From positions 1-64,000 of IMG/VR virus record IMGVR_UViG_3300034759_000344: 64,000 bases of DNA; one strand, written 5' to 3'. A program made the position numbers and the translations under genes. Below the pieces are notes generated by a model that worked only from the letters and a program-made list of their open reading frames with translations, was not told where the DNA came from and made no database searches. Of the stretch, positions 1 through 64,000 are shown in pieces; the first letter of the stretch is position 1, and every line of letters starts with the position of its first letter. Source of the DNA: a virus.

Positions 1-300
1 AGATGCTTTGAGATATTATGGGATAGAGTAAAGAGGAGACGTCCAAGGAGGTAAAAAGGAACGAGAGAAAACATACTTAACCTTGGATTGCAAATCGTGG
101 TTATTACTATTCCTGTAGCCACGCCACAGACGAGGAAATCGAGGCTATGGTGCGCAGTGCGTATCGCAGGATGAAGAATGAAACTGGCGAAGCGATTGCG
201 GGAGAGTCCTCGGGTATTCACATCGGTTACCACATCACAGACGAGGAAATAGACGAGGAAATTGAGGATTTTGAATAAAATAGAAAGGTGGTGAGTCTTA

Positions 301-1425
301 GTGATTAATAATATAATTTTCGAAAATCCAGAATACGTTAAACTACATATCGATTACGACACACCAGATAAAGTAACTAATAGTAACAAGCCGCTTATTC
401 AGGGATTAGGTAAGGAGTCTACATTAGTGTTACCTAAATTAGATAGGGATATAATATTCCAAGCTATAGACTACCAGTTACAGACTACAAATAAGTTGAA
501 AAAATACAATGAAACCATAGGAATAAATGAAGTATGGGTGGATAACCTGCATAAAGTGAATTCGACATTTACAGCCAACGAAGAGCTTATGGAAAATCTC
601 AGAAAAGTAATGTTTGCTGGATTAGTATTTGTTAAAGAATGGATGTCAATACTTGAGAACAGGTATAAAGGCGAAGTCATGCAAAAGTTTACAGTAAGTA
701 CCGACATTACTATAAATAATACTAACAGCTTTGATTATGAAAATTATATCAATTTGTACATTGGTTACGGCTCTTATCCGAAAGCAACAAGCGCTTACAT
801 AGCTGCTACCTACGAAAACGGAAAGCTACCTATACGAAAGTATGTACAGAGAACTGTACACTACTATGAAAGAGGTGAACAACCAAATAGGAAGAGCGTA
901 CTGGACATTAGATTAAGTGGATTTGAGCCAGAAATAGCAGCAAATTTCTTCCAAGACAAACTAATGTCAGAATACATCAGGATATACTACAATCCTGTAA
1001 GAGTACGCTCATTTAGTCTCACTAAAATAAGTAAGGTGAAAAAAGCAAAGAGGCTTCCTATGTCAATATCTGAATGGCTGGACTACAATAGAACCATCGA
1101 AGAGCTAAAAACCGATAAAGTAGTTGGTGCTCTCAACATACACCACTACATGAGAGGCAGCCTTCCGAAAGAATATGTGAAATTGAAGAGCAGACTGTCT
1201 ACAATAAGATCCTATACAAAGCACGACATAAATGCACCTGTCCGTGTTAGACGTCTATCAATCAGTGAAGACTTAAGACCAGGCGGATCATCAATCTTTG
1301 AAGCCATAGTTGATTACGAAAATGAGGAAAACATGCTGCATTTAATTAATCCAAAGACAAGTAGATCTGTTATGCAAAAAATAAATGATGAGGTAAGGGT
1401 TTACTGCGGATTAGCAAAGATATAA
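301..1425 (+). CDS. hypothetical early protein, paralogue A
   Basis: 374-aa ORF with RBS; colinear homologue of 1523-2641 (shared blocks DYQLQTTNKLKKYN, LRKVMFAGL, GFEPE.AANFFQDK, YCGLAKI). Confidence 0.85.
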   Translation: MINNIIFENPEYVKLHIDYDTPDKVTNSNKPLIQGLGKESTLVLPKLDRDIIFQAIDYQLQTTNKLKKYNETIGINEVWVDNLHKVNSTFTANEELMENLRKVMFAGLVFVKEWMSILENRYKGEVMQKFTVSTDITINNTNSFDYENYINLYIGYGSYPKATSAYIAATYENGKLPIRKYVQRTVHYYERGEQPNRKSVLDIRLSGFEPEIAANFFQDKLMSEYIRIYYNPVRVRSFSLTKISKVKKAKRLPMSISEWLDYNRTIEELKTDKVVGALNIHHYMRGSLPKEYVKLKSRLSTIRSYTKHDINAPVRVRRLSISEDLRPGGSSIFEAIVDYENEENMLHLINPKTSRSVMQKINDEVRVYCGLAKI

Positions 1426-1435
1426 GCAAAGATAT

Positions 1436-1500
1436 AATCCTTTCCCCTCTCGGGGTGAGGAGAGAAGCTTCGCTTCTCTCCTCTTTGGTCTTTTGAATAA
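1436..1500 (+). repeat. duplicated intergenic element, copy 1, with terminator-like hairpin
   Basis: near-identical to 2640-2704; hairpin GAGGAGAGAAGC-TTC-GCTTCTCTCCTC at 1457-1483 followed by T-rich sequence. Confidence 0.85.
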
Positions 1501-1522
1501 ATTAAGAAAGGTGGTGTATTTA

Positions 1523-2641
1523 ATGATTAATGGTGTAGCTTTTGAAAAGCCAGAATATGTTAGACTACAAATTGACTATAACATTCCGCTTACAGAAGGT
1601 GCTGACAAAGAACTAATTGATGAAGTGGGAATGGAAACAGTAGTAACAATTCCAGAACTGAACAGGGATAAAATATTCCAAGTTATAGATTATCAGCTGC
1701 AAACTACAAATAAGTTGAAAAAATATAACAAAAACATAGAAATACATGGAATATGGATAAGCAACCTGTATAAAGTGAATGTCGCATTTGTAACTAATAG
1801 CGAACTTATGGAAGATCTAAGAAAAGTAATGTTTGCTGGATTGGCACATGTTGCAGAATTGGAATCAATACTTGAAAATAAATATAGGTATTCTGAAGGC
1901 GTACAAAAGTTTACGGCAAGCTCTACCATTATTATAGCTAACTCTCATAGCGGTGATCCCGGGGATTACATTAACTTGTACATTGGCTACAGTGATCACC
2001 CGAAAGAAACAAGCGTTTATATACTTGCTAGACGTGGAAAGCGGTTGCCGCCTCTACGAAAGCGGGTACAAAGAGCAGTATACTACACTACGCATGAAGG
2101 ACCGATGAAAAAGCAGGGATCAGTAGAAATCAGATTCTATGGATTTGAGCCGGAGTTAGCAGCAAATTTTTTCCAAGATAAAATGTTGACAGAATATATC
2201 AAAATATATTACCAGCATAGTGCGAATACAAAGATATTTGGGATTGCAAAAATGAGCAGTATACAAGGAGCAAAAAGATTGCCTATGATGGTACCCGAAT
2301 GGCTGAATTGCAACACAACCATTGAGGAGTTAAAAACCGATAAAGTAACAAATACACTCAACGTACAGCATAGCTTTGAAGACGAGCTGCCAAAAGAGTA
2401 TATGAAATTGAAAAGCAGGCTGTTCGCAATGAAATCTTATACAAAGCACGCTTCAGATGTAAATGCACTTATTCACGTCGTACGCTTGTCAGTAGCAAAC
2501 GAGTATCCGCGTGTGGAACTCATAGTTAATTATGAAAATGAGGAAATCATGCTGCAGGTAATCGATCCCAAAACAGATAGGTCTACGATTAGAAAAATAA
2601 ACGATGAGATAAAAGCTTACTGCGGATTAGCAAAGATATAA
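1523..2641 (+). CDS. hypothetical early protein, paralogue B
   Basis: ATG at 1523 after AAGGTGGTG, matching the start context of paralogue A; end-to-end similarity. Confidence 0.85.
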   Translation: MINGVAFEKPEYVRLQIDYNIPLTEGADKELIDEVGMETVVTIPELNRDKIFQVIDYQLQTTNKLKKYNKNIEIHGIWISNLYKVNVAFVTNSELMEDLRKVMFAGLAHVAELESILENKYRYSEGVQKFTASSTIIIANSHSGDPGDYINLYIGYSDHPKETSVYILARRGKRLPPLRKRVQRAVYYTTHEGPMKKQGSVEIRFYGFEPELAANFFQDKMLTEYIKIYYQHSANTKIFGIAKMSSIQGAKRLPMMVPEWLNCNTTIEELKTDKVTNTLNVQHSFEDELPKEYMKLKSRLFAMKSYTKHASDVNALIHVVRLSVANEYPRVELIVNYENEEIMLQVIDPKTDRSTIRKINDEIKAYCGLAKI

Positions 2642-2704
2642 TCCTTTCCCCTCTCGGGGTGAGGAGAGAAGCTTCGCTTCTCTCCCCTTTGGTCTTTTGA
2701 ATAA
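2640..2704 (+). repeat. duplicated intergenic element, copy 2, with terminator-like hairpin
   Basis: near-identical to 1436-1500. Confidence 0.85.
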
Positions 2705-2749
2705 AAAAAACATAAAATGAATAAAAAACATAAAAGGAGGTATGTAAAA

Positions 2750-3769
2750 ATGGAATTGAATTTCACTGTTACACCAAATGAATTGAAAGAAAGGCTTATG
2801 CGTTTGACAGGAATGGATGAACCACCAGCAGTATTCTTATGGGGACAGCCGGGTATTGGAAAAACTCAAGTAGTTTATCAGGTAGCAGAAGAAGCAGGGC
2901 TGGAATGCAAAGTAATGGTATTGTCCTTGATGGATCCAGTAGAGCTTAAAGGATTCTTGTTCCCAAATAGAAAAACCAAAGAAGCTGAGTATTTCCCGTT
3001 GAGCTTTCCTAAAGAGAAGTTCATACTGTTTTTTGACGAGTTCAATACTGCCCCAGTTGCTGTGCAGAATGCAGCTATGAGAATTGTACTGGAAAAGAAA
3101 ATAGGAGATTATGCGTTGCCTAAAGGAACACTGGTTATCTGTGCCGGCAATCGTATGAAGGACAAGGTAAACGTATCCAAGATGTCGTCAGCAATGGTAA
3201 ATAGGGCTATCCACTATGGAGTAGTTCCCAGCTTTGATGATTTCAAGCAGTACTGGTATAGCAAAAAGTTAGCACCAGAAGTAATAGGTTACTTGGAAAT
3301 GTATCCAAGCGATTTGTGTCATGAACCAAGTGTAGATATGCCGTTCCCAACTCCCAGAACTTGGGAAATGGTAGCCAGATATGGAAAGTTTGATGACGTA
3401 CCAACCATTAGCGGATTGCTTGGAGATAGTACTGGATTGAAGTTCGCTAAATTCGTTGAGAATTGCTATGGAATAGATGAGGTAATCAAGGAAGTAATAA
3501 AAGGTGAAAAGATATATCCCAAAGAAGAAGAAACTGAAAGAAGCTACATGCTTATATCTTCGTTGGTTGATTTGACTGATGAAAACAACCTACCAACTAT
3601 AGTGGAATACGTAGTAGAGGCTCCAGATTACTTCTCACCATTTGGTATAGCTTTGATAAAGAACTTGAGGCTCAAAGGAATACAGCCACAAGCATTCTTG
3701 AGTCCAAAATGCAAAGCAGTAACCACCAAGTTGTATAAGAAATTCAAGTTTGCTTTTGAAAATGCTTGA
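2750..3769 (+). CDS. MoxR-like AAA+ ATPase
   Basis: Walker A GQPGIGKT, Walker B LFFDEFN, AGNR, PTPRTWE; GGAGG RBS before ATG 2750. Confidence 0.9.
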   Translation: MELNFTVTPNELKERLMRLTGMDEPPAVFLWGQPGIGKTQVVYQVAEEAGLECKVMVLSLMDPVELKGFLFPNRKTKEAEYFPLSFPKEKFILFFDEFNTAPVAVQNAAMRIVLEKKIGDYALPKGTLVICAGNRMKDKVNVSKMSSAMVNRAIHYGVVPSFDDFKQYWYSKKLAPEVIGYLEMYPSDLCHEPSVDMPFPTPRTWEMVARYGKFDDVPTISGLLGDSTGLKFAKFVENCYGIDEVIKEVIKGEKIYPKEEETERSYMLISSLVDLTDENNLPTIVEYVVEAPDYFSPFGIALIKNLRLKGIQPQAFLSPKCKAVTTKLYKKFKFAFENA

Positions 3770-3777
3770 TTTAAGAG

Positions 3778-5133
3778 GTGGTTAAGATGACAAGGAAAAC
3801 ACCGAAACAGATAATCCGGGAACACATAGGATTGATGGTGATTAAATATCCAGCGCTGGCACTTCCGCTTTTGAAGTGCCAGCTGGTAGTTGAGGATATA
3901 AAGCCGGGATTTGTAGCAGCTATAGATCCTGTACATAAGAAGCTATACGTATCGCCAAGTTTAGCTGAGCACAAGAGTGAAACTATATGCTTTGTGTTGG
4001 CTCATGAAGCACTCCACGTTATAACTGGAACTCATGGAAGAAGAGGAAACAGGGATCCTTTCTTATGGAATATCGCCACCGACCTCGAAGTAAACTGGGT
4101 TTTAATCGATGATATGAAGTTGAAACCAGCTAATTTTACTGGATATGTGAACGAACAAACAGATTTATCTCCACTATATAATGCAAAATACAAACACGTG
4201 TATGCTGAAAAGATATATGAGGAAATACAGAAGTTTACCAAGCAGATATCGCCAAGGGTAACTATTGATGCGCAGGGAAATGTTATGATTGATTTGGGAT
4301 TACCTGATGGAAGCGGTCAAGAAAGTGGCCAAGAAGGTGAGGAAAAAGACCAACAGCCTATCCCAGGAACTGTGCATGTGGATAGTGACGGAACGATTAC
4401 CGTAATTGGAAAAGATGGAGAAATAATTGCCAGAGGAAAGATAAGTGATATATACAAACAACCAGACAGCAATGAAGAATCCAGGAAATTGAAACAGGAA
4501 GAACGAGAAGCTGCAGTAAACGTAAGCCAGATGGCTAAAAAAGGCATAGGAAAAATTCCAGCAGGATTGCAAAGATTAGTAGACAGATTGGTAGACTCAA
4601 AAGTATCCTGGAAGGACTTGCTGGAAGACGCCATAACCACGGTAATGGAGCGCAACGACTACTCGTATAGAAGACCTAACAAGTTGTATATGATGGATGA
4701 CTTCTATGTTCCAACTTTGTTAGGTGAAGAGCGCAATATTGTGGTAGTAGTTGATACTTCAGGGAGTATTGGAGAAGAAGAGTTAAGAACCTTCTTATCC
4801 GAAGTTAAGGCACTGATTGAAATGTATAAAGTAACCTATATAGCTTGCGATTGTAGTGTGTACAGCGTGGTTGAAGATGTACAAGATATGCAAGAAGTGT
4901 TTGAGAATACTCACGGAGGTGGTGGTACTTCCTTTGCTCCAGCATTTGAGAAGATAAGCGAACTGGATAAAGATAAGATAATAGTGATATTGATGACTGA
5001 TGGATACAATGGGGAACCGGAAATGGTATATAAGCCAGACAATGTAGACAAAGTCATAGCATTAACTACAACTGATAAAGCTCCTGAAGATATAGAGTAT
5101 GATATATTGATTAAAATCAATGATGAAGAATAA
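3778..5133 (+). CDS. DUF2201-type metallopeptidase plus vWA domain protein (MoxR partner)
   Basis: HEALH zinc motif, WNIATD, YSYRRPN, MIDAS DTSGS, GGGGTSF, MTDGY. Confidence 0.9.
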   Translation: MVKMTRKTPKQIIREHIGLMVIKYPALALPLLKCQLVVEDIKPGFVAAIDPVHKKLYVSPSLAEHKSETICFVLAHEALHVITGTHGRRGNRDPFLWNIATDLEVNWVLIDDMKLKPANFTGYVNEQTDLSPLYNAKYKHVYAEKIYEEIQKFTKQISPRVTIDAQGNVMIDLGLPDGSGQESGQEGEEKDQQPIPGTVHVDSDGTITVIGKDGEIIARGKISDIYKQPDSNEESRKLKQEEREAAVNVSQMAKKGIGKIPAGLQRLVDRLVDSKVSWKDLLEDAITTVMERNDYSYRRPNKLYMMDDFYVPTLLGEERNIVVVVDTSGSIGEEELRTFLSEVKALIEMYKVTYIACDCSVYSVVEDVQDMQEVFENTHGGGGTSFAPAFEKISELDKDKIIVILMTDGYNGEPEMVYKPDNVDKVIALTTTDKAPEDIEYDILIKINDEE

Positions 5134-5138
5134 AGAAT

Positions 5139-5263
5139 GCGGTGGTAAAACCTGGCAGGAAATAAACTGCCATAGGTTGATGCTGCGTCAACCGAGAGAA
5201 GCCTAGCTACCGCGATGGCATCGGCTTGGATGGATGACTGTCGCCGGTGGATCATATCACCAC
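5139..5263 (+). ncRNA. retron-like ncRNA unit 0 (divergent)
   Basis: 5' arm GCGGTGGTA pairs imperfectly with (CA)TATCACCAC; hairpins TGGCAG/CTGCCA and GGTTGA-TGCTGCG-TCAACC, the latter a compensatory variant of the array core hairpin. Confidence 0.55.
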
Positions 5264-5268
5264 AGATG

Positions 5269-5430
5269 TAAACTTGGGTAACACTAAAACAACATAAGAA
5301 GCTTAAACAAAGCAGTATATATCAGGCTGACGTTTCGTCAGCCAATGTACCAAAAGATCCTACCTGAAGCCTTCCTCGGGTGTGTGAACGCACACGTTCA
5401 CACGTTGGAGAAAGGACATACCCAAGTTTA
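5269..5430 (+). ncRNA. retron-like ncRNA unit 1 (closing IR, conserved core, variable hairpin)
   Basis: 12-bp perfect IR TAAACTTGGGTA (5269-5280) / TACCCAAGTTTA (5419-5430); core 5286-5343; variable hairpin GTGTGAACG-CACA-CGTTCACAC. Confidence 0.8.
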
Positions 5431-5441
5431 AAAGTATCCAG

Positions 5442-5590
5442 GTTTGGGTAACATTAACGCAAAAAACAACATAAGAAGCTTAAACAAAGCAGTATACATC
5501 AAGGGTGATGCTTCGTCAGCCGATGTATCAAAAGAACCTGCTAAAAGCAAGGTCTTGACCGCTGAGCCAGCGGTCAGTCCATACCCAAAC
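5442..5590 (+). ncRNA. retron-like ncRNA unit 2
   Basis: 9-bp IR GTTTGGGTA (5442-5450) / TACCCAAAC (5582-5590); core 5463-5521; variable hairpin TGACCGCTG-AGC-CAGCGGTCA. Confidence 0.8.
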
Positions 5591-5595
5591 GTAAA

Positions 5596-5767
5596 GCACA
5601 GGTAACGTAAAAACAACATAAGAAGCTTAAACAAAGCAGTATACATCAAGGCTGATGCTTCGTCAGCCGATGAGAGATAAGTAACATCCATTGGTAAAGA
5701 ATGTGCCAGGTCCTCGGACCGACCTTTGGGTCGTCCTGCGGTGGCGCATTCTTTAGCATACCTGTGC
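5596..5767 (+). ncRNA. retron-like ncRNA unit 3
   Basis: 9-bp IR GCACAGGTA (5596-5604) / TACCTGTGC (5759-5767); core 5610-5668; variable branched stem TAAAGAATGTGCCA...TGGCGCATTCTTTA. Confidence 0.8.
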
Positions 5768-5797
5768 AAGAAATAGGAAGGAGGTGCAAAAATATAA

Positions 5798-6733
5798 ATG
5801 GGTAAATCATTTATAGATCCTAATAATCCTGGTAACTGGAACATCTTTAAGGTGAAGAAAAGAGGAGGTGGTTGGAGAATCATAGAAGAGCCTAAACCGG
5901 CATTAATGGAGCAGTATAAGAAACTGTTCGATGAACTGATGAGGAGCAATGTGATTAGAAACCGTTTGTTCTGTCCTTTTAGTCATGGATTTGTGCCGGG
6001 AAGAAGCATAGCAACTAATGCACAGCCGCATGTAGGTAAGAAGTATGTAGCAGCTATAGATATCAAAGACTTCTTTGGATCCATATCCGTAGATAAACTC
6101 TACGGTCTCTATCCTCAAGTCGGTACAGAAATAGCTGATATAGCAAGATCCATAGTCAAACGTCCGTATCTTGAACATGTAAAAGAAACGCTGACAAATA
6201 CTGTGTTTAAAACAAGAGAAAAAAATGGGGAGGTGGTAACTTATCTACCGCAGGGAGCACCAACTTCTCCCATCATAGCTAATTTGTATATGTCCAGGTT
6301 TGACTGGAAGTTTGGAATGACCTGTGCTAAACACGATATAGCTTACACCAGATATGCAGATAATATAACCATATCTGGAGATGATCCTCAAAAGCTGAGA
6401 GAAATGCTTAAGTATGGGTTAGGGCTCATTAAGCACGATATGCAGTTAAGAGTTAAGTATGTAAGAGTTATGCCTTACTGGAAAAAACAGAAAGTGTGTG
6501 GAGTGGTAGTTAACAGCAAGCTGAACGTAGACCGTGAATACCGAAGAAGAGTAAGAGCTATGCTGCATCAAATAAATCAGAAAAGCGAAGAAGAAAAGAG
6601 GAAAATACTGGGAATGGCAGCATATATCCACAGCGTCAGAAGACTAAACGAGGCAAATCCTGAAGACCTTCCCATCAGCAATGCAGAATACTACGCATTG
6701 AAGAGGGCTGAAAAAGCTCTTAATAAGATGTAG
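5798..6733 (+). CDS. retron-type reverse transcriptase (YADN variant)
   Basis: GGWRIIEEP, HGFVPGRS, retron region X NAQPH, IDIKDFFGSI, LPQGAPTSP, YTRYADNITISG, region Y-like KVCGVVVN; RT domain only, 311 aa; GGAGG RBS. Confidence 0.9.
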   Translation: MGKSFIDPNNPGNWNIFKVKKRGGGWRIIEEPKPALMEQYKKLFDELMRSNVIRNRLFCPFSHGFVPGRSIATNAQPHVGKKYVAAIDIKDFFGSISVDKLYGLYPQVGTEIADIARSIVKRPYLEHVKETLTNTVFKTREKNGEVVTYLPQGAPTSPIIANLYMSRFDWKFGMTCAKHDIAYTRYADNITISGDDPQKLREMLKYGLGLIKHDMQLRVKYVRVMPYWKKQKVCGVVVNSKLNVDREYRRRVRAMLHQINQKSEEEKRKILGMAAYIHSVRRLNEANPEDLPISNAEYYALKRAEKALNKM

Positions 6734-6750
6734 TGTGATGATGGAGTTGA

Positions 6751-6771
6751 CTAAACTATGCTGAAGTTGAA
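6751..6771. promoter_or_regulatory. palindromic operator-like site
   Basis: CTAAACTA-N5-AAGTTGAA, matches the recurrent motif YTMAACTA-N5-TAGTTKAR. Confidence 0.5.
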
Positions 6772-6884
6772 AATTAAAATGAACAATGGTATAGTAATAA
6801 AAAAAATGTCAGCCTCCTTCACCGGTGAGAGCAAAAGCTCGTACGAGCTTTTGCTCCACCAAGAAAACTAATGGAAAGGAGTGG

Positions 6885-7334
6885 ATGCTGATGTATGAAA
6901 ACATCAAAGAACAAATACTGGAATTGGTTGGTGAAGTGCATGAGAGGGAAGAGAAATTGGATGCGGAAACCGATCAGTTAAAATCCGAAATACAAACCTT
7001 AATACACAAAGTGAATGAAGCAGCTGCAAAGCTTGGTAGGGAATTTGTAGATGCACTAGTAGAAGCAGGATGTAAACTTCCTATATGCATAGGCAACGTG
7101 GTAGTAGATGAGTCAGGTAACATAGTTTACCACCACGACGGTATAGTTGGAAAATCTGCGGAAGCTTCCATATCTTTTATTCAGGATTTGAAGGAAGGAG
7201 AATTGATAAATGCACTACGTAAGGAAATGAATGTGGCAGTAGAGGAGAAAGAACTAAAGAACGAAGAACTAAAAAGATATGTAGCCCATTTGAGAAAGCT
7301 CCTGGATAGCATAAAAAACCGAAGGGAGGGTTAG
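6885..7334 (+). CDS. hypothetical coiled-coil protein
   Basis: E/K-rich helical ORF; AAGGAG RBS before ATG 6885. Confidence 0.7.
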   Translation: MLMYENIKEQILELVGEVHEREEKLDAETDQLKSEIQTLIHKVNEAAAKLGREFVDALVEAGCKLPICIGNVVVDESGNIVYHHDGIVGKSAEASISFIQDLKEGELINALRKEMNVAVEEKELKNEELKRYVAHLRKLLDSIKNRREG

Positions 7335-7336
7335 TT

Positions 7337-7522
7337 GTGTCTCGTGAAAAACAAGCATTTGCCAAGCATCTTGAAGAAAATAGAAATAAGTGCATGGTGT
7401 GTAAAAAACGTACTGGTAAAATACGTATATACGGGGTATGGCTATGTGAAGAATGCGTTGAGTGCCTCAACCACGATGCATTCTCCTTATATACAGCGCA
7501 TACCGTTGGTGTGGGCAAATAA
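7337..7522 (+). CDS. small zinc-finger protein
   Basis: CMVC...CEEC; GGAGG RBS. Confidence 0.6.
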   Translation: MSREKQAFAKHLEENRNKCMVCKKRTGKIRIYGVWLCEECVECLNHDAFSLYTAHTVGVGK

Positions 7523-7553
7523 CCGAAAATGTGTAAATGATAACAAGGAATTT

Positions 7554-7588
7554 AAAAGGCGGTAGGCAACACAAGCCTACCGCTTTTT
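7554..7588 (+). terminator. intrinsic terminator
   Basis: GCGGTAGGC-AACACAA-GCCTACCGC followed by TTTTT. Confidence 0.8.
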
Positions 7589-7603
7589 GATTATTAAAGG
7601 GAG

Positions 7604-7834
7604 GTGAATGCATTGGCTACTATAACTGAAGTAGTTGCTTTATATCGAATGTTAGGTATTGAAGAAACAATAGACCAGGAAGAAGGGCTTTTATCCCTGG
7701 ATATGCCTATGGAAACTTATTTGGCAAAAGTGGAAAAAGTAAAAATGCTCTTACTCAAGAAGCTGATTGAAGCCAACGTACTTAAAACTAAGATAGATGA
7801 AAATGGAATATCTCTTGAAATTACTATTGTTTGA
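7604..7834 (+). CDS. hypothetical protein
   Basis: 76-aa ORF with GGAGG RBS. Confidence 0.55.
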   Translation: MNALATITEVVALYRMLGIEETIDQEEGLLSLDMPMETYLAKVEKVKMLLLKKLIEANVLKTKIDENGISLEITIV

Positions 7835-7869
7835 TTTTCGTTCAACTAAACTAACTTTTAGTATAGGAG

Positions 7870-8487
7870 GTGATAAATATTATGCCGCTTATAAAATTAG
7901 GAAACCACAAACTAGGAAATAAAATAGCTGTGTTTTCACTACCAGCACAGATAACTTGTCCAGGAGCAACTACATGGTGTAAGAATAACTGCTACGCAAG
8001 AAAAGGCAGATACCTTTTTTCCAAAGTGAAAATAGGGTTACTTCGCAGCCTAGAGCAAACTAAGCAGGCTTCGTTTGTAGAAAATGTAGTAAAGGAACTG
8101 AACGACTTAATCAAAAAGCACGGAATAAAAGCAGTAAGAATACATGCATCTGGAGATTTCTATTCTCAAGAGTACCTCGATAAGTGGAAGGAAATAGCTT
8201 TGCAATTACCGCAGTTGAAGTTCGCTGCTTGGACCAAATCCTGGATGCTGGATTTTAAGAACTGTCCGGAAAACATAACCATATTTTACTCTATGGTACC
8301 AGATACTGAAAAGGTACCCAGCAATATAGTCAGAAGAGCATATGTAGATTACCCAGAACTGGATCCGGAGATAAGAAGGACGGGATACTACTGTCCTTAC
8401 CATGAACTGAAAAAGGGTGTCTGTCAGAAATGCGGTGTTTGTTACAGCGAAAATCCCCCTGAAATTGTGATATTCAAAAAGCACTAA
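7870..8487 (+). CDS. phage gene product 88-like protein (Cys-rich, radical SAM-like)
   Basis: FSLPA..TCPGA...C...CYA, RIHASGDF, C-terminal CP/CQKCGVC. Confidence 0.75.
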   Translation: MINIMPLIKLGNHKLGNKIAVFSLPAQITCPGATTWCKNNCYARKGRYLFSKVKIGLLRSLEQTKQASFVENVVKELNDLIKKHGIKAVRIHASGDFYSQEYLDKWKEIALQLPQLKFAAWTKSWMLDFKNCPENITIFYSMVPDTEKVPSNIVRRAYVDYPELDPEIRRTGYYCPYHELKKGVCQKCGVCYSENPPEIVIFKKH

Positions 8488-8497
8488 AAGTGGTAAA

Positions 8498-9196
8498 ATG
8501 TATATATGTAAAGGTGGTGTTACCATGCAAACAATGAAAAGCTTTGAGTCCGAAAAAGCTATAACTGACTTCTTGAATACCTCAAGGATGCACACGAGAT
8601 TTCATTACAGATACGGTTTAAGCAAACCTCCGGACATGTATGAGGTTACCAAGAAACTGAATGACTATATATATAATGACGATCCCCTCTTTGACCATCC
8701 TGCTATAGATAAGTTTACGCTAAATGAAGGACTGCTTTGGGACGTATCTCCGTGTGAAGGAAATCCAGAAAAACCAAATACCAAACCAGCGGTAGAGTAT
8801 GTAGTATGCAGAATAAAACAGCTCATACCAGAATATCTTGCAGACAAGAAGCTCACAGGATCTTACGACTTAGAAAGCTTAAAACGCTGTGTAGGCATTG
8901 TACGAAAGATGTATCCAAAAAAAGAGTATCCTATCTTCAGTATACCGAATCCAAATAAACTAACTAAATCCACAGAGAAATGTAAGTATGGCGATCAGGA
9001 CACTTATATCTGCTATACTACAATACTGGTAATAGACAATGTACCAATAAACTACGAAGAAGCTTTATACTACTTAAAAGCCTACCGCGACATAATCTGT
9101 CTTACCTACTACGAACTCGGCAATCTCAAAGTGAAAAAGCTGCTTAGTGAAGTCCTACCGGATTTAATAACCACATACAATCTCTATAAGCTGTAA
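8498..9196 (+). CDS. hypothetical protein
   Basis: long ORF in operon; true start may be ATG 8525. Confidence 0.7.
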   Translation: MYICKGGVTMQTMKSFESEKAITDFLNTSRMHTRFHYRYGLSKPPDMYEVTKKLNDYIYNDDPLFDHPAIDKFTLNEGLLWDVSPCEGNPEKPNTKPAVEYVVCRIKQLIPEYLADKKLTGSYDLESLKRCVGIVRKMYPKKEYPIFSIPNPNKLTKSTEKCKYGDQDTYICYTTILVIDNVPINYEEALYYLKAYRDIICLTYYELGNLKVKKLLSEVLPDLITTYNLYKL

Positions 9197-9198
9197 AG

Positions 9199-10008
9199 GT
9201 GATGCCTGTGAAGTATCCTTTAGAAATAAAAGATGAAGAAAGAACGGTAGCCGTAGCAACTTACAAAGACAAAGAACTGTACGGTAATCAGTATTTCTAC
9301 ATGTTAAGGAACCTTGTAGCTGTAGTCCTTTTATCTGGAAAAGACTACATTCCCGTTAAAGAATTCATAAAAGCAATGCAAAACCCGGATCCGGAAACTT
9401 ATTTTACTCTAATTACCGATAGACCAGAAAACGGCGTAATAGTTTACCGCAGTCAGAACAACAGTATAACCCGAGCAGTAATTGTAACTGCAAGAATAGA
9501 AGGTCAGAAATTAATCATAGATAAAGGCAACAAACATCCTGCTTTAAACATATCTGTAGTCAATGACCTTTACTTGAAAATACTTCCGCATATGTACCAG
9601 CTGCATTCCTTTGTAGAAAGGGTTTATCCCAGTGTTACTTTTCTGGAAGATAATATAGGTGAGCTGGTTATGGATGTAGCTATTGCTGCAAGCCACAAAT
9701 GCTACGCTAAAAGTGAAGAAACAATATATATATCTGAATTTGCCAAAGAACTCAAAAACATTGAAAGCCAGTACCTGCATCCCGACGAAGAAGAAATAGT
9801 TAGAACTGTAGTCATTCACAACCCCAAAAATACTAAAATTGATAAAGTAGAGGTACAGCTGCTTAGTGAAAAAGCCTTAACCACAGACAAAATAGTGGAA
9901 GCTGTGCGGGTGCTGTTTTATATGTGTCTACCTAAAGACCAGCAAAAGAAAATAAGCAAGCTGTACCCAAATGTTGCTATACATGCACAGCTTTTCAAGC
10001 TGGGATGA
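9199..10008 (+). CDS. hypothetical protein
   Basis: 269-aa ORF starting 2 bp after the previous gene. Confidence 0.7.
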   Translation: MMPVKYPLEIKDEERTVAVATYKDKELYGNQYFYMLRNLVAVVLLSGKDYIPVKEFIKAMQNPDPETYFTLITDRPENGVIVYRSQNNSITRAVIVTARIEGQKLIIDKGNKHPALNISVVNDLYLKILPHMYQLHSFVERVYPSVTFLEDNIGELVMDVAIAASHKCYAKSEETIYISEFAKELKNIESQYLHPDEEEIVRTVVIHNPKNTKIDKVEVQLLSEKALTTDKIVEAVRVLFYMCLPKDQQKKISKLYPNVAIHAQLFKLG

Positions 10009-10045
10009 TGTGGTATAATAGTTTTGTAAACTTATTCAACTAAAT

Positions 10046-10408
10046 GTGCCTTTAAAACTAAAGTTAATTAGGGAGGACTTAAGATTGAAAAATCCAGCCA
10101 GGGCAATCAAAGAATTGTTTACACAGATAACTGGAAAGAAAGCCAGTAGAGTTAAAGAAGCTAAAGGAACTCCGTACTATCTAACCTGTTTCAGATGTGG
10201 AAAGTCCAAAGCTGGAGAAGACCAGAAGTTTCTGGTCGTATATCAGGGTAAATACCGGCATGCTGTGGAAGTAACCCTGTGTACAGCGTGCTGGGAAGAA
10301 TTGTTTGAAGAAAAAGAGGAGGTGAAAAACAATGGCAATAAAAAAGCAAGATGTTCTGGTGGTAATAAGAGACGGCGTGGTAGACAGGGTGTTAAGCAAC
10401 GATCCTGA
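10046..10408 (+). CDS. putative zinc-binding protein
   Basis: CFRC...CTAC; start uncertain and 3' end overlaps the next ORF. Confidence 0.55.
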   Translation: MPLKLKLIREDLRLKNPARAIKELFTQITGKKASRVKEAKGTPYYLTCFRCGKSKAGEDQKFLVVYQGKYRHAVEVTLCTACWEELFEEKEEVKNNGNKKARCSGGNKRRRGRQGVKQRS

Positions 10409-10559
10409 CGTAGTGGTTACCATTGTTAACTTTGGTTTGGGTGATGAAGGAGAATATCATGAAGTCAAGCAGTATGTGTATCCAGACCACGAATGGGACC
10501 CTTATGAAGTTAAGGAAATTCTTGATGAATACAACACAAAATTTGAGAAAGGAGTGTAG
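10332..10559 (+). CDS. hypothetical protein
   Basis: GGAGG RBS; acidic 75 aa. Confidence 0.65.
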   Translation: MAIKKQDVLVVIRDGVVDRVLSNDPDVVVTIVNFGLGDEGEYHEVKQYVYPDHEWDPYEVKEILDEYNTKFEKGV

Positions 10560-10566
10560 TTAAACT

Positions 10567-11502
10567 ATGCTTACTGATATCATTGACAGCTACCTACAGA
10601 GCAAAGCTCAAGAACAGGAAGCACCAACTGATAAATTTCGGGTTTCCGATGCTGGAAGATGCAAGCTGATGCGCTACTGGAAAAGAAAGGGAGTAGAGCC
10701 TACTAATTCACCTGAAGCAAGAGTCATGCGGGTATTTGAAGTAGGTAACATATTCCACCGCTGGCTGCAGAACATCCTTAAAGAGCAGGGTAGCTTAATA
10801 CACGAGGAATACGAAGTGGAAGATGAACACCGCAGGGGACATATAGATGCCGTTGTAGAAACTCCGGCTGGAAGATACCTTATGGACTTCAAAACTGTGC
10901 ATTCCAGAAAATTCAACTATTTAACTACCGATGTAGATAACCACTACCTTTACCAGATAATCACTTACTATCTCATGTACCCGGACAACATAGATGAGCT
11001 ATTCCTGGTATATGTATCTAAAGATGATTTAAGAATCAGGGAAGTAGCTATAAAAGCAACCATGCCTTTTGATATGCTGGTAGATATGGTTAAGCGGGAT
11101 TGGGAAGAACTCATAGAGCATTGGGAAAAGGATAAAGAACCAGAACCCATACCCTACCACAAGTGGGAATGTGCCTACTGCATTTATCAGGCCAAATGTG
11201 AATCCGAATTCAAAAAAGACGAAGAAGAAAAGGTAGTTCCTTTTTCCAGCAATTATTTGGAAGGATTGTTAGCAAAAAGAGAAGAGCTTCTGGAATATGT
11301 AGAAGAATACAGCAAAGTGGATAAAGAAATAAGGGAATACATAAAGAGCCTTCCCTTGAGCAAGATAAAGGTGGGTAACTACTACATAGAAAAATCTCTA
11401 ATCAACCGCAAAACTTACAACATTCCAGAGGAAATCAAGGAGCAGTACTTGGAAGTGACACCCCACGAGAGGATATACATAAAGAGTGTAGAGGATATAT
11501 GA
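10567..11502 (+). CDS. Cas4-like PD-(D/E)XK exonuclease
   Basis: N-terminal Cys (SDAGRC), G..FH, HIDA, MDFKT, YQ..Y, C-terminal CAYC.....C Fe-S motif. Confidence 0.8.
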   Translation: MLTDIIDSYLQSKAQEQEAPTDKFRVSDAGRCKLMRYWKRKGVEPTNSPEARVMRVFEVGNIFHRWLQNILKEQGSLIHEEYEVEDEHRRGHIDAVVETPAGRYLMDFKTVHSRKFNYLTTDVDNHYLYQIITYYLMYPDNIDELFLVYVSKDDLRIREVAIKATMPFDMLVDMVKRDWEELIEHWEKDKEPEPIPYHKWECAYCIYQAKCESEFKKDEEEKVVPFSSNYLEGLLAKREELLEYVEEYSKVDKEIREYIKSLPLSKIKVGNYYIEKSLINRKTYNIPEEIKEQYLEVTPHERIYIKSVEDI

Positions 11503-11506
11503 GGAG

Positions 11507-12733
11507 GTGAATTTGATGGCTCGCAAAAGTAATCCTTACGTTAAGCAAGTGCTGGGAACCATATGGAAGAAAAAGTGGACGGGAGAACTGTTAGACAATT
11601 ACCGGTTTTTCTATGTATTACACCCAGAAAATCAGGTTGTATACAACATAAAAACGAGGTATGTTCAGGAGTATCTCAAGAGGTTGAGGCAGAAGCGCCA
11701 GCACTTTCCGCAGCTTGCACGAGGAGAAGTGTATCCGGAAACCAAGAAAATACTGGAAAAGATAATGAAAGATTTCGAAAAACAGCTCAACAGTATGTAC
11801 CATTTTGGATGTGCAATATGCGGTGAGAAGTTTGCAGCATCATATGTTGGATATAAGATATTTGAACCTTCTCTATACAAACCAGCGGCTATGAGGTTAA
11901 TCGTGTATACGGACTTCTTAAACGACGGTATCAAGGAGATAATAAAGCACCTGGAAAGCAAGCATCGAAACTATTTAGAAAAACATAAAGTTACGGCTCG
12001 TAAAGCAGCAACCATAACTTTGCATCGTATACTTGGTGAGTACACCGAACTCAACTATGAGCTAAACGAATTTAAAAATCAAATAATTGTAGACAGACCT
12101 AACCGCAAAAAAGGACTGCAGTTAATGTTTACTGAAGAGAAAGAGCTGGAAGCTATCAATCAAGAAAGCTATATAGATGAGGAAGTGAAAAACCGTATAG
12201 AGAACAAGCTGTATGGAGAAAAGACGAAAGAAGCTGAAGACCAGCCGCTGTGTTTGGCAAACGGTACCGGCAAAAAGATGTTAATAAGCAAGCTTCACGA
12301 TGCCTATGCCAATATCATTGAAAGCTTAAAAGAGCTTCCCAAGCGTGCAGTATGCAGAGAACACAAAGTAGTTATGGAGGATTTAGAAGAAATCCTGAAC
12401 CATTTGGTAGAAGAACATCCTTATATAAGGCCCTCCAAAGAAAATGTAGCCTATCTTTGGCATGCTTTGGGAGACTGGAGGGCAGTAGCTGACTTACACC
12501 ACCGCTACGTAGCAAGAGTAGATGAGTACTATATAGCTATAGAAGAAGATGACTTAGAAAACAGCTATGTTTTAGTGTATCCACAGCCAATGCACAAAAA
12601 CAAAGGCTACCGCAACCAGTATGCTAAAGATACCTATTTCACCAGAGGAAAAGAAGCCCAAGAGGTGTTTCACAGTGAGCTGGCAGATAGGGAAATAGTC
12701 ACCATCTTCTCTACTGAAGATATAAAGAGTTAG
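11507..12733 (+). CDS. hypothetical protein with C2H2-like zinc motifs
   Basis: 408-aa ORF; CAIC...HLESKH and C.EH...HLVEEH. Confidence 0.7.
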   Translation: MNLMARKSNPYVKQVLGTIWKKKWTGELLDNYRFFYVLHPENQVVYNIKTRYVQEYLKRLRQKRQHFPQLARGEVYPETKKILEKIMKDFEKQLNSMYHFGCAICGEKFAASYVGYKIFEPSLYKPAAMRLIVYTDFLNDGIKEIIKHLESKHRNYLEKHKVTARKAATITLHRILGEYTELNYELNEFKNQIIVDRPNRKKGLQLMFTEEKELEAINQESYIDEEVKNRIENKLYGEKTKEAEDQPLCLANGTGKKMLISKLHDAYANIIESLKELPKRAVCREHKVVMEDLEEILNHLVEEHPYIRPSKENVAYLWHALGDWRAVADLHHRYVARVDEYYIAIEEDDLENSYVLVYPQPMHKNKGYRNQYAKDTYFTRGKEAQEVFHSELADREIVTIFSTEDIKS

Positions 12734-12744
12734 GAGGGATATGT

Positions 12745-13383
12745 ATGTTTGGAGTTTTAATATTTTTAGTATGGGTATTTTTCATTTACCTATTCATAAT
12801 AGCACCAAATTTAGAGCCCTGGATACCTTCACCAGAACCAGAAGAAGAAGATAGAAAAAAGAAAAAACCTGCTAAACCTAAACGTCTTGATGAAGAAACG
12901 ATAGAGAAATTCATAGAAGGATTTGCAGGACCTGCTGACATAGAAGGTATAGTAGGTAAAGTGTATAAAAACCATTTAGGAATACCTACCATTAGAAGTT
13001 ATGATTTAAAAGAAGTGGACGATAAGTTTGGTCATGATGCTTTGGATTTAGCAACAGCTACAGCACCACAGCATAGAGTACTGAACAGATTAAGGAGGGA
13101 CTACACACTACCTATAAACTACCGACTAGATGACTATCGACCATTGCTTTCCTGCTATCTGCTGCTGCGTACCTTACCGGAGAATGTAGAACCAAGTACC
13201 GAAGCTATCCAGCAGGAAGTGTATAATGAAGAAGTAGAACGCTGGAAAGAAATGTGGTTTACCAAGTGGATGCAGAGGTGGAAAGACCAGATACCCGAAA
13301 AGTACCGAGAAGAAATAAATGCTTTATACCAGAAAGAAACTGGAAGGAGGGAAGAGGAGTGGGTAGCATCGATCCAGAAATAA
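12745..13383 (+). CDS. membrane-anchored hypothetical protein
   Basis: N-terminal hydrophobic helix; GGAGG RBS. Confidence 0.7.
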   Translation: MFGVLIFLVWVFFIYLFIIAPNLEPWIPSPEPEEEDRKKKKPAKPKRLDEETIEKFIEGFAGPADIEGIVGKVYKNHLGIPTIRSYDLKEVDDKFGHDALDLATATAPQHRVLNRLRRDYTLPINYRLDDYRPLLSCYLLLRTLPENVEPSTEAIQQEVYNEEVERWKEMWFTKWMQRWKDQIPEKYREEINALYQKETGRREEEWVASIQK

Positions 13384-13754
13384 GGGATTCAGTATGGTCC
13401 GGAATGCGTATGGCACTCAGAGACTATGTCAATCCCCTAATGGTGGATTTGATAGGTAGAGAAATAGCTAAAACGGTAAGCGCTGAAGTAGCACAGGTAA
13501 CCAATCAAGCTGTAAGTGATTTACAGCAGCAGATAAAAAGGGCCGTAAAGAAGATAGAAGAGAATAAAGAAGCTCGAGAAGCATTGGCAAATCATTTAGC
13601 CAGAATAGTAACCGAAGTAATATCTGAAATGCGGGAAGAAATGTACGAGCAAATGAAGAAAGAATTTGAAGAGCAGTTAAATGTACTGCGCAAGAAAAAC
13701 GACGAACTGCGCAGAGAACTGTTAAAGCTCAAAAAACAAAAAAGGCAGGGCTGA
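13254..13754 (+). CDS. coiled-coil hypothetical protein (true start probably downstream)
   Basis: helical E/K/Q-rich C-terminal two-thirds. Confidence 0.6.
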   Translation: MVYQVDAEVERPDTRKVPRRNKCFIPERNWKEGRGVGSIDPEIRDSVWSGMRMALRDYVNPLMVDLIGREIAKTVSAEVAQVTNQAVSDLQQQIKRAVKKIEENKEAREALANHLARIVTEVISEMREEMYEQMKKEFEEQLNVLRKKNDELRRELLKLKKQKRQG

Positions 13755-13862
13755 GTAAAGTATACCACAGTTGACTGTGAACGTCAACAAGTATCTTCAC
13801 AGGTAATTGCGGCTGGATGCCCCCGATTTTAATCGGGGGAGGAAAGCCGCCTAACCTCCCTT

Positions 13863-14876
13863 CTATGCAACGTATTTGTACCTCCAAGAGGCAAAACATA
13901 CAAACTTGCAATCATCTGGTTTAGCCCGTTGGGTTAGTCTCTTGCCAGTATTGATGTCATGCAGGCTTATTCTGTTGTTTATGTGCCCGCCAACATAGCA
14001 CAGGCCGTATTTTGGGTGCTTAACGTAACTGCCACGTTTGAAGCCAAGTGACCTTGTACCACCTTGTCTCCTGCGGACACCACCTTTGGCGAACTGCAAC
14101 ATATGCAATTGCCTTCGGTTAAACCGCAGTGGTACAACGACAAGCAGTTCTGTATTGTCTGGTTGAACATGGCCGCCAGTATACCAGTTAGCCAAGCACC
14201 ATGCGTCAACGCAGTGCGCGTCAAATGACTCGTCCAGTTTCCTGCTTGTTTTCTTCAACCCATGAGACTTCCTTAGCTGTTTTGTTTCCCAGCCTTCCTT
14301 TGTGTACACTTGACCAAATCTAGCTAATTCCGAGTAAAACCATGTCTTGCCTACTTCAAGTGGCGTAAAGGATTGATTCCAGCGTTTCTTACCAGGTCTT
14401 GTAGTAGCTTTGATATTTTCAACCACGAAGACAGTTACTGGGAAGAGTCTCGTTAACCATTTAGCTATCCTCAACCGCCACTGCCAACGCGCTTTCGTTG
14501 AAGGAGGTAAGTCTTTATTCTTACGGTTGTTAAACTTGGCAGGGCGTCTGCGAGTTTTGCGATACCTTCTGGCTCTGCGCATATTGCGTCTGGTTTCTAC
14601 AGCTTCCTTAACGTGCGTTACAGCGTGCGCTTGAACGTTAAGATATGTGTGTGCTTCTGACTTAACTGAATATCCTTCCATCTTGCTTCCTAGATCAATG
14701 CCCACAGCTATCGGTTGTTTATACCTAGCTGAAGGTTCAACATTGAGCCTTACACAAAACACACCTTTGCTCCAAAACGGAGTAGCTTTACCAGACTTAA
14801 TCCATCGCCTTGCCCTCGAAGGTTTTGTTGGCATTAGAGGATTGCCATTCTTATCAACAACAGGAACAAACCTCAT
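13863..14876 (-). CDS. isrB: IsrB RNA-guided nickase (PLMP, split RuvC, no HNH)
   Basis: GNPLMP, GIDLG (RuvC-I), RRARRYRK bridge helix, VVENI (RuvC-II), HCVDA (RuvC-III); 337 aa with no HNH insertion. Confidence 0.85.
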   Translation of the reverse strand: MRFVPVVDKNGNPLMPTKPSRARRWIKSGKATPFWSKGVFCVRLNVEPSARYKQPIAVGIDLGSKMEGYSVKSEAHTYLNVQAHAVTHVKEAVETRRNMRRARRYRKTRRRPAKFNNRKNKDLPPSTKARWQWRLRIAKWLTRLFPVTVFVVENIKATTRPGKKRWNQSFTPLEVGKTWFYSELARFGQVYTKEGWETKQLRKSHGLKKTSRKLDESFDAHCVDAWCLANWYTGGHVQPDNTELLVVVPLRFNRRQLHMLQFAKGGVRRRQGGTRSLGFKRGSYVKHPKYGLCYVGGHINNRISLHDINTGKRLTQRAKPDDCKFVCFASWRYKYVA

Positions 14877-15111
14877 GCGGTAAGCCTCCTTGTCGGAGTA
14901 TGTTCAGCCCTTCGGCCATGTCCAGCAGGCTTAGCATGGTCTTTGCCATGCGTGGCATTAAGCGGTTCTGCCGTAGAGCCTGGAGCTAGGGCGGCACCCC
15001 AGGGTACTTGGTAGCCCACTGGACGTAGCGGATTGGGTACCGCTTGGCCTAGTCAACCGTTGCCTTGCTGCCGCCATCGCAAGCCCCCGAATTTATTCGG
15101 GGGTGGTTGAC
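14877..15111 (-). ncRNA. omega-RNA scaffold of the IsrB element
   Basis: structured ~235-nt non-coding region between the element end and the isrB start; the guide would be the 5' flank. Confidence 0.7.
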
Positions 15112-15308
15112 ATTGTTTCATTATCATCTTCATTGAAAGGAGGAATAACCTCCATGTTGGATACTGCTGTAACCTGCCAGTCATAGTCTACAAAAAAGTT
15201 AACTGCTCTAGCAAGAGTTACAAAACTGCATTCTGAAGTGTCATCTAAAAACATAGCACAATCTGCACCAAAGCATTCCTTACCGGTTAGCGGACAGTAT
15301 TTTCCCAC
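15093..15308 (-). CDS. small Cys-rich hypothetical protein; C-terminus supplied by the IS end
   Basis: CPL..KEC...C..C; GGAGG RBS; last codons lie inside the IS. Confidence 0.65.
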   Translation of the reverse strand: MGKYCPLTGKECFGADCAMFLDDTSECSFVTLARAVNFFVDYDWQVTAVSNMEVIPPFNEDDNETMSTTPE

Positions 15309-15326
15309 CTTAAAAACCTCCTTCCT

Positions 15327-17105
15327 TTAAAACAAGTGGTACTCATCTTCTTTTACTCTTTCCCAAAACCAGCGGTCAAACTCCTCAAGAGTAGGGATGG
15401 TAAACGGTGCCGGTATGTAAGGAGATTTACCGTGAGCAGGCTCTTCAACAAAGGTAAAGTCAAAAGAACCATGTTTTATATTATGTATTCTTTCTCTATC
15501 TATAGCTAAATAAGCATAATTGAAAGCGTGCACTAAGTGATCAGGACCATTGTTAACCACAGTTTCCGTTATCTCTCCAGTTTCTTCTTCTTCGTTAAGT
15601 ATAGCTAAATTCAAAAAATGCTGAATTAAAGGCTTTAAGTTGTTATCTATTTTCCAAAACTCTATCATACCTCTTTTAATAGCTCCAATCAACTGCATAA
15701 TGGACATGGTACGGTTAGCTCTTACTGTGAATTTGCTGGGATTCCAATTAGCCAAAAATCCTTTATCTACATACATACAGCTGTAAACCCTGCCCGGGAA
15801 GAAGTTTAGGAGCTCGGAGTTTCTATCCTGACCGTAACCGCTGTCACATACAATTACTTCCGGCTGATAGAGAGATAGTTTAGAAGCAATCAACCTCACC
15901 TGTTCTAAAGGAATGTTAGTATCCTCCACCATAAACAGGTTGAGCAGTCGAACCCTTCCAGAAGGAAGTAACCCCAAAACAACTACCCAGTTAGTCCTAC
16001 CCCAGTCAATCCCAGCAGTAACCATTACGCATTCACCACGAGCAAAGGTAGGACCGATGTTAGGATTAACTGCTTTGTAGAAGTCATCTTCAGTAAGCAA
16101 GAGACCAGTACTTTGGTATTCCAAACCTAACACGTAGTTGTAAAAGAGCTGGTCGCTGGTGTACTTAAAGCGCTTGCGCATTATTTCATCTGCTGATATC
16201 CAGGGACAGTCAAGCTGAGAAATGTGGTAACCTACAATATCTCGGTTTTCATAACTGGCTATCCACTTTCCCATGCCCATGCGGTTAAGCTCTTTCTTAC
16301 ACTTCTTACACACTATTTTATAGGAACCATCCTCTATGGTTTGTAGAGCCTCATTAACTCCCTGTGGGTTTACCAAAACCAAATTATCCTCAAAAGTAAG
16401 GTACTGCCACTCTCCACAGTGGTCGCATTTATGAAAGTAGCGGTGCTGTGTAGAAATGTTATAAAGTTTAGCCACACCGCGGTTGGGAGTAGTAGGAGTA
16501 GAAAACCTCCTCAGCAGCTTATACTTGGACGCTGAAATAGCCTCCGAGAATGCGGTCTCTACATCATCCTGCATGCGGTCGTACTCATCAAAACACAGCA
16601 TATCAGCCGACATACCTTCACCAAGCCCTGATTCCCAAGCAGATACCATAAACAGGTTGGAAGAAGTGGGCAGAAAAGCCTTTTGATATACATTACGAAC
16701 CCTAATGTTGGGAGGGCAGAAAGAAGAAATGTACTCAGAACCATCAATAGCTGGATCCACACGGGTCTTGGAAAAAGGTATAAGCTGTTTATCACGAGGA
16801 AAAGTGTATATGGCATTGACAAATTGGTGGTTGCATAAAAACCAAAGAACCTCATTAACGTGGGATTCAGAAGCTCCAATCTGACGAGCCTTCTTGATAA
16901 CTTTATCCTGGCTCATATCATCTATAATTTGAATGAAAAAAGGACGATGGAAATGGGGATCGGTTTTGGAAATGTAGCGGAACTTATGCCCTTTTAAAGT
17001 ACGGTAGAGCTGGGCAAATACTGAAGGTTTTTCCTTTGCCCGCTCCTGCAGGTATAATTCAAGAACTTCTTTCTGTATCTTCTTCGCCATCATCAAGCAC
17101 CTCAA
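15327..17105 (-). CDS. terL: terminase large subunit (GpA-like)
   Basis: KKARQIGASE Walker A, FDEYD Walker B, STPT, CDHC/CKKC zinc motif, GIDWG nuclease, DHLVHA. Confidence 0.9.
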   Translation of the reverse strand: MRCLMMAKKIQKEVLELYLQERAKEKPSVFAQLYRTLKGHKFRYISKTDPHFHRPFFIQIIDDMSQDKVIKKARQIGASESHVNEVLWFLCNHQFVNAIYTFPRDKQLIPFSKTRVDPAIDGSEYISSFCPPNIRVRNVYQKAFLPTSSNLFMVSAWESGLGEGMSADMLCFDEYDRMQDDVETAFSEAISASKYKLLRRFSTPTTPNRGVAKLYNISTQHRYFHKCDHCGEWQYLTFEDNLVLVNPQGVNEALQTIEDGSYKIVCKKCKKELNRMGMGKWIASYENRDIVGYHISQLDCPWISADEIMRKRFKYTSDQLFYNYVLGLEYQSTGLLLTEDDFYKAVNPNIGPTFARGECVMVTAGIDWGRTNWVVVLGLLPSGRVRLLNLFMVEDTNIPLEQVRLIASKLSLYQPEVIVCDSGYGQDRNSELLNFFPGRVYSCMYVDKGFLANWNPSKFTVRANRTMSIMQLIGAIKRGMIEFWKIDNNLKPLIQHFLNLAILNEEEETGEITETVVNNGPDHLVHAFNYAYLAIDRERIHNIKHGSFDFTFVEEPAHGKSPYIPAPFTIPTLEEFDRWFWERVKEDEYHLF

Positions 17106-17451
17106 AGGCTACTGTGTCCAAGTAGTTCAAATCCTTTTCCTCTCCTTCAGAACTCAAAAGCTCCTTAAGCTCTTCTACCATCACTTTAACATTTATCTGC
17201 TGGGTTAAAGTGTTTACCGTTTCTCTTCGCTCAGTAGCCTCTCCAGTAAGCAAAAGGTAAAGCTTAGTTAAGCTATTAATGGTATCCAGTATTTTAGAAT
17301 GATCTCTAACCGGAGCTACTCGAAGTAACCTTATCTGTTCCTGTATGGTTTCCTGCAGTTGAGCTACCAAATTCTCTATGAATACATCACGATCAGCGGG
17401 TTCTCTAGCTGCCTGTCTAAAGCCGTCGTTGATTAAGTCCTTTAAACTCAT
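17059..17451 (-). CDS. hypothetical protein, terminase small subunit candidate
   Basis: helical ORF directly upstream of terL; LLLTGEATER. Confidence 0.55.
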   Translation of the reverse strand: MSLKDLINDGFRQAAREPADRDVFIENLVAQLQETIQEQIRLLRVAPVRDHSKILDTINSLTKLYLLLTGEATERRETVNTLTQQINVKVMVEELKELLSSEGEEKDLNYLDTVAFEVLDDGEEDTERSS

Positions 17452-17455
17452 ATTA

Positions 17456-18073
17456 TTACTCCCTCTCTATTTCTCCCACTTCAAGTACAATACGATTGCG
17501 CACCTTTTCAAGTAAATCCTCAGGAAGCTCTTCGGAAATAATCTGAATGATTTTCAACACCGCATCTTCGAGCTGTACTATTCTCTTTACTAAGGCATCC
17601 CGATACTTGTTCAGCAGGTTGTCTTTCAAAGAAAGAGCCTGAATAACTTCCCTCGGCGATACAAATACCTCTTGATTCTTGAGAGCCTTAAGTCCTCGCA
17701 GGACAATGCTATCCAAAACCTGCACATCATCAACCACTTCCCTTACGCTGCGGTAGGCGCTAAATTCCTTTTCCAGCCTATCCAGATAGGAAGAAGCAGT
17801 TTCTTTCAAGTAGCGGTAAACAGCATCTGCTACTGATATTCCCTGCTTCTCCGCTACACTCTTAAAGTACAGAAAGGCATCAACAGTACCTTTACCTAAT
17901 GGTACACCGTAAGTGGATGAAATCTTTTTAGCTACTGTACCAGTAGCCAGGCCCTCCTCAAGGTAAGCAGTTACTTTTTCCTCAAACCAATCACATTCAT
18001 TGATCAGTTGGTATAGTCTACGTATAGCTGGTTTACTTGGTGGGGTAAGAGATACTTCAGTACTGGTCATCAA
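17456..18073 (-). CDS. hypothetical helical protein (possible HTH/terminase small subunit)
   Basis: 205-aa ORF coupled to the sigma factor gene. Confidence 0.6.
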   Translation of the reverse strand: MMTSTEVSLTPPSKPAIRRLYQLINECDWFEEKVTAYLEEGLATGTVAKKISSTYGVPLGKGTVDAFLYFKSVAEKQGISVADAVYRYLKETASSYLDRLEKEFSAYRSVREVVDDVQVLDSIVLRGLKALKNQEVFVSPREVIQALSLKDNLLNKYRDALVKRIVQLEDAVLKIIQIISEELPEDLLEKVRNRIVLEVGEIERE

Positions 18074-18596
18074 ACTTCTCCCTCAGCTCAGTAAATATTT
18101 TGTTGATTTCTTCGTTGAATTTCTGAGTACTTAAATCAAAAAAACTGGCTAATTCTTCATCAACACTGCAGCCATTACCTAAATAAGCAGAAAGCATTAG
18201 GTACTTCCGCTCATCTTCCTGCTTAAGATAGTCGAGCATTTCTTCAATAAGTAGTCTATCAATAATTGCATCCTCTATCTCCACGGTATCGGTACTGCTG
18301 TTCCAGTCTAAATTGTGGGAAGTAAAAACTCTTTTGTTCAGTTCTCGTTCCTTGCGTACGTAGTTGAAGAGGGCATAACGAAGCTTATGGCTGATGTAAA
18401 ACGGAAAGTCTACGCCACGCTCATACTGGTCATCAAGCGGTTTGGAGGTGTAAGCTTTGTAAAACTCTACAAATTTAACACAGGCTTCTCCATAAAGATC
18501 CCAGTAGTCTATGTGGTACTTCTTGCTGTAGCTACCACACAGCTTTAATATCAACGGCATATACTGATCCAATACCTTTTCTAAATCTGAATTCAT
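18057..18596 (-). CDS. phage RNA polymerase sigma factor
   Basis: region 2 (YMPLI...DLYGEA...FPFYI...NYVRKE) and region 4 HTH (EELASFFDLS). Confidence 0.75.
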   Translation of the reverse strand: MNSDLEKVLDQYMPLILKLCGSYSKKYHIDYWDLYGEACVKFVEFYKAYTSKPLDDQYERGVDFPFYISHKLRYALFNYVRKERELNKRVFTSHNLDWNSSTDTVEIEDAIIDRLLIEEMLDYLKQEDERKYLMLSAYLGNGCSVDEELASFFDLSTQKFNEEINKIFTELREKFDDQY

Positions 18597-18631
18597 CGTT
18601 AGTTCCTCCTATAGAATGCTGTGTATCTTAC

Positions 18632-18847
18632 TCAAAATCTGCTCAACAGTTTTTCCACAGCGACTCTTACAAAGTAACCGCTACACAGAACCAGCAAGGT
18701 GTAAATGTAAAAAGCGTACAAAGTTTTCCTGCGCTCCTGCAGTGGTTGTAAGGGTTCTTTTAAACTGCGCAGGCGGAAGTAGAAGTAGGCAGCTACTGCC
18801 AAACAAGTAGCGGGAAATGCTAGTAAAGCTATTAATGATTGACCCAC
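18632..18847 (-). CDS. small membrane protein
   Basis: two hydrophobic segments. Confidence 0.55.
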   Translation of the reverse strand: MGQSLIALLAFPATCLAVAAYFYFRLRSLKEPLQPLQERRKTLYAFYIYTLLVLCSGYFVRVAVEKLLSRF

Positions 18848-19242
18848 TCGTCCTTTACACTCCTTTCCTGCTTCAGTTTATTCTCCAAATAAATGCGGTA
18901 GAATTCGTTAAAGAACACATCTGCAGAAAGAACCACCAGCCACTTCTTGCGATTCTTTCTACAAGCTACTATAGGTATTTCTCCTTCTCCCGCCTCACTT
19001 TCTGCCTGCTGTAAGAAGTCGTAAACATCAAACCTCTCTCTTCGCTTCACCTCCATATGTAAGAACGGAAGACCTTCCACGTCAGGGGAATCTGGCGTGC
19101 CTTTAACTTGTGCTCCTCTCCGCAGTATCATGTTTAGGCTCTTGACTAAGTCAACCAGCCAATCAAACTGGGAGCAAAAATGCACAAACTCTCTTTCTCC
19201 ACGCTTCCCCTTTTCCTTGGAAAATCTTCCGTTCTTCATCAA
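18832..19242 (-). CDS. Holliday junction resolvase-like PD-(D/E)XK nuclease
   Basis: SKEKGKRGERE, SPDV, EVKR, W.V.L. Confidence 0.8.
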   Translation of the reverse strand: MMKNGRFSKEKGKRGEREFVHFCSQFDWLVDLVKSLNMILRRGAQVKGTPDSPDVEGLPFLHMEVKRRERFDVYDFLQQAESEAGEGEIPIVACRKNRKKWLVVLSADVFFNEFYRIYLENKLKQERSVKDEWVNH

Positions 19243-19514
19243 AATTAAGGCGTGGAGACCCCAACTTCTTTAAGTTGGGGAGGAAACGCCTTCCCTCCTT
19301 TCCCATAATAATGTTTTTCTTTTACTCAATAGTTTTAAATCTTTGTGACTGCTCCCACGACTAAAGTCGTGGGCTTCTAGGGGATAACCCCAAGCCTTGC
19401 AGCCCCAAGGCTAAAATGTTCAGTGCCGCATTAACGTCGCGGTCTAAAACCATACCGCAACACGGCAACTTGAGCTTTTACAAGCTCCACCCTCTATAGG
19501 GTGGGGTAGTTGAC
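19241..19514 (-). mobile_element. non-autonomous IscB/IsrB-type element with a nested TnpB 3'-end remnant
   Basis: starts GTCAACTACCCCACCCTATAGAGGGTGGAGCTTG; contains CCGMVLDRDVNAALNIL and a right end ...GTCAC (19345); ends with hairpin CCCCAACTTAAAGAAGTTGGGG then ATGA. Confidence 0.8.
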
Positions 19515-19520
19515 AATTTT

Positions 19521-19754
19521 TTACTTTCCTTTCTTGGCAGCTCTCTTTCTACCTTCGGCTGCCCATTGAGCCATTTTCTTTGCACCGTACTTCTTCCGCC
19601 CGATAGCTGCAGCTATCTTCTTTGCCGATTCTTCCGACTTTCCCTGCTTTTTAAGCTTCTGCACTAAAGCCTTAAACCTACCACTACCTGGTCCGGGAGG
19701 AGGAAGCTTTTTCCCCTCAGTTTTCTTGCTTCCTTTACCTTTACTTTTCGCCAT
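19521..19754 (-). CDS. small Lys-rich basic protein
   Basis: GGAGG RBS; very basic, ...AAAIGRKKYG... Confidence 0.7.
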   Translation of the reverse strand: MAKSKGKGSKKTEGKKLPPPGPGSGRFKALVQKLKKQGKSEESAKKIAAAIGRKKYGAKKMAQWAAEGRKRAAKKGK

Positions 19755-19805
19755 AATTAAGCAAACCTCCTTAATATACAAACACTATCCATATATAAAA
19801 TATTC

Positions 19806-19826
19806 CTAAACTAAGATTTAGTTTAG
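19806..19826. promoter_or_regulatory. palindromic operator-like site
   Basis: CTAAACTA-AGATT-TAGTTTAG, perfect 8-bp arms. Confidence 0.55.
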
Positions 19827-19859
19827 TTTAGGCGTATATCCAAGTGACTAACTTGTATA

Positions 19860-20312
19860 TCAACAAGCCGAACAGGTATCCAATAGACACAAACAAAACC
19901 AACAAAGCCACATTTGAGTAGAAAAGCATGCGATACGTACAAGCCGTATCGAAGTGCTCCTGGTACCGCACCACTTTATGAACCAAACCCCAGAATACTG
20001 CCAGCAGATTAAAATATCTGCATCTTTTAGGAGTTCGCCTCTTTGTTTCAAATTGGCATAGACTTTCGAAGCTATATCAAAAATATCCCGAGTGTCCAAT
20101 AGTACCAAACCAAGTGTTTTACAAAGTGATTCAAACTTTGTTAACTTAGTGGTGGCATTAGCTGCCAAAAGGCCACGCTTTATCTCATAATAACTTATCC
20201 CATTTATGAAGATTTTTTTGCCCTCTAACGCCTTTCTTCGCGCTATCCGTTTTATTTTTTCATTATCTTTCAGAATTGCCGTTATGATATTCGTATCAAG
20301 TACATATGTCAT
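19860..20312 (-). pseudogene. vapC: VapC/PIN toxin, truncated after DADILI
   Basis: YVLDTN, YYEIKRG, DADILI, then off-frame sequence from the interrupted gene; the final PIN motif is missing. Confidence 0.75.
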
Positions 20313-20557
20313 TTAAAAAGAAGTCTCCTCTTTACTGCTTCATCAAATATTTCAATTTGTTCAGGATCCAGGTCCCTCAAGAGCCCTGACATCGCTTCTA
20401 ATGCTAAAATCCGCTCTATTCTTTCATAAAGTTCTTCATCGGAAATTTCACTCAATTCAAGAGAAGTCTCACTTAGCATTTCCGAAATAGCCTTCAATAA
20501 TTCATGTTTATCTACTCCTTCAAAAAGTCTCTCTTCACGCGTTATTTTATCAATCAT
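20309..20557 (-). CDS. putative antitoxin for the PIN toxin
   Basis: acidic 82-aa ORF overlapping the PIN start (ATGA coupling). Confidence 0.65.
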   Translation of the reverse strand: MIDKITREERLFEGVDKHELLKAISEMLSETSLELSEISDEELYERIERILALEAMSGLLRDLDPEQIEIFDEAVKRRLLFK

Positions 20558-20605
20558 CTTTGAAATTTTAAATAAAGAAGGGTAGAAGTAACCAAAACCA
20601 CACAG

Positions 20606-20872
20606 CTACTTAACACCTCCCCGGTACAAGGGATTGAGTACTCCTTCCGGTGGGTTCCAGGTTACCGGTGCGTAGCTTAAGATATACCCACGAGAAGTAG
20701 TTAAATATATTTCATTTAAGTGTCCTCTACGCACCAATTTTTTAACCTTGCTCTTCGGTATTCCCAAAGCATCCAGCATATGTTGAGTTATAGGCCTTTG
20801 GTGTTTTTCGACATAAGCCGTTATTGCTTTAAGTATTTGTACTTCCTTAACAACAGCTTCCACAAACTCCAC
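20606..20872 (-). CDS. hypothetical protein (possible winged HTH)
   Basis: 88-aa ORF with RBS. Confidence 0.6.
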   Translation of the reverse strand: MEFVEAVVKEVQILKAITAYVEKHQRPITQHMLDALGIPKSKVKKLVRRGHLNEIYLTTSRGYILSYAPVTWNPPEGVLNPLYRGGVK

Positions 20873-20875
20873 CTC

Positions 20876-21058
20876 TCAATCACAGTAACCATCATCTTCA
20901 GATACCCATAACACTTTACGCGTATCATTAAGCTTACCCGTTATTTCCTTGTGACATTCAGAACAATACCAACTATCACCAAGACAATGCATATCCTCAT
21001 AGTGAACCAGCTTCCCACATCTCACACAAAAATCGTGAAAATCACCTGGATTAGCCAT
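20876..21058 (-). CDS. small zinc-finger protein
   Basis: CVRC...CSEC. Confidence 0.6.
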   Translation of the reverse strand: MANPGDFHDFCVRCGKLVHYEDMHCLGDSWYCSECHKEITGKLNDTRKVLWVSEDDGYCD

Positions 21059-21074
21059 TACTCACCCACTCCTT

Positions 21075-21123
21075 GTGACCTCTTCCCACCACTGAAGTGG
21101 GTGGGCTTTCCCGGCGGGAGATC
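21075..21123 (-). mobile_element. 49-bp minimal IS605-type element
   Basis: TTAC|GATCTCCCGCCGGGAAAGCCCACCC...GGGAAGAGGTCAC; both ends match the element at 41957-42172. Confidence 0.65.
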
Positions 21124-21156
21124 GTAAGAGCAGTGAAGATGTCACTAAAAACATTA

Positions 21157-21396
21157 TCAAACATGGTTTGTACTACCTCCTTCCAATTTCCTTCCACACA
21201 AAGGGCAATACACGGGAAGAGAATTAACAAGAGGGGTTCTGCTTATTTCTCCGTTGTCGTTTATCCAGTAGTAGAACACCACCACAACGTGGTTACAAGA
21301 AGAACATTTCCTTCCTGCAAAATTTTCCTCAAGAGTTATAGACATCTTGTAGTATTCGCCTAATGTAGGATGTTTTATCGGTTCTGCAGGTAACAC
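21157..21396 (-). CDS. small zinc-ribbon protein
   Basis: CSSC...YCPLCGRKL. Confidence 0.65.
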   Translation of the reverse strand: MLPAEPIKHPTLGEYYKMSITLEENFAGRKCSSCNHVVVVFYYWINDNGEISRTPLVNSLPVYCPLCGRKLEGGSTNHV

Positions 21397-21605
21397 TTTA
21401 ACTCCTCCTCACTTTCCTTGACAACCTTTTGAAATTCTCTGTGCAGAAGATTGTGTACCCAGACAACTTTCTGTTCTAATTCCCTCTTAGTGCCACCTTT
21501 ACAGCTGGAAGCTATTGCCTTCGTAAGCTGAGAAACCAACTGCCTAATTTCTTCCCTGTTTTTATCATCAAGTTCTTTATCACAAATAGGTATAGTTAAA
21601 AACAA
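21375..21605 (-). CDS. hypothetical protein
   Basis: GGAGG RBS. Confidence 0.55.
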   Translation of the reverse strand: MFLTIPICDKELDDKNREEIRQLVSQLTKAIASSCKGGTKRELEQKVVWVHNLLHREFQKVVKESEEELKCYLQNR

Positions 21606-21701
21606 CGTGATGCCTCCTTTAGTTAATCAACAGATCACAGCTTCAATTCCCCAAACAAAAGCTCATACAGTTCGTTCTTAACATCAACAAACAGACTTCT
21701 A

Positions 21702-23060
21702 GTGAACTACCATCCACCTTTAGAGGTGGAGGCCTCGTGAGAAGTTTGGTAGTTTTTACACTACCCTTATTCTCACAGGACGGTTCACACGCCCACTACT
21801 GACTATCTGCTTTGCAGCAGACTCGCCAGCTACTTTTGCAAGTATATTTATCGCTCCGTTTATATCCGCATTCATCACATTCCCACAATCTTTGCATACA
21901 TACAACCCTCTATATTTTCTGTTACCTTTCCTCACAACCTTGCACCTGCTACACATCTGCGATGTGAAACTTTCATCTTCTTCAATGTACTCTATACCAT
22001 ACTCTTCACACTTTGCTCTGAGTTTCCTCTTGAACTTATCATACGGTATGCTCACAAAATTTTGATTGTTTACCCTGCCAAGATTTATCTCCTGCTTTAT
22101 ATCCTTCATTTTTCCAATTACTATTGTGCCTATCTGGTTGTTCAAACAGTGCTTGGTTATTAAACTTACTGCCTGATTCAAAAAGTTGTCAACTACATGC
22201 TGCCTCTTGAGGGAAATCTTTGCAAGTTTTGAACCATATCTAATCCCCTGTTTCGAGTATATACTTTGCAGTCTTGCTCTTTCCTTGTTGTACCATCGGT
22301 TGATTGATTTTATATACCTGCCTTCTATCAAAAAAGCAGTCCCGATGGTATCAACCACCGATGCAAAGTTGTCAAGCCCAAGGTCTATAGATAAGTACTT
22401 ACTTTTGTCAAGACTATAAGACTGTTTTTCTTCCTCATACACATACTCAATTTCAAACCATCTGCCATGAAACTTTGGCAGTATCCTGACCTCTTTTATT
22501 CTCTTGCCCAAAATGTTAGCTGGCAGGTCAAAATACAAGTGCCTTACCCCAAACTCCCTGTAAAAATTCCTGCCAAGGCTAAGTCTTACTTTGTCTTTTT
22601 CTACCTTGAACTGGTCTTTCGGAAAACTGAGAAGAAACATGCCATCCTTTGGCAGATACTTCGGTGGAGAAACTTTCCAATCGATTTTTCCCTCTTTCTT
22701 AGTTGCCAGTAGTTTAAAAAACGACTTAAAAGCTTCGTCTACTGCTTGTACTGTCTGCTGGGCAACCTGTGATGGAAGCAGTCTGTAGTTTTTGTTCTCT
22801 TTTACAATGTGATATACACTTTCATATCGTAGATATTGTTGAGTATTGAAATAGTGCTGCCTTATGTGGTAAAGAGCATAATTGTACAGGTTTTTTGATA
22901 CATGGCATAATATCCGCAGTAGTCTGTATGTTTGTTTGTTGCATCTTATATGATTTTTCTGAGTTTTGTACATTTTACATCACCTAAAGAATATTATATC
23001 GTATTCTTTAGCAATTCATCTCCATCTTAGAGAAGATGGAGTCTTCTTGCTGAATTTTTG
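21702..23060 (-). mobile_element. IS605/IS1341-type element (tnpB only)
   Basis: inserted after TTTAT; left-end hairpin CTCCATCTT-CTCT-AAGATGGAG; right-end hairpin TCCACCTCTAAAGGTGGA then GTAGTTCAC. Confidence 0.85.
21756..22973 (-). CDS. tnpB: TnpB RNA-guided endonuclease
   Basis: SKNLYNYA, SIDLGLDN, ESFTSQMCSRC, CKDCG..MNADINGAINI. Confidence 0.92.
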   Translation of the reverse strand: MYKTQKNHIRCNKQTYRLLRILCHVSKNLYNYALYHIRQHYFNTQQYLRYESVYHIVKENKNYRLLPSQVAQQTVQAVDEAFKSFFKLLATKKEGKIDWKVSPPKYLPKDGMFLLSFPKDQFKVEKDKVRLSLGRNFYREFGVRHLYFDLPANILGKRIKEVRILPKFHGRWFEIEYVYEEEKQSYSLDKSKYLSIDLGLDNFASVVDTIGTAFLIEGRYIKSINRWYNKERARLQSIYSKQGIRYGSKLAKISLKRQHVVDNFLNQAVSLITKHCLNNQIGTIVIGKMKDIKQEINLGRVNNQNFVSIPYDKFKRKLRAKCEEYGIEYIEEDESFTSQMCSRCKVVRKGNRKYRGLYVCKDCGNVMNADINGAINILAKVAGESAAKQIVSSGRVNRPVRIRVV

Positions 23061-23399
23061 ATAAACTGGTAAATCATTCAAATCTATCCTTCCCAGTTCT
23101 TCAAAATGCATAATGGCAAACACATTCCAGGCTGCAGCCGCCAGGTGGTCTTCATCACTCATACCCATCTGGTACTTGATTAAATGCCTCAATGCTGAAT
23201 CCAAAAACCTTGAAAAGGGCATACCCTTTTCCCAATTGCGTTCCGAATATTTTTTAGCCCCCGCTTCATACCATTTAGCCAAGCGCATCAAAGCAAAAGG
23301 AGAAACTAAATCGAACCTACCCTTACCTTCTCTAATATCTCTTACTGCACCAGTTGTGAACTCCTCTCGCTGTCCAGAATCTTGAATTGCATAAGACAT
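23016..23399 (-). CDS. dATP/dGTP diphosphohydrolase (DUF5664-like)
   Basis: FTTGAVRD...GKGRFDL, GAKKY..RNWEKG, SALRH, EDHLAAAAWN; GGAGG RBS before ATG 23399; C-terminus supplied by the IS. Confidence 0.85.
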   Translation of the reverse strand: MSYAIQDSGQREEFTTGAVRDIREGKGRFDLVSPFALMRLAKWYEAGAKKYSERNWEKGMPFSRFLDSALRHLIKYQMGMSDEDHLAAAAWNVFAIMHFEELGRIDLNDLPVYQKFSKKTPSSLRWR

Positions 23400-23400
23400 A

Positions 23401-24024
23401 TTACCTACCTCCTTCCTCTGAAGAATCTTCCCTGAAAGCTCTTTTCTGAAGCATAGTAGAACATCGAATCTTTCCCAAAGGCCAAGTTTCAACAACGTAC
23501 AACTCCTGACGTCCGTGTACAGCTATACTTACTGAAGCACCAGAATTCATAACACCGCAGATATACTTACCTCCTTCTTCAAGCCATATATCTACATCCT
23601 CTATCCAATCTGCATATTGAGGAGGTGCATTAGTACGAAAAATATCTAAGTAATTTTCGGTATAGACTTTCAAAAACAGATCCAAGTCGCGTTTGCTTTT
23701 CAGATATAAAAGAAACCTGCGAATAATACTTGCTGGAGTTAGGTAGCGGTTGTAGAAGAGAGTATCCACCAACCTGAGGTAGCATTCACCTTCAGAAGTA
23801 AAGTCAAACATAAACCTCTGTCGCAAAGTGTTTATTTCTACTTCAGCATAACCACCAAGATACTTACTGAGCAATCCTACCCGTAGCAAATCATCATCGG
23901 GATGTGGAGACCAACCCAAAAGCATATGTTTAAAATTACCTTTGAAAACAATATCCCCTTCTTTAAAAGCTTCTAAATACAAGTGGCTCACTCCTCCTCT
24001 CCTATCCTGGAAAGCTGCATCCAA
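23401..24024 (-). CDS. hypothetical protein
   Basis: long ORF; true start probably the GTG after GGAGGAG near 23990. Confidence 0.6.
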   Translation of the reverse strand: MDAAFQDRRGGVSHLYLEAFKEGDIVFKGNFKHMLLGWSPHPDDDLLRVGLLSKYLGGYAEVEINTLRQRFMFDFTSEGECYLRLVDTLFYNRYLTPASIIRRFLLYLKSKRDLDLFLKVYTENYLDIFRTNAPPQYADWIEDVDIWLEEGGKYICGVMNSGASVSIAVHGRQELYVVETWPLGKIRCSTMLQKRAFREDSSEEGGR

Positions 24025-24701
24025 AGTATCAATTCATCTTTGAGCATTTCAGCTACATCTTTTGAAATATAAACACAGCGATCAGTTACTCCAAAAATAA
24101 TTCCTAAAACATTACATATCTTGCACAAACTGTTAACCAGTTGAGTCCTTATGTACTCGCCAATTTCATTTATAGATACATCTTTAAAATAGAAAGACTC
24201 CAAATCCACTTTAACCAAAGCTTCAAAGCCGCTAGTAGTAATTTCCACCTTACGCACTTGACCTATACGGGATTCACCGCTTAACTTATTGCTGGGACTT
24301 GTTTCCAAGTATATGTCGGGAAGTCCGCTTTTATTAGAAAAAAGGCTATCCACTACTTTCAAGCTGTACGGCTCTTCCTCAAGATAAGAATTTAGGAACT
24401 CTATCAAACGAGCAAAAAAGGTAGCAGCCTGTTGATGGAATGCGCTACCATTTGGGTTGTCAGTAACCCATGTCTTCCAAGCAGAAAGCAAAGGTTCTTT
24501 AAAAGCATTTACAGTACACATCAAGTAAAAAGGGAAGCGGTAAATAGGCTTATTAACCTCAACAGTAAATCGAAAATCTTCACGAACTGGGTCCCATACC
24601 ACAACAAACTCCTCCGAAGATAAAAGCTCGGGAAGAGATTTCTTCAACTCTACTTTTAATTCCCTAAATACAAACAACCACTCCGCATTAACCGAGAACA
24701 C
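23988..24701 (-). CDS. hypothetical protein
   Basis: 237-aa ORF in operon. Confidence 0.65.
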   Translation of the reverse strand: MFSVNAEWLFVFRELKVELKKSLPELLSSEEFVVVWDPVREDFRFTVEVNKPIYRFPFYLMCTVNAFKEPLLSAWKTWVTDNPNGSAFHQQAATFFARLIEFLNSYLEEEPYSLKVVDSLFSNKSGLPDIYLETSPSNKLSGESRIGQVRKVEITTSGFEALVKVDLESFYFKDVSINEIGEYIRTQLVNSLCKICNVLGIIFGVTDRCVYISKDVAEMLKDELILWMQLSRIGEEE

Positions 24702-24727
24702 CTCTTAACCCTCCCAGCGTCTCACAA

Positions 24728-24964
24728 CTACAGCTCCCGTTTTAGTATTCGAAACAAGCACCCACTACTGTCTAAACTATGAAAGTCCTCAATGAGAAAA
24801 TCTTGGCTGGTTTGATTTCCCACGTTAACAAAGACTACTGCCTTACCCAACATACCTTTAATCTCTTCTAAAAGAGCATTCTGTTTTTCAATAGCTTCCT
24901 TAAGCTCCTGCACCAGCTTAAAAAGCTCTTCCGGTTTCCTCCTCTTTTTAAGCACTACAATCAA
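24728..24964 (-). CDS. hypothetical protein
   Basis: AAGGAGG RBS; coiled coil. Confidence 0.55.
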   Translation of the reverse strand: MIVVLKKRRKPEELFKLVQELKEAIEKQNALLEEIKGMLGKAVVFVNVGNQTSQDFLIEDFHSLDSSGCLFRILKREL

Positions 24965-25000
24965 TACCTCCTTACAGCCGGGCCCTTATCGAGCCCGGTG

Positions 25001-25348
25001 CTATCGATAAATATGTACTGAGCTGTTTCCACGCTCGTCTCCTATCGTAACTTGGACGCTAGCAGTCCACCAAGATAGGAGTCCTACATCAACAATATCC
25101 AATATCTTTTTAGACAATATTTGGTTCAAGTATCCGCTTACTTCAGATAACTTCGGACAGGATCTGACCTCATCTGCCACGTCCGTAAACAATTTGTGAA
25201 GAGCATCTGCATACTTTTGCATCTCTTCATCAATAACTGGATCCTTAAATTCCAAAGCAACATCCATAATCAAAGTGACAGGTACTGAAGAATCGATATT
25301 CTCTTTGAAAGCAAAGTTAACTCCTACTGAATACTCTTTAGATCCCAA
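25001..25348 (-). CDS. hypothetical protein
   Basis: AAGGAGG RBS. Confidence 0.65.
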   Translation of the reverse strand: MGSKEYSVGVNFAFKENIDSSVPVTLIMDVALEFKDPVIDEEMQKYADALHKLFTDVADEVRSCPKLSEVSGYLNQILSKKILDIVDVGLLSWWTASVQVTIGDERGNSSVHIYR

Positions 25349-25363
25349 AAAAACGACACCTCC

Positions 25364-27745
25364 TTATGAACACTTACTCTCACCGCAATCCAAACAGGTG
25401 TAGCATCCTTCAATGGTGGCAATAGTGCCTCCACACTTAGGACATACAGCGCCACCAGTTGCTGCTTCCTCAGCGTCTTGAGGATCTTCTACTGACTCGC
25501 TATTAACCGCTTCCAAAAACACCACATGGTTACTCAACACTCTAGCTAAAGCATCCGCACAGGAAAACACCTCCTTTCCCTGGGCCATACACACAGGACA
25601 GCGAATTCCCTTTAACTGGTGCACTATTTGCTGTAAATTAACTCCGGAGCGGAGCAGTATAGAAGTTAGCCTGGAAACTGCTTCAATATTTGCTCTACAT
25701 ACACCCCCTTTACCGGTATTCAAGAAAGTCTCTAAAGGACGTCCTTGATCGTCAATGTTTAAAGTCACGTAGAGGGTTCCGCAGGCAACGGCGAACTCGG
25801 TCGTGAATCCTCGGGTGGTTTTGGGTCTTGGAGAGGGGTAGATTTCGCTTCTACAGCCTTCACCAGCCGTACTTCCACAACATATTCCTCCCCCAGAAGC
25901 TGCCGAGCTTCTCTGGTAAGTTGGGCTTGAATTCTGGCTAGACTTTCCCGAATCTGCTCTATAAAGTACTTGCTCTCCTTTGCACCCATCTCTAAATACA
26001 GTCACTCCTTTACATCCCTCTTTCCAAGCAGTCCAGTAAACCTCAGCAACTTCCTGTTTAGTAGCATCGTGAGGTAAATTGATGGTTTTAGAAACACCGT
26101 TAGATATGTATTTCTGCCAAGCTGCCTGAACCTTAATATGATTGGAAGGTGGAACGGTATGAGCATCCACAAAGTATTCTGGAGGAGTTGCATGCTCTCC
26201 ATGCTTTTTAATCCATTCCTCATATAAAGGATCTAAAACTTCCATTTCTTTGGTTTCTTCTCCGTCAATGTACTTTCTAATATGCTTCAAAGCAAAAACA
26301 GGCTCTATACCCGAGGAAGTATCGCATATCAGCGAACAGGTACCTGTAGGTGCGATGGTATTCCAGGTGGCATTGCGCAGTCCTATATCCAAAAAATCAG
26401 TAACTGACAAGCCGTTATCAATACAAAATTCCTTAATAATACGGGAATTGCTTAAAGCTTGATAGCTGTCCTCATACCCTAAAAACCTTCCATAGCGTTT
26501 AGCCAGCTCCTGTGAAGTTCGAATACTGGTATCTCTTAAGAACCTGCCCAGCTTATGCACCAACTCTATACACTGCACATCGCCGTAGGTATAACCGAGC
26601 TTAAACAGTAAGTGAGCAAACCCCATAACTCCCAAACCCACTGGACGAAACTTGCGGGTACGGTTGCCTATATCCTCAGTAGGAAATACCGCTACATCGA
26701 TTACCCGATCAAGAGCCTTAATACCGAAGCGTATCAACCGATGAAATCTGTCCCAGTCAAATTCACCGTCAGCATTAACCAATTTAGACAAGTCAATGTG
26801 TCCTAAGTTACAAGAAAGGTTACTGTAAGTAGGTATCTCCCCGCAAGGATTAGTAGCTGTAATGTATTCCCCTGTAATGAAAGCATCTTGATTGATGTTT
26901 TCAAAGAACAAAACACCGGGATCTCCAGTTCTCCAGGCACACTCCACTATGGTGTCCCAAACCTCATGAGCTCTTATCGTCCTTACTACTTCTTTAGTTC
27001 TGGGGTCTAACAAAGGAAATTCTTCGTTCTGGGATACAGCTCTCATAAACTTGTGGTTCACCATAACTGAAATGTTGAAAAACTGTAGATTGTTGGGATC
27101 CAGTTTGCTGGTTATAAACTCCATGATGTCGGGATGGTCAACACTTAAAACTGCCATTTGGGCAGAACGCCTTCTACCTCCCTGAAGAATAGCCTGGGCT
27201 GAAGCATCAAAAAGCTTCATAAAAGATACCGGTCCAGAGGCCACTCCCACCCCAGAATCCAAAGGTCTTCCTTTGTGAGAAAGTTTTGAAAAATCATAGC
27301 CAACTCCGCCGCCTACTTTACTGATCACCGCTGCATTAAACAAAGCGTTGTAAATACCCTCAATGGAATTCTCTACAGGAACCACAAAGCAGGCAGATAG
27401 GTTATGACGATAGTTGCGGCTGTTGTAAATCTTTTCGTAGTCAGCACGAGTCATCTCTTCAACTGACTTATAAAGAAGATGGGGATCTATACCTAAACCA
27501 GCATTGAAAAGGCAGGGAGAATTGAAAATAAATACCCGCTCTACCAAAGCCCTGTACAGGTCCAATTCAAAATTGACAATATCCTCTAAAGTTTCGCAGT
27601 CGTGAATGACTCCTCCAGAAGCCACGAAGCGAGCTATCCTTTGACACACATCGCTCCAAGAACTTTCACCTTCCAGCAAGTAGCGTGCCTTCATGATAGT
27701 TTCTGCATTTTTGCTCATAGGAGTAAAGAGAGTTGCAGCAGCCAT
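25364..27745 (-). CDS. nrdJ: class II (B12-dependent) ribonucleotide reductase with C-terminal TSCPD/zinc ribbon
   Basis: FNSP, LSACFV, GGGVG, QGGRRRSAQM, TNPCGE, CNLG, TIAPTGT, SSGIEP, VSKTIN, KGVTVFRDG; no intein seen. Confidence 0.92.
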   Translation of the reverse strand: MAAATLFTPMSKNAETIMKARYLLEGESSWSDVCQRIARFVASGGVIHDCETLEDIVNFELDLYRALVERVFIFNSPCLFNAGLGIDPHLLYKSVEEMTRADYEKIYNSRNYRHNLSACFVVPVENSIEGIYNALFNAAVISKVGGGVGYDFSKLSHKGRPLDSGVGVASGPVSFMKLFDASAQAILQGGRRRSAQMAVLSVDHPDIMEFITSKLDPNNLQFFNISVMVNHKFMRAVSQNEEFPLLDPRTKEVVRTIRAHEVWDTIVECAWRTGDPGVLFFENINQDAFITGEYITATNPCGEIPTYSNLSCNLGHIDLSKLVNADGEFDWDRFHRLIRFGIKALDRVIDVAVFPTEDIGNRTRKFRPVGLGVMGFAHLLFKLGYTYGDVQCIELVHKLGRFLRDTSIRTSQELAKRYGRFLGYEDSYQALSNSRIIKEFCIDNGLSVTDFLDIGLRNATWNTIAPTGTCSLICDTSSGIEPVFALKHIRKYIDGEETKEMEVLDPLYEEWIKKHGEHATPPEYFVDAHTVPPSNHIKVQAAWQKYISNGVSKTINLPHDATKQEVAEVYWTAWKEGCKGVTVFRDGCKGEQVLYRADSGKSSQNSSPTYQRSSAASGGGICCGSTAGEGCRSEIYPSPRPKTTRGFTTEFAVACGTLYVTLNIDDQGRPLETFLNTGKGGVCRANIEAVSRLTSILLRSGVNLQQIVHQLKGIRCPVCMAQGKEVFSCADALARVLSNHVVFLEAVNSESVEDPQDAEEAATGGAVCPKCGGTIATIEGCYTCLDCGESKCS

Positions 27746-27758
27746 CCATATTCCTCCT

Positions 27759-28475
27759 TTAACGGCATGAAAATGGGTATTTATCTCGTTTATCTATAAA
27801 TGCACACACATCTTGGATAGCCTCAGCTACTTCCTGCACCCGCATGGAAAGCACTTTACTTTCCACTTCATAAACTGGAATCCAGAAGGGAAGAGTGCCG
27901 TACAGCATGGAGATAACTATATCCTGTATCCGCTGATTTTCCACTGCAGCATCACAGCAGTCGGATTCTTCCCCACGCTCTTCAGGAGTTAGATAAGGGA
28001 CATGTACTATCAAATCGTAAGGACAGCTAATACTGTTTACATAGTGGTATATTTCATCAAGCAAATAGCTCAGTTCCTCTTTATTCTCCCTGAAAGTTCC
28101 CCACAAAAGAGCATATACGGCTACATCTAAAACAGTGCGATCGGCTATTACTATGTCGGCTTTAGATTCCAGAGCTTTGCGTTCCTCAGCAATTTTCCAG
28201 TTTAATAAGTCAGTCTCAAACAACATGTACAGTCCGTACTTCCTGAGAAAAGGTATAGATACCTTAGACTGATAATCAGCAGGAAAGAAGCTGCGGTAGG
28301 TATCCAGTACCCGGTCCACACCTTCTTCCACCAAGTACACCCGATATCCTTTTTCCTGGTAGTAGTTGTAAAGCTCTTTACAAAGAGTAGTCTTTCCAGC
28401 ATTACTGGAACCACATAGAGCAACAAAAAAAGGTTTATCAGCTTTCCTGAGCATTATGTTTGTGATCAAGAACAT
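27759..28475 (-). CDS. P-loop nucleotide kinase / AAA_28-like protein
   Basis: GSSNAGKTT, ADRTVLD. Confidence 0.75.
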   Translation of the reverse strand: MFLITNIMLRKADKPFFVALCGSSNAGKTTLCKELYNYYQEKGYRVYLVEEGVDRVLDTYRSFFPADYQSKVSIPFLRKYGLYMLFETDLLNWKIAEERKALESKADIVIADRTVLDVAVYALLWGTFRENKEELSYLLDEIYHYVNSISCPYDLIVHVPYLTPEERGEESDCCDAAVENQRIQDIVISMLYGTLPFWIPVYEVESKVLSMRVQEVAEAIQDVCAFIDKRDKYPFSCR

Positions 28476-29130
28476 CTCCTCCCTCTATCTCTTGGTGGAT
28501 GGTAACCGGTTTAACATCTAACTGCAGGTCTTCGTAGAACCAAGGATGTATTTTCATTACCTGTTGGTACATAGCAGAGGCTAATTCATGAATCTCATCT
28601 GAAGCATGTTTAGAACAGCGCAAACGTAAAAAGTTCCTAAGGCTTCGAGCGTTGAAGGTGTATAAAATATTGGTACTGGTTGCAGTAGGAAGCAGGTACC
28701 GTGCACTATCTGGAGAAACTCCTATTTCAACTAAACTATTGTATACTTGAGTAGTTGTATCCAGAAGGCGGGTAGCTAAATCTCGCACCTTTTCATCCTG
28801 GTGGTGGTAAATCTCATCAGGAACTATGAACGATAAACGAGCATCTCGTGAACGGTGAGAATACTGAGAATAAGAAGCTATCCGGTGCCTGACCAGCTGA
28901 TGAGTCAAGTTACGGGACACACCCACAGCCAGCCAAGTGTAATGAACATGTTCCAGCGGAGACTCATGACCCTTAGCAATATACTTTTTAACCATTTCCA
29001 TATCCGGCTGTATCTCACCGTTAGCCAGCTTCAAAGCCAAAGGAACAATGTCTTTAGTACGGCAAACTCGATAAGCAAGGTACACAACTTGCGGTGCGCT
29101 TTTGTCATAATTAACCAGGTATAAATCCAC
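28438..29130 (-). CDS. thyX: flavin-dependent thymidylate synthase
   Basis: GHESPLEH, THQLVRHRIASYSQYS, ARYLLP, NARSLRNF..LR. Confidence 0.92.
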   Translation of the reverse strand: MDLYLVNYDKSAPQVVYLAYRVCRTKDIVPLALKLANGEIQPDMEMVKKYIAKGHESPLEHVHYTWLAVGVSRNLTHQLVRHRIASYSQYSHRSRDARLSFIVPDEIYHHQDEKVRDLATRLLDTTTQVYNSLVEIGVSPDSARYLLPTATSTNILYTFNARSLRNFLRLRCSKHASDEIHELASAMYQQVMKIHPWFYEDLQLDVKPVTIHQEIEGGDVLDHKHNAQES

Positions 29131-29131
29131 T

Positions 29132-30139
29132 TCATCTACCTCCCCACATAATTTGATCTATGGTCTCTTTCAGTTCCTGGTTGATAATGTTTTTAAAATC
29201 ACCAGCTCTAAACTTCTTGCTGTGAAATTTTTGGTAAGGATCTGCCAACTGGTACCAGGAACCAACTCGCTCAACGATTCCCAGTTTCAAGGCAACATCC
29301 ATATAACTGGCAGGGATATCTATACCTTCCATAAAGTTAATGTTGATTTCTGTCTTTCTAAACGGAGGTGCTAACTTGTTCTTTTCAACTTCTACCTCAC
29401 AGGTGATACCAAGCGGTTCGTCATCTGAAGAATGGTATATTCCGGTTTTCTTTATTTTCAAAATCAAGGAAGCATAGAACTTAATGGCTCTACCTCCAGG
29501 CATAACTTCCCTGGGACCGTACAAAACTCCCACGTTTTCACGAATCTGATTAACCATTACAAAAGCTATCTGCTGAGCAGCTATGGAACGTATAAGCTTG
29601 CGCAGATTAGTAGAAAGTACTTTAGCCTGCTGACCTGGCTGTAAGTCGTAAAAGCGGTCTTTTTTGCTAATTTCACTAAATACTGGGGTGGCAGTTACTG
29701 AGTCCCACACCACCAAAATGGGAATATCCGGTTCTTTTTCTCTAAACTGAATTATCTTGTCCAAAGTTTCAAAAACCTCTTCCATGGTCTCCGGACGAAG
29801 GAGGAGCAGGGAAGAGTTGTCCACTCCAATTCTTTCAGAGCGAGCAGGGTCGTAAGCGTATTCGGTATCCATTAACACGCTCAATCCGCCCATGCGTTGA
29901 CACTCAGCCAATAAATGGGTAACTAAAGTAGACTTACCGGACCCTTCGGTTCCGTACACTAAGGTTACTCGAGCAGAGGGAATTCCCCTCTGCCCGATTA
30001 TCCAGTCCAGGGAGGGAGCTTGAGTGGATATGTAATATTTAGAGGTGATTCCTTCCTGGAGAGCTTCTTTATCAAATAAGAGGTCTTCATCTATACTGCG
30101 TATCTCCTTAATTAGCTGCTGGAAGGTGTCCTGGTTCAT
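29132..30139 (-). CDS. recA: RecA/UvsX recombinase
   Basis: GTEGSGKST, VWDSV, NQIRE, PGGRAIKFYAS, KNK.APPF. Confidence 0.9.
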   Translation of the reverse strand: MNQDTFQQLIKEIRSIDEDLLFDKEALQEGITSKYYISTQAPSLDWIIGQRGIPSARVTLVYGTEGSGKSTLVTHLLAECQRMGGLSVLMDTEYAYDPARSERIGVDNSSLLLLRPETMEEVFETLDKIIQFREKEPDIPILVVWDSVTATPVFSEISKKDRFYDLQPGQQAKVLSTNLRKLIRSIAAQQIAFVMVNQIRENVGVLYGPREVMPGGRAIKFYASLILKIKKTGIYHSSDDEPLGITCEVEVEKNKLAPPFRKTEININFMEGIDIPASYMDVALKLGIVERVGSWYQLADPYQKFHSKKFRAGDFKNIINQELKETIDQIMWGGR

Positions 30140-30152
30140 GCCCCACCACTCC

Positions 30153-30947
30153 CTACACCTGGATCATGGTCTTTACACATTTCTTTCTTACCGAGCAGTC
30201 CATGCAGCGTTCGTCTTTAGCCGAGAAACTGCCGAAACAAGACGGAACATCTTCTTCCTCAGGTTCAACATTGGCTCCAAAAGGAACCTCGGTAGGATCC
30301 TCTTCTGCATCCTCTTCAGGCTGTAGTCCTATCGTCATGTAGCTTTTTATAGTTTTATAATCTTCAACTGCCACCAAAGCATCTAAATCGTACAGCTGGT
30401 CCAAAATGGATTTATCAGGAAGTGGATATCTGGCAGCTGGATATACAGAATACATAGTAGTTCTAATATCTCCAGGATTTTTCATAGTACGGATGATGCG
30501 TATCAGATATCCATTATCGGGATGAGTAAAATCACCGTAATTAGGGTCTCTCAAAAATTGAGCCAAGCTGTCTCTAACCGTGCTCGGGAAGGAAAGCACC
30601 AGCACTCCAGCATCTGGGTTATCACCGTCTATAATGTTGGCCAGGAACTTAACCTTAGGAAGGTAGCGCTTAACAGCGTCGTCTTTAAAGGTGTACCCCT
30701 TGCGCAGCAGCTTATCGGCTTCCTCACAGATGGGGCAGGGAGACCCTAGCATTTTGCGGGGACAGTTAACCTGCTTTTGGTCTAGACCTACGCCGTAGTG
30801 AACCCAAACTTCCTTAACAATATCCCCTTTTGGAGACCAGGGAGGAAGGAAGCGAATACTGTTGGTATCCTTCCACTTATAATATTTAACATTGGACTCG
30901 TTAACACCTTCCAAAAACTTTTCCAATTTTGGTTGGTAATATGGCAT
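30153..30947 (-). CDS. single-stranded DNA-binding protein (gp32-like)
   Basis: IRFLPP, HY...CP..CPICE zinc site, DFTHP..G, acidic tail. Confidence 0.75.
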   Translation of the reverse strand: MPYYQPKLEKFLEGVNESNVKYYKWKDTNSIRFLPPWSPKGDIVKEVWVHYGVGLDQKQVNCPRKMLGSPCPICEEADKLLRKGYTFKDDAVKRYLPKVKFLANIIDGDNPDAGVLVLSFPSTVRDSLAQFLRDPNYGDFTHPDNGYLIRIIRTMKNPGDIRTTMYSVYPAARYPLPDKSILDQLYDLDALVAVEDYKTIKSYMTIGLQPEEDAEEDPTEVPFGANVEPEEEDVPSCFGSFSAKDERCMDCSVRKKCVKTMIQV

Positions 30948-30964
30948 TTGGCATCTACCCCTTT

Positions 30965-31429
30965 CTAAACAATTGAATTCTTCAACGCGCGCATATTGGC
31001 ACTGTAAGTTATCAACATTTCCTTCTTGACATTCAGCGCACTTGCCATTGCGTTCAACTTACCTATCGTGTAATCCATAATCATTAAGTTCTTAACCATC
31101 TCACCATGTTTTTCATCATTACTAATGTAGCTTTTAATTGTAGCTTCAGTAGCTTTGTCTAAGGAGGCACGAAAATAAAGGTACAATCTGGATTCGTAGA
31201 CATCAAATAACTGTTCATACATACCCCTCACTTTCTTAGCTCTTGATATCAGTTCATTTATATAATACATCAATCCAGGTATACTTACAATAGCATCTTC
31301 AAGATTATGTATATCAATACTAAAGTGTAACTTAGTATCAATTTCAGCTATTTCTTTTCGTAGTGAATCGTGTTCTTCAAGTAAAAGTTCCTCTACCGGT
31401 TGCAAGTCGGAAAAATCCACACTGCTCAT
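30965..31429 (-). CDS. UvsY-like recombination mediator
   Basis: helical, ATEATIKSYI; next to SSB and RecA. Confidence 0.55.
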   Translation of the reverse strand: MSSVDFSDLQPVEELLLEEHDSLRKEIAEIDTKLHFSIDIHNLEDAIVSIPGLMYYINELISRAKKVRGMYEQLFDVYESRLYLYFRASLDKATEATIKSYISNDEKHGEMVKNLMIMDYTIGKLNAMASALNVKKEMLITYSANMRALKNSIV

Positions 31430-31881
31430 CGCCCAGTACTCCCGAAACCTCCAGTTCCCCGTTCAGTTTTCGAAAGTTCATCAACTTCCACTATTTCTAC
31501 TTTAGGAACCTCACGTAAAGCACCTTGAGCAATACGTTCACCTTCACGTACCACATAAGGAGCAGAAGAGTGGTTGAACACTTTAACCATCCACTCGCCA
31601 CGGTAGTCAGAATCAATAGTACCTAAATGTACCTGCAGGGAGAAATCAAAAGCATGGCCGCTACGGGTACGTATCACAACCTCGTAGCCTTCAGGTATCT
31701 CGGAAGCAATACCCAAAGGAATAGTGGCTGCCTGGCGGGGAGGAATAACTAAAATAGTAGGGGAGTACAAATCAAAACAGGCTGCGCCCTTACTTTTGAA
31801 CGCAGGGAGCTTAACATTGGAACGCAGCCTTTTAATCTTCAAAGTTACTACCTCTTCTTTCTTACTCATCTTGATTATCAC
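31426..31881 (-). CDS. dut: dUTPase (trimeric)
   Basis: AACFDL, RTRSG, GTIDSDYRGE, ERIAQ, RGTGGFGSTG. Confidence 0.95.
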   Translation of the reverse strand: MIIKMSKKEEVVTLKIKRLRSNVKLPAFKSKGAACFDLYSPTILVIPPRQAATIPLGIASEIPEGYEVVIRTRSGHAFDFSLQVHLGTIDSDYRGEWMVKVFNHSSAPYVVREGERIAQGALREVPKVEIVEVDELSKTERGTGGFGSTGR

Positions 31882-32155
31882 CTTCCTCTTCCGTTATTTG
31901 ATGCAATCTGTACATTCCTCCAGCTATCATAGTTGCATAGCCGTTAAAAATACTTAAAGCAATGTCCCGATTAACTTTTTCATCCTTATCCGGAATTTGC
32001 TCCAGTACATATAACATAGCTGAAAACCAGTTTGTTCCATACTGTAGCGCAGGAATAATCTGATTTTTCAACACATCGACCAATTCCTGCACAGTCATGT
32101 CTTCACACTTAATTTTTCCTACGTCAATCAAGTTTTCCTGCTGTTGACTTTGCAT
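31862..32155 (-). CDS. hypothetical protein
   Basis: GGAGG RBS, first gene after the promoter. Confidence 0.65.
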   Translation of the reverse strand: MQSQQQENLIDVGKIKCEDMTVQELVDVLKNQIIPALQYGTNWFSAMLYVLEQIPDKDEKVNRDIALSIFNGYATMIAGGMYRLHQITEEEGDNQDE

Positions 32156-32184
32156 ATTTACACCTCCCTAACGTGTTCAAGTAT

Positions 32185-32212
32185 ATTATAGTTGAAAATA
32201 AAACTTTGTCAA
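32185..32212 (-). promoter_or_regulatory. sigma70-type promoter overlapped by the operator palindrome (32176-32196)
   Basis: TTGACA-N16-TATAAT on the - strand; TTCAAGTA-N5-TAGTTGAA covers the -10 box. Confidence 0.75.
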
Positions 32213-32255
32213 CATGTAGTATAAAAATTTTTGGGAAAAACTTGATTAAATCCAC

Positions 32256-33725
32256 ATGAATCAATATAATAACTATGAGGTGATGGAATTGATAACCATC
32301 GAGATAACCAACACTCTCTCCAGGGTAAAGTTTGATAACCCACGCAGCCAGATAAACAAAGCAGTAGCCAAAAAACTCTACGACCGTTTAGCATACAAGC
32401 AACCCGGATATCAATACACTTCTGCCTACCAGAATGGTACCTGGGATGGGTACATACGTCTTTATAATATGTATTCAGGAAAGTTTCTAACTGGGCTGCT
32501 GAACAGGGTAATTTCCATTCTGGAAGAAGAAAATATAGCTTACCGCATAGAAGATAAAAGACGTAAACCACAAGTAGAACTGAAAGAGATAAACCTAAAC
32601 GGAGTAACTTTAAGAGACTATCAAATCGAAGCAGTAGAAAAAGGAATTCAGGCAGGAAGAGGTATATTCGATATGAGCGTAGGAGCCGGTAAAACAGAAA
32701 TAGCCGCAGCATTAATTCAAAGACTGGATGTACCCACCCTGTTCATAGTGCACATGCGCACCTTGCTCCACCAAACTAAAAAACGCCTTGAAGAAAGGCT
32801 GAACACCGAAGTTGCACAATTTGGAGATGGTAAGTATGAGTGGGGCAAGATAGTAGTAGCTTCCATTCAGTCTTTACACCGCTACATCAAGAATCCTACT
32901 CTCAAAGAATTAGTAAAGAATATGAGCATGGTAATTGTGGATGAAGCACACCATGTTGCCAACAACACATATAAAAATATTCTTCAAATATGTGACGCCT
33001 ATTACCGCTTTGGTTTATCAGGAACCCCTCTTGACAGAGAAGACGGAGGTTCTATGATAACTGTGGGTTATCTTGGTGAAGTCATCTATCAAACTAAAGC
33101 TTCGGACCTTATAGAAAGAAACTATTTAGTAGTACCAGAAATAAGGTTTAGTATTGTTCCCGAGGAAGCCATACCTTTACAGTACCGCCTGGAATACAGA
33201 AGGAGCAGCGACTGGAGAGAAGTCTACGAACTAGGCATAGTAAGTAACGACTACCGTAACCAGATGATAAAGGATGAGTTGAAAAACTTGTTAAAAGAAA
33301 AAAGACATATTTTAATAGTTGTCAAAGAAATAAAACATGCTATAATACTGTTCGAAGACTTGGTTAAAGAAATAGACAAAATTACCTACTTAACAGGCCA
33401 AGAAAGCAGTACTAAAATCCAAAAAAGCATTAAGGATTTCAAAAACGGCAAAATTCAAGTGTTAATTGCCACTCCGCTTTTCGACGAAGGAGTGGATATA
33501 CAAGAAATAGATGCTATTATCATGGCAGGGGGTGGTCAAAGCACTATAAAAACCATTCAAAGACTGGGACGTGGAATTCGTAAGACCAAGCAGAAAAACA
33601 GCGTAACCATAGTAGACTTCTTAGACCTGCATCATCCCATCCTTTACCGACACTCAATGAAGCGGCTGCGCATTTACCAGCGTGAAAGAGCTTTCAAAGT
33701 CCTGGTTCCTGAAAAAATAACTTAA
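32256..33725 (+). CDS. SF2 DNA helicase (UvsW-like)
   Basis: LRDYQ, GAGKT, DEAHH, SGTP, EGVDI, QRLGRGIR. Confidence 0.9.
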   Translation: MNQYNNYEVMELITIEITNTLSRVKFDNPRSQINKAVAKKLYDRLAYKQPGYQYTSAYQNGTWDGYIRLYNMYSGKFLTGLLNRVISILEEENIAYRIEDKRRKPQVELKEINLNGVTLRDYQIEAVEKGIQAGRGIFDMSVGAGKTEIAAALIQRLDVPTLFIVHMRTLLHQTKKRLEERLNTEVAQFGDGKYEWGKIVVASIQSLHRYIKNPTLKELVKNMSMVIVDEAHHVANNTYKNILQICDAYYRFGLSGTPLDREDGGSMITVGYLGEVIYQTKASDLIERNYLVVPEIRFSIVPEEAIPLQYRLEYRRSSDWREVYELGIVSNDYRNQMIKDELKNLLKEKRHILIVVKEIKHAIILFEDLVKEIDKITYLTGQESSTKIQKSIKDFKNGKIQVLIATPLFDEGVDIQEIDAIIMAGGGQSTIKTIQRLGRGIRKTKQKNSVTIVDFLDLHHPILYRHSMKRLRIYQRERAFKVLVPEKIT

Positions 33726-33738
33726 GAAAGGGGGGTTA

Positions 33739-33978
33739 TTGTTGTTAGAAACTTTACGTACCAAAGTACCCATGGAAAAGGTGGATAAAGTATTCGGTGA
33801 CGTGTTACTAAACAGAAAGCAAGTTAGTAAATTACTGAACCTATCTGAAGTATATATATGCCAGCTAACTAGAGAAGGTAAAATACCCGCCTACCGCATC
33901 GGAAGGAGAATACTGTATTCCCTGAACGAAATAAAAGAATGGTTAGCAACCAAAAAGATAAAAAAGGGTGAAAGGTAA
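33739..33978 (+). CDS. excisionase-like HTH DNA-binding protein
   Basis: LLNRKQVSKLL...IPAYRIGRRILY. Confidence 0.8.
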   Translation: MLLETLRTKVPMEKVDKVFGDVLLNRKQVSKLLNLSEVYICQLTREGKIPAYRIGRRILYSLNEIKEWLATKKIKKGER

Positions 33979-34805
33979 TGCTAACTGGAGTAAGAGTACA
34001 CGATGTAGGAAATGCCTCAAGTACCGTACGAGGAAAGGAACTTTTGGAAAAAATATGCAGCAGCATAAATACTTTACAGTATATTGTAAACCAGCGTATT
34101 AAAAAATGTGAGTACTTAAAAGTAGTTTGTGATGACACAAACAAAAATATTATTGAAAAGTACAACCAAGTTTTAAAGGATTTGTGCATAGAAACTTTAC
34201 ACTATGAGTACCACCACCACTGTATCAGCGAGCTCACCACCACTTATGGAATACACTACCACCACGGACAGTTCAGCTTCCCAATATCCATGACAGTACT
34301 GGTAAGTGGATATATAACTCCAGGACTCACCATCAAAACCCTTAAGGACTTCTGCCAATCTCTTAATGCAGTATACGGAATACAGGAAATGCAAAAAATA
34401 CTCAGCACCCAGTATGCGGATCAGTTAGCTTACCTATGGTTAAACCAACCGGCAACACTCAAAGACTACAAAACCTACATAGACGAAGAAGTGTTAAGAC
34501 AGGCAGTAAACTTGAACTATCCCTTTGCGCTATGTTACCAAAAACAACCCCTGTACATTTCTAATTTACTAACCGTAGATAAAGAAGAAAAACAAAAAAT
34601 AGCTGAAATCATAAACCATATGTACCGGAAAAACCTAAGAGTACTCAGCACCGTAAAGCTCCCCAAGAAAGAAGATGAGAAGCACACCGTCGTCCTTGTT
34701 CCTCTTTATCATTTAGAAACTACTTATGATTGCTTTCTGTTTGTGCCTCACAGTTTAACTGCCAATATGGCTATTCCTACTTCAGGGGGTCCTCAACCGT
34801 GCTAA
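33978..34805 (+). CDS. hypothetical protein
   Basis: 275-aa coupled ORF. Confidence 0.65.
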   Translation: MLTGVRVHDVGNASSTVRGKELLEKICSSINTLQYIVNQRIKKCEYLKVVCDDTNKNIIEKYNQVLKDLCIETLHYEYHHHCISELTTTYGIHYHHGQFSFPISMTVLVSGYITPGLTIKTLKDFCQSLNAVYGIQEMQKILSTQYADQLAYLWLNQPATLKDYKTYIDEEVLRQAVNLNYPFALCYQKQPLYISNLLTVDKEEKQKIAEIINHMYRKNLRVLSTVKLPKKEDEKHTVVLVPLYHLETTYDCFLFVPHSLTANMAIPTSGGPQPC

Positions 34806-35263
34806 GCGAAAAAGAACAAAAGGAACGAGCCCTGCTTTTAGGCAGGGCTTACGAATCTAACTATTTCCGGTACTACAAAAGACACCGCAAGGTATTCGGA
34901 AAGAACCCTGAAAAATCTAAATACTGGAACCGAATACTGAAATTTATTTCCCTACTGCAGAAAGAAGGAATCAACAACCCTGCTTATTATGTAGAACAGG
35001 TATTCAAAGAGTTTCACAGCTACTTTCCCAAGAACAAAATATGCACTTTGTATCTGGTAACTTCAGAAAAGGGTATCGAATTTTTTCAAAAAAGTCAGCG
35101 TAAAGTATACATTCCTTCAGAATTAAACGCTATTACAGTTGAAATAGATAGTGAATACATATATAATACTTTAAGTAAAGTAGATGAATCCATCAAAGAA
35201 AATCCAGTTCTACGCAAACTGCTAAAAATCAAGATGGGGAGAGATATTTTCGGTGAAGATTAA
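34730..35263 (+). CDS. hypothetical protein upstream of the helicase (true start probably GTG ~34799)
   Basis: ORF coupled to dnaB. Confidence 0.6.
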   Translation: MLSVCASQFNCQYGYSYFRGSSTVLSEKEQKERALLLGRAYESNYFRYYKRHRKVFGKNPEKSKYWNRILKFISLLQKEGINNPAYYVEQVFKEFHSYFPKNKICTLYLVTSEKGIEFFQKSQRKVYIPSELNAITVEIDSEYIYNTLSKVDESIKENPVLRKLLKIKMGRDIFGED

Positions 35264-36527
35264 ACAACACGAACTAGCTTACCTAATAACTTTCAATAGA
35301 GAACTGTACCTCCTGGCCACAGAAATAGGAGGGGAACAGCTTTTTGAAAGCCACATTCTCAAAGATATCTACCGTACTGCATCTGAATTCTATGACCGCT
35401 ACGGAACATCTCCAACCTTCGAATCCTTCTTTACAGCGTTTGAAAAGCACTATAGCAAAAAGTACCAACTACTGGACATAGTTGCCTTAAAGAAAAGCTT
35501 TCAAACTCTGCGAGACAGCATACAACCGGAGTTAGCAGAATTTTATGCTGACCACTTAAAAGAGCTCTACAGAAAAAAGCAAGCAGAGGAAGTAATTCGC
35601 AGAGGAATTTCTTACATAGAAAGTGGAAACATAGACAGCTTTGTGCACGACGTAGTAAAACACCTTTCCCTGGAAAACAAGTACATAAGATCCGGCAAAC
35701 TGCTCAGCGATGCGGAAGAAATAGGTAGATATCTACAGAACATTGAGGATACCAGGATACAAACTTTGATACCCATCCTGGACAAAGTATTGGGAGGAGG
35801 GTTTGCTCCACGAGAGCTGGTAATTGTTCTGGGAGGAACTGGAGGAGGAAAGACTGCCTTCCTGATTAACCTGGGATGGGCAGCGGTTATGCAGAAAAAG
35901 AGGGTGCTTTACTACACTTTTGAAGTAGCTATGGAAAGAGTTTTGGCTCGAGCTATCTGCCACATCCTGCAAAAACCCTACCAGGAAATCATAAGAAATC
36001 CTAAAAAAACCAAACAGCTTCTTGAAGAGCACCGCATGTCTCCATACATGGACAATTTTAAAGTTATCGAAGCCCCTACTTTTACCATGACCGTTCCCCA
36101 GCTAGAAGCCCATATTGAAATGGAAATCATCAAAGAGGGCAAACCGGATATGATAATCGTCGATTATGCAGATATCATGCTTCCTTCACAACACTACAGC
36201 GACCGCTGGCTGGAACTTGAAAACTCCTACATGTACCTGCGAAGCATTGCCCAAAAACACGATGCCGTTTTGATTACTGCTTCTCAGGTAAACCGAGAAG
36301 GAGCTCAAGCTACGAAAATAAAGAACGAACACATTAAAGGTGCATACGGTAAAACTCAAAATGCCGATGTAGTAATCGCCCTCAACCGCTCAGCAGAAGA
36401 TAAAGAAAAGGGAACGGTAAAGATAAGCATCAACAAAAACCGCAATTACGTGGCTGACCAAGTAATTGAAGTTATGGTCAATTTTGAAACGATGACTTTT
36501 TATCAGCCGGTAACCAGAAATGCTTAA
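35253..36527 (+). CDS. dnaB: DnaB-like replicative helicase
   Basis: GGTGGGKT, YTFE, IVDYAD, TASQVNR, KNR. Confidence 0.9.
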   Translation: MKIKQHELAYLITFNRELYLLATEIGGEQLFESHILKDIYRTASEFYDRYGTSPTFESFFTAFEKHYSKKYQLLDIVALKKSFQTLRDSIQPELAEFYADHLKELYRKKQAEEVIRRGISYIESGNIDSFVHDVVKHLSLENKYIRSGKLLSDAEEIGRYLQNIEDTRIQTLIPILDKVLGGGFAPRELVIVLGGTGGGKTAFLINLGWAAVMQKKRVLYYTFEVAMERVLARAICHILQKPYQEIIRNPKKTKQLLEEHRMSPYMDNFKVIEAPTFTMTVPQLEAHIEMEIIKEGKPDMIIVDYADIMLPSQHYSDRWLELENSYMYLRSIAQKHDAVLITASQVNREGAQATKIKNEHIKGAYGKTQNADVVIALNRSAEDKEKGTVKISINKNRNYVADQVIEVMVNFETMTFYQPVTRNA

Positions 36528-37482
36528 GGAAAGCTTAATAAGAATTTTGGAAAATTACGGAATTGAATATCGAGAAACCTCAAAAGAGGATGTGCGCATC
36601 GACTGCTTCTTCTGTGGAGATGTTAAAAAGCATCTTTATGTAGCTCCCAGCAAGGGATTTAACTGTTTTAGATGTGGAGAGCACGGATCGTTTAGGCGCT
36701 TCTTGAAAGAGCTGGGAAAGGTCATCAACGTGCAGCTTCAAGATGCCGAAAGTGAAGAAGAAAGTTCCGAACCAGAAAAACCGGTACTTCCCGATGCTTA
36801 TCAGAAATTCAGCGATGAACCCCCCGGATGGTTTGAAGCGCTTACCTATCTTCTAAAACGAGGAATTACTCCTCCACAAATAAAAGAGTACCAAATAGGT
36901 TACTGTGCGATGGGGAAGTATGCGGGAAGGATTATCTTTCCCATCTTCCACCATCAAAAAATAGTCAGCTTTGTAGCTCGAGCAGTTTCTCCTAAAATGA
37001 TTCCCAAAATACTCAACCCATCCAGCTATGAAGCACCGCCTCCCAACCGCTTTCTATACAACTTTGATAAAGCAGTATTCTTCCCCAATTTAGTACTCAC
37101 CGAAGGCGTTTTTGACTGCCTTACCGTAGACCGTATAGGATTTGAAGCCTGTGCTGTAGCCACTTTCGGTAAAAAATTAAGCAATGCACAACTGGAATTA
37201 ATCATCGAAGAAGGAAGCTTCAAAAAGATCATCTTTGCCTGGGATACCAGAGATGCTATACCGGAAATCTATAAGCACGCTAACTACCTATCCAACTTCT
37301 ACGACGTCTATGTAGCTTCCTTTCCAGGCGAAGAGGATCCTAACTCATTGGGAAGAGATCTGGCTCAGCATTACATAAAGCGTGCTGAGCCATTTGACAA
37401 GATAAAGATGCGCCTCTACGCACATGTTAAAGGAATATTAAATAAGGGGGAGATAAATTTTGACCAGCTTACAATTGCTTAA
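36520..37482 (+). CDS. dnaG: DNA primase (CHC2 zinc finger plus TOPRIM)
   Basis: CFFC...CFRC, GRIIFP, TEGVFD, AWD, DPN. Confidence 0.9.
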   Translation: MLKESLIRILENYGIEYRETSKEDVRIDCFFCGDVKKHLYVAPSKGFNCFRCGEHGSFRRFLKELGKVINVQLQDAESEEESSEPEKPVLPDAYQKFSDEPPGWFEALTYLLKRGITPPQIKEYQIGYCAMGKYAGRIIFPIFHHQKIVSFVARAVSPKMIPKILNPSSYEAPPPNRFLYNFDKAVFFPNLVLTEGVFDCLTVDRIGFEACAVATFGKKLSNAQLELIIEEGSFKKIIFAWDTRDAIPEIYKHANYLSNFYDVYVASFPGEEDPNSLGRDLAQHYIKRAEPFDKIKMRLYAHVKGILNKGEINFDQLTIA

Positions 37483-40087
37483 ATGTGAAAAGTGCCCTCT
37501 GCAGGGCAAAACCAAAGTCGTCAGGAAGGACTACGGAAAGGATGTAAAGGTTTTGATAGTGGGAGAAGCTCCAGGAGTGGAGGAAGAAATACAGGGAGAA
37601 CCCTTCATAGGTAGAGCCGGACAGCTGCTAAGGGAGGTACTCCAGGAAATTGGAATAGACATAAACAGTGTAAGCATCACCAACACCTGCCTTTGCCGCC
37701 CCTCCGATGCTAACGGTAAAAACCGACCTCCCACTCCCGAAGAAATAGAGTGCTGTAAAAGCCGCCTGCTTGATGAGGTAAGAACCTCTCCAGCAAGAAT
37801 AGTGCTTCTTTTGGGTAATGTAGCATTAAGGGCGGTACTCGGAAAAAACGGAATCAAAAAGCACGCTGGCTACGATATATACGACCAGGATCTCAAGAAG
37901 TGGATCATTGTAACCTACCACCCAGCAGCAGTACTCCGTAACTATAACCTGCTTTCAGCTTTCAAATCCCACATCAGCAAAGTCAAAAAGTATTTAAACG
38001 CTGAAAAGGATACCACAGAATACGCAGTAGTCCACAATCTGGAAGACTTCCTTTACTACTACGGAATACTTAACCAAAGTACGGTGATTGCTTACGACAT
38101 AGAAACCAACCAGCAGCTGTCACCATTTTCTGAAGAAGCAGTTATCACCACCATAGCTTTCTCCTGGGATAAAGGCAAAGTAGTATGTATACCTTTAAAC
38201 TACCAGGAAGCTAAATACACTCCAGAAGAAATAGCTAAACTGAAAAGAAAGAAACAGCAGGAACTCAGGAAGCAGGGACTTCCAGCGGAGGAAAGGAAAA
38301 AGATAGCTGATGAATACGAATACCAGCTGCTTAACGAAAAGAAGGGGGAGCCTTACCTTTCCCAAGAACTGGTAAACAGGCATATCATACCAAGACTGCA
38401 CAACTTGTTCTCCAAAAAGGACGTAATATTTGTGGCCCACAACGCTATGTTTGACGCCCTGTGGCTTAACGTAAAATACGGAATTCCCTGCAGAATGGAC
38501 TTTGATACCAAAATAGCCGGGTTTATGATTAATGAAAACGACCGCAACAATCTAAAGTACTTAGCATCTCTTTACACCGATATGGTAGAGTATGAGGCTC
38601 CTATGGAAGTTTTCGGCAAATACCAGTTCCTGCTGGCCACTCCTGAGGTGTTTTTCAGGTACAACTGCTCGGATGCCGATGCTACCTACCGCCTCTATCT
38701 GGTCTTAAAGCAGAAGCTAAAAGATGAAGGAGTTGAAAGAGCATATCAAATGGTGTTGAAATTTGCTGAATCACTATTGCAAATTCAAAGAATAGGGTTT
38801 AAAATAGACCAGAGGGGGTTGGATAGGTACATGGCCCGAATAGGAGAAAAACTCCTCGAAAAATTAGAAGAAATAAAAAACCGGCCGGAAGTAAAATCCT
38901 GGGAGTCCCGCAACCAGAAAGAGTTTCTTCCCCATTCCAGTCAGCACGTATCGGATATTCTGTTTAACTGCCTGGGTCTTACCCCTCATAAAACTACGGA
39001 GGCTGGAAACTACTCGGTAGACAAGGAAGTACTTAGCAAGCTGGCTGAGCAGCACCCGCTTCCCAAGCTCATAGATGAGTATAAAAAACTGCACAAGTTT
39101 TACACTTCATTTTTATGCAACCTCAAGAAAGCCAGTGCTTACGACGGCAGAATCCATACTTCCTTCAATCCGGTAGGTACCAAAACCGGACGCATCTCTT
39201 CTTCAGAGCCCAATCTGCAGAATATCCCGGCCCACGAAACCAAGGATATCAAGAAACTGTTCATCCCTACTTATCCGGATTGGTACATCATGCAGTTTGA
39301 CTACTCTCAAATGGAACTAAGGGTGCTGGCCTCTTTAGCCAACGAGGAAAAGATGATAGAAGACTTCAGGTCCGGAAAAGACATTCACCGGGCTACCGCT
39401 CAACGCGTCTTTAATACTGAAGAAGTAACCGATGAACAGCGCTCTTTTGCCAAAAGAATTAACTTCGGAATCGTATACGGCATGAGCGCCAAAGGTTTAG
39501 CAGAACTGCTGAATATACCGCTTGAAGAAGCTCAAGGTTTTATCAACGCCTATTTTGAAACTTACCCAAAAATAAAACAGTACATCAACGAGTACTGTTA
39601 CATGGTAAGAACTTACGGATACGTAACTACACCATTTGGAAGGAAAAGGAGGTTACCAGAAGTCATGTCCGGGAATCGAGGAGAAATTGCTTCCGCAGAA
39701 AGAAAAGCTATCAACGCTCCTATCCAGGCTACTGCCTCGGATATAACTCAAATAGCTATTTATAACATTCAAAAAATATTAAAAGCTCAGGGCCTCCAAG
39801 CACGAGTGGTGCTTACCGTTCACGATTCTATAGTACTTGAAGTTCCAGAAGAGGAGGTAAGAGAGGTGTACTACTTGGTAAAAGATATTATGGAAAACCT
39901 TCCCTTAGACTTCATGAAAGTTCCTTTGGTGGCGGATGCCGGCATCGGTAAAAATTATGGAGAGCTGGTGGACGTCGAAGGAGACATCCACCAGGCCTTA
40001 GAGGCGGTTCTCTCCTCCCCATCAACCTCGCCGCCAAGGACAGGGAAGTCAGAGAGTGAGGAGACAGAAAGGAGGAACCTCCAATGA
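37460..40087 (+). CDS. polA: family A DNA polymerase with N-terminal family-4 uracil-DNA glycosylase domain and 3'-5' exonuclease
   Basis: GEAPG..E, PFIGRAG, TYHPAA; DIET, HNAMFD; TGRISS..PNLQN, DYSQMELR, KRINFGIVYG, VHDS. Confidence 0.93.
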   Translation: MTSLQLLKCEKCPLQGKTKVVRKDYGKDVKVLIVGEAPGVEEEIQGEPFIGRAGQLLREVLQEIGIDINSVSITNTCLCRPSDANGKNRPPTPEEIECCKSRLLDEVRTSPARIVLLLGNVALRAVLGKNGIKKHAGYDIYDQDLKKWIIVTYHPAAVLRNYNLLSAFKSHISKVKKYLNAEKDTTEYAVVHNLEDFLYYYGILNQSTVIAYDIETNQQLSPFSEEAVITTIAFSWDKGKVVCIPLNYQEAKYTPEEIAKLKRKKQQELRKQGLPAEERKKIADEYEYQLLNEKKGEPYLSQELVNRHIIPRLHNLFSKKDVIFVAHNAMFDALWLNVKYGIPCRMDFDTKIAGFMINENDRNNLKYLASLYTDMVEYEAPMEVFGKYQFLLATPEVFFRYNCSDADATYRLYLVLKQKLKDEGVERAYQMVLKFAESLLQIQRIGFKIDQRGLDRYMARIGEKLLEKLEEIKNRPEVKSWESRNQKEFLPHSSQHVSDILFNCLGLTPHKTTEAGNYSVDKEVLSKLAEQHPLPKLIDEYKKLHKFYTSFLCNLKKASAYDGRIHTSFNPVGTKTGRISSSEPNLQNIPAHETKDIKKLFIPTYPDWYIMQFDYSQMELRVLASLANEEKMIEDFRSGKDIHRATAQRVFNTEEVTDEQRSFAKRINFGIVYGMSAKGLAELLNIPLEEAQGFINAYFETYPKIKQYINEYCYMVRTYGYVTTPFGRKRRLPEVMSGNRGEIASAERKAINAPIQATASDITQIAIYNIQKILKAQGLQARVVLTVHDSIVLEVPEEEVREVYYLVKDIMENLPLDFMKVPLVADAGIGKNYGELVDVEGDIHQALEAVLSSPSTSPPRTGKSESEETERRNLQ

Positions 40088-42027
40088 CAGATATTATTAT
40101 AAAAACAGCTCAAGCATTTGTCAATAGGGGATACCATGTAGTTCCAACAAAAAATAAGGCGGCAACCATCAAATGGGGGAACCTCCTGGAGAAAGAACCA
40201 TGTCTACCTCCTAATATAGAAGAGGAACTAGCTTTGGTACTCGGCGAGGATCTAATAGTACTGGACTTTGAAACGGAAGAAGTTTACCAGAAGTTCTTAA
40301 CCCTTTGTGAGGCATTTAAAATTGATTTAAACACCACCTGGCAGGTAAAAACTAAACGTGGATACCACATCTACTTCAAGAGCAGCATCATCTGTACCAA
40401 TCCAGTAAAACACTCTTCCGTTTGGGGGGAATTTGAACTAAGAACTGGAAAGCAGTACTGCCTCATACCACCTTCTAAAATAACTCAAACTGGAGCAGAA
40501 TATAAATGGATAGTTAAACCTAACTTCCTAGATAACTCTGAATGTGAAGAAGATAATCTAATGGAATTCCTAACTGTAAGACCAGTATACCGTCTATTCC
40601 TAGACTTACTAACTGAAAATAGTGCTGAGAAATCTGATACTGGTAATGAAAAAGGAATGGTAGGTGAAAGTTCTTCTTCTGTTTTTAACACAAATAAAGA
40701 GCAAAATATCTTTACTTGTGTTAAAAACAAAGACAACGTTCAACTTAAAAACAGTTTAGTGAGAGAGGAAGTTAGGTTGAACAACAACTCCAGTTTGTGT
40801 TTTAAGGCCTTTCAAGAGTTCTTTGGTATTGATGTGGATTCTAATATGGGAAGCTATATTCACTGTATCTTTAGAGATGAGACCAGACCTTCTACTAAGT
40901 TTACAGTTTTAGAGGACGGCCACATAGGTTATAGAGAGTATCACGGTACTGATGGTATTTACACTTATAAGTGGGAGACTGCTTTTTATGCTTTACTATA
41001 TGGAATCCCTCTTTGTGAGGTTAAGATAGAGGATAGAGAAGATTTTAGAGATAAGTTAAGCTTTATTATTAGGGGTTTAGAAGGTTATTTTAAGGATATG
41101 GAAGCTGAAAAGGGGAGCTATCGCAGGATTAAGCTTCTGGCTAAAATACTTTCTCATTTAAATTTGAGCGATGAGGACAGGGATTTGCTTATTGATGCCT
41201 GGAAAATGGTGGAATTGAGCTATCACGGAAGTGGAAGCCGGACGGTTTTTTGGCTTTCCTGCAGGGATTTAGCACGCATGCTTAGGTTGTATACTCCAGG
41301 TGGAAATTTGAATATATACAAAGCTAACCGCATACTTAACTTTTTCTGCATATTGGGATTGCTTAACAAAGTAGGGTGCACCAGCAGAACCCATGCTGAT
41401 GAATACGTATTTGGTGATGTTCGTGAAGGCGTAATTGAGAAGCTGGCTGGGTACAATACTTATTCTTTCTCTAAGGCAAAAGCAGCAAAGATTATAGGTG
41501 AGTATGAAGCAAGTTTGATATATAGAAGGAATTGTGTTAAAATAGATGATGTAGATATAAACGATGTATATACACATTTAGTAAGTAGAGAAAGAGGTGA
41601 GAGTGTTGGAGGAGAGAATTCCTGCGAAGAACTTGGAAGCTGTGGATCAGTCGCTGTCTGCACCGGAGGAGAAGACGATGGAGGAGGTGATGGAAGAGGA
41701 GGAGGAGATGCTGTCGGGGAAGGTAGCGTATTGCACGGTGAAGGAAGTGGCCGAGGAATTGAATATGAGCCCTTTGACGATAAGGAGCTATATTCGGAAT
41801 GGCAAGCTGCGTGCGAAGAAGATAGGAAAGTCATACTACGTTTCGGAGCAGGACTTGGAGAGGCTCAAAGAAATGCATCAGGTGGCAGGAAGAAAAAGAA
41901 AGGAAGAAAGGAGTTCACTGTCAGTATCCGCCCTAACCGATACCGAAAAATTTTACGAGGAGCCGCCGGGAAAGCCCACCCTTTTAAGGGTGGGATGAGA
42001 GGCGGCAAGGCCTGGCCTGGGCCCTGA
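40084..42027 (+). CDS. bifunctional primase-polymerase (Prim-Pol) domain replication protein
   Basis: GYHVVP, LIVLDFE, TKRGYHIYF, ELRTG..YCLIPPS; the last ~140 aa overlap the HTH gene and an IS derivative. Confidence 0.8.
   Translation: MTDIIIKTAQAFVNRGYHVVPTKNKAATIKWGNLLEKEPCLPPNIEEELALVLGEDLIVLDFETEEVYQKFLTLCEAFKIDLNTTWQVKTKRGYHIYFKSSIICTNPVKHSSVWGEFELRTGKQYCLIPPSKITQTGAEYKWIVKPNFLDNSECEEDNLMEFLTVRPVYRLFLDLLTENSAEKSDTGNEKGMVGESSSSVFNTNKEQNIFTCVKNKDNVQLKNSLVREEVRLNNNSSLCFKAFQEFFGIDVDSNMGSYIHCIFRDETRPSTKFTVLEDGHIGYREYHGTDGIYTYKWETAFYALLYGIPLCEVKIEDREDFRDKLSFIIRGLEGYFKDMEAEKGSYRRIKLLAKILSHLNLSDEDRDLLIDAWKMVELSYHGSGSRTVFWLSCRDLARMLRLYTPGGNLNIYKANRILNFFCILGLLNKVGCTSRTHADEYVFGDVREGVIEKLAGYNTYSFSKAKAAKIIGEYEASLIYRRNCVKIDDVDINDVYTHLVSRERGESVGGENSCEELGSCGSVAVCTGGEDDGGGDGRGGGDAVGEGSVLHGEGSGRGIEYEPFDDKELYSEWQAACEEDRKVILRFGAGLGEAQRNASGGRKKKKGRKEFTVSIRPNRYRKILRGAAGKAHPFKGGMRGGKAWPGP
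40680..40729. repeat. 21-bp inverted repeat inside Prim-Pol (candidate origin)
   Basis: TGTTTTTAACACAAATAAAGA-N8-TCTTTACTTGTGTTAAAAACA, 1 mismatch. Confidence 0.7.
41597..41998 (+). CDS. HTH_17/excisionase-like DNA-binding protein
   Basis: TVKEVAEELNMSPLTIRSYIRNGKLRAKKIGKSYYV; GAGG RBS; C-terminus replaced by the element. Confidence 0.75.
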   Translation: MRVLEERIPAKNLEAVDQSLSAPEEKTMEEVMEEEEEMLSGKVAYCTVKEVAEELNMSPLTIRSYIRNGKLRAKKIGKSYYVSEQDLERLKEMHQVAGRKRKEERSSLSVSALTDTEKFYEEPPGKPTLLRVG

Positions 42028-42172
42028 ACAGGCCGTAGGGCTGGACCGGCCCGAACTTAAGCCTTCGGAGAGAGAAGCCGCTGTGCGGGTGCTGGGGAGC
42101 AACCCCTACATCCGCGTAAGCTTTCCTCGGTGAAAGAGGAAGCCCACCCCTTTAGGGGTGGGAGGAGGTCAC
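41957..42172 (+). mobile_element. non-autonomous IS605-type element (left end, reRNA scaffold, right end)
   Basis: after TTAC; AAAGCCCACCCTTTTAAGGGTGGG left hairpin; GAAGCCCACCCCTTTAGGGGTGGG...GTCAC right end; GC-rich. Confidence 0.8.
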
Positions 42173-42315
42173 AGCTTTGGGATAAGCACCGAAAGCAGGC
42201 AGCTTCAGGTTCTCAATGATAGCTTTTCAGTTCTTGAATAAAAGTTTTTCGCAGCTTGAATAAAAATTTTACATAATGTAAATTATGGGAACTAAAAATT
42301 TTTTGGGATTACCTG

Positions 42316-42344
42316 TTGACACATGGGCATATAAGTTATAAAAT
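42316..42344 (+). promoter_or_regulatory. sigma70-type promoter
   Basis: TTGACA-N17-TAAAAT. Confidence 0.7.
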
Positions 42345-42346
42345 AT

Positions 42347-42514
42347 AATTGCTTCCTGGTTGTATCCCTCTGCAAGGCAGAGGTACCTATCCAACCCCAA
42401 GACAACCAGGAAGCAATTTACGGGGACGGAACAGCCCTTTGAGCGTGGGTAATCTGGTAACAGAAGTTACCTTGACCACGAAGCCACCACCTCTACAGGT
42501 GGTTGGTAGTTCAC
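42347..42514 (+). ncRNA. putative RNA: 17-bp stem followed by an orphan TnpB reRNA/right end
   Basis: AATTGCTTCCTGGTTGT/ACAACCAGGAAGCAATT IR; then GAAGCCACCACCTCTACAGGTGGTTGGTAGTTCAC, similar to the right end at 21702. Confidence 0.55.
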
Positions 42515-43017
42515 ACCTTTCTACCGTAAGAATCTATTAAGCGGTCAATAAGTTCCAGCTCTTCGGTGCTGTCTTCCTCTTCCTGAACATCCAGATCTTC
42601 TAGCATCTCTTCTTCCTCTTCTTCAAACTCTCCCTCGGCAGCTGCTATGTTCAGCTTCATATCGGAAAGATCTTCTATCCTGGATAAAGATACGAAAACA
42701 ACTACGTTTCCCTTTTTAGAAGATTTGGATTTTTTGTTTCTCAAGTATACGTATCTTAACACTCCCTCGGAAGCTAAAAGATCCAGATACTCGCTGATTC
42801 TGGGTATTTTGCGGAAAGGCAGCTCTTCTATAAACAGGTCATAGGTTGGAGGTTTACACACCACTTCTCTTTTGTAATTGATGCCTTCTGCATGTCTTAA
42901 AAGCTGGATCAGGAAAAGTTTAGCCGCACTCCATCCTTTGCGATAATCAGCAGAAGTATTCATTCTGCAGATAGCATTAACGATATCCGGTATGTTTAAC
43001 AGGTTACTTTCTGCCAT
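42511..43017 (-). CDS. hypothetical protein with acidic tail
   Basis: 168-aa ORF; stop TGA lies in the IS right end. Confidence 0.65.
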   Translation of the reverse strand: MAESNLLNIPDIVNAICRMNTSADYRKGWSAAKLFLIQLLRHAEGINYKREVVCKPPTYDLFIEELPFRKIPRISEYLDLLASEGVLRYVYLRNKKSKSSKKGNVVVFVSLSRIEDLSDMKLNIAAAEGEFEEEEEEMLEDLDVQEEEDSTEELELIDRLIDSYGRKV

Positions 43018-43582
43018 AGCGGTTCACCTTAGCTTGGTTCAGTATTTTACGCAAATCAGTATCCATTTTACTTTCTTTGATAATTAGTTCCGGTATGGAA
43101 AGAAAAGCACGATTTTCTATAAGTAGGACGGCATTGTTAATATTGTATTCCAGATCCCCGAAGATTAGCTTGGTGGCGTGGGGTGTGGAAACGACTTGTA
43201 GGTTTACCGCTAAATGGTCGTTACCGCTGGATAGGATGCTTACTTCCGGAAATAGGCTTTGTTCCAATACGTTGAGCCAGCGGGTGTAGGATATGTAGTT
43301 CTTTAAATACTTTCGAAGCAGGATACTGCGCCTGATCATCAGGAAATTATTGAGGTGCAAAGTTAAGTTTTCATCTTTTCTCTTTTTAGAGAAGTTTATC
43401 ACTTGTTCTATAGATTGAGCTATACTAATAGTTCGCTTACTTTTAGTAAGTTCGCTTAGTATGTACTGGCTTATGTAGCACAGCTCGGTCTTTTCATGGT
43501 ACAAGATGTGGGGAATCACCCCTATCCACTTTACCTTCTCCTTAGGCATTGGTGCTTGGTGGTATTTTATTTTTATGAACAT
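43004..43582 (-). CDS. hypothetical protein
   Basis: 192-aa ORF, AAGGAGG RBS. Confidence 0.65.
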   Translation of the reverse strand: MFIKIKYHQAPMPKEKVKWIGVIPHILYHEKTELCYISQYILSELTKSKRTISIAQSIEQVINFSKKRKDENLTLHLNNFLMIRRSILLRKYLKNYISYTRWLNVLEQSLFPEVSILSSGNDHLAVNLQVVSTPHATKLIFGDLEYNINNAVLLIENRAFLSIPELIIKESKMDTDLRKILNQAKVNRYGRK

Positions 43583-43594
43583 ACCCTTCCTCCT

Positions 43595-44437
43595 TTACAG
43601 TTCACAGGTTTTGATTTCGATTCTTCCTCGGTACTGCCTTTTAGGACCGTAAGGGCTTTCAGTTCCGTAAAAAGTTATTTCATTCATACATTGTGCAGGG
43701 GGTGGATAGCCATGCTTTCTGGCATATCCACCGTAATTCAGGAAGGAGGGAGTGAGTACTATAAATTGTGATTTCTCAATTACGTTGAGGTTGCGAAGAT
43801 CTGGAAGGTGATAACTGGTAGTAATTACCTGGGAAGTGTGCAGGTGGGAGACTACTACCACATCGGCCAGTATGGTTCTTCCGAACCTTTCCATCATGTT
43901 GGATTTGGCTCCAGCGGTTCTTCCTCCCCCGTATCCATGTGTTTGGTACAGAGTGTACACAAAAGGTTTTTTATTGTAACTTTTTGACCCTACTCTTACC
44001 ACATGCAATATGGATACTGGATTGAAAGGTACTCCCAGTATGTAGGCAATCTCTTTTCCGTAGTCGTGGCCGTCGCTGCGCTTGTCGTGGTTTCCGGATA
44101 CAACTCCTAATATCTGGTCTTTAATAGGCTTCAGGTACTCTAAAGCTACATCCACTTGTTGGTCTGGTGAGGTGTACTTGAGCTGGTAGATGTCTCCCTT
44201 TGAAGTTCTGGTAACACATTCAACAATGTCTCCATTGATGAGTACTAGGTTGCCGGTTTCCTTGATGTAGCCGATGACTCTTTGCAGCATCTTTTCGTCG
44301 CACAGTGGGCTTCCAATGTGGATATCAGAGAGGACGTTAATAGTGAGTAGCTCTTTATCAGGGAAATCCCAGCGAAGTATTTCGATGGATGTGTCCAACG
44401 TCTTCTTTGACACTTCCTGCATATTCCCCCCTTCCAT
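43595..44437 (-). CDS. calcineurin-like metallophosphoesterase
   Basis: SDIHIG, NGD, SGNHD, THG, SHLH. Confidence 0.85.
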   Translation of the reverse strand: MEGGNMQEVSKKTLDTSIEILRWDFPDKELLTINVLSDIHIGSPLCDEKMLQRVIGYIKETGNLVLINGDIVECVTRTSKGDIYQLKYTSPDQQVDVALEYLKPIKDQILGVVSGNHDKRSDGHDYGKEIAYILGVPFNPVSILHVVRVGSKSYNKKPFVYTLYQTHGYGGGRTAGAKSNMMERFGRTILADVVVVSHLHTSQVITTSYHLPDLRNLNVIEKSQFIVLTPSFLNYGGYARKHGYPPPAQCMNEITFYGTESPYGPKRQYRGRIEIKTCEL

Positions 44438-44440
44438 TAT

Positions 44441-44461
44441 CTAAACTATGTTATAGTTGAA
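44441..44461. promoter_or_regulatory. palindromic operator-like site
   Basis: CTAAACTA-TGTTA-TAGTTGAA. Confidence 0.55.
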
Positions 44462-44469
44462 CGGGCCTT

Positions 44470-44501
44470 AACAAAAGAAAAGGGAGCCTTTCAGCTCCCT
44501 G
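44470..44501 (-). terminator. intrinsic terminator
   Basis: AGGGAGC-TGAAAG-GCTCCCT followed by TTTCTTTTG on the - strand. Confidence 0.75.
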
Positions 44502-44535
44502 CATTCAACTATTTAGTTATAGAAACTCTAATTAT

Positions 44536-44564
44536 ATTATATGTGTAAACAGTCATTTTGTCAA
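44536..44564 (-). promoter_or_regulatory. consensus sigma70 promoter
   Basis: TTGACA-N17-TATAAT on the - strand. Confidence 0.8.
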
Positions 44565-44706
44565 CAGTATTTTAACTTATCTAATTTCTCGTCCGTTTCC
44601 CATTGCTTCCTTTTGATGTGTTCAAGGTCATTTTTTAGAACAGCAAGTGTTATTCTCCCGTTGTTGTTCTCAGCCATCGCCACACCCCCTAATACAAGCA
44701 GGATAG

Positions 44707-45111
44707 CTATCCAAGCAGTTTTTCCAGCACAGCTTCAAAGATTTTTTGGTCAGCATACTGCCAGGTAAGTTGGTCTACGTGCTGATTGGCTATGACAAGT
44801 ACATTGTCTTTGGTCATGGGGATAATTCCTGCTTGGAATGGATCATGTGGCTGAAGGTATAGAAGTTTTCCATCCACATACACGAGATATACTTCACCAT
44901 CATCTGGAACGTCTTCACGAGCAACGATTTTTTCTGGTGGAACACCGTTGATAGGAGTTTGTTTATCCCAAATCTCAATTCTAAAGCGAGAACGCTCCTG
45001 CTCAAATATGGCTTGCTGATCTACTTGAGACAAAGCAGTTTCGATTTCAGATAGAGTTTTAGTTATTCCAACTTCATTTAAACGTTGCCAAACTTGAAGC
45101 TCAGTTAACAT
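44707..45111 (-). CDS. hypothetical protein (possible fibre chaperone)
   Basis: follows the Kelch protein; RBS. Confidence 0.65.
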   Translation of the reverse strand: MLTELQVWQRLNEVGITKTLSEIETALSQVDQQAIFEQERSRFRIEIWDKQTPINGVPPEKIVAREDVPDDGEVYLVYVDGKLLYLQPHDPFQAGIIPMTKDNVLVIANQHVDQLTWQYADQKIFEAVLEKLLG

Positions 45112-45135
45112 AGTTTCACTTCCTTTCGATATTCT

Positions 45136-46110
45136 TTATGCTTTAATGGACAGATAAGATAACAAGGTATTTAACCCTACAATAATAGAAGAAGTGATAT
45201 ATTCTTCATTAACACTAAGATAGTTACTACCGTAGCCACCTATAGCATAGATTTGATTTTTAACAGGTGATACTGCTACTAACCCCCCTCTTGCAGTAGG
45301 CATTGAGGGTTTTGAAGACCATGTATTGGTATCAGAATCATACACTTCATTAGTGGAAAGATTTCCCGGATTTATGCCACCTATGGCATAGACTTTACCG
45401 TCTCTTGGGGATGTTGCGGCAAGAACATTCCTTGCGGTAGGCATTGGAGCTTTTGTAGTCCAAGTATTAGTATAAGGGTCGTATTCTTCATTAGTAGCAA
45501 GATATGAGCCGTTATAACCACCTATGGCATAGATTTTACCATTTCCTGGTGACGCAGCTGCCAAAGCATTCCTTGCGGTGGGCATATTTGCTTTAGCAGT
45601 CCACGTGTTGGTATCAGGATCATATTCTTCATTAGTGGAAAGGTAAACACTGTTATAACCACCTATGGCATAGACTTTATTGTTCACCGCTTCTGCAGCA
45701 AAAAATGACCGCACAGTGGACATATTTGCTTTAGCAGTCCACGTGTTGGTATCAGGATCATATTCTTCATTAGTGGAAAGGTTTGGGGTGCCACTATTTC
45801 TTCCTCCGATAACATAAACTTTACCATTTCCTGGTGATACAGCTACTGCACCTTCTCGAGCAGTAGGCATTGGAGCTTTAGTAGTCCAAGTATTAGTATA
45901 AGGGTCGTATTCTTCATTAGTAGCAAGATATGAGCCGTTATAACCACCTATGGCATAGATTTTACCATTTCCTGGTGACGCAGCTGCCAAGTATCTTCTT
46001 GCGGTAGGCATTGGTGCTTCTGTGGTCCATCCCTCTCCCACACTTTTCAATTTCTTAGCCAAGGCATATCCTATTACATCCATCGATGTTGTTTCTACCT
46101 CCTTTCCCAT
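45136..46110 (-). CDS. Kelch-repeat beta-propeller protein (putative receptor-binding)
   Basis: six repeats of MPTAR...GKIYAIGG...NEEYDP.TNTW. Confidence 0.85.
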   Translation of the reverse strand: MGKEVETTSMDVIGYALAKKLKSVGEGWTTEAPMPTARRYLAAASPGNGKIYAIGGYNGSYLATNEEYDPYTNTWTTKAPMPTAREGAVAVSPGNGKVYVIGGRNSGTPNLSTNEEYDPDTNTWTAKANMSTVRSFFAAEAVNNKVYAIGGYNSVYLSTNEEYDPDTNTWTAKANMPTARNALAAASPGNGKIYAIGGYNGSYLATNEEYDPYTNTWTTKAPMPTARNVLAATSPRDGKVYAIGGINPGNLSTNEVYDSDTNTWSSKPSMPTARGGLVAVSPVKNQIYAIGGYGSNYLSVNEEYITSSIIVGLNTLLSYLSIKA

Positions 46111-46128
46111 TACGGTCGAGGTGGTTGA

Positions 46129-46590
46129 TTACGATACACTCCTTGTTATAGAAGTTACGTTTCCGTTAGCATCGTAACTGAGTGTAGTAGTTATTGTCTG
46201 ACCTGCCACTTCCTCGGTTACCGTAGTGAGATTTCCGTTCGCATCATAAGTTAGGGTTGTGGTTTTCACAATTGTTTCTCCATTTTTTTCAACCACAGTA
46301 GACACGTTCCCACCGGCGTCGTAGGTTACTTCTGTTGTTCTGGTGTCAATCTGTTGGTTGAGAGCCATAAAAAGATTAACATCCTGGTTGCTACTTCCAA
46401 GTATGGCATAATCCCCGCCACCGCCTCCAGAAGGAGCGTCGATAAATTCCAGCCCGTCCTCAGTAGCCTTGACAGCAACAACCTTTCCACCAGCCCCAGT
46501 ATATGAGCTGGGAGTATCGGAAAGAGAAGCAAAGGAGGCAAGAATTTCTTTCAAATCTCCTGACGTTTCATCGAGGATTATCACTTTCAT
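46129..46590 (-). CDS. tail fibre-associated protein with YD-like repeats
   Basis: LSDTPSSY.G.GGK.V.V...DGLEF motif; TYDA.GN repeats. Confidence 0.7.
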   Translation of the reverse strand: MKVIILDETSGDLKEILASFASLSDTPSSYTGAGGKVVAVKATEDGLEFIDAPSGGGGGDYAILGSSNQDVNLFMALNQQIDTRTTEVTYDAGGNVSTVVEKNGETIVKTTTLTYDANGNLTTVTEEVAGQTITTTLSYDANGNVTSITRSVS

Positions 46591-46593
46591 CGC

Positions 46594-47106
46594 TTATGCC
46601 CTCACAATCAAGAAAGTGTCTGGTTCAAACTTGATTTTGTCAGTGCTAATCGCCCTTCCGATATATTGAACAATGTTTCCAGAACCGCCTGGTGGAGTAG
46701 TCGTAACCTGTCCAGGAGTCGTGGCAAGGAAATATTTGCTTCCTGTAGTGAACCCAGAGCCGGGTAAAAATCCATCAGTATACACCGAAACATTACTGCC
46801 AGCGGTTGCTGCTTCTTTCACGTATCCGACAGCAGGTTTGGTAGCATCTGTTGCATCTGCCTTCCTGGCTTTAAGAGTTCCTGCGTCGTCGTATATATTC
46901 ACCACGTCATTAGCCGCAAGGTCCTCTCCAGCCTGGACAACGATAACTTCAGCACCAATACCCTCAGGCATAACGGTGTCATCGAGCTTCCCGTCGCTTC
47001 CAAGGGCAACGATTTTCCCAGCATCAGCCGCACCAGACGATTGAACCGTTGCCTCTACTTCCTCGAGATTTCCAGTTGTTCCAACCTTCAAATATTTTTC
47101 AGCCAT
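46594..47106 (-). CDS. virion structural protein (DUF2190-like fold)
   Basis: AGEDLAANDVV, ARKADA, YFLATTPG. Confidence 0.7.
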   Translation of the reverse strand: MAEKYLKVGTTGNLEEVEATVQSSGAADAGKIVALGSDGKLDDTVMPEGIGAEVIVVQAGEDLAANDVVNIYDDAGTLKARKADATDATKPAVGYVKEAATAGSNVSVYTDGFLPGSGFTTGSKYFLATTPGQVTTTPPGGSGNIVQYIGRAISTDKIKFEPDTFLIVRA

Positions 47107-47121
47107 GACTTAATGACCTCC

Positions 47122-47592
47122 TTAAGCGAGTTTAACAGGAATACCAATACTAAGTGCAAGACGTGTAGCGCTTTCTGCTACACCAACAACCAAAACGAAG
47201 CCGGTATCGGGCTTCGTATCTATGATTTCTCCGCCGTCACCGAGAAAGTAGACACTCCCCGGAGATAAGTTCCAATTCGGATTCTCTATCGCACCTATGC
47301 GATACACAAGCCCGCTCTGCCCCTCAGCAATATCTTCTACAGTCATTCCTACGATGCGGTTCATATGGGAAAGGTTATAGCAGGATGCACTCTGTATCTT
47401 ACCCTCGGTGTTGACATAAACGATGTGAAAAGCAGGAACGCCTCCAGTTCCCGCTACAAATTTCCCTATTGTGGTTCCAAAGGCATCGTCTATTTTCTGC
47501 ATGTTATCGGCAAAATCCTGAGCAAAAGAACCTACCTGTGCATTGTCGGAAGACTTTACGAGCCCAAGCTTATCGGTTCTAACTTCCGCCAT
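47122..47592 (-). CDS. virion structural protein
   Basis: NMQKID N-terminal motif; similar C-terminal fold (WNLSPGSVYFLG). Confidence 0.7.
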   Translation of the reverse strand: MAEVRTDKLGLVKSSDNAQVGSFAQDFADNMQKIDDAFGTTIGKFVAGTGGVPAFHIVYVNTEGKIQSASCYNLSHMNRIVGMTVEDIAEGQSGLVYRIGAIENPNWNLSPGSVYFLGDGGEIIDTKPDTGFVLVVGVAESATRLALSIGIPVKLA

Positions 47593-47911
47593 AGGACGCC
47601 TCCAATGTGCTCTCTACATACTCAACAACGGCATCAGACACGAGATGTATTCCATCCTGAAAATCTACCGCCACCTGGAAGGTGTAGTTTTCGTCTCCTA
47701 TATCCAAATCCCCTTCTTGAACGGTATAACGAACCTTGCCCTCAGATGCGGAATAGATTTCTGCATCTCGAACTGCAATAGTATTCCCTTTCTTGATATA
47801 GACCTGAACCGTTGTCGCTGTGGAAAGGTCATATGCGTTACCGTTTTCATCCTGCAGCACGAAAATAATATTTATCCCCTTTTCGCCTTGTTTCATAGGC
47901 GAACCCTCCAC
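47579..47911 (-). CDS. BppU-like baseplate N-terminal domain protein
   Basis: LQDENGNAYDLS, EGKVRY....DLD. Confidence 0.7.
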   Translation of the reverse strand: MEGSPMKQGEKGINIIFVLQDENGNAYDLSTATTVQVYIKKGNTIAVRDAEIYSASEGKVRYTVQEGDLDIGDENYTFQVAVDFQDGIHLVSDAVVEYVESTLEASYGGS

Positions 47912-48111
47912 GTATAATCTTTAGCAACCCTGCACACTTTGCTTACCATAGATTGAAGTCCGCATTGAACCTCGTAGAAGAACTGCAATATCCCGCTAAT
48001 CCCGAACCACGAAAATTGATTTATCTCCTGCCAGGATAATTGATTTGCTTCCGCCCAGGACAGGCCACCAACAATCTCTTGTTTATATTTGAAGGAAAGG
48101 ACTTTGTTCAT
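47893..48111 (-). CDS. hypothetical protein
   Basis: SW.E.N..SW repeats. Confidence 0.45.
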   Translation of the reverse strand: MNKVLSFKYKQEIVGGLSWAEANQLSWQEINQFSWFGISGILQFFYEVQCGLQSMVSKVCRVAKDYTWRVRL

Positions 48112-48266
48112 CGCTTAAAGATGTCCACCAAAAGCAGCGTGAAAATAGCGCAGGCAATCCCGAAGGTCAACAGCGAAAAGATGTTGCCAGAACCAACCAC
48201 AACATCACCAACGCAGGCATCGTTACCGAGCACGAAAGAAAGGTTGCCGAACATGTTTCCGCCTCC

Positions 48267-48415
48267 TTAAGCTGGATTAGCGTTTACCCACTTACCGGTT
48301 GCCCCATCGTATTTCAAAATTTGCCCATCGGCTGGACTTGTTATCTCAACATCGTCCAGGTCATTAAGCGTGGGCTTTGCGTTTATCCATTTACCGGTTG
48401 TATCATCATATTTAA
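48267..48415 (-). pseudogene. 3' remnant of a tail-fibre gene truncated by an IS end
   Basis: KYDDTTGKWIN...LNDLDDVEITSPADGQILKYDGATGKWVN*, no start codon. Confidence 0.65.
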
Positions 48416-48466
48416 CGAACCATAGCAAGAAGTCTCCACCTTCTATAAGGTGGAGATGAATTGCTG
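48416..48466 (+). mobile_element. isolated IS605-type left end
   Basis: AGCAAGAAGTCTCCACCTTCTATAAGGTGGAGATGAATTGC resembles the left end at 23010-23060. Confidence 0.7.
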
Positions 48467-48597
48467 GGTAATGTAATTATTGTTTCTGCAAATTAGAACT
48501 AGCTCGCTAGGATTTATTTGCTTGTACTTGTCTGACAGTTGCAGGTAGTTGCCATCTATATCCTGCACGTATACCCACTTACTTGAATTGTGTCATT

Positions 48598-48945
48598 CTA
48601 CTGAGTTTCTTCTTTGTGTTTAGCATAGGGACTGTTCTGGTAAGCAGTACGTACTTCAGCTTCTATCTCTTCATCAGAGAGCTGAATGTTTACCTTAGCC
48701 AGCAGCTGCTTAGCAATATCTACTGCCTTGCGCAGTTTTTCAATTCCAGATGGTTTAGTGGCGGAATTGGCGTAGAAGTCTTCGGCAGCAGCTACTGCTT
48801 TGTCAGCAACGGTGGTGATTATCATGATACGGTTGAGAATCTCTTCCCTTTTGTTGCGGTCTTTCACATAGTAAGTGAGAATGAACGCAATAAGCATGGG
48901 AGCAATTCCCAACAGTATTTGCTGTAGAGTTTCAGACCAACTCAT
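48598..48945 (-). CDS. holin (LL-H-like)
   Basis: N-terminal TM, AVAAAE, GIEKL..A, EIEAEVR.AY. Confidence 0.8.
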   Translation of the reverse strand: MSWSETLQQILLGIAPMLIAFILTYYVKDRNKREEILNRIMIITTVADKAVAAAEDFYANSATKPSGIEKLRKAVDIAKQLLAKVNIQLSDEEIEAEVRTAYQNSPYAKHKEETQ

Positions 48946-48960
48946 TTTAATTACCTCCTT

Positions 48961-49572
48961 TTATTTGTTAATATCCCAGTTGGGATTTTCGTGGATTCCA
49001 TTTTCATCTATGGAATATATCCAGTTTCCGTCAGGATTAACTTGGCTGGAGTACTTCTTAACTTCTCTGTTTATCTCCTGTCTGATCATCTCCTGAAACA
49101 CATAGTCAAACTTTTGAAGCTGGATTTCAAAATCCTTGCGCAGTAAATCCCCAAGCTTTTCCCGGTTGTAAACGTGAGTGTAGTACTCGATACACTGTTC
49201 AAGATCTGTGGCTACTTGGTCTACATATTTTTGCACTGTATTTGAAAACCATTTCCATCCTGATCTTTCCAGGTCTAAATACTTCCAAGTTAAGTAGTGC
49301 ATTATCCTCGGTGATATGAGCCACACTATATCCACCAAAGCCTGAATCAGTTTTAAGTACTTTACAAAGTTGTTTACGAAGGTTTCTTCATCTACTCCCT
49401 TTTCTGGAAGGTAGCGGTACAGCTTCCTTACTAAAGCTTCTACTTTCTCTGGACAGTATTCCCCTACTAAAACTAAAAGCTTGCGGGCTTCCAGAATGAT
49501 ACGAGCGTAGATGAAGAAGAGCTTGAGGTAGTGCATAGAGTTATTCCCACTTGATGTATCCCAAATCCTCAA
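48961..49572 (-). CDS. hypothetical protein
   Basis: ORF between endolysin and holin; start uncertain. Confidence 0.6.
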   Translation of the reverse strand: MRIWDTSSGNNSMHYLKLFFIYARIILEARKLLVLVGEYCPEKVEALVRKLYRYLPEKGVDEETFVNNFVKYLKLIQALVDIVWLISPRIMHYLTWKYLDLERSGWKWFSNTVQKYVDQVATDLEQCIEYYTHVYNREKLGDLLRKDFEIQLQKFDYVFQEMIRQEINREVKKYSSQVNPDGNWIYSIDENGIHENPNWDINK

Positions 49573-50026
49573 TAACTTTAGCCACTTTCTTTATCTTATT
49601 ATAATAATTAGGATCAGTAGCCCATCCCGGTTCTCCAGGTTCAGGTAAAAGGGCTTTCAGGAACTCGTCAGCATTGCCCAGGTGCTCTAAAGCATCCTGG
49701 AACCAGGGAAGGGTTTCTAACAAGTGGTAGTAGTCAAGCAAGCACTCCTGCCAGCTACGGTACTTTCTCCATCTGGCAGTTGTGCGGTACCATCCTTTTT
49801 CTTTAGACCACTCCCACGTGGGAAGCTCTACGACATCCCCTTTCCAACTTTTGCCTGCTTTAATACCAAATAAGTTGTTAGCAGCTTTGGCTAAGTAAGA
49901 CTGTCCCCAGTTACTCTCTAAAGCTGCCTGCGCAAAAATGACCGGTTTATTCAGTCTGGCACCGCGCTTGGTAGCCCAGTAAAAGGCTTTTTCCATGCGT
50001 TCTAGAAATGCTCTGCGGTAGTCCAA
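49541..50026 (-). CDS. endolysin, glucosaminidase/GH73 family
   Basis: AQAALESNWG, NNLFGIKA, WATDPNY. Confidence 0.9.
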   Translation of the reverse strand: MDYRRAFLERMEKAFYWATKRGARLNKPVIFAQAALESNWGQSYLAKAANNLFGIKAGKSWKGDVVELPTWEWSKEKGWYRTTARWRKYRSWQECLLDYYHLLETLPWFQDALEHLGNADEFLKALLPEPGEPGWATDPNYYNKIKKVAKVIEDLGYIKWE

Positions 50027-50040
50027 GTGGGTCCCTCCTT

Positions 50041-50244
50041 TTACAGCTCTTCTAGGTATTTGATGGGTATTTCCACTTTTAGAGCCAAGTCTTTCAAGGA
50101 CTCAGGAGTGTTAGGGTTACAATAACGGACCAGAGCCTTGTCTTTTCTGAATTCCACAATTTGACCTACCCAGGCTCGACAGTGTCTAGTCTCTGGTGAA
50201 GGGTCTGGTTTAACCCAGACAAAAGATCCTATATCCATACTCAA
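50041..50244 (-). CDS. small hypothetical protein
   Basis: 67-aa ORF. Confidence 0.5.
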   Translation of the reverse strand: MSMDIGSFVWVKPDPSPETRHCRAWVGQIVEFRKDKALVRYCNPNTPESLKDLALKVEIPIKYLEEL

Positions 50245-50325
50245 TCACCGAAGTGACTGACAGCTTCTAAAATAAGTAGGACTAGAGCCAAGATGGCTAA
50301 GAGGTACCAAGAACTGCTCATGGTT

Positions 50326-50640
50326 TTAGCCTCCAATGATAACATTTGGAGAGCCAGTAGCTATTACTCCTACGTTGTTTTCACAGAAGCAAGAAAGTAA
50401 ATCCCCTACTCTGGCTGCCCCCTTTCCATTGATAAGTACACTGCTGGATCCTTCAACTACGTTGCAGGGATGCGTGGTAACGCTTCCAATGTAGGCTGCA
50501 GGATGTCCGTTGATGAATACATTAGGGGAACAGTTAGTGGCAATTTCGTTTTGTAGTACCTGACAAGAGGGGTTTCCTTCTTCATCCTCAGTTACTTCCC
50601 AGCAGGTAGTTATGCTTCCTAAGTAGGCTCCCTGTGGCAT
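50326..50640 (-). CDS. PAAR-motif tail spike tip protein
   Basis: PNVFINGHPAA, GSSSVLINGKGAARVGD, ATGSPNV. Confidence 0.9.
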   Translation of the reverse strand: MPQGAYLGSITTCWEVTEDEEGNPSCQVLQNEIATNCSPNVFINGHPAAYIGSVTTHPCNVVEGSSSVLINGKGAARVGDLLSCFCENNVGVIATGSPNVIIGG

Positions 50641-50649
50641 GGTTCACCT

Positions 50650-50752
50650 CAATACTTGAAGTAGTTAACTCCCCAGACTATCTTGTATCCTTCGTCTACA
50701 GGACATACCCCTTCGGAGCAAGAGGAGCTTTCCTTTTTATTCTTGCTCTTCT
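50650..50752 (-). repeat. diverged duplicate of the 3' end of gene 51954-52682
   Basis: encodes KSKNKKESSSCSEGVCPV...WGVNYFKY, like 51954-52050. Confidence 0.8.
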
Positions 50753-50990
50753 GTGAACTACCCCTCCCTAACCCCTCCGGGTTAGGGAGGGGCTTCGGTA
50801 GGGTTTCCTGCTTCATCGTAACCCCAACGGGTTAGCTCCACAGGCTTGACGTCCCGTGGTTCCCACGGTAGGGAAGCTTTATGCCGCTTCCAGAGCCAAC
50901 GCTTTCTTCAGGATATTCCGGGCGGCATTTACATCCCGGTCGAGTATAAGGCCACAATAAGGGCAGTAATGAGTCCGCTCTTCTTTAAAT
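50753..50990 (-). mobile_element. TnpB 3' remnant with reRNA and right end
   Basis: HYCPYCGLILDRDVNAARNIL...*; ends GAAGCCCCTCCCTAACCC...GTAGTTCAC. Confidence 0.8.
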
Positions 50991-50999
50991 AATATTCAT

Positions 51000-51199
51000 A
51001 TAAGCCAGCACAGGAGACTCCATCTTCTTTAAGATGGATAGGAATGCGCTGATTCCTCCTTTCTAATATTAGTGTTTTTGCTCTTATTGTCTTTATTAGA
51101 AGATCTACGTCCGGACTGGGCGGAAGTAACGCCTGTGGAGTGGAAGTTGTCCCACGATGAAGCAGGAAGCCTTGCATTTAAATGCGAGGAGGAAGTCAC
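51000..51199 (+). mobile_element. non-autonomous IS605-type element
   Basis: after TTCAT; left hairpin TCCATCTT-CTTT-AAGATGGA; reRNA-like GCCTGTGGAG...GATGAAGCAGGAAG; right end GTCAC. Confidence 0.75.
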
Positions 51200-51561
51200 T
51201 TAATGAGCTTAGAGAGGATAACCGCTACTAAAATGGGGGAAAGGATGGAAGATAGGACGGCAACTACCTTATCAGCCGTCCAGCGGTTAAGATTTCTTCT
51301 TTCTCTAAGTTCATCTTGTAGAAATGTAATGTCCTTGTCTTGTATGCTGTTTTTGTTGCTTAAATTTATGACATTGTCATTTATCTTTTCGAGCTTGTCG
51401 TATATTTGCTTTAGATTTTGTTCTAAAATAGCCGAGTAGTTAGAAGCCTCTTTACACAACCTACTCACTTCCTTTTCAAGTGAAGCTACTCTGGTTTCTA
51501 TAGAAAGCCTGGTTTCAATATAAGGACATACCTTACTGTCGTTACGTTCTTGATAGGTCAA
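51196..51561 (-). CDS. coiled-coil protein with C-terminal TM (XhlA/holin-like)
   Basis: coiled coil followed by a hydrophobic helix. Confidence 0.6.
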   Translation of the reverse strand: MTYQERNDSKVCPYIETRLSIETRVASLEKEVSRLCKEASNYSAILEQNLKQIYDKLEKINDNVINLSNKNSIQDKDITFLQDELRERRNLNRWTADKVVAVLSSILSPILVAVILSKLIK

Positions 51562-51575
51562 GAGAGACCCTCCTT

Positions 51576-51613
51576 TTCATATAAGCCAGCACAGGAGACT
51601 CCATCTTCTTTAA
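51576..51613 (+). mobile_element. duplicated, truncated left end of the 51000 element
   Basis: TTCATATAAGCCAGCACAGGAGACTCCATCTTCTTTAA identical to 50995-51032. Confidence 0.75.
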
Positions 51614-51957
51614 AGATTTCTGTTTATAAGTCTGTAGTTTAGACTTTGAGTGTCAAAGTAGTTTTTGCACATATTTAAAAAGAGGTCAGTACTGATAGGG
51701 GAGCAGGAAAAAAGGTCTATAAATAATCGGTTTTTGTATTGACTCAATATTAGATGTGATTCAGCTATGATAGCAAATACTGTGAAGTGGTTTTTGTATT
51801 CTATAACATCTGGACCGAACACTACCGTTAACGGTAAGTCTTTTATGCATTTACAGACAAATTCCATCGCTTGACCTTTGGCTGCTGGTTCTTTGGTTAG
51901 CATATCTACCATGATTTGGGTTCCTACCAATACCGACCCCTCCTTTCTTATAATCAA
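51610..51957 (-). CDS. S-adenosylmethionine decarboxylase-like proenzyme
   Basis: IIAESH pyruvoyl-forming motif; IDLFSC. Confidence 0.7.
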   Translation of the reverse strand: MIIRKEGSVLVGTQIMVDMLTKEPAAKGQAMEFVCKCIKDLPLTVVFGPDVIEYKNHFTVFAIIAESHLILSQYKNRLFIDLFSCSPISTDLFLNMCKNYFDTQSLNYRLINRNL

Positions 51958-52682
51958 TACTTGAAGTAGTTAACTCCCCATATTAAGTAGTTGTTTACAG
52001 GGCATACCCCTTCGGAGCAAGAAGAGCTTTCCTTTTTATTCTTGCTATTCTTGTTCTTCTTTAAGCAATACGCATCAGTGTAGTAGAGTACGTGTCCTCT
52101 TTCTACTAGATAGTTGATACGGTCCCATACTGGAACTTCAAGGGTAACTTTCATATCTGGATAGTACTTGCGCATGAACTCGTCAAAGCTATTGTGGCTT
52201 CCGAAGTAATACCATAAGTTCCATACGTAGACCTTACCATCTGGCCCGTAAGCGTAAGACAGAGCATGTCCTGGAGTTCCAATATCTTTCTTTGGATATA
52301 TGTGCACATAGTAAGCTTCATACCCAAGTGCTTCTTTAGCAAGGTATGCAGTCATTAATGCCCAATCATCACAGTCTCCTTCCCATTCTGGTTTTACTAT
52401 AATACTCCCTTTATTTTTTGCATCTGGTATGCACTTCATTGGTAATTCTGCTGGTGTGAAATAATATCCATTGTATCCAGTTAGAATTTTGTCCGAATTA
52501 TATTCTGCATTTACACTTCTTAAATAGGTCTCGATCAGTTTAGGGGTAGTAATCCAATCGGGAAAGTCAAATAACTTTTGTGGTTCTGGGTCTATTGGTG
52601 TTGGTGCTATAAGGCACCCAGCTACGTTGAACAGCAAAGCAAAGATGACGATAATAGCTATCTTGCGCATTTGGACAATCAC
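51954..52682 (-). CDS. lipoprotein with transglutaminase-like Cys protease domain
   Basis: lipobox-like VAGC; GDCDDWA, GHA. Confidence 0.7.
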   Translation of the reverse strand: MIVQMRKIAIIVIFALLFNVAGCLIAPTPIDPEPQKLFDFPDWITTPKLIETYLRSVNAEYNSDKILTGYNGYYFTPAELPMKCIPDAKNKGSIIVKPEWEGDCDDWALMTAYLAKEALGYEAYYVHIYPKKDIGTPGHALSYAYGPDGKVYVWNLWYYFGSHNSFDEFMRKYYPDMKVTLEVPVWDRINYLVERGHVLYYTDAYCLKKNKNSKNKKESSSCSEGVCPVNNYLIWGVNYFKY

Positions 52683-52930
52683 CTATTCTAAAGTAGTTTT
52701 ATAGACAGATATAAGGAAGTTAAGATTGGTTATAAGTAGTAAGGTTCTGAGCTTCTTCGGTGGTCAGCCAGGGACGCTTCACGAACGCAAAGCTTGTAGT
52801 ATTTCCCGTTTTTCTTCTTCAGTTAAGGATGGGTATTCAGCAAGAATTTCCTCTGCCGTTCTATTCTCGGCTTGCATTCGGTAGCGAACTACACGAACGA
52901 AAAGGGTTTTCTTCCAAGTAGGCATTTATG

Positions 52931-53203
52931 TCACCTCACAGATAAGTTTCCGATAAGATAAGCAATAGCTGCTTCAATATCCTTAATTCTTTCATCGGTT
53001 GGGGGCTCTGGAGGCTCGGGTGTTGGGTCGTGGTTAGCTATAACTCGCTGTGCAAGTTCCACCTCGTTTGAATCAACTTCTATCTCAAATCTACCATCAG
53101 GGTATGAAGTAACTCGTGGATTTTTTATACCAGCTTCAATCAGTTCTTTGTGAATTTTTATGTGGTTAAGGTTTTGGGCATTGATGACTGCTCGGATAGA
53201 CAT
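52931..53203 (-). CDS. XkdW-like tail fibre chaperone
   Basis: HDPTPEPPEPPTDERI..IE.AI. Confidence 0.6.
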   Translation of the reverse strand: MSIRAVINAQNLNHIKIHKELIEAGIKNPRVTSYPDGRFEIEVDSNEVELAQRVIANHDPTPEPPEPPTDERIKDIEAAIAYLIGNLSVR

Positions 53204-53242
53204 AAAAATACCTCCTCAATATTCCTTTACTATAATACTCTC

Positions 53243-54724
53243 TTAAACCTTATTAAAGTATGGAGAACCGAGTTCTGCCTTGTAAGTATAGCCAGCACCA
53301 GAAATGGATACTTTTAATATTGTGGTAGCGTTGTGAGGTATCCCATAAATACACCCATTGGTAGCAAGAATGCCACCGTCCCACTTGTACAAATCGGTCA
53401 AACTTCCAAAGGTGGTTATTGAGTCATCAGATGGATTTATCTTAAGAACTGTGGTAGCGTTGCTAGGTATCCCATAAATACACCCATTGGTAGCAAGAAT
53501 GCCACCTTCCCACTTGTACGAACCGGTCAAACTTCCAAAGGTGGTTATTGAGTCATCAGATGGATTTATCTTAAGAACTGTGGTAGCGTTGAAAGGTATC
53601 CCGTAAATACATCCGTTGGTAGCAAGAATGCCACCTTCCCACTTGATTGAGTCACTACTCAAACTTCCAAAGGTGGTTATTGAGTCATCAGATGGATTTA
53701 TCTTAAGAACTGTGGTAGCGTTGTGAGGTATCCCGTAAATACATCCATTGGTAGCAAGAACGCCACCAAACCACTTGTACGAACCGGTCAAACTTCCAAA
53801 GGTGGTTATTGAGTCATCAGATGGATTTATCTTAAGAACTGTGGTAGCGTAGTGAGGTATCCCATAAATACATCCATTGGTAGCAAGAACGCCACCAAAC
53901 CACTTGTACGAACCGGTCAAACTTCCAAAGGTGGTTATTGAGTCATCAGATGGATTTATCTTAAGAACTGTGGTAGCGTTGTAAGGTATCCCGTAAATAC
54001 ATCCATTGGTAGCAAGAATGCCACCAGCCCACTTGATTGAGTCACTACTCAAACTTCCAAAGGTGGTTATTGAGTCATCAGATGGATTTATCTTAAGAAC
54101 TGTGGTAGCGTCGTGAGGTATCCCGTAAATACATCCATTGGTAGCAAGAACGCCACCAAACCACTTGTACGAACCGGTCAAACTTCCAAAGGTGGTTATT
54201 GAGTCGGTTGTGCTAACAGTAGTTACGTGCTCAAGTCCATAAAGAGCTGGTTTCCACGTCCAGAAATAGCTTAACAGGTAACCGTTTTGCGACAACACTT
54301 GCCGACCTACTGTGGAGTCGTGGATAACGGAAATGGCAGTATCGCTTTCTCGAATAATGCCCATTGCGTTGCTACTTTCGGCGATAATGCCCATTGCGTT
54401 GCTACTTTCGGCGATAATGCCCATTGCGTTGCTACTCTCGGCGATAATGCCCATTGCGTTGCTACTCTCGGCGATAATGCCCATTGCGTTGCTACTCTCG
54501 GCGATAATGCCCATTGCGTTGCTACTCTCGGCGATAACACTCATAGTTTGCAGCGTTTTATAAGGTTCAAAGCCTATGCCAATGACACCACGAAAATACC
54601 GCCCAGTAGTCTTGTAGGCATCTGTAAGGGCAAGAATGTCGCTCAGGTTGCCATATAGGCCTTCAACAAACGTATTTAATTTATACGTTCCACCGCCACG
54701 CCTAACAAGTGTCCCTTCGCCCAT
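53243..54724 (-). CDS. putative receptor-binding protein: 10-aa tandem repeats plus 7-bladed repeat domain
   Basis: (IIAESSNAMG)x~6; seven 42-43-aa repeats KW.GG.LATNGCIYGIP..ATTVLKINPSDDSITTFGSL. Confidence 0.85.
   Translation of the reverse strand: MGEGTLVRRGGGTYKLNTFVEGLYGNLSDILALTDAYKTTGRYFRGVIGIGFEPYKTLQTMSVIAESSNAMGIIAESSNAMGIIAESSNAMGIIAESSNAMGIIAESSNAMGIIAESSNAMGIIRESDTAISVIHDSTVGRQVLSQNGYLLSYFWTWKPALYGLEHVTTVSTTDSITTFGSLTGSYKWFGGVLATNGCIYGIPHDATTVLKINPSDDSITTFGSLSSDSIKWAGGILATNGCIYGIPYNATTVLKINPSDDSITTFGSLTGSYKWFGGVLATNGCIYGIPHYATTVLKINPSDDSITTFGSLTGSYKWFGGVLATNGCIYGIPHNATTVLKINPSDDSITTFGSLSSDSIKWEGGILATNGCIYGIPFNATTVLKINPSDDSITTFGSLTGSYKWEGGILATNGCIYGIPSNATTVLKINPSDDSITTFGSLTDLYKWDGGILATNGCIYGIPHNATTILKVSISGAGYTYKAELGSPYFNKV
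53320..54205 (-). repeat. seven near-identical 126/129-bp coding repeats
   Basis: visible DNA tandem repeat. Confidence 0.9.
54352..54537 (-). repeat. 30-bp tandem repeat (~6 copies)
   Basis: GCGATAATGCCCATTGCGTTGCTACTYTCG. Confidence 0.9.
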
Positions 54725-55306
54725 TTACTTCACCACCTTGGCCGTGAATGGCAAGTCTACGGTTGGCTTCTCTATAGCATAAAAGGTTATGCTATTTGTT
54801 CCAGTTACTGCCCTGTAAATGTAGCCCCATTCCTCATTTCTTATGCTGTCTGTTGCGTAGTTTCCACTCATCACGACATCGATAATTGGCTCATCATCAG
54901 CAGTAATTCCAGTAATTGAAACTGTTTGAGAATAAGGAGCAGCCGTTCCAGACCACCCAACAGCAGATAATGTTCCAGAGTAAGTGGCTACGGTGGCAAA
55001 GTCGGAAGCACTATACCCACTATCCTGTAAATTCCCCGTAGCGTCCAAAGAAGCAAGGTTGCCAGCAGTAGTGCCAGGAACCTTGTCGGCTTTATCATTA
55101 TGGGTATGTGATGCTGGTGCTGCTCCTACCTGTTCATAGGTAACCTGGTGAGGGTTATCAGTACGCAGCTCATGTGAGTTTATTTGCACCTGCAAACTGT
55201 GCAAAGTGCTGTCTATAATAGTAAAGTTGTTGTTTAATTTGTCGTCCCAGTAAGTTTCACCCTCAGAAGGAAGATATAAGTTGTAGTTAGGAGTGTAAGT
55301 AGCCAC
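54725..55306 (-). CDS. tail fibre protein
   Basis: YTPNYNLYLP N-terminus, DNPHQVT..QVGAAP motif shared with 59371-60468. Confidence 0.75.
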   Translation of the reverse strand: MATYTPNYNLYLPSEGETYWDDKLNNNFTIIDSTLHSLQVQINSHELRTDNPHQVTYEQVGAAPASHTHNDKADKVPGTTAGNLASLDATGNLQDSGYSASDFATVATYSGTLSAVGWSGTAAPYSQTVSITGITADDEPIIDVVMSGNYATDSIRNEEWGYIYRAVTGTNSITFYAIEKPTVDLPFTAKVVK

Positions 55307-55320
55307 CGACTATCCCCTCT

Positions 55321-55830
55321 TTAACTACAAGCTTGCTGGTACACTTCTTCAAAAGCTGAGTCCAGGAACTCCTCAGCATTTTGGGGAACTAAAACTCGTA
55401 GTGAAGTACCGCTGCTAGTATTTTTCAAAGACTCTATGGCTCGCAGTACGTTTATGCTTAACTGGGTAAGCAAACCCATAGTTGTGGTTAGTGTACTCTC
55501 GTTACTGATAATTGCTTGAGCAATTAGACGGGACATTACCAACTCGTTGAACAAGTTAGGTTCATCACTTTCTATTCCGCTTGCATCAACCAATTCTCCA
55601 AATTCTTCAGATTCCAGATAATCGTGGATTTCTTTAATGTGTTTATTGAAGCCTTCATTGAGGTGGTAGATACAGAATATATTTTTGAACAAGTAGTTGA
55701 GCTGGGCTAACTCGTCTCTGTTTAGCTGAAAAGCATTAGCTTTCTCAATTAAAGAATCTATGTGCCTATCATCGCAGTTTCCCATTAACCAATAGTAGGG
55801 TTTAAGCTCTTTACTGCTAATAGTCAACAC
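55321..55830 (-). CDS. hypothetical protein downstream of the rSAM pair
   Basis: 169-aa ORF starting 3 bp after rSAM 2. Confidence 0.6.
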   Translation of the reverse strand: MLTISSKELKPYYWLMGNCDDRHIDSLIEKANAFQLNRDELAQLNYLFKNIFCIYHLNEGFNKHIKEIHDYLESEEFGELVDASGIESDEPNLFNELVMSRLIAQAIISNESTLTTTMGLLTQLSINVLRAIESLKNTSSGTSLRVLVPQNAEEFLDSAFEEVYQQACS

Positions 55831-55833
55831 CAG

Positions 55834-56964
55834 TTACACCTCACATTTATTCCAAGGTAACTTTATACGCACTTCGTTTTGGTATCTCAAAAGCATTTTG
55901 CACACATCAGGTATGGGAATGGCTAAATCGCCCCAAAACTCAAGCTGTGCTCCCAAGCATCCTCCAGCACAGTACTCTTGGTTGATAGGGAATTTGCACT
56001 TATGACATATCAGATTGTTATTGCGGTGGAAGTAATAAAAGAACAGAAACTTATTGCAGTCCATGTTTTCTAAATCATGAATGCTTCCAATCTTTAAATC
56101 AGGGTATATTAAGCGGTGACAAGGATAAATACTTCCATCCCAAGCTACGGTAAGCTGGGTTTGAAAACTGCAGGTCAGCCCTCTTTTTACCATCCCTGGT
56201 GTGCGGAATAGGTTAAACTGAGTTTCTCCCAGATTGATGTTTTCTTTTTGTATATAATTAATACACTTCCAGCTTTCCTCTATAAGGGTGTTTATGCGGT
56301 CGTCGTGCCAGGTTCCTCCGTTCCTCACCTGGAGCAGGAATAAATCATCTCCTACTGGATGGTCCTTGCCTCGAACCAAGCGCACGTTATCTACAAAAAA
56401 CTTGAAAGTGTCAAACAAAGTATGCACAGTGGGAGCGTAGACCATAGGATGAAATCCACACAAATATCCTTCTCCATAAAGCTTAAAGAGGTTGTCGTAG
56501 TCAAGTTTTAAGTGTTTATACTCAGGGAGGCTGGGCCTCTGTTTTTCTTCCACATAAGGACCGTCAACTGAGAAGCTGAGGTTGAGCTTTCCGTACTTTT
56601 TATACAACCGCTTTATCTCTTCGGGATAGGTGGAGGCAACCCACCCGTTGTTGGGTATATTGACTAAAAATATCTGTGGGTCTTTAGCTGCTTTCTGAAG
56701 TACGTACTCAACCAAGTCTAACTGTAGAAGAGGTTCTCCACCGAACAAATCGATTTTAAACGGACGGTTTCGATACTGCTTTATCTTGGCTACAGCGGTA
56801 TCTATAGTTTCTATGCTCATTTTTGGAGACTTATTACCTTGATTGTGTCGGGGCATGTAGCAGTAGCGGCAGCGTAAGTTGCACTCTGGTGACAGTATTA
56901 ACTCTAAAGTCTGGAACAGTTGGTGATTTAGTAGTCTTTTAACATGCAGGAATAGTTCGTTCAA
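55834..56964 (-). CDS. radical SAM/SPASM-domain enzyme 2
   Basis: CNLRCRYC, FGGEPLL, SVDGP, C...DGSIYPCHR, CHKC...CAGGC...C. Confidence 0.9.
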   Translation of the reverse strand: MNELFLHVKRLLNHQLFQTLELILSPECNLRCRYCYMPRHNQGNKSPKMSIETIDTAVAKIKQYRNRPFKIDLFGGEPLLQLDLVEYVLQKAAKDPQIFLVNIPNNGWVASTYPEEIKRLYKKYGKLNLSFSVDGPYVEEKQRPSLPEYKHLKLDYDNLFKLYGEGYLCGFHPMVYAPTVHTLFDTFKFFVDNVRLVRGKDHPVGDDLFLLQVRNGGTWHDDRINTLIEESWKCINYIQKENINLGETQFNLFRTPGMVKRGLTCSFQTQLTVAWDGSIYPCHRLIYPDLKIGSIHDLENMDCNKFLFFYYFHRNNNLICHKCKFPINQEYCAGGCLGAQLEFWGDLAIPIPDVCKMLLRYQNEVRIKLPWNKCEV

Positions 56965-58084
56965 AATTGCTCTGCCCCCATTCTTTGTAGTGTTTGTAGA
57001 ACACTTTTACTATTTTGCAGAAATGAAAGTTTGGTGAGTAGTGAAGTCGGTTTAGATTGTGCATGTCCATAGGACATTGCCAGCACAAAAAGGGAAATTC
57101 TTGGTACACTTCACATTCTTGCTGTTTACAGAAAGCAGCTCTAATTAGGTCGTAGTTATATTTGAAATACACATTGCGGTAAACGGCTTTGGGATCCAGG
57201 TACTCTGCATAAACGTTCCCTAATTTGAAGTAGTCCTGCTTGGTGTTGTCTGTAGACGGTCCGTGGCAGTGGTAAATGCTTCCATCTAAATCAACACATA
57301 CTTGAGAATGACATGCTGAACAAACGTTGTTGGGCCTGTTGAAGTACACAAACCATCCCAGTTGTGCCTTTTCATTCTTTTCACAGTACTCTTTACAGCG
57401 GTAAAGGTCTTCATCAAGAGCTTGGGCAGCTTCTTCATCATAAACACTGTCTTTGACTAAGGTAACTGGAGACATAGGATGTTTTAGCTCTTCCCAAAAG
57501 AATTCGCAGGCTTTGTAGAAGTGCCCTTTTTTGACTTGTTCAGGACTTAAAGTGGACTTTATCATCAATTTACTGGTGAAATCTGGTATTTCTTTGGTCA
57601 TTATTTCGTAATGTTCCATAACTTTATGGAAAGACCCTTCTCCACCCGCTGTCTTTCTTGCGTAGTCGTGTACTTCTTGAGGTCCATCAAGGCTTAGCTG
57701 TATGCTTTCAATTTTGTCCCAGTGTTTTTTAACAAACTTGACATAACTTTCGGGAGTGGTAGTGGCATTGGTTGACCAGTTGGTGGTTACTGGACAGTCA
57801 GAGTAATTTTGGAATATGTAAGTAAGTACTTCTTCAATGGTATCCCATTGACATAGTGGTTCGGCACCCCACGGTATGATCTTGCACGGAGTGTTGGGTT
57901 TAAGTATGTTGGGAAAAACCTTTCTTATCGGCTCTAAAAGCGGAATAACTTCATTGGCTTTAATTTCTATTTGTTTGTAGGTAGCATCTCTGATATAGCA
58001 GTAAGAGCAGCGGAGATTACATTTTTTGGACATGGGAATTTCTATAACATAAATGCTTTTAAGAAATTTGGACAAGTCTACCAT
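56939..58084 (-). CDS. radical SAM/SPASM-domain enzyme 1
   Basis: CNLRCSYC, WGAEPL, SLDGP..VHD..R, CSAC...DGSIYHCH, C-terminal Cys cluster; GGAGG RBS before ATG 58084. Confidence 0.9.
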   Translation of the reverse strand: MVDLSKFLKSIYVIEIPMSKKCNLRCSYCYIRDATYKQIEIKANEVIPLLEPIRKVFPNILKPNTPCKIIPWGAEPLCQWDTIEEVLTYIFQNYSDCPVTTNWSTNATTTPESYVKFVKKHWDKIESIQLSLDGPQEVHDYARKTAGGEGSFHKVMEHYEIMTKEIPDFTSKLMIKSTLSPEQVKKGHFYKACEFFWEELKHPMSPVTLVKDSVYDEEAAQALDEDLYRCKEYCEKNEKAQLGWFVYFNRPNNVCSACHSQVCVDLDGSIYHCHGPSTDNTKQDYFKLGNVYAEYLDPKAVYRNVYFKYNYDLIRAAFCKQQECEVYQEFPFLCWQCPMDMHNLNRLHYSPNFHFCKIVKVFYKHYKEWGQSNFERTIPAC

Positions 58085-58379
58085 AAAATGCCTCCAATAC
58101 TGCCTCAAATGAAGGTAAGTAGCAAGGACCTTTTGCACTTACCGCATTGTTGGTACTGTTAACTCCATCTACACTACGTTGATGGTGGGCAGTAGAGTTC
58201 AAAGTGGAATAGCTCAAACTGTGCCCATCGTTACTGTATACTGCTTTGTTGTAGCTTGTGTAGTAAGAGCTGTTGTGAGTAGGACAGGCAGCTTCCAAGC
58301 TCTCTATAGCAGTCCTTAATTCAGAAATATGTACTTGTCTCACTTTTGTGGTATTAGTTATACTATCGGTCCAAGACAT
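58059..58379 (-). CDS. small structural/precursor-like protein B
   Basis: WTD...KVRQVHISELR N-domain, then CPTH and an S/Y/N/H-rich tail. Confidence 0.7.
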   Translation of the reverse strand: MSWTDSITNTTKVRQVHISELRTAIESLEAACPTHNSSYYTSYNKAVYSNDGHSLSYSTLNSTAHHQRSVDGVNSTNNAVSAKGPCYLPSFEAVLEAFYGRLVQIS

Positions 58380-58391
58380 GATTGCCTCCGT

Positions 58392-58778
58392 TTATACGTA
58401 GTGCACGCAGTTGCCACTACCCAAAGCATAGTTGTATTTAGCAGTTCCGTTTTCGCTTGAGTCGTGGCCGCTGTAGTTGGATCCGTAATCAATACTGTGA
58501 GCAGTTCCGTAGTTAGAACAGTAACCGTCGTAGCTTGAGTTATAGGAGCGTACGGTAGTATGGTGAGTACCACAGCCAACAGTTAGCGGGGTTCCATCAA
58601 CAGCAGAACGCAGGTCATTTATATGAGAAGCAAGAATTTTACTTTGCTCAGCAGTAATATTTATGGAAAGCTGGGAATACCCACGCTCACTACGCTCTGT
58701 GTTGAGCCTGGATACTATTTCGTCAATATGTATCTTTCTGATTTTAATATTGGTTAAATTAGTATCTGTCCAAGCCAT
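58392..58778 (-). CDS. small structural/precursor-like protein A
   Basis: WTD...KIRKIHIDE and KILASHINDLR motifs, then CGTH and a periodic Y/H tail. Confidence 0.75.
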   Translation of the reverse strand: MAWTDTNLTNIKIRKIHIDEIVSRLNTERSERGYSQLSINITAEQSKILASHINDLRSAVDGTPLTVGCGTHHTTVRSYNSSYDGYCSNYGTAHSIDYGSNYSGHDSSENGTAKYNYALGSGNCVHYV

Positions 58779-58781
58779 GGG

Positions 58782-59123
58782 TTAGTGGATTTGCCTAATG
58801 ACAATATCCAAATCACAAACTGGAATACCGAAGGTGAGGTTTATTTGGTCCAATAAGTAACCAGGTTCTGTGTTTCCTATAGTGTAAAAGCACTTGGTGT
58901 TGTAGTAGAGGTTCATCTCAATAGGCTTTTTAGCCACTTCGTTCAGCTGACTGGCAATGCGTACAGCATCTTCAGGAGACACGTTAATGCGTATGTGCAT
59001 TACATTTATTAAAGATCCGTCGCTGGCAATTTCTTTGTTCTGCATCATGGAAAGAAACCCTACTTCCTCAGCCAAAACTGTCTCAGTATTTTCTCTATCT
59101 ATGATTTCTATGGAATAGCCCAT
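58782..59123 (-). CDS. hypothetical protein
   Basis: GGAGG RBS. Confidence 0.65.
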   Translation of the reverse strand: MGYSIEIIDRENTETVLAEEVGFLSMMQNKEIASDGSLINVMHIRINVSPEDAVRIASQLNEVAKKPIEMNLYYNTKCFYTIGNTEPGYLLDQINLTFGIPVCDLDIVIRQIH

Positions 59124-59125
59124 AG

Positions 59126-59374
59126 TTACACCTCCATGGGAATCAAATACATTTCAGAGAGTTTATGGCAGGTATAGATACTTACGGTCTTCAAGTTAAT
59201 GAAGTATGTGTTGTTTTCCCACTCTACTTCCAGGTTGTATCCAGGGTTTACGTAGTTCATAATTGACTGCAGTACTGGAAAAGATCCTCTGATGCGAATT
59301 CTGTTTCCTGTAGGCAGCTCATCTACCCCGACATAATCTACTTCAAACTCTCTTCCATTTATTAAAATATTCAT
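59126..59374 (-). CDS. hypothetical protein
   Basis: coupled ORF. Confidence 0.6.
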   Translation of the reverse strand: MNILINGREFEVDYVGVDELPTGNRIRIRGSFPVLQSIMNYVNPGYNLEVEWENNTYFINLKTVSIYTCHKLSEMYLIPMEV

Positions 59375-60468
59375 CTTATCAACACCTTTATTTTCCTAAC
59401 TTCATGCCGTCCTACACTTTCCATAGCTTTAGCTACCACTTCTTGGTTGCGTTTGGCTTTTTTCAGCATCCCGTCTTTTCCTACAGTAAGTGGGTCTCCA
59501 GGTTTCACGCCTTTTTTACCACCATCCACTTTGGCATACACTTGACCTACTAAAGCTAAAGGAACTTTCTTGTGTTTTTGGTATTCTTCTTCCCAGTTAT
59601 GGGTCATACCTAAAAGCAGTCCTGGATGATAAGAAACTATACCTGCAAAGCTACCTCCATTTACTGCTTTCATAACCCTACCGTCATCTGTGAACACCAT
59701 TACTGTACCTTCTTCAGGCAGCCTAGGTTCTACAGTAATAAATCCTTCAGCAAGGTCGGAATTGTACACGGCTCCCACTAATCCGTAATCATTGACATAA
59801 GCTCTGGTAGTTCCTCCAGTCTGGAAATAGATAGTTTGCCCTGAAGGAACATTTATGCCAGTAGCTGAAGTGTTGCTTTTCCATACAAAGTCCTCAGCAT
59901 GTTTATTATCTACAGTATCGGCATTGTCAGCCTGCTCTACACTTCCATCACTATCTGGGTCATAGGTAGCTTTGGTCATCTCTCCAGCTACAGTGTAATT
60001 ACTGCCATCAGTTGAAAACTCAAGCAGGGAGCCGTTAACCCTGAAGTGGATGTTATCTACGGTATCTGAATTGTCAGCTTGTTCTACGCTTCCATCATCA
60101 TCAGGGTCATAAGCGGATTTAGTCATTTCCCCAGCTACAATGTAGTTGCGACCGTCAGTCGAAAATTCCAGCAGTCCAGCGCTGACTCTTAGGTGGACGT
60201 TGTCCACGGTATCAGCATTGGCAGCCTGAGGTACCTGACCGTAGATATCGCTACCTACATGCTGGTGCTGCGCAGGAGCAGCACCAGTTTGGTCATAGGT
60301 GACTTGATGGGGATTGTTAGTGTCATTTTTGTGAGCATTTAACAATCCAGTTAAGGAAGCTATAAGACTGTCTATAGTTTCCAAATTCCCGTTTATCTCA
60401 TCGTGCCAGTTTACGTCTCCTGGTGCTGGTAAAGCAAAATTGTAGTTCGGAGTGTAGCTGTTAGCCAT
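59371..60468 (-). CDS. tail fibre protein with internal repeats and peptidase G2/IMC-like C-terminal domain
   Basis: YTPNYNFALP, NPHQVT, repeated ADTVDN/YDPD.DGSVE, DLAE, VPLALVGQVYAKV. Confidence 0.75.
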   Translation of the reverse strand: MANSYTPNYNFALPAPGDVNWHDEINGNLETIDSLIASLTGLLNAHKNDTNNPHQVTYDQTGAAPAQHQHVGSDIYGQVPQAANADTVDNVHLRVSAGLLEFSTDGRNYIVAGEMTKSAYDPDDDGSVEQADNSDTVDNIHFRVNGSLLEFSTDGSNYTVAGEMTKATYDPDSDGSVEQADNADTVDNKHAEDFVWKSNTSATGINVPSGQTIYFQTGGTTRAYVNDYGLVGAVYNSDLAEGFITVEPRLPEEGTVMVFTDDGRVMKAVNGGSFAGIVSYHPGLLLGMTHNWEEEYQKHKKVPLALVGQVYAKVDGGKKGVKPGDPLTVGKDGMLKKAKRNQEVVAKAMESVGRHEVRKIKVLIR

Positions 60469-60480
60469 TTAGAACACTCC

Positions 60481-63400
60481 TTACCTAAGGAGTACTATCA
60501 AGTTGGTGCAAGCTGGTTGGTCAGTTACCTGTAGGGTATTCAAGTCCACTCTAACTTTAAGTGAAGTTGCTGGACTACCTAAAGTATGAGTGTACTTTCT
60601 GCGTTCCCAGTTGTAAGCTGGAGAACCCACTAAAGTCATATTGGTGAGCTCTGTCCAATTTTGTCCGTTATCAGTAGAAATGCTTACTGTAGCACTACAG
60701 TTGGTAGCTGATGGACGGTAAACATCACACCAAAGCTCTATGTTGGTAAACTCACCGTTGGAGATTATAGTTCTTGATACATAGGTTGCTGAAGTGTCTA
60801 ATTGGTACAAAGATATCAGTAATTTGTCCGCTACTACTGGGCTCAGCCTATCAGTATTGGATTCCATTTCCAACTTCAGTTTTATGGAAGTTGCCTGGAC
60901 TTTGGGAGTATCGTTTACCAGATTGTTAGCTAACGGATACCAGGTAGCTCCATTGTCAAAAGAATAGTAGAGTTTTATCTTAGTGTTTTCTGGAATGTAG
61001 GTGGTGAGCTGGGGCAGTACTTGGAGATAGTTGTAGTTAACGGTTTCGGTAACTATGGTGGCACTGCTTGCTGTAAACTGAGCTCGGTAGATTTTGAATT
61101 TAATATCCCAAGTTTGATGGTCTGCCCAGGCTAGGGCGTTGGACGAGGAGAACATCAGTCCTTGCAAGTAAGGCTGTCTGGATATGGGAGCTCCAGTTAG
61201 TAGGTCTGATTGTCCCATTTCAGCGTAGAACACTTCGTATGCAGTACTGTCGGAGGAAATTGTTATGCAGTAGTAGTTTTCTCCTAACAGCAGGATTGGT
61301 GAGTCAAAAGTTATTACCGTTTCTGCTGAGGAATCATCAGATACATTTATTTGGTCTGGTGTAACGGTTTTGCTGGCTATAATATCTTCTCCAGGATAAC
61401 CATTCACCACATTTCTTATTTGTACAGTTACTGGGATGTTATTACTGTCTTTCTTTTTGAAGTAGAGCCCTACTGAGGTTATGAAACAGGTATCTCCTAC
61501 GTAGAAAGTTTGAGCTACAGGATCTTTTCCGTTGTTGCAAGTTTTTTTGTTTGCAGCACTACCCAGGAATCCTCCAAAAATGGCTCCAAGCAAAGCTCCT
61601 ATTGGACCAGCTACCATTGCACCTATAGCTGCTCCTGTAGCTGCTCCAACTACAGTAGAAGCTGAACTTGAAGAGCTGGATGATGATGGCTTAGGGGTAC
61701 TTGTTGGTTGGTTGGTGGGTTGTGAAATAGCGCAGTTTTGAGATGGACGGGGAATGGGACAGGGAGGTGGTGTGTAGTTTGGAGCGCTCTGGTTGTAGAT
61801 GGTTCTTTCCACTTGATTAATCTTTACTCTTTCGTAGACGTCCCTTACGCCATTGGCATAGAAGTAAGTTTCTGCGCTTTGGTAGTCGTTTTTAACCTCT
61901 ATTTTCTTAAGTCCTGTTGTAAATTTGTTGGCAGGTAAGGTTACGGTCAGAGCAAAAGTGCCGTCGCTTTTGGATTTCACTGTTCCTACATCTGTTCCCA
62001 AAGGAGTACCTTCTATAGGAGTGGCTACTAAGTTTACTCCGTCAACGTAAACTTTCAGATTATCTTGGTCGGGATAGAAGTTAGATCCTCTAATGGTTAT
62101 GGTAGTGTCTTCAGGTATTAATTCTAGTGATTCCTGACGTAGCAGTCTGTTTTCAAACCAAGAGCTGATAATTCTATCAGATACTGAGTTTCTTGGATGG
62201 AAGCGGTCGTAACGAGCGTACTTGGTGTTTATAACTACTGTTTCTGTGGATTCATTGATGATCACATCGGAGTTGTATATCTTTTCGCTTGGATCTGTGC
62301 TTAAGAATGGTTCCCGCTCGAATAGAGCATACTGGTTAACTCGAATACTGGACGAAGCTTTTGGTTGTTCTATGTAAATCGTTTCTTCATAGGGAAGGAT
62401 GTAAGCGTTTTGTGTCTTTTGAGCTGTTGAAGATGCTACAGGTAAAGCTACATGATTTACTTCGGAGTAACCAGGAACAAAAGCTTGTAATTCAGGTACG
62501 ATAGCCCCGTTCCAGTTAGGATGGTAAATGTCTGCTTTGGTGTATCCCACACAACCCTCGGAGAACATACCCACTAAGTCGGTGGGTGAAGAGCCCAAGT
62601 TTACTGGGTCGTCGAGCTGAGATAAAGCTAAATTGTATTCAAGCATTTCCACTCTGCGAATTAGCTCGTGCAGTTCAGGCATTGATATGCGTTTCAAGTT
62701 GTAGTTAGTGACTTCTAATTGATTGGAGTTAGGTGGGAAATAGATTTCGCAGAGCGGTAGAGAAGTAGATGGTGGAATAGGTTTTTTGTTGAACCCAACG
62801 TCTGCTGGTTCGCCTTCTAAGCGTGTTATGTTACCGTCTTTATCCAAATAAAGAACATCGGTTCTGGCTAAGTAGTAGTCGTAGTCAACTTCAAAGTACG
62901 AACCGTCTACTATGTTATCTACGGTGGGTAGAAACTTGATAATGGTGTCTCCTTTGGTGTCGGTAGTTACTTGGTAATCGTTGCCTTCTCCAGGAACCAG
63001 TATTTTCTGGTAGATAAAAGTTACCGTGTAAGATGTTCCTGGATTAGGTTCTGCTCCTAGTGGAGACCAATCAATTATGTTCCCATTTACAATGTTGTAA
63101 TCTGTGCCTGCAGTATAAGTGGTAGTGTCTTGCTTAACTTCGATTACTTGCAGTACGTTGTTGAAGGGTATAGTATCTGCTCCACCGATGGTTGCACCGC
63201 GTACCATGTTGTAATCGGTTACCTGAACGTTGGCTCTTACTACGTTTACAGAGGCTACAGGTTGCTTGTAAAGAGCGTAGTCGGTAGTTCCCGATTGGTA
63301 GAGGTGCATCTCATCGGTTATTGATCTGGTGGAAGTGCAGGGATTCACCGTATTAATAACTGGAGAAGGAATGGAAACTTCATATCCTAAAACATAAGCT

Positions 63401-63975
63401 TTACCTGGAGCAGTAATCAAGTCCGCTTTACCATCTTCTCGAAGCAAAGCTGAAGTAGTCAACCCTCTTACCAGGTAGTTTTCGGATTCATCGTAAGTTC
63501 TGCGGGCTAAGATGTTTAAAATGGTGGAGTATTCGGTAGCCTGGCGGTGCTGAACTAATGCACCATCTTTAAGTTCGTACAGTTTGATGGTTGGGGTGGG
63601 ACTTAACACCACTTGGGTGGTAATTTTCAAGCGGTGGGCACCAGGTTTTCCGTAACCTCTTCCACCTGGATAGATGTCTCTCAAGTCAGGGTCTTCTTCT
63701 TCAGTGACTATCTCTTCAGTTATATCAACTCCAATTATTTCCGTACCAGTTCCCGTTATGCCTAAGACGGTTTCTGCTACGGGAACTATAAACCCGTTGT
63801 AGTAAACACTCCCTGAAGTAATGGTTACTGTATTTCCTTCTATAACAATCTGACATCCTTCTACTATAGCTCCCTCTTTAAACAGAATGTTGGCTAAGTC
63901 ACGAAGCTGGAGCTGTACTAAGTGCTGTAGTTGGGAAAGTTCACGGGCTTGTATGTAACGTCCAGGTACTGCCAA
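60481..63975 (-). CDS. baseplate/tail protein (DUF4815-like); probably extends beyond the window
   Basis: PGRYIQAREL, PGAHRLK, LARRTYDES.NY, GKAYVLGYE, DPVAQTF. Confidence 0.85.
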   Translation of the reverse strand: MAVPGRYIQARELSQLQHLVQLQLRDLANILFKEGAIVEGCQIVIEGNTVTITSGSVYYNGFIVPVAETVLGITGTGTEIIGVDITEEIVTEEEDPDLRDIYPGGRGYGKPGAHRLKITTQVVLSPTPTIKLYELKDGALVQHRQATEYSTILNILARRTYDESENYLVRGLTTSALLREDGKADLITAPGKAYVLGYEVSIPSPVINTVNPCTSTRSITDEMHLYQSGTTDYALYKQPVASVNVVRANVQVTDYNMVRGATIGGADTIPFNNVLQVIEVKQDTTTYTAGTDYNIVNGNIIDWSPLGAEPNPGTSYTVTFIYQKILVPGEGNDYQVTTDTKGDTIIKFLPTVDNIVDGSYFEVDYDYYLARTDVLYLDKDGNITRLEGEPADVGFNKKPIPPSTSLPLCEIYFPPNSNQLEVTNYNLKRISMPELHELIRRVEMLEYNLALSQLDDPVNLGSSPTDLVGMFSEGCVGYTKADIYHPNWNGAIVPELQAFVPGYSEVNHVALPVASSTAQKTQNAYILPYEETIYIEQPKASSSIRVNQYALFEREPFLSTDPSEKIYNSDVIINESTETVVINTKYARYDRFHPRNSVSDRIISSWFENRLLRQESLELIPEDTTITIRGSNFYPDQDNLKVYVDGVNLVATPIEGTPLGTDVGTVKSKSDGTFALTVTLPANKFTTGLKKIEVKNDYQSAETYFYANGVRDVYERVKINQVERTIYNQSAPNYTPPPCPIPRPSQNCAISQPTNQPTSTPKPSSSSSSSSASTVVGAATGAAIGAMVAGPIGALLGAIFGGFLGSAANKKTCNNGKDPVAQTFYVGDTCFITSVGLYFKKKDSNNIPVTVQIRNVVNGYPGEDIIASKTVTPDQINVSDDSSAETVITFDSPILLLGENYYCITISSDSTAYEVFYAEMGQSDLLTGAPISRQPYLQGLMFSSSNALAWADHQTWDIKFKIYRAQFTASSATIVTETVNYNYLQVLPQLTTYIPENTKIKLYYSFDNGATWYPLANNLVNDTPKVQATSIKLKLEMESNTDRLSPVVADKLLISLYQLDTSATYVSRTIISNGEFTNIELWCDVYRPSATNCSATVSISTDNGQNWTELTNMTLVGSPAYNWERRKYTHTLGSPATSLKVRVDLNTLQVTDQPACTNLIVLLR

Positions 63976-64000
63976 TATTTGGTAGTACCCTTTAGCTTTT

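Follow-up and report, generated by a model that had tools for sequence, protein, structure and literature searches.

The tail module of an uncultured subsurface phage, contained in a window of 64,000 nucleotides (the whole stretch of DNA analyzed), encodes two small proteins, A and B, next to two radical SAM (rSAM) enzymes. We give even chances to the interpretation that these two dedicated rSAM/SPASM enzymes have A and B as their protein substrates, with a product that would remain uncleaved and work with the phage tail. What is proposed is a stapled, tail-associated A/B protein rather than an exported peptide, in which both the chemistry and the location on the virion are predicted.

Genomic context of the cassette

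The cassette lies in a run of 11 closely packed minus-strand genes (Table 1), in which a pair of fibre genes, TF1 and TF2, encloses those for a protein with a tail-tube fold, A (128 aa), B (106 aa), rSAM1, rSAM2 and a 169-aa ORF. A preliminary description of this DNA had reported two small paralogous proteins and two rSAM enzymes between related tail-fibre genes, and all of these elements were recovered at the positions it gave, on the minus strand. The kinship of the flanking fibres likewise stands: the first 67 residues of TF1 and TF2 are 54% identical (E 3e-23) and both proteins match phrog_8147. The 3' end of the B gene overlaps the start of rSAM1, for which the ATG at 58084, with a GGAGG ahead of it, is the likely start codon; a GTG at 58138 is the less likely choice. 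The family matched by the 1164-aa protein at the head of the operon, phrog_877, has no assigned function, and this protein is placed by its baseplate/tail context.

Table 1. Genes of the operon, with positions in the window.
Feature	Coordinates	Strand	Basis
1164-aa virion protein, first gene of the operon	60481..63975	-	phrog_877 over the full length, E 6.5e-248
TF1, 365-aa tail fibre	59371..60468	-	phrog_8147, tail fibre
82-aa ORF; start overlaps the TF1 stop	59126..59374	-	no family match
113-aa structural protein, predicted tail-tube/Hcp-type fold	58782..59123	-	AF2, Foldseek, VIA
Protein A, two WTD repeats and a 60-aa tail	58392..58778	-	sequence, homologues
Protein B, one WTD repeat and a variable tail	58059..58379	-	sequence; GGAGG ribosome-binding site
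rSAM1, radical SAM with a seven-Cys SPASM-like C-terminal half	56939..58084	-	PF04055, invariant Cys
rSAM2, radical SAM/SPASM	55834..56964	-	PF04055, TIGR04085
169-aa putative accessory protein, kept in the cassette	55321..55830	-	homologue in L004
TF2, 193-aa fibre protein with a TF1-type N-terminus	54725..55306	-	phrog_8147
493-aa repeat protein directly 3' of TF2	53243..54724	-	phrog_7809, tail fibre, E 4.8e-14

Judging by its predicted structure, the gene directly upstream of A clearly encodes a structural protein with a tail-tube fold, in keeping with the earlier placement of the small proteins among tail genes. Its AF2 model (pLDDT 88.6, pTM 0.79) retrieved with Foldseek a baseplate chain of phage Pa193 (9b45_S, E 9.6e-4) and the T4 chain 5iv5_BE (TMq 0.59), and reached a Z of 9.0 with VIA, where tube, hub or Hcp proteins fill nearly all of the top rows; a 108-aa homologue occupies the same position in the metagenome contigs L004 and L005. 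Tandem repeats, six of 30 bp and about seven blades of 129 bp, mark the 493-aa protein, which probably forms the distal portion of the second fibre. The C-terminus of TF1 is weakly chaperone-like or cement-like, with hits to Peptidase_G2 IMC (E 0.004) and Phage_cement (E 2.8e-5) that both fall under the cut-off. For the 82-aa ORF we found no match in Pfam, PHROGs or NCBIfam and saw no counterpart in L004. In L004 the 169-aa ORF has a homologue of 45% identity in the corresponding position; it has no other relatives in these family collections, the Atlas or the databases searched.

The WTD domain and the variable tails of A and B

The N-terminal parts of A and B are composed of a 38-residue repeat, W-T-D-x8-10-K-I-R-x-x-H-I-x-E-L-R, which usually occurs in three tandem copies. 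It has no model in Pfam or NCBIfam, and we define the family here and name it the WTD domain. The family is large, with 4748 cluster representatives matched, 104 of the best 150 of which have three repeats. An AF2 model of a three-repeat version is a confident three-helix pseudo-trimer (pLDDT 82.7, pTM 0.76). In the majority of its members the domain forms the C-terminal part of a secreted bacterial protein and no rSAM gene lies nearby (e.g. in L012), and thus it is not intrinsically a handle for rSAM enzymes. The preliminary description had offered the N-domain as either leader or anchor: since it is a widespread and independently folding domain, a private or cleaved leader fits less well than an anchor or recognition handle that the product keeps.

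The WTD profile detects both A (E 2.3e-29) and B (E 1e-9), neither of which matched a PHROG family, and the single-repeat HMM finds two repeats in A and one in B. That the two are paralogous, as described earlier, is evident from the single motif of B aligning at two sites in A (E 4e-6 and 2e-5). The three-repeat domain is split 2+1 between A and B, and the two parts may reassemble: for A(1-72) with B(1-38), the complex prediction gave an ipSAE of 0.45, against 0.05 for the best control, at a contact agreement between runs of at least 90% and a partner pLDDT of at least 66. Of 80 solved complexes 58 passed the mark used, as did 2 of 110 mismatched pairs; values at or below 0.60 account for just seven of the 80 solved complexes along with both mismatches. 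Unless the prior is strong, scores of this type mislead more often than not, and the support for the predicted 2+1 complex is weak.

In A, the two WTD repeats span residues 1-68; a junction Cys leads into a tail of 60 aa, rich in Tyr, Ser, Asn and Gly, that lacks Pro and ends in G-N-C-V-H-Y-V. B consists of one repeat (residues 1-31), a C-P-T-H junction and a variable Tyr/Ser-rich tail with a conserved K-G-P-C-Y near its end. The C-x-T-H noted previously follows the N-domain in both. Homologues of A are P0002-P0004 and those in L003-L005. Between homologues, identity is 49-66% in the N-terminal part and 26-39% in the tail; for L004 versus L005 the values are 91% and 37%. The tails are hypervariable, with 2-4 Cys each, and are bracketed by a conserved junction Cys and a conserved distal Cys.

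Aromatic residues had been described as recurring every 3-4 positions in these tails. In the pooled family tails, the spacing of four is upheld (i/i+4 enriched, z 2.6) and that of three is not (i/i+3 depleted, z -2.2). Stronger signals, relative to shuffles, come from Y-x-[ST], with a z of 5.8, and from [ST]-x-Y, with a z of 7.3, and S or T stands at +2 of 50 of the 112 aromatics; when just the A and B of the window are considered, there is weak enrichment (z 1.3-1.5), and that of Y-x-[ST] is not significant. His-x-Ser and Tyr-x-Lys are among the proven cyclophane motifs (PMC12912966). An alternating S/T-x-Y pattern could also merely reflect beta-strand propensity.

The two radical SAM enzymes

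Both enzymes pass the Radical_SAM cut-off (PF04055; 42.5 bits for rSAM1 and 54.7 for rSAM2 against 29.5) and are 24% identical to each other. The earlier assignment of both to the SPASM type is confirmed by a model for rSAM2, which scores 37.3 bits against a cut-off of 27 with TIGR04085 and just misses that of PF13186 (20.8 against 21.5). For rSAM1 neither of these models exceeds its cut-off, and its membership is suggested by the Cys motif: CxxxCxxC (C22, C26, C29) and seven C-terminal Cys, including C-x12-G-x4-C, are invariant across 14 homologues. With their catalytic Cys sets intact, both look active.

The best HMM matches of the two are all peptide or protein maturases, and the sequence comparisons support their belonging to the peptide/protein-modifying rSAM/SPASM group. 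A PqqD-like RRE, N-terminal or stand-alone, was not found in either enzyme, the CxxxCxxC of which begins at residue 22 in rSAM1 (residues 22-29) and at residue 28 in rSAM2, and the 82-aa and 169-aa ORFs gave no matches. The 113-aa neighbor has a predicted tube fold and not a winged helix.

Conservation of the cassette

The complete order fibre-A-B-rSAM1-rSAM2-169aa-fibre recurs in L004, where rSAM2 is 56% identical, and L003 shows the same order as far as that contig goes, ending at the start of rSAM2; protein identities in these two contigs are 37-56%. L003, L004 and L005 each encode a TF1 homologue upstream of A. Three further contigs (7142, 3461 and 5122 nt) probably carry homologues of both A and rSAM1, the pairing being by shared source and size. 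Among these closest relatives, about six contigs in all, A/B co-occur with the two enzymes on every one that allows judgement. The association extends beyond them: in IMG/VR an N-terminal WTD domain with a Cys-rich tail is encoded on 22 contigs, and an rSAM gene lies directly downstream in all 17 that continue; in the lineages checked, the pair comes after genes for baseplate or fibre proteins. An rSAM gene likewise directly follows the WTD gene in L008, L014 and five loci of Omnitrophota/Planctomycetales MAGs. The preliminary description had made this co-occurrence a check on its proposal, and the neighborhoods agree with it.

Comparison with characterized rSAM/SPASM systems

The preliminary description named three-residue cyclophanes and thioethers as known products of rSAM/SPASM maturases. 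The cassette resembles the triceptide systems (XyeB/YhhB, GrrM/OscB, FxsB, ChlB, MicB) in setting an rSAM/SPASM enzyme beside a putative precursor with many aromatic-X-X motifs in its C-terminal part, motifs that in triceptide precursors lose 2 Da each when modified; further, the tails of the A/B family are enriched in Y/H-x-S/T and ChlB is among the PDB sequence matches of rSAM1. However, the scores lie far under every family cut-off: rSAM1 reaches 57.7, 48.7 and 32.1 bits with the models for YhhB (NF041707), GrrM-OscB (TIGR04261) and FxsB (TIGR04269), against 445, 310 and 370, and rSAM2 attains 36.1 bits with the first. Unlike in these systems, the precursor-like proteins are 106-149 aa long with a folded repeat domain rather than short peptides, and the phage cassette lacks a protease, lies in a tail operon and combines two enzymes with two putative substrates.

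The thioether SPASM maturases (PapB of ranthipeptides, CteB of SCIFF, QhpD) provide the best HMM match, PapB (NF047865), at 101.7 and 97.2 bits for rSAM1 and rSAM2, while CteB (5wgg) is among the PDB matches of both; A and B also keep their two bracket Cys, and QhpD/QhpC is a precedent for a stapled small protein that stays a subunit of a larger assembly. In contrast, the curated cut-offs of 340 (PapB), 425 and 453 bits are all missed, the few Cys of the tails show no Cys-x3-Asp/Glu type motif, and CteB-type enzymes have an N-terminal RRE, whereas the CxxxCxxC of rSAM1 begins at residue 22. A third resemblance is to anSME, an RRE-less SPASM enzyme acting on Ser or Cys of a full-length protein, which is the top PDB sequence match of rSAM1 (4k36, E 4e-13), and the A/B tails are Ser-rich; yet the scores with TIGR03942 are 67.1 and 51.6 bits against 349, and neither A nor B contains C/S-x-P/A-x-R. 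Thus, with no family cut-off reached and the best HMM and PDB matches being thioether enzymes and anSME, the three-residue cyclophane is one option among several.

The fate of the product and alternative interpretations

The cassette departs from the usual RiPP pathway, in which a short leader is cut off by a protease and the core is exported. As described previously, no protease or exporter is detectable nearby: Pfam, PHROGs and NCBIfam revealed none among the 11 genes, nor is there one in the related cassettes, although a host protease is possible. A classical diffusible RiPP, with the WTD leader cut by a host or unseen protease and the modified tail peptide freed at lysis as a bacteriocin-like, signaling or anti-competitor molecule, appears unlikely to us. 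It would account for the leader-then-core layout, with a conserved N-terminal and a hypervariable C-terminal part adjoined by rSAM/SPASM maturases, lysis could replace the exporter, and every characterized triceptide is cut ahead of its first cyclophane motif (PMC12912966). However, the putative leader would be a 70-110-residue folding domain that also occurs in ordinary secreted proteins, the cores would be long (44-92 aa), none of the cassette types has a protease or transporter in or near it, and the position in a fibre or baseplate operon is kept over sipho-like and myo-like lineages, e.g. behind a J-like 1206-aa tail protein and a fibre in the L022-type cassette and behind the baseplate wedge gene phrog_219 in L050.

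It is quite improbable that the enzymes act elsewhere, on TF1, TF2 or the 493-aa protein, leaving A and B as unmodified structural or assembly proteins, such as fibre chaperones or low-complexity adhesive tails. Neither enzyme has an RRE and both are similar to anSME, the target of which is a whole protein, and the 113-aa neighbor is clearly structural by its predicted fold; but across diverged cassettes it is the WTD-tail proteins that stay constant with the rSAMs while the fibre types differ (L004, L022, L050, L052), and the WTD proteins of other cassettes (L008, L022, L050, L052) have Cys-rich tails typical of rSAM substrates. We see equally little likelihood in the WTD domain binding the host surface, with A and B as free or tail-bound envelope binders whose tails are modified for stability only, e.g. 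by epimerization conferring protease resistance. The closest WTD forms are C-terminal in large secreted proteins of Patescibacteria, Omnitrophota and Planctomycetales, much like wall-anchoring SLH repeats, and fold searches gave middling matches to SLH (Z 3.9) and three-repeat BARA domains (Z 6.1-6.8); these values, however, are inside the noise range for helical bundles, and such a role does not account for the domain always preceding a variable tail in the phage forms.

Functional implications

If A and B are indeed substrates retained with the tail, the two WTD repeats of A and the one of B would join into a single three-helix pseudo-trimeric domain, as the three-repeat relatives and the weak complex score suggest. 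Since both enzymes lack an RRE, this joint domain may be the recognition handle for both, a role to which the gene linkage also points. The enzymes would then introduce covalent links into the Cys-bracketed, Tyr/Ser-rich, otherwise low-complexity tails, the candidates being aromatic-to-C-beta cyclophanes at Y/H-x-S/T, thioethers from the two bracket Cys, or both. From where these genes lie in several phage lineages that are unrelated to one another, the stapled product would be expected on or near the fibre or baseplate, serving as an adhesin or capping the fibre, with the hypervariable tail turned to the host.

The gp38 adhesin of T4-type phages is a small separate protein at the tip of the long tail fibre, encoded beside the fibre gene; it has an N-terminal attachment part, followed by a C-terminal conserved scaffold and hypervariable, aromatic-rich segments that contact the receptor, stabilized by polyglycine helices. 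A and B would be comparable as a functional analogy in joining an attachment part to a variable aromatic-rich part in a small gene beside a fibre. Unlike gp38, to which they have no sequence relation, their attachment to the fibre is putative and enzyme-made cross-links are proposed in place of the polyglycine helices.

We found no publication describing such radical SAM chemistry on part of a virus. A tentative extension, which we consider possible though doubtful, is that in phages of uncultured subsurface bacteria part of host recognition is an enzyme-stapled protein: its two-chain (2+1), pseudo-threefold WTD domain would dock on the trimeric fibre or baseplate and double as an RRE-independent handle for two rSAM/SPASM enzymes, while its Tyr/Ser tail, resembling an antibody CDR, would be rigidified and contact the receptor. 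If true, the WTD domain would be a 'leader' of a new and widespread class, one that is retained, for radical SAM chemistry at the protein level.

A radical SAM cassette within a tail-fibre operon

The window comes from a 96-kb IMG/VR virus record (63% complete according to CheckV), in which an operon of 11 minus-strand genes, each overlapping the next or separated from it by a few bases, extends from 63975 to 53243; promoter-like and terminator-like sites in its interior are not above those of shuffled sequences, and further downstream are genes for an endolysin and a PAAR protein. The preliminary description had placed two small paralogous proteins (here A and B) and two radical SAM/SPASM enzymes (rSAM1 and rSAM2) between two related tail fibres (TF1 and TF2). 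This is borne out by the order of the operon and by the 54% identity of TF1 and TF2 across their first 67 residues. The most likely start of rSAM1 is the ATG at 58084, which is preceded by GGAGG and gives a 26-nt overlap with the end of B. No protease, transporter or RRE was detectable among the cassette genes with Pfam, PHROGs or NCBIfam.

Genes of the operon, listed from its upstream end
Gene	Product	Position	Strand	Match
1	1164-aa virion protein		(-)	phrog_877
2	tail fibre TF1		(-)	
3	82-aa ORF		(-)	
4	113-aa ORF	58782-59123	(-)	
5	A, 128 aa		(-)	
6	B, 106 aa		(-)	
7	rSAM1		(-)	
8	rSAM2		(-)	
9	169-aa ORF		(-)	
10	tail fibre TF2		(-)	
11	493-aa repeat protein	53243-54724	(-)	tail-fibre PHROG

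The 113-aa protein, encoded directly upstream of A, has a confident predicted fold (pLDDT 88.6), and its matches by two independent aligners (Foldseek E 9.6e-4 to the Pa193 baseplate; VIA Z 9.0, with tail-tube, Hcp and baseplate-hub proteins making up nearly all top rows) allow a tail-tube/Hcp fold to be predicted for it with high confidence; an Atlas search gave nothing usable. The gene lies among fibre genes and not among tube genes. The 169-aa protein yielded no Atlas match, family match, database homologue or detectable fold, and proved unrelated to the 126-135-aa accessory protein of the L008/L022 type of cassette.

Internal repetition was also observed in the fibre genes. TF1 contains a 147-bp tandem duplication at 59906-60228 (2.2 copies, 76% identity) that yields two A-D-T-V-D-N...F-S-T-D-G segments. 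In the gene of the 493-aa protein after TF2, a 30-bp repeat (G-I-I-A-E-S-S-N-A-M) occurs in six perfect copies, and there are about seven blade repeats of 129 bp at 91% identity.

Among GenBank phages there was no DNA match to the window and no match to protein A. A search of sequencing runs recovered near-identical DNA in subsurface and soil runs of a single study, and fragments of the phage DNA in an anaerobic digester run, whose contigs are without A or B, a gap that carries no weight; the runs listed for the phage DNA include no RNA run.

Conserved cassettes in close relatives

The first viral scans, with A1 or with rSAM1 alone, returned no match. A scan of metagenomes with the A/B alignment recovered three close loci, L003-L005. 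The order is complete in L004 (fibre, 108-aa protein, A, B, rSAM1, rSAM2, 169-aa protein, fibre), with protein identities to the window ranging from 35% (B) to 56% (rSAM2), and L003 follows the same order until its contig ends. The 108-aa protein is the collinear counterpart of the 113-aa protein and is found in both L004 and L005; conservation of the 169-aa protein is limited to L004. The A homologue of L005 has an IS200/IS605 element (1500-3121; TnpA of 143 aa, TnpB of 379 aa) at its 3' end; since the contig stops inside this element, L005 is uninformative on the presence of rSAM genes, and its reading as a cassette lacking them was rejected. Each of three further homologues of A from the database (P0002-P0004) is a singleton from one contig (7142, 3461 and 5122 nt); from their common source with rSAM1 homologues on matching contigs of these same lengths we infer that the two are co-located.

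Domain architecture and variable tails of A and B

A and B are paralogs with an N-terminal part built of the WTD repeat (W-T-D...K-I-R-x-x-H-I-x-E-L-R). The one K-V-R-x-x-H-I-x-E-L-R motif of B aligns at two places in A; thus, A has two copies of the repeat and B one, as confirmed by a single-repeat HMM. The repeats are followed by a Cys, within G-C-G-T-H in A and within A-C-P-T-H in B, and then a tail of 60-75 residues, with a second conserved Cys near its C-terminal end, within G-N-C in A and within K-G-P-C-Y in B and its homologues.

The pooled tails of the family are rich in Ser (19%), Tyr (15%), Thr (9%) and Asn (8%). When compared with shuffles of the same tails, they are enriched in Y-x-[ST] (z 5.8) and [ST]-x-Y (z 7.3), with a milder excess of aromatic residues at i/i+4 (z 2.6) and a depletion at i/i+3. 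The window's own A and B show weak enrichment (z 1.3-1.5), the pooled signal being carried by the homologues. The tails diverge far more than the N-terminal parts: identity between homologues is 49-66% in the N-part versus 26-39% in the tail, and L004 and L005 share 91% versus 37%.

We considered a diversity-generating retroelement as the source of this tail variation. The genome does encode a reverse transcriptase (5798-6733; RVT_1, 73 bits), with a repeat pair just upstream of it (5277-5525 and 5463-5672; 74-89% identity). This explanation was rejected, as the pair is local to 5277-5672 and has no match to A or B; the 5277-6733 segment looks like a retroelement targeting the 3' end of a nearby gene and not the cassette. 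A DNA tandem repeat is absent from the genes of A and B.

The WTD family

The WTD domain has no covering model in Pfam or NCBIfam. A profile of the two-repeat unit, searched against cluster representatives, recovered 4748 of them at E <=1e-3 and 2448 at E <=1e-10. Three tandem repeats are recognizable by pattern in 104 of the 150 best matches, and many others have a degenerate third. The domain is at the extreme C-terminus in 101 of these 150, in proteins of 100-2000 aa that often carry signal peptides and beta-propeller-like repeats ahead of it, and is N-terminal to Cys-rich regions in about 20. The closest forms come from MAGs of Patescibacteria, Omnitrophota and Planctomycetales. At eight loci (L006, L007, L009, L010, L017 and L024-L026), in Patescibacteria (Wolfebacteria, Nomurabacteria) and others, the matched proteins are large and secreted, with propeller-like W-R-I-E-K-R repeats preceding three nearly perfect terminal WTD repeats, a C-terminal module that is widespread.

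A three-repeat member was predicted with a confident fold (pLDDT 82.7, pTM 0.76), in which each repeat forms an extended stretch and a helix, giving three main helices per domain. Foldseek found no match to this fold in the PDB, and in BFVD only weak rows to uncharacterised proteins. VIA matches to a designed filament (Z 7.4), BARA (Z 6.8 and 6.1) and SLH (Z 3.9) were set aside as unclear likenesses, their Z scores being within noise for helical bundles.

As three repeats are usual and those of A and B sum to 2+1, an arrangement shared by the homologues in L003 and L004, we predicted the complex of A(1-72) and B(1-38). It scored an ipSAE of 0.45 versus 0.05 for the best control, with at least 90% contact agreement between runs and a partner pLDDT of at least 66. 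The verdict is 'weak support': of 80 solved complexes 58 reach the mark, as do 2 of 110 mismatched pairs, yet its range at or below 0.60 holds just 7 of those 80 solved complexes along with both mismatches. It is thus plausible, on the predicted model, that A and B jointly form a 2+1 WTD domain. In L014, one strong and one weak repeat in an ORF cut by the contig end do not clearly sum to three.

The rSAM enzymes

Both enzymes score above the Pfam radical SAM cut-off, and rSAM2 also above that of the SPASM domain model. An alignment of rSAM1 with 13 homologues shows an invariant CxxxCxxC triad and seven further invariant Cys, including C-x12-G-x4-C; two auxiliary clusters require such a set of Cys as this family keeps. 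The top NCBIfam matches are all peptide or protein maturases (PapB, CcpM, nif11 maturase, anSME, DynA, YhhB, SCIFF and QhpD), at 30-100 bits against cut-offs of 300-850 that none reached, and a sequence comparison with solved structures places anSME, CteB and ChlB nearest. These matches place rSAM1 and rSAM2 in the maturase group, outside every curated family, and hence their chemistry is not readable from sequence. The radical SAM motif starts at residue 22 in rSAM1 and 28 in rSAM2, leaving no space for an N-terminal RRE.

Identity between rSAM1 and rSAM2 is only 24%, and the relatives of rSAM1 in GenBank phages, the Campylobacter CP220-type enzymes, are only about 22% identical to it. More distant relatives of rSAM1 at 27-32% identity (P0014-P0022) are 130-150 residues longer; the annotation of one of them to a Patescibacteria genome gives a hint of the hosts in which this enzyme lineage occurs.

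Pairing of WTD proteins and rSAM enzymes across phages

A viral scan with the WTD domain profile recovered 22 IMG/VR contigs, each encoding a protein whose N-terminal WTD domain leads into a Cys-rich tail. All 17 contigs that extend beyond the WTD gene have one to three rSAM/SPASM genes directly after it; the other five end before the downstream gene can be judged. The pairing of the enzymes with such small proteins, for which the preliminary description had suggested a check of neighbourhood conservation, is upheld across phages.

The cassette recurs on L008 and, in prophage form, in five Omnitrophota/Planctomycetales MAGs; the genes immediately ahead of it there encode a J-like tail protein of 1206 aa and a fibre of 176 aa. 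L050 is more distant, and its cassette comes after a baseplate wedge gene and other tail genes; L051 and L052 are further variants, the latter with a 481-aa tail of the C-D-x-D type, and in L014 an rSAM gene precedes two small proteins that carry the motif and have Cys-rich termini. Taken together, the viral contigs, L008, the MAG prophages, L050-L052 and L014 indicate that a WTD domain with a variable tail and an rSAM/SPASM enzyme are the constant partners of these diverged cassettes, and a fibre or baseplate operon their constant address; on this gene-neighborhood evidence the pairing is general in phages.

In L052 (4681-8287) the cassette is preceded, two genes upstream, by a tyrosine integrase gene beside a fibre-like C-terminal module (phrog_5417); this might represent a fibre segment that is invertible or mobile.

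Functional implications

The known cases of radical SAM/SPASM cross-linking are secreted peptide natural products and a few enzyme subunits. On the linkage data, A and B are quite likely the substrates of rSAM1 and rSAM2. The enrichment of Y/H-x-S/T in their tails fits with three-residue cyclophanes; the two conserved bracket Cys, along with the best HMM and PDB matches (PapB and CteB), fit with thioethers; epimerisation or Ser oxidation are possible alternative chemistries. The two dissimilar enzymes could each catalyze one reaction or each serve one substrate. Proven sites of three-residue cyclophanes are His-x-Ser and Tyr-x-Lys (PMC12912966).

The product could be an exported peptide or a whole protein working with the tail. 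The latter is favored by the N-terminal part being an autonomous domain also found in ordinary secreted proteins, by the absence of a protease or exporter, and by the retention of the cassette in the tail modules of unrelated phage types; we regard a tail-associated product as having about an even chance. For such a product, the combination of a hypervariable Tyr/Ser-rich tail and a fibre-adjacent address suggests a role in host contact. The separate adhesin gp38 of phage T4 offers an analogy of role, not a homolog.

In full-text literature searches, no paper turned up that deals with rSAM enzymes in phage tail modules, with the WTD repeat, or with rSAM/SPASM chemistry of a structural or host-recognition protein of a virus. 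New here are tails that are rich in Tyr/Ser and poor in Cys, the recognition of a three-repeat WTD family with its predicted fold, the division of this domain between two proposed-substrate genes, and the 17/17 link of N-terminal WTD proteins to rSAM genes in viral contigs. With two proposed substrates and two enzymes, the cassette is a compact system that is directly testable in E. coli. If confirmed, it would represent a type of rSAM substrate in which a folded protein carries a Tyr/Ser-rich tail of about 45-90 residues, and would identify the three-repeat WTD domain, which thousands of proteins from Patescibacteria, Omnitrophota and their relatives contain, as a recognition module, and the cassette as a means for phages to harden or diversify their receptor-binding surfaces.
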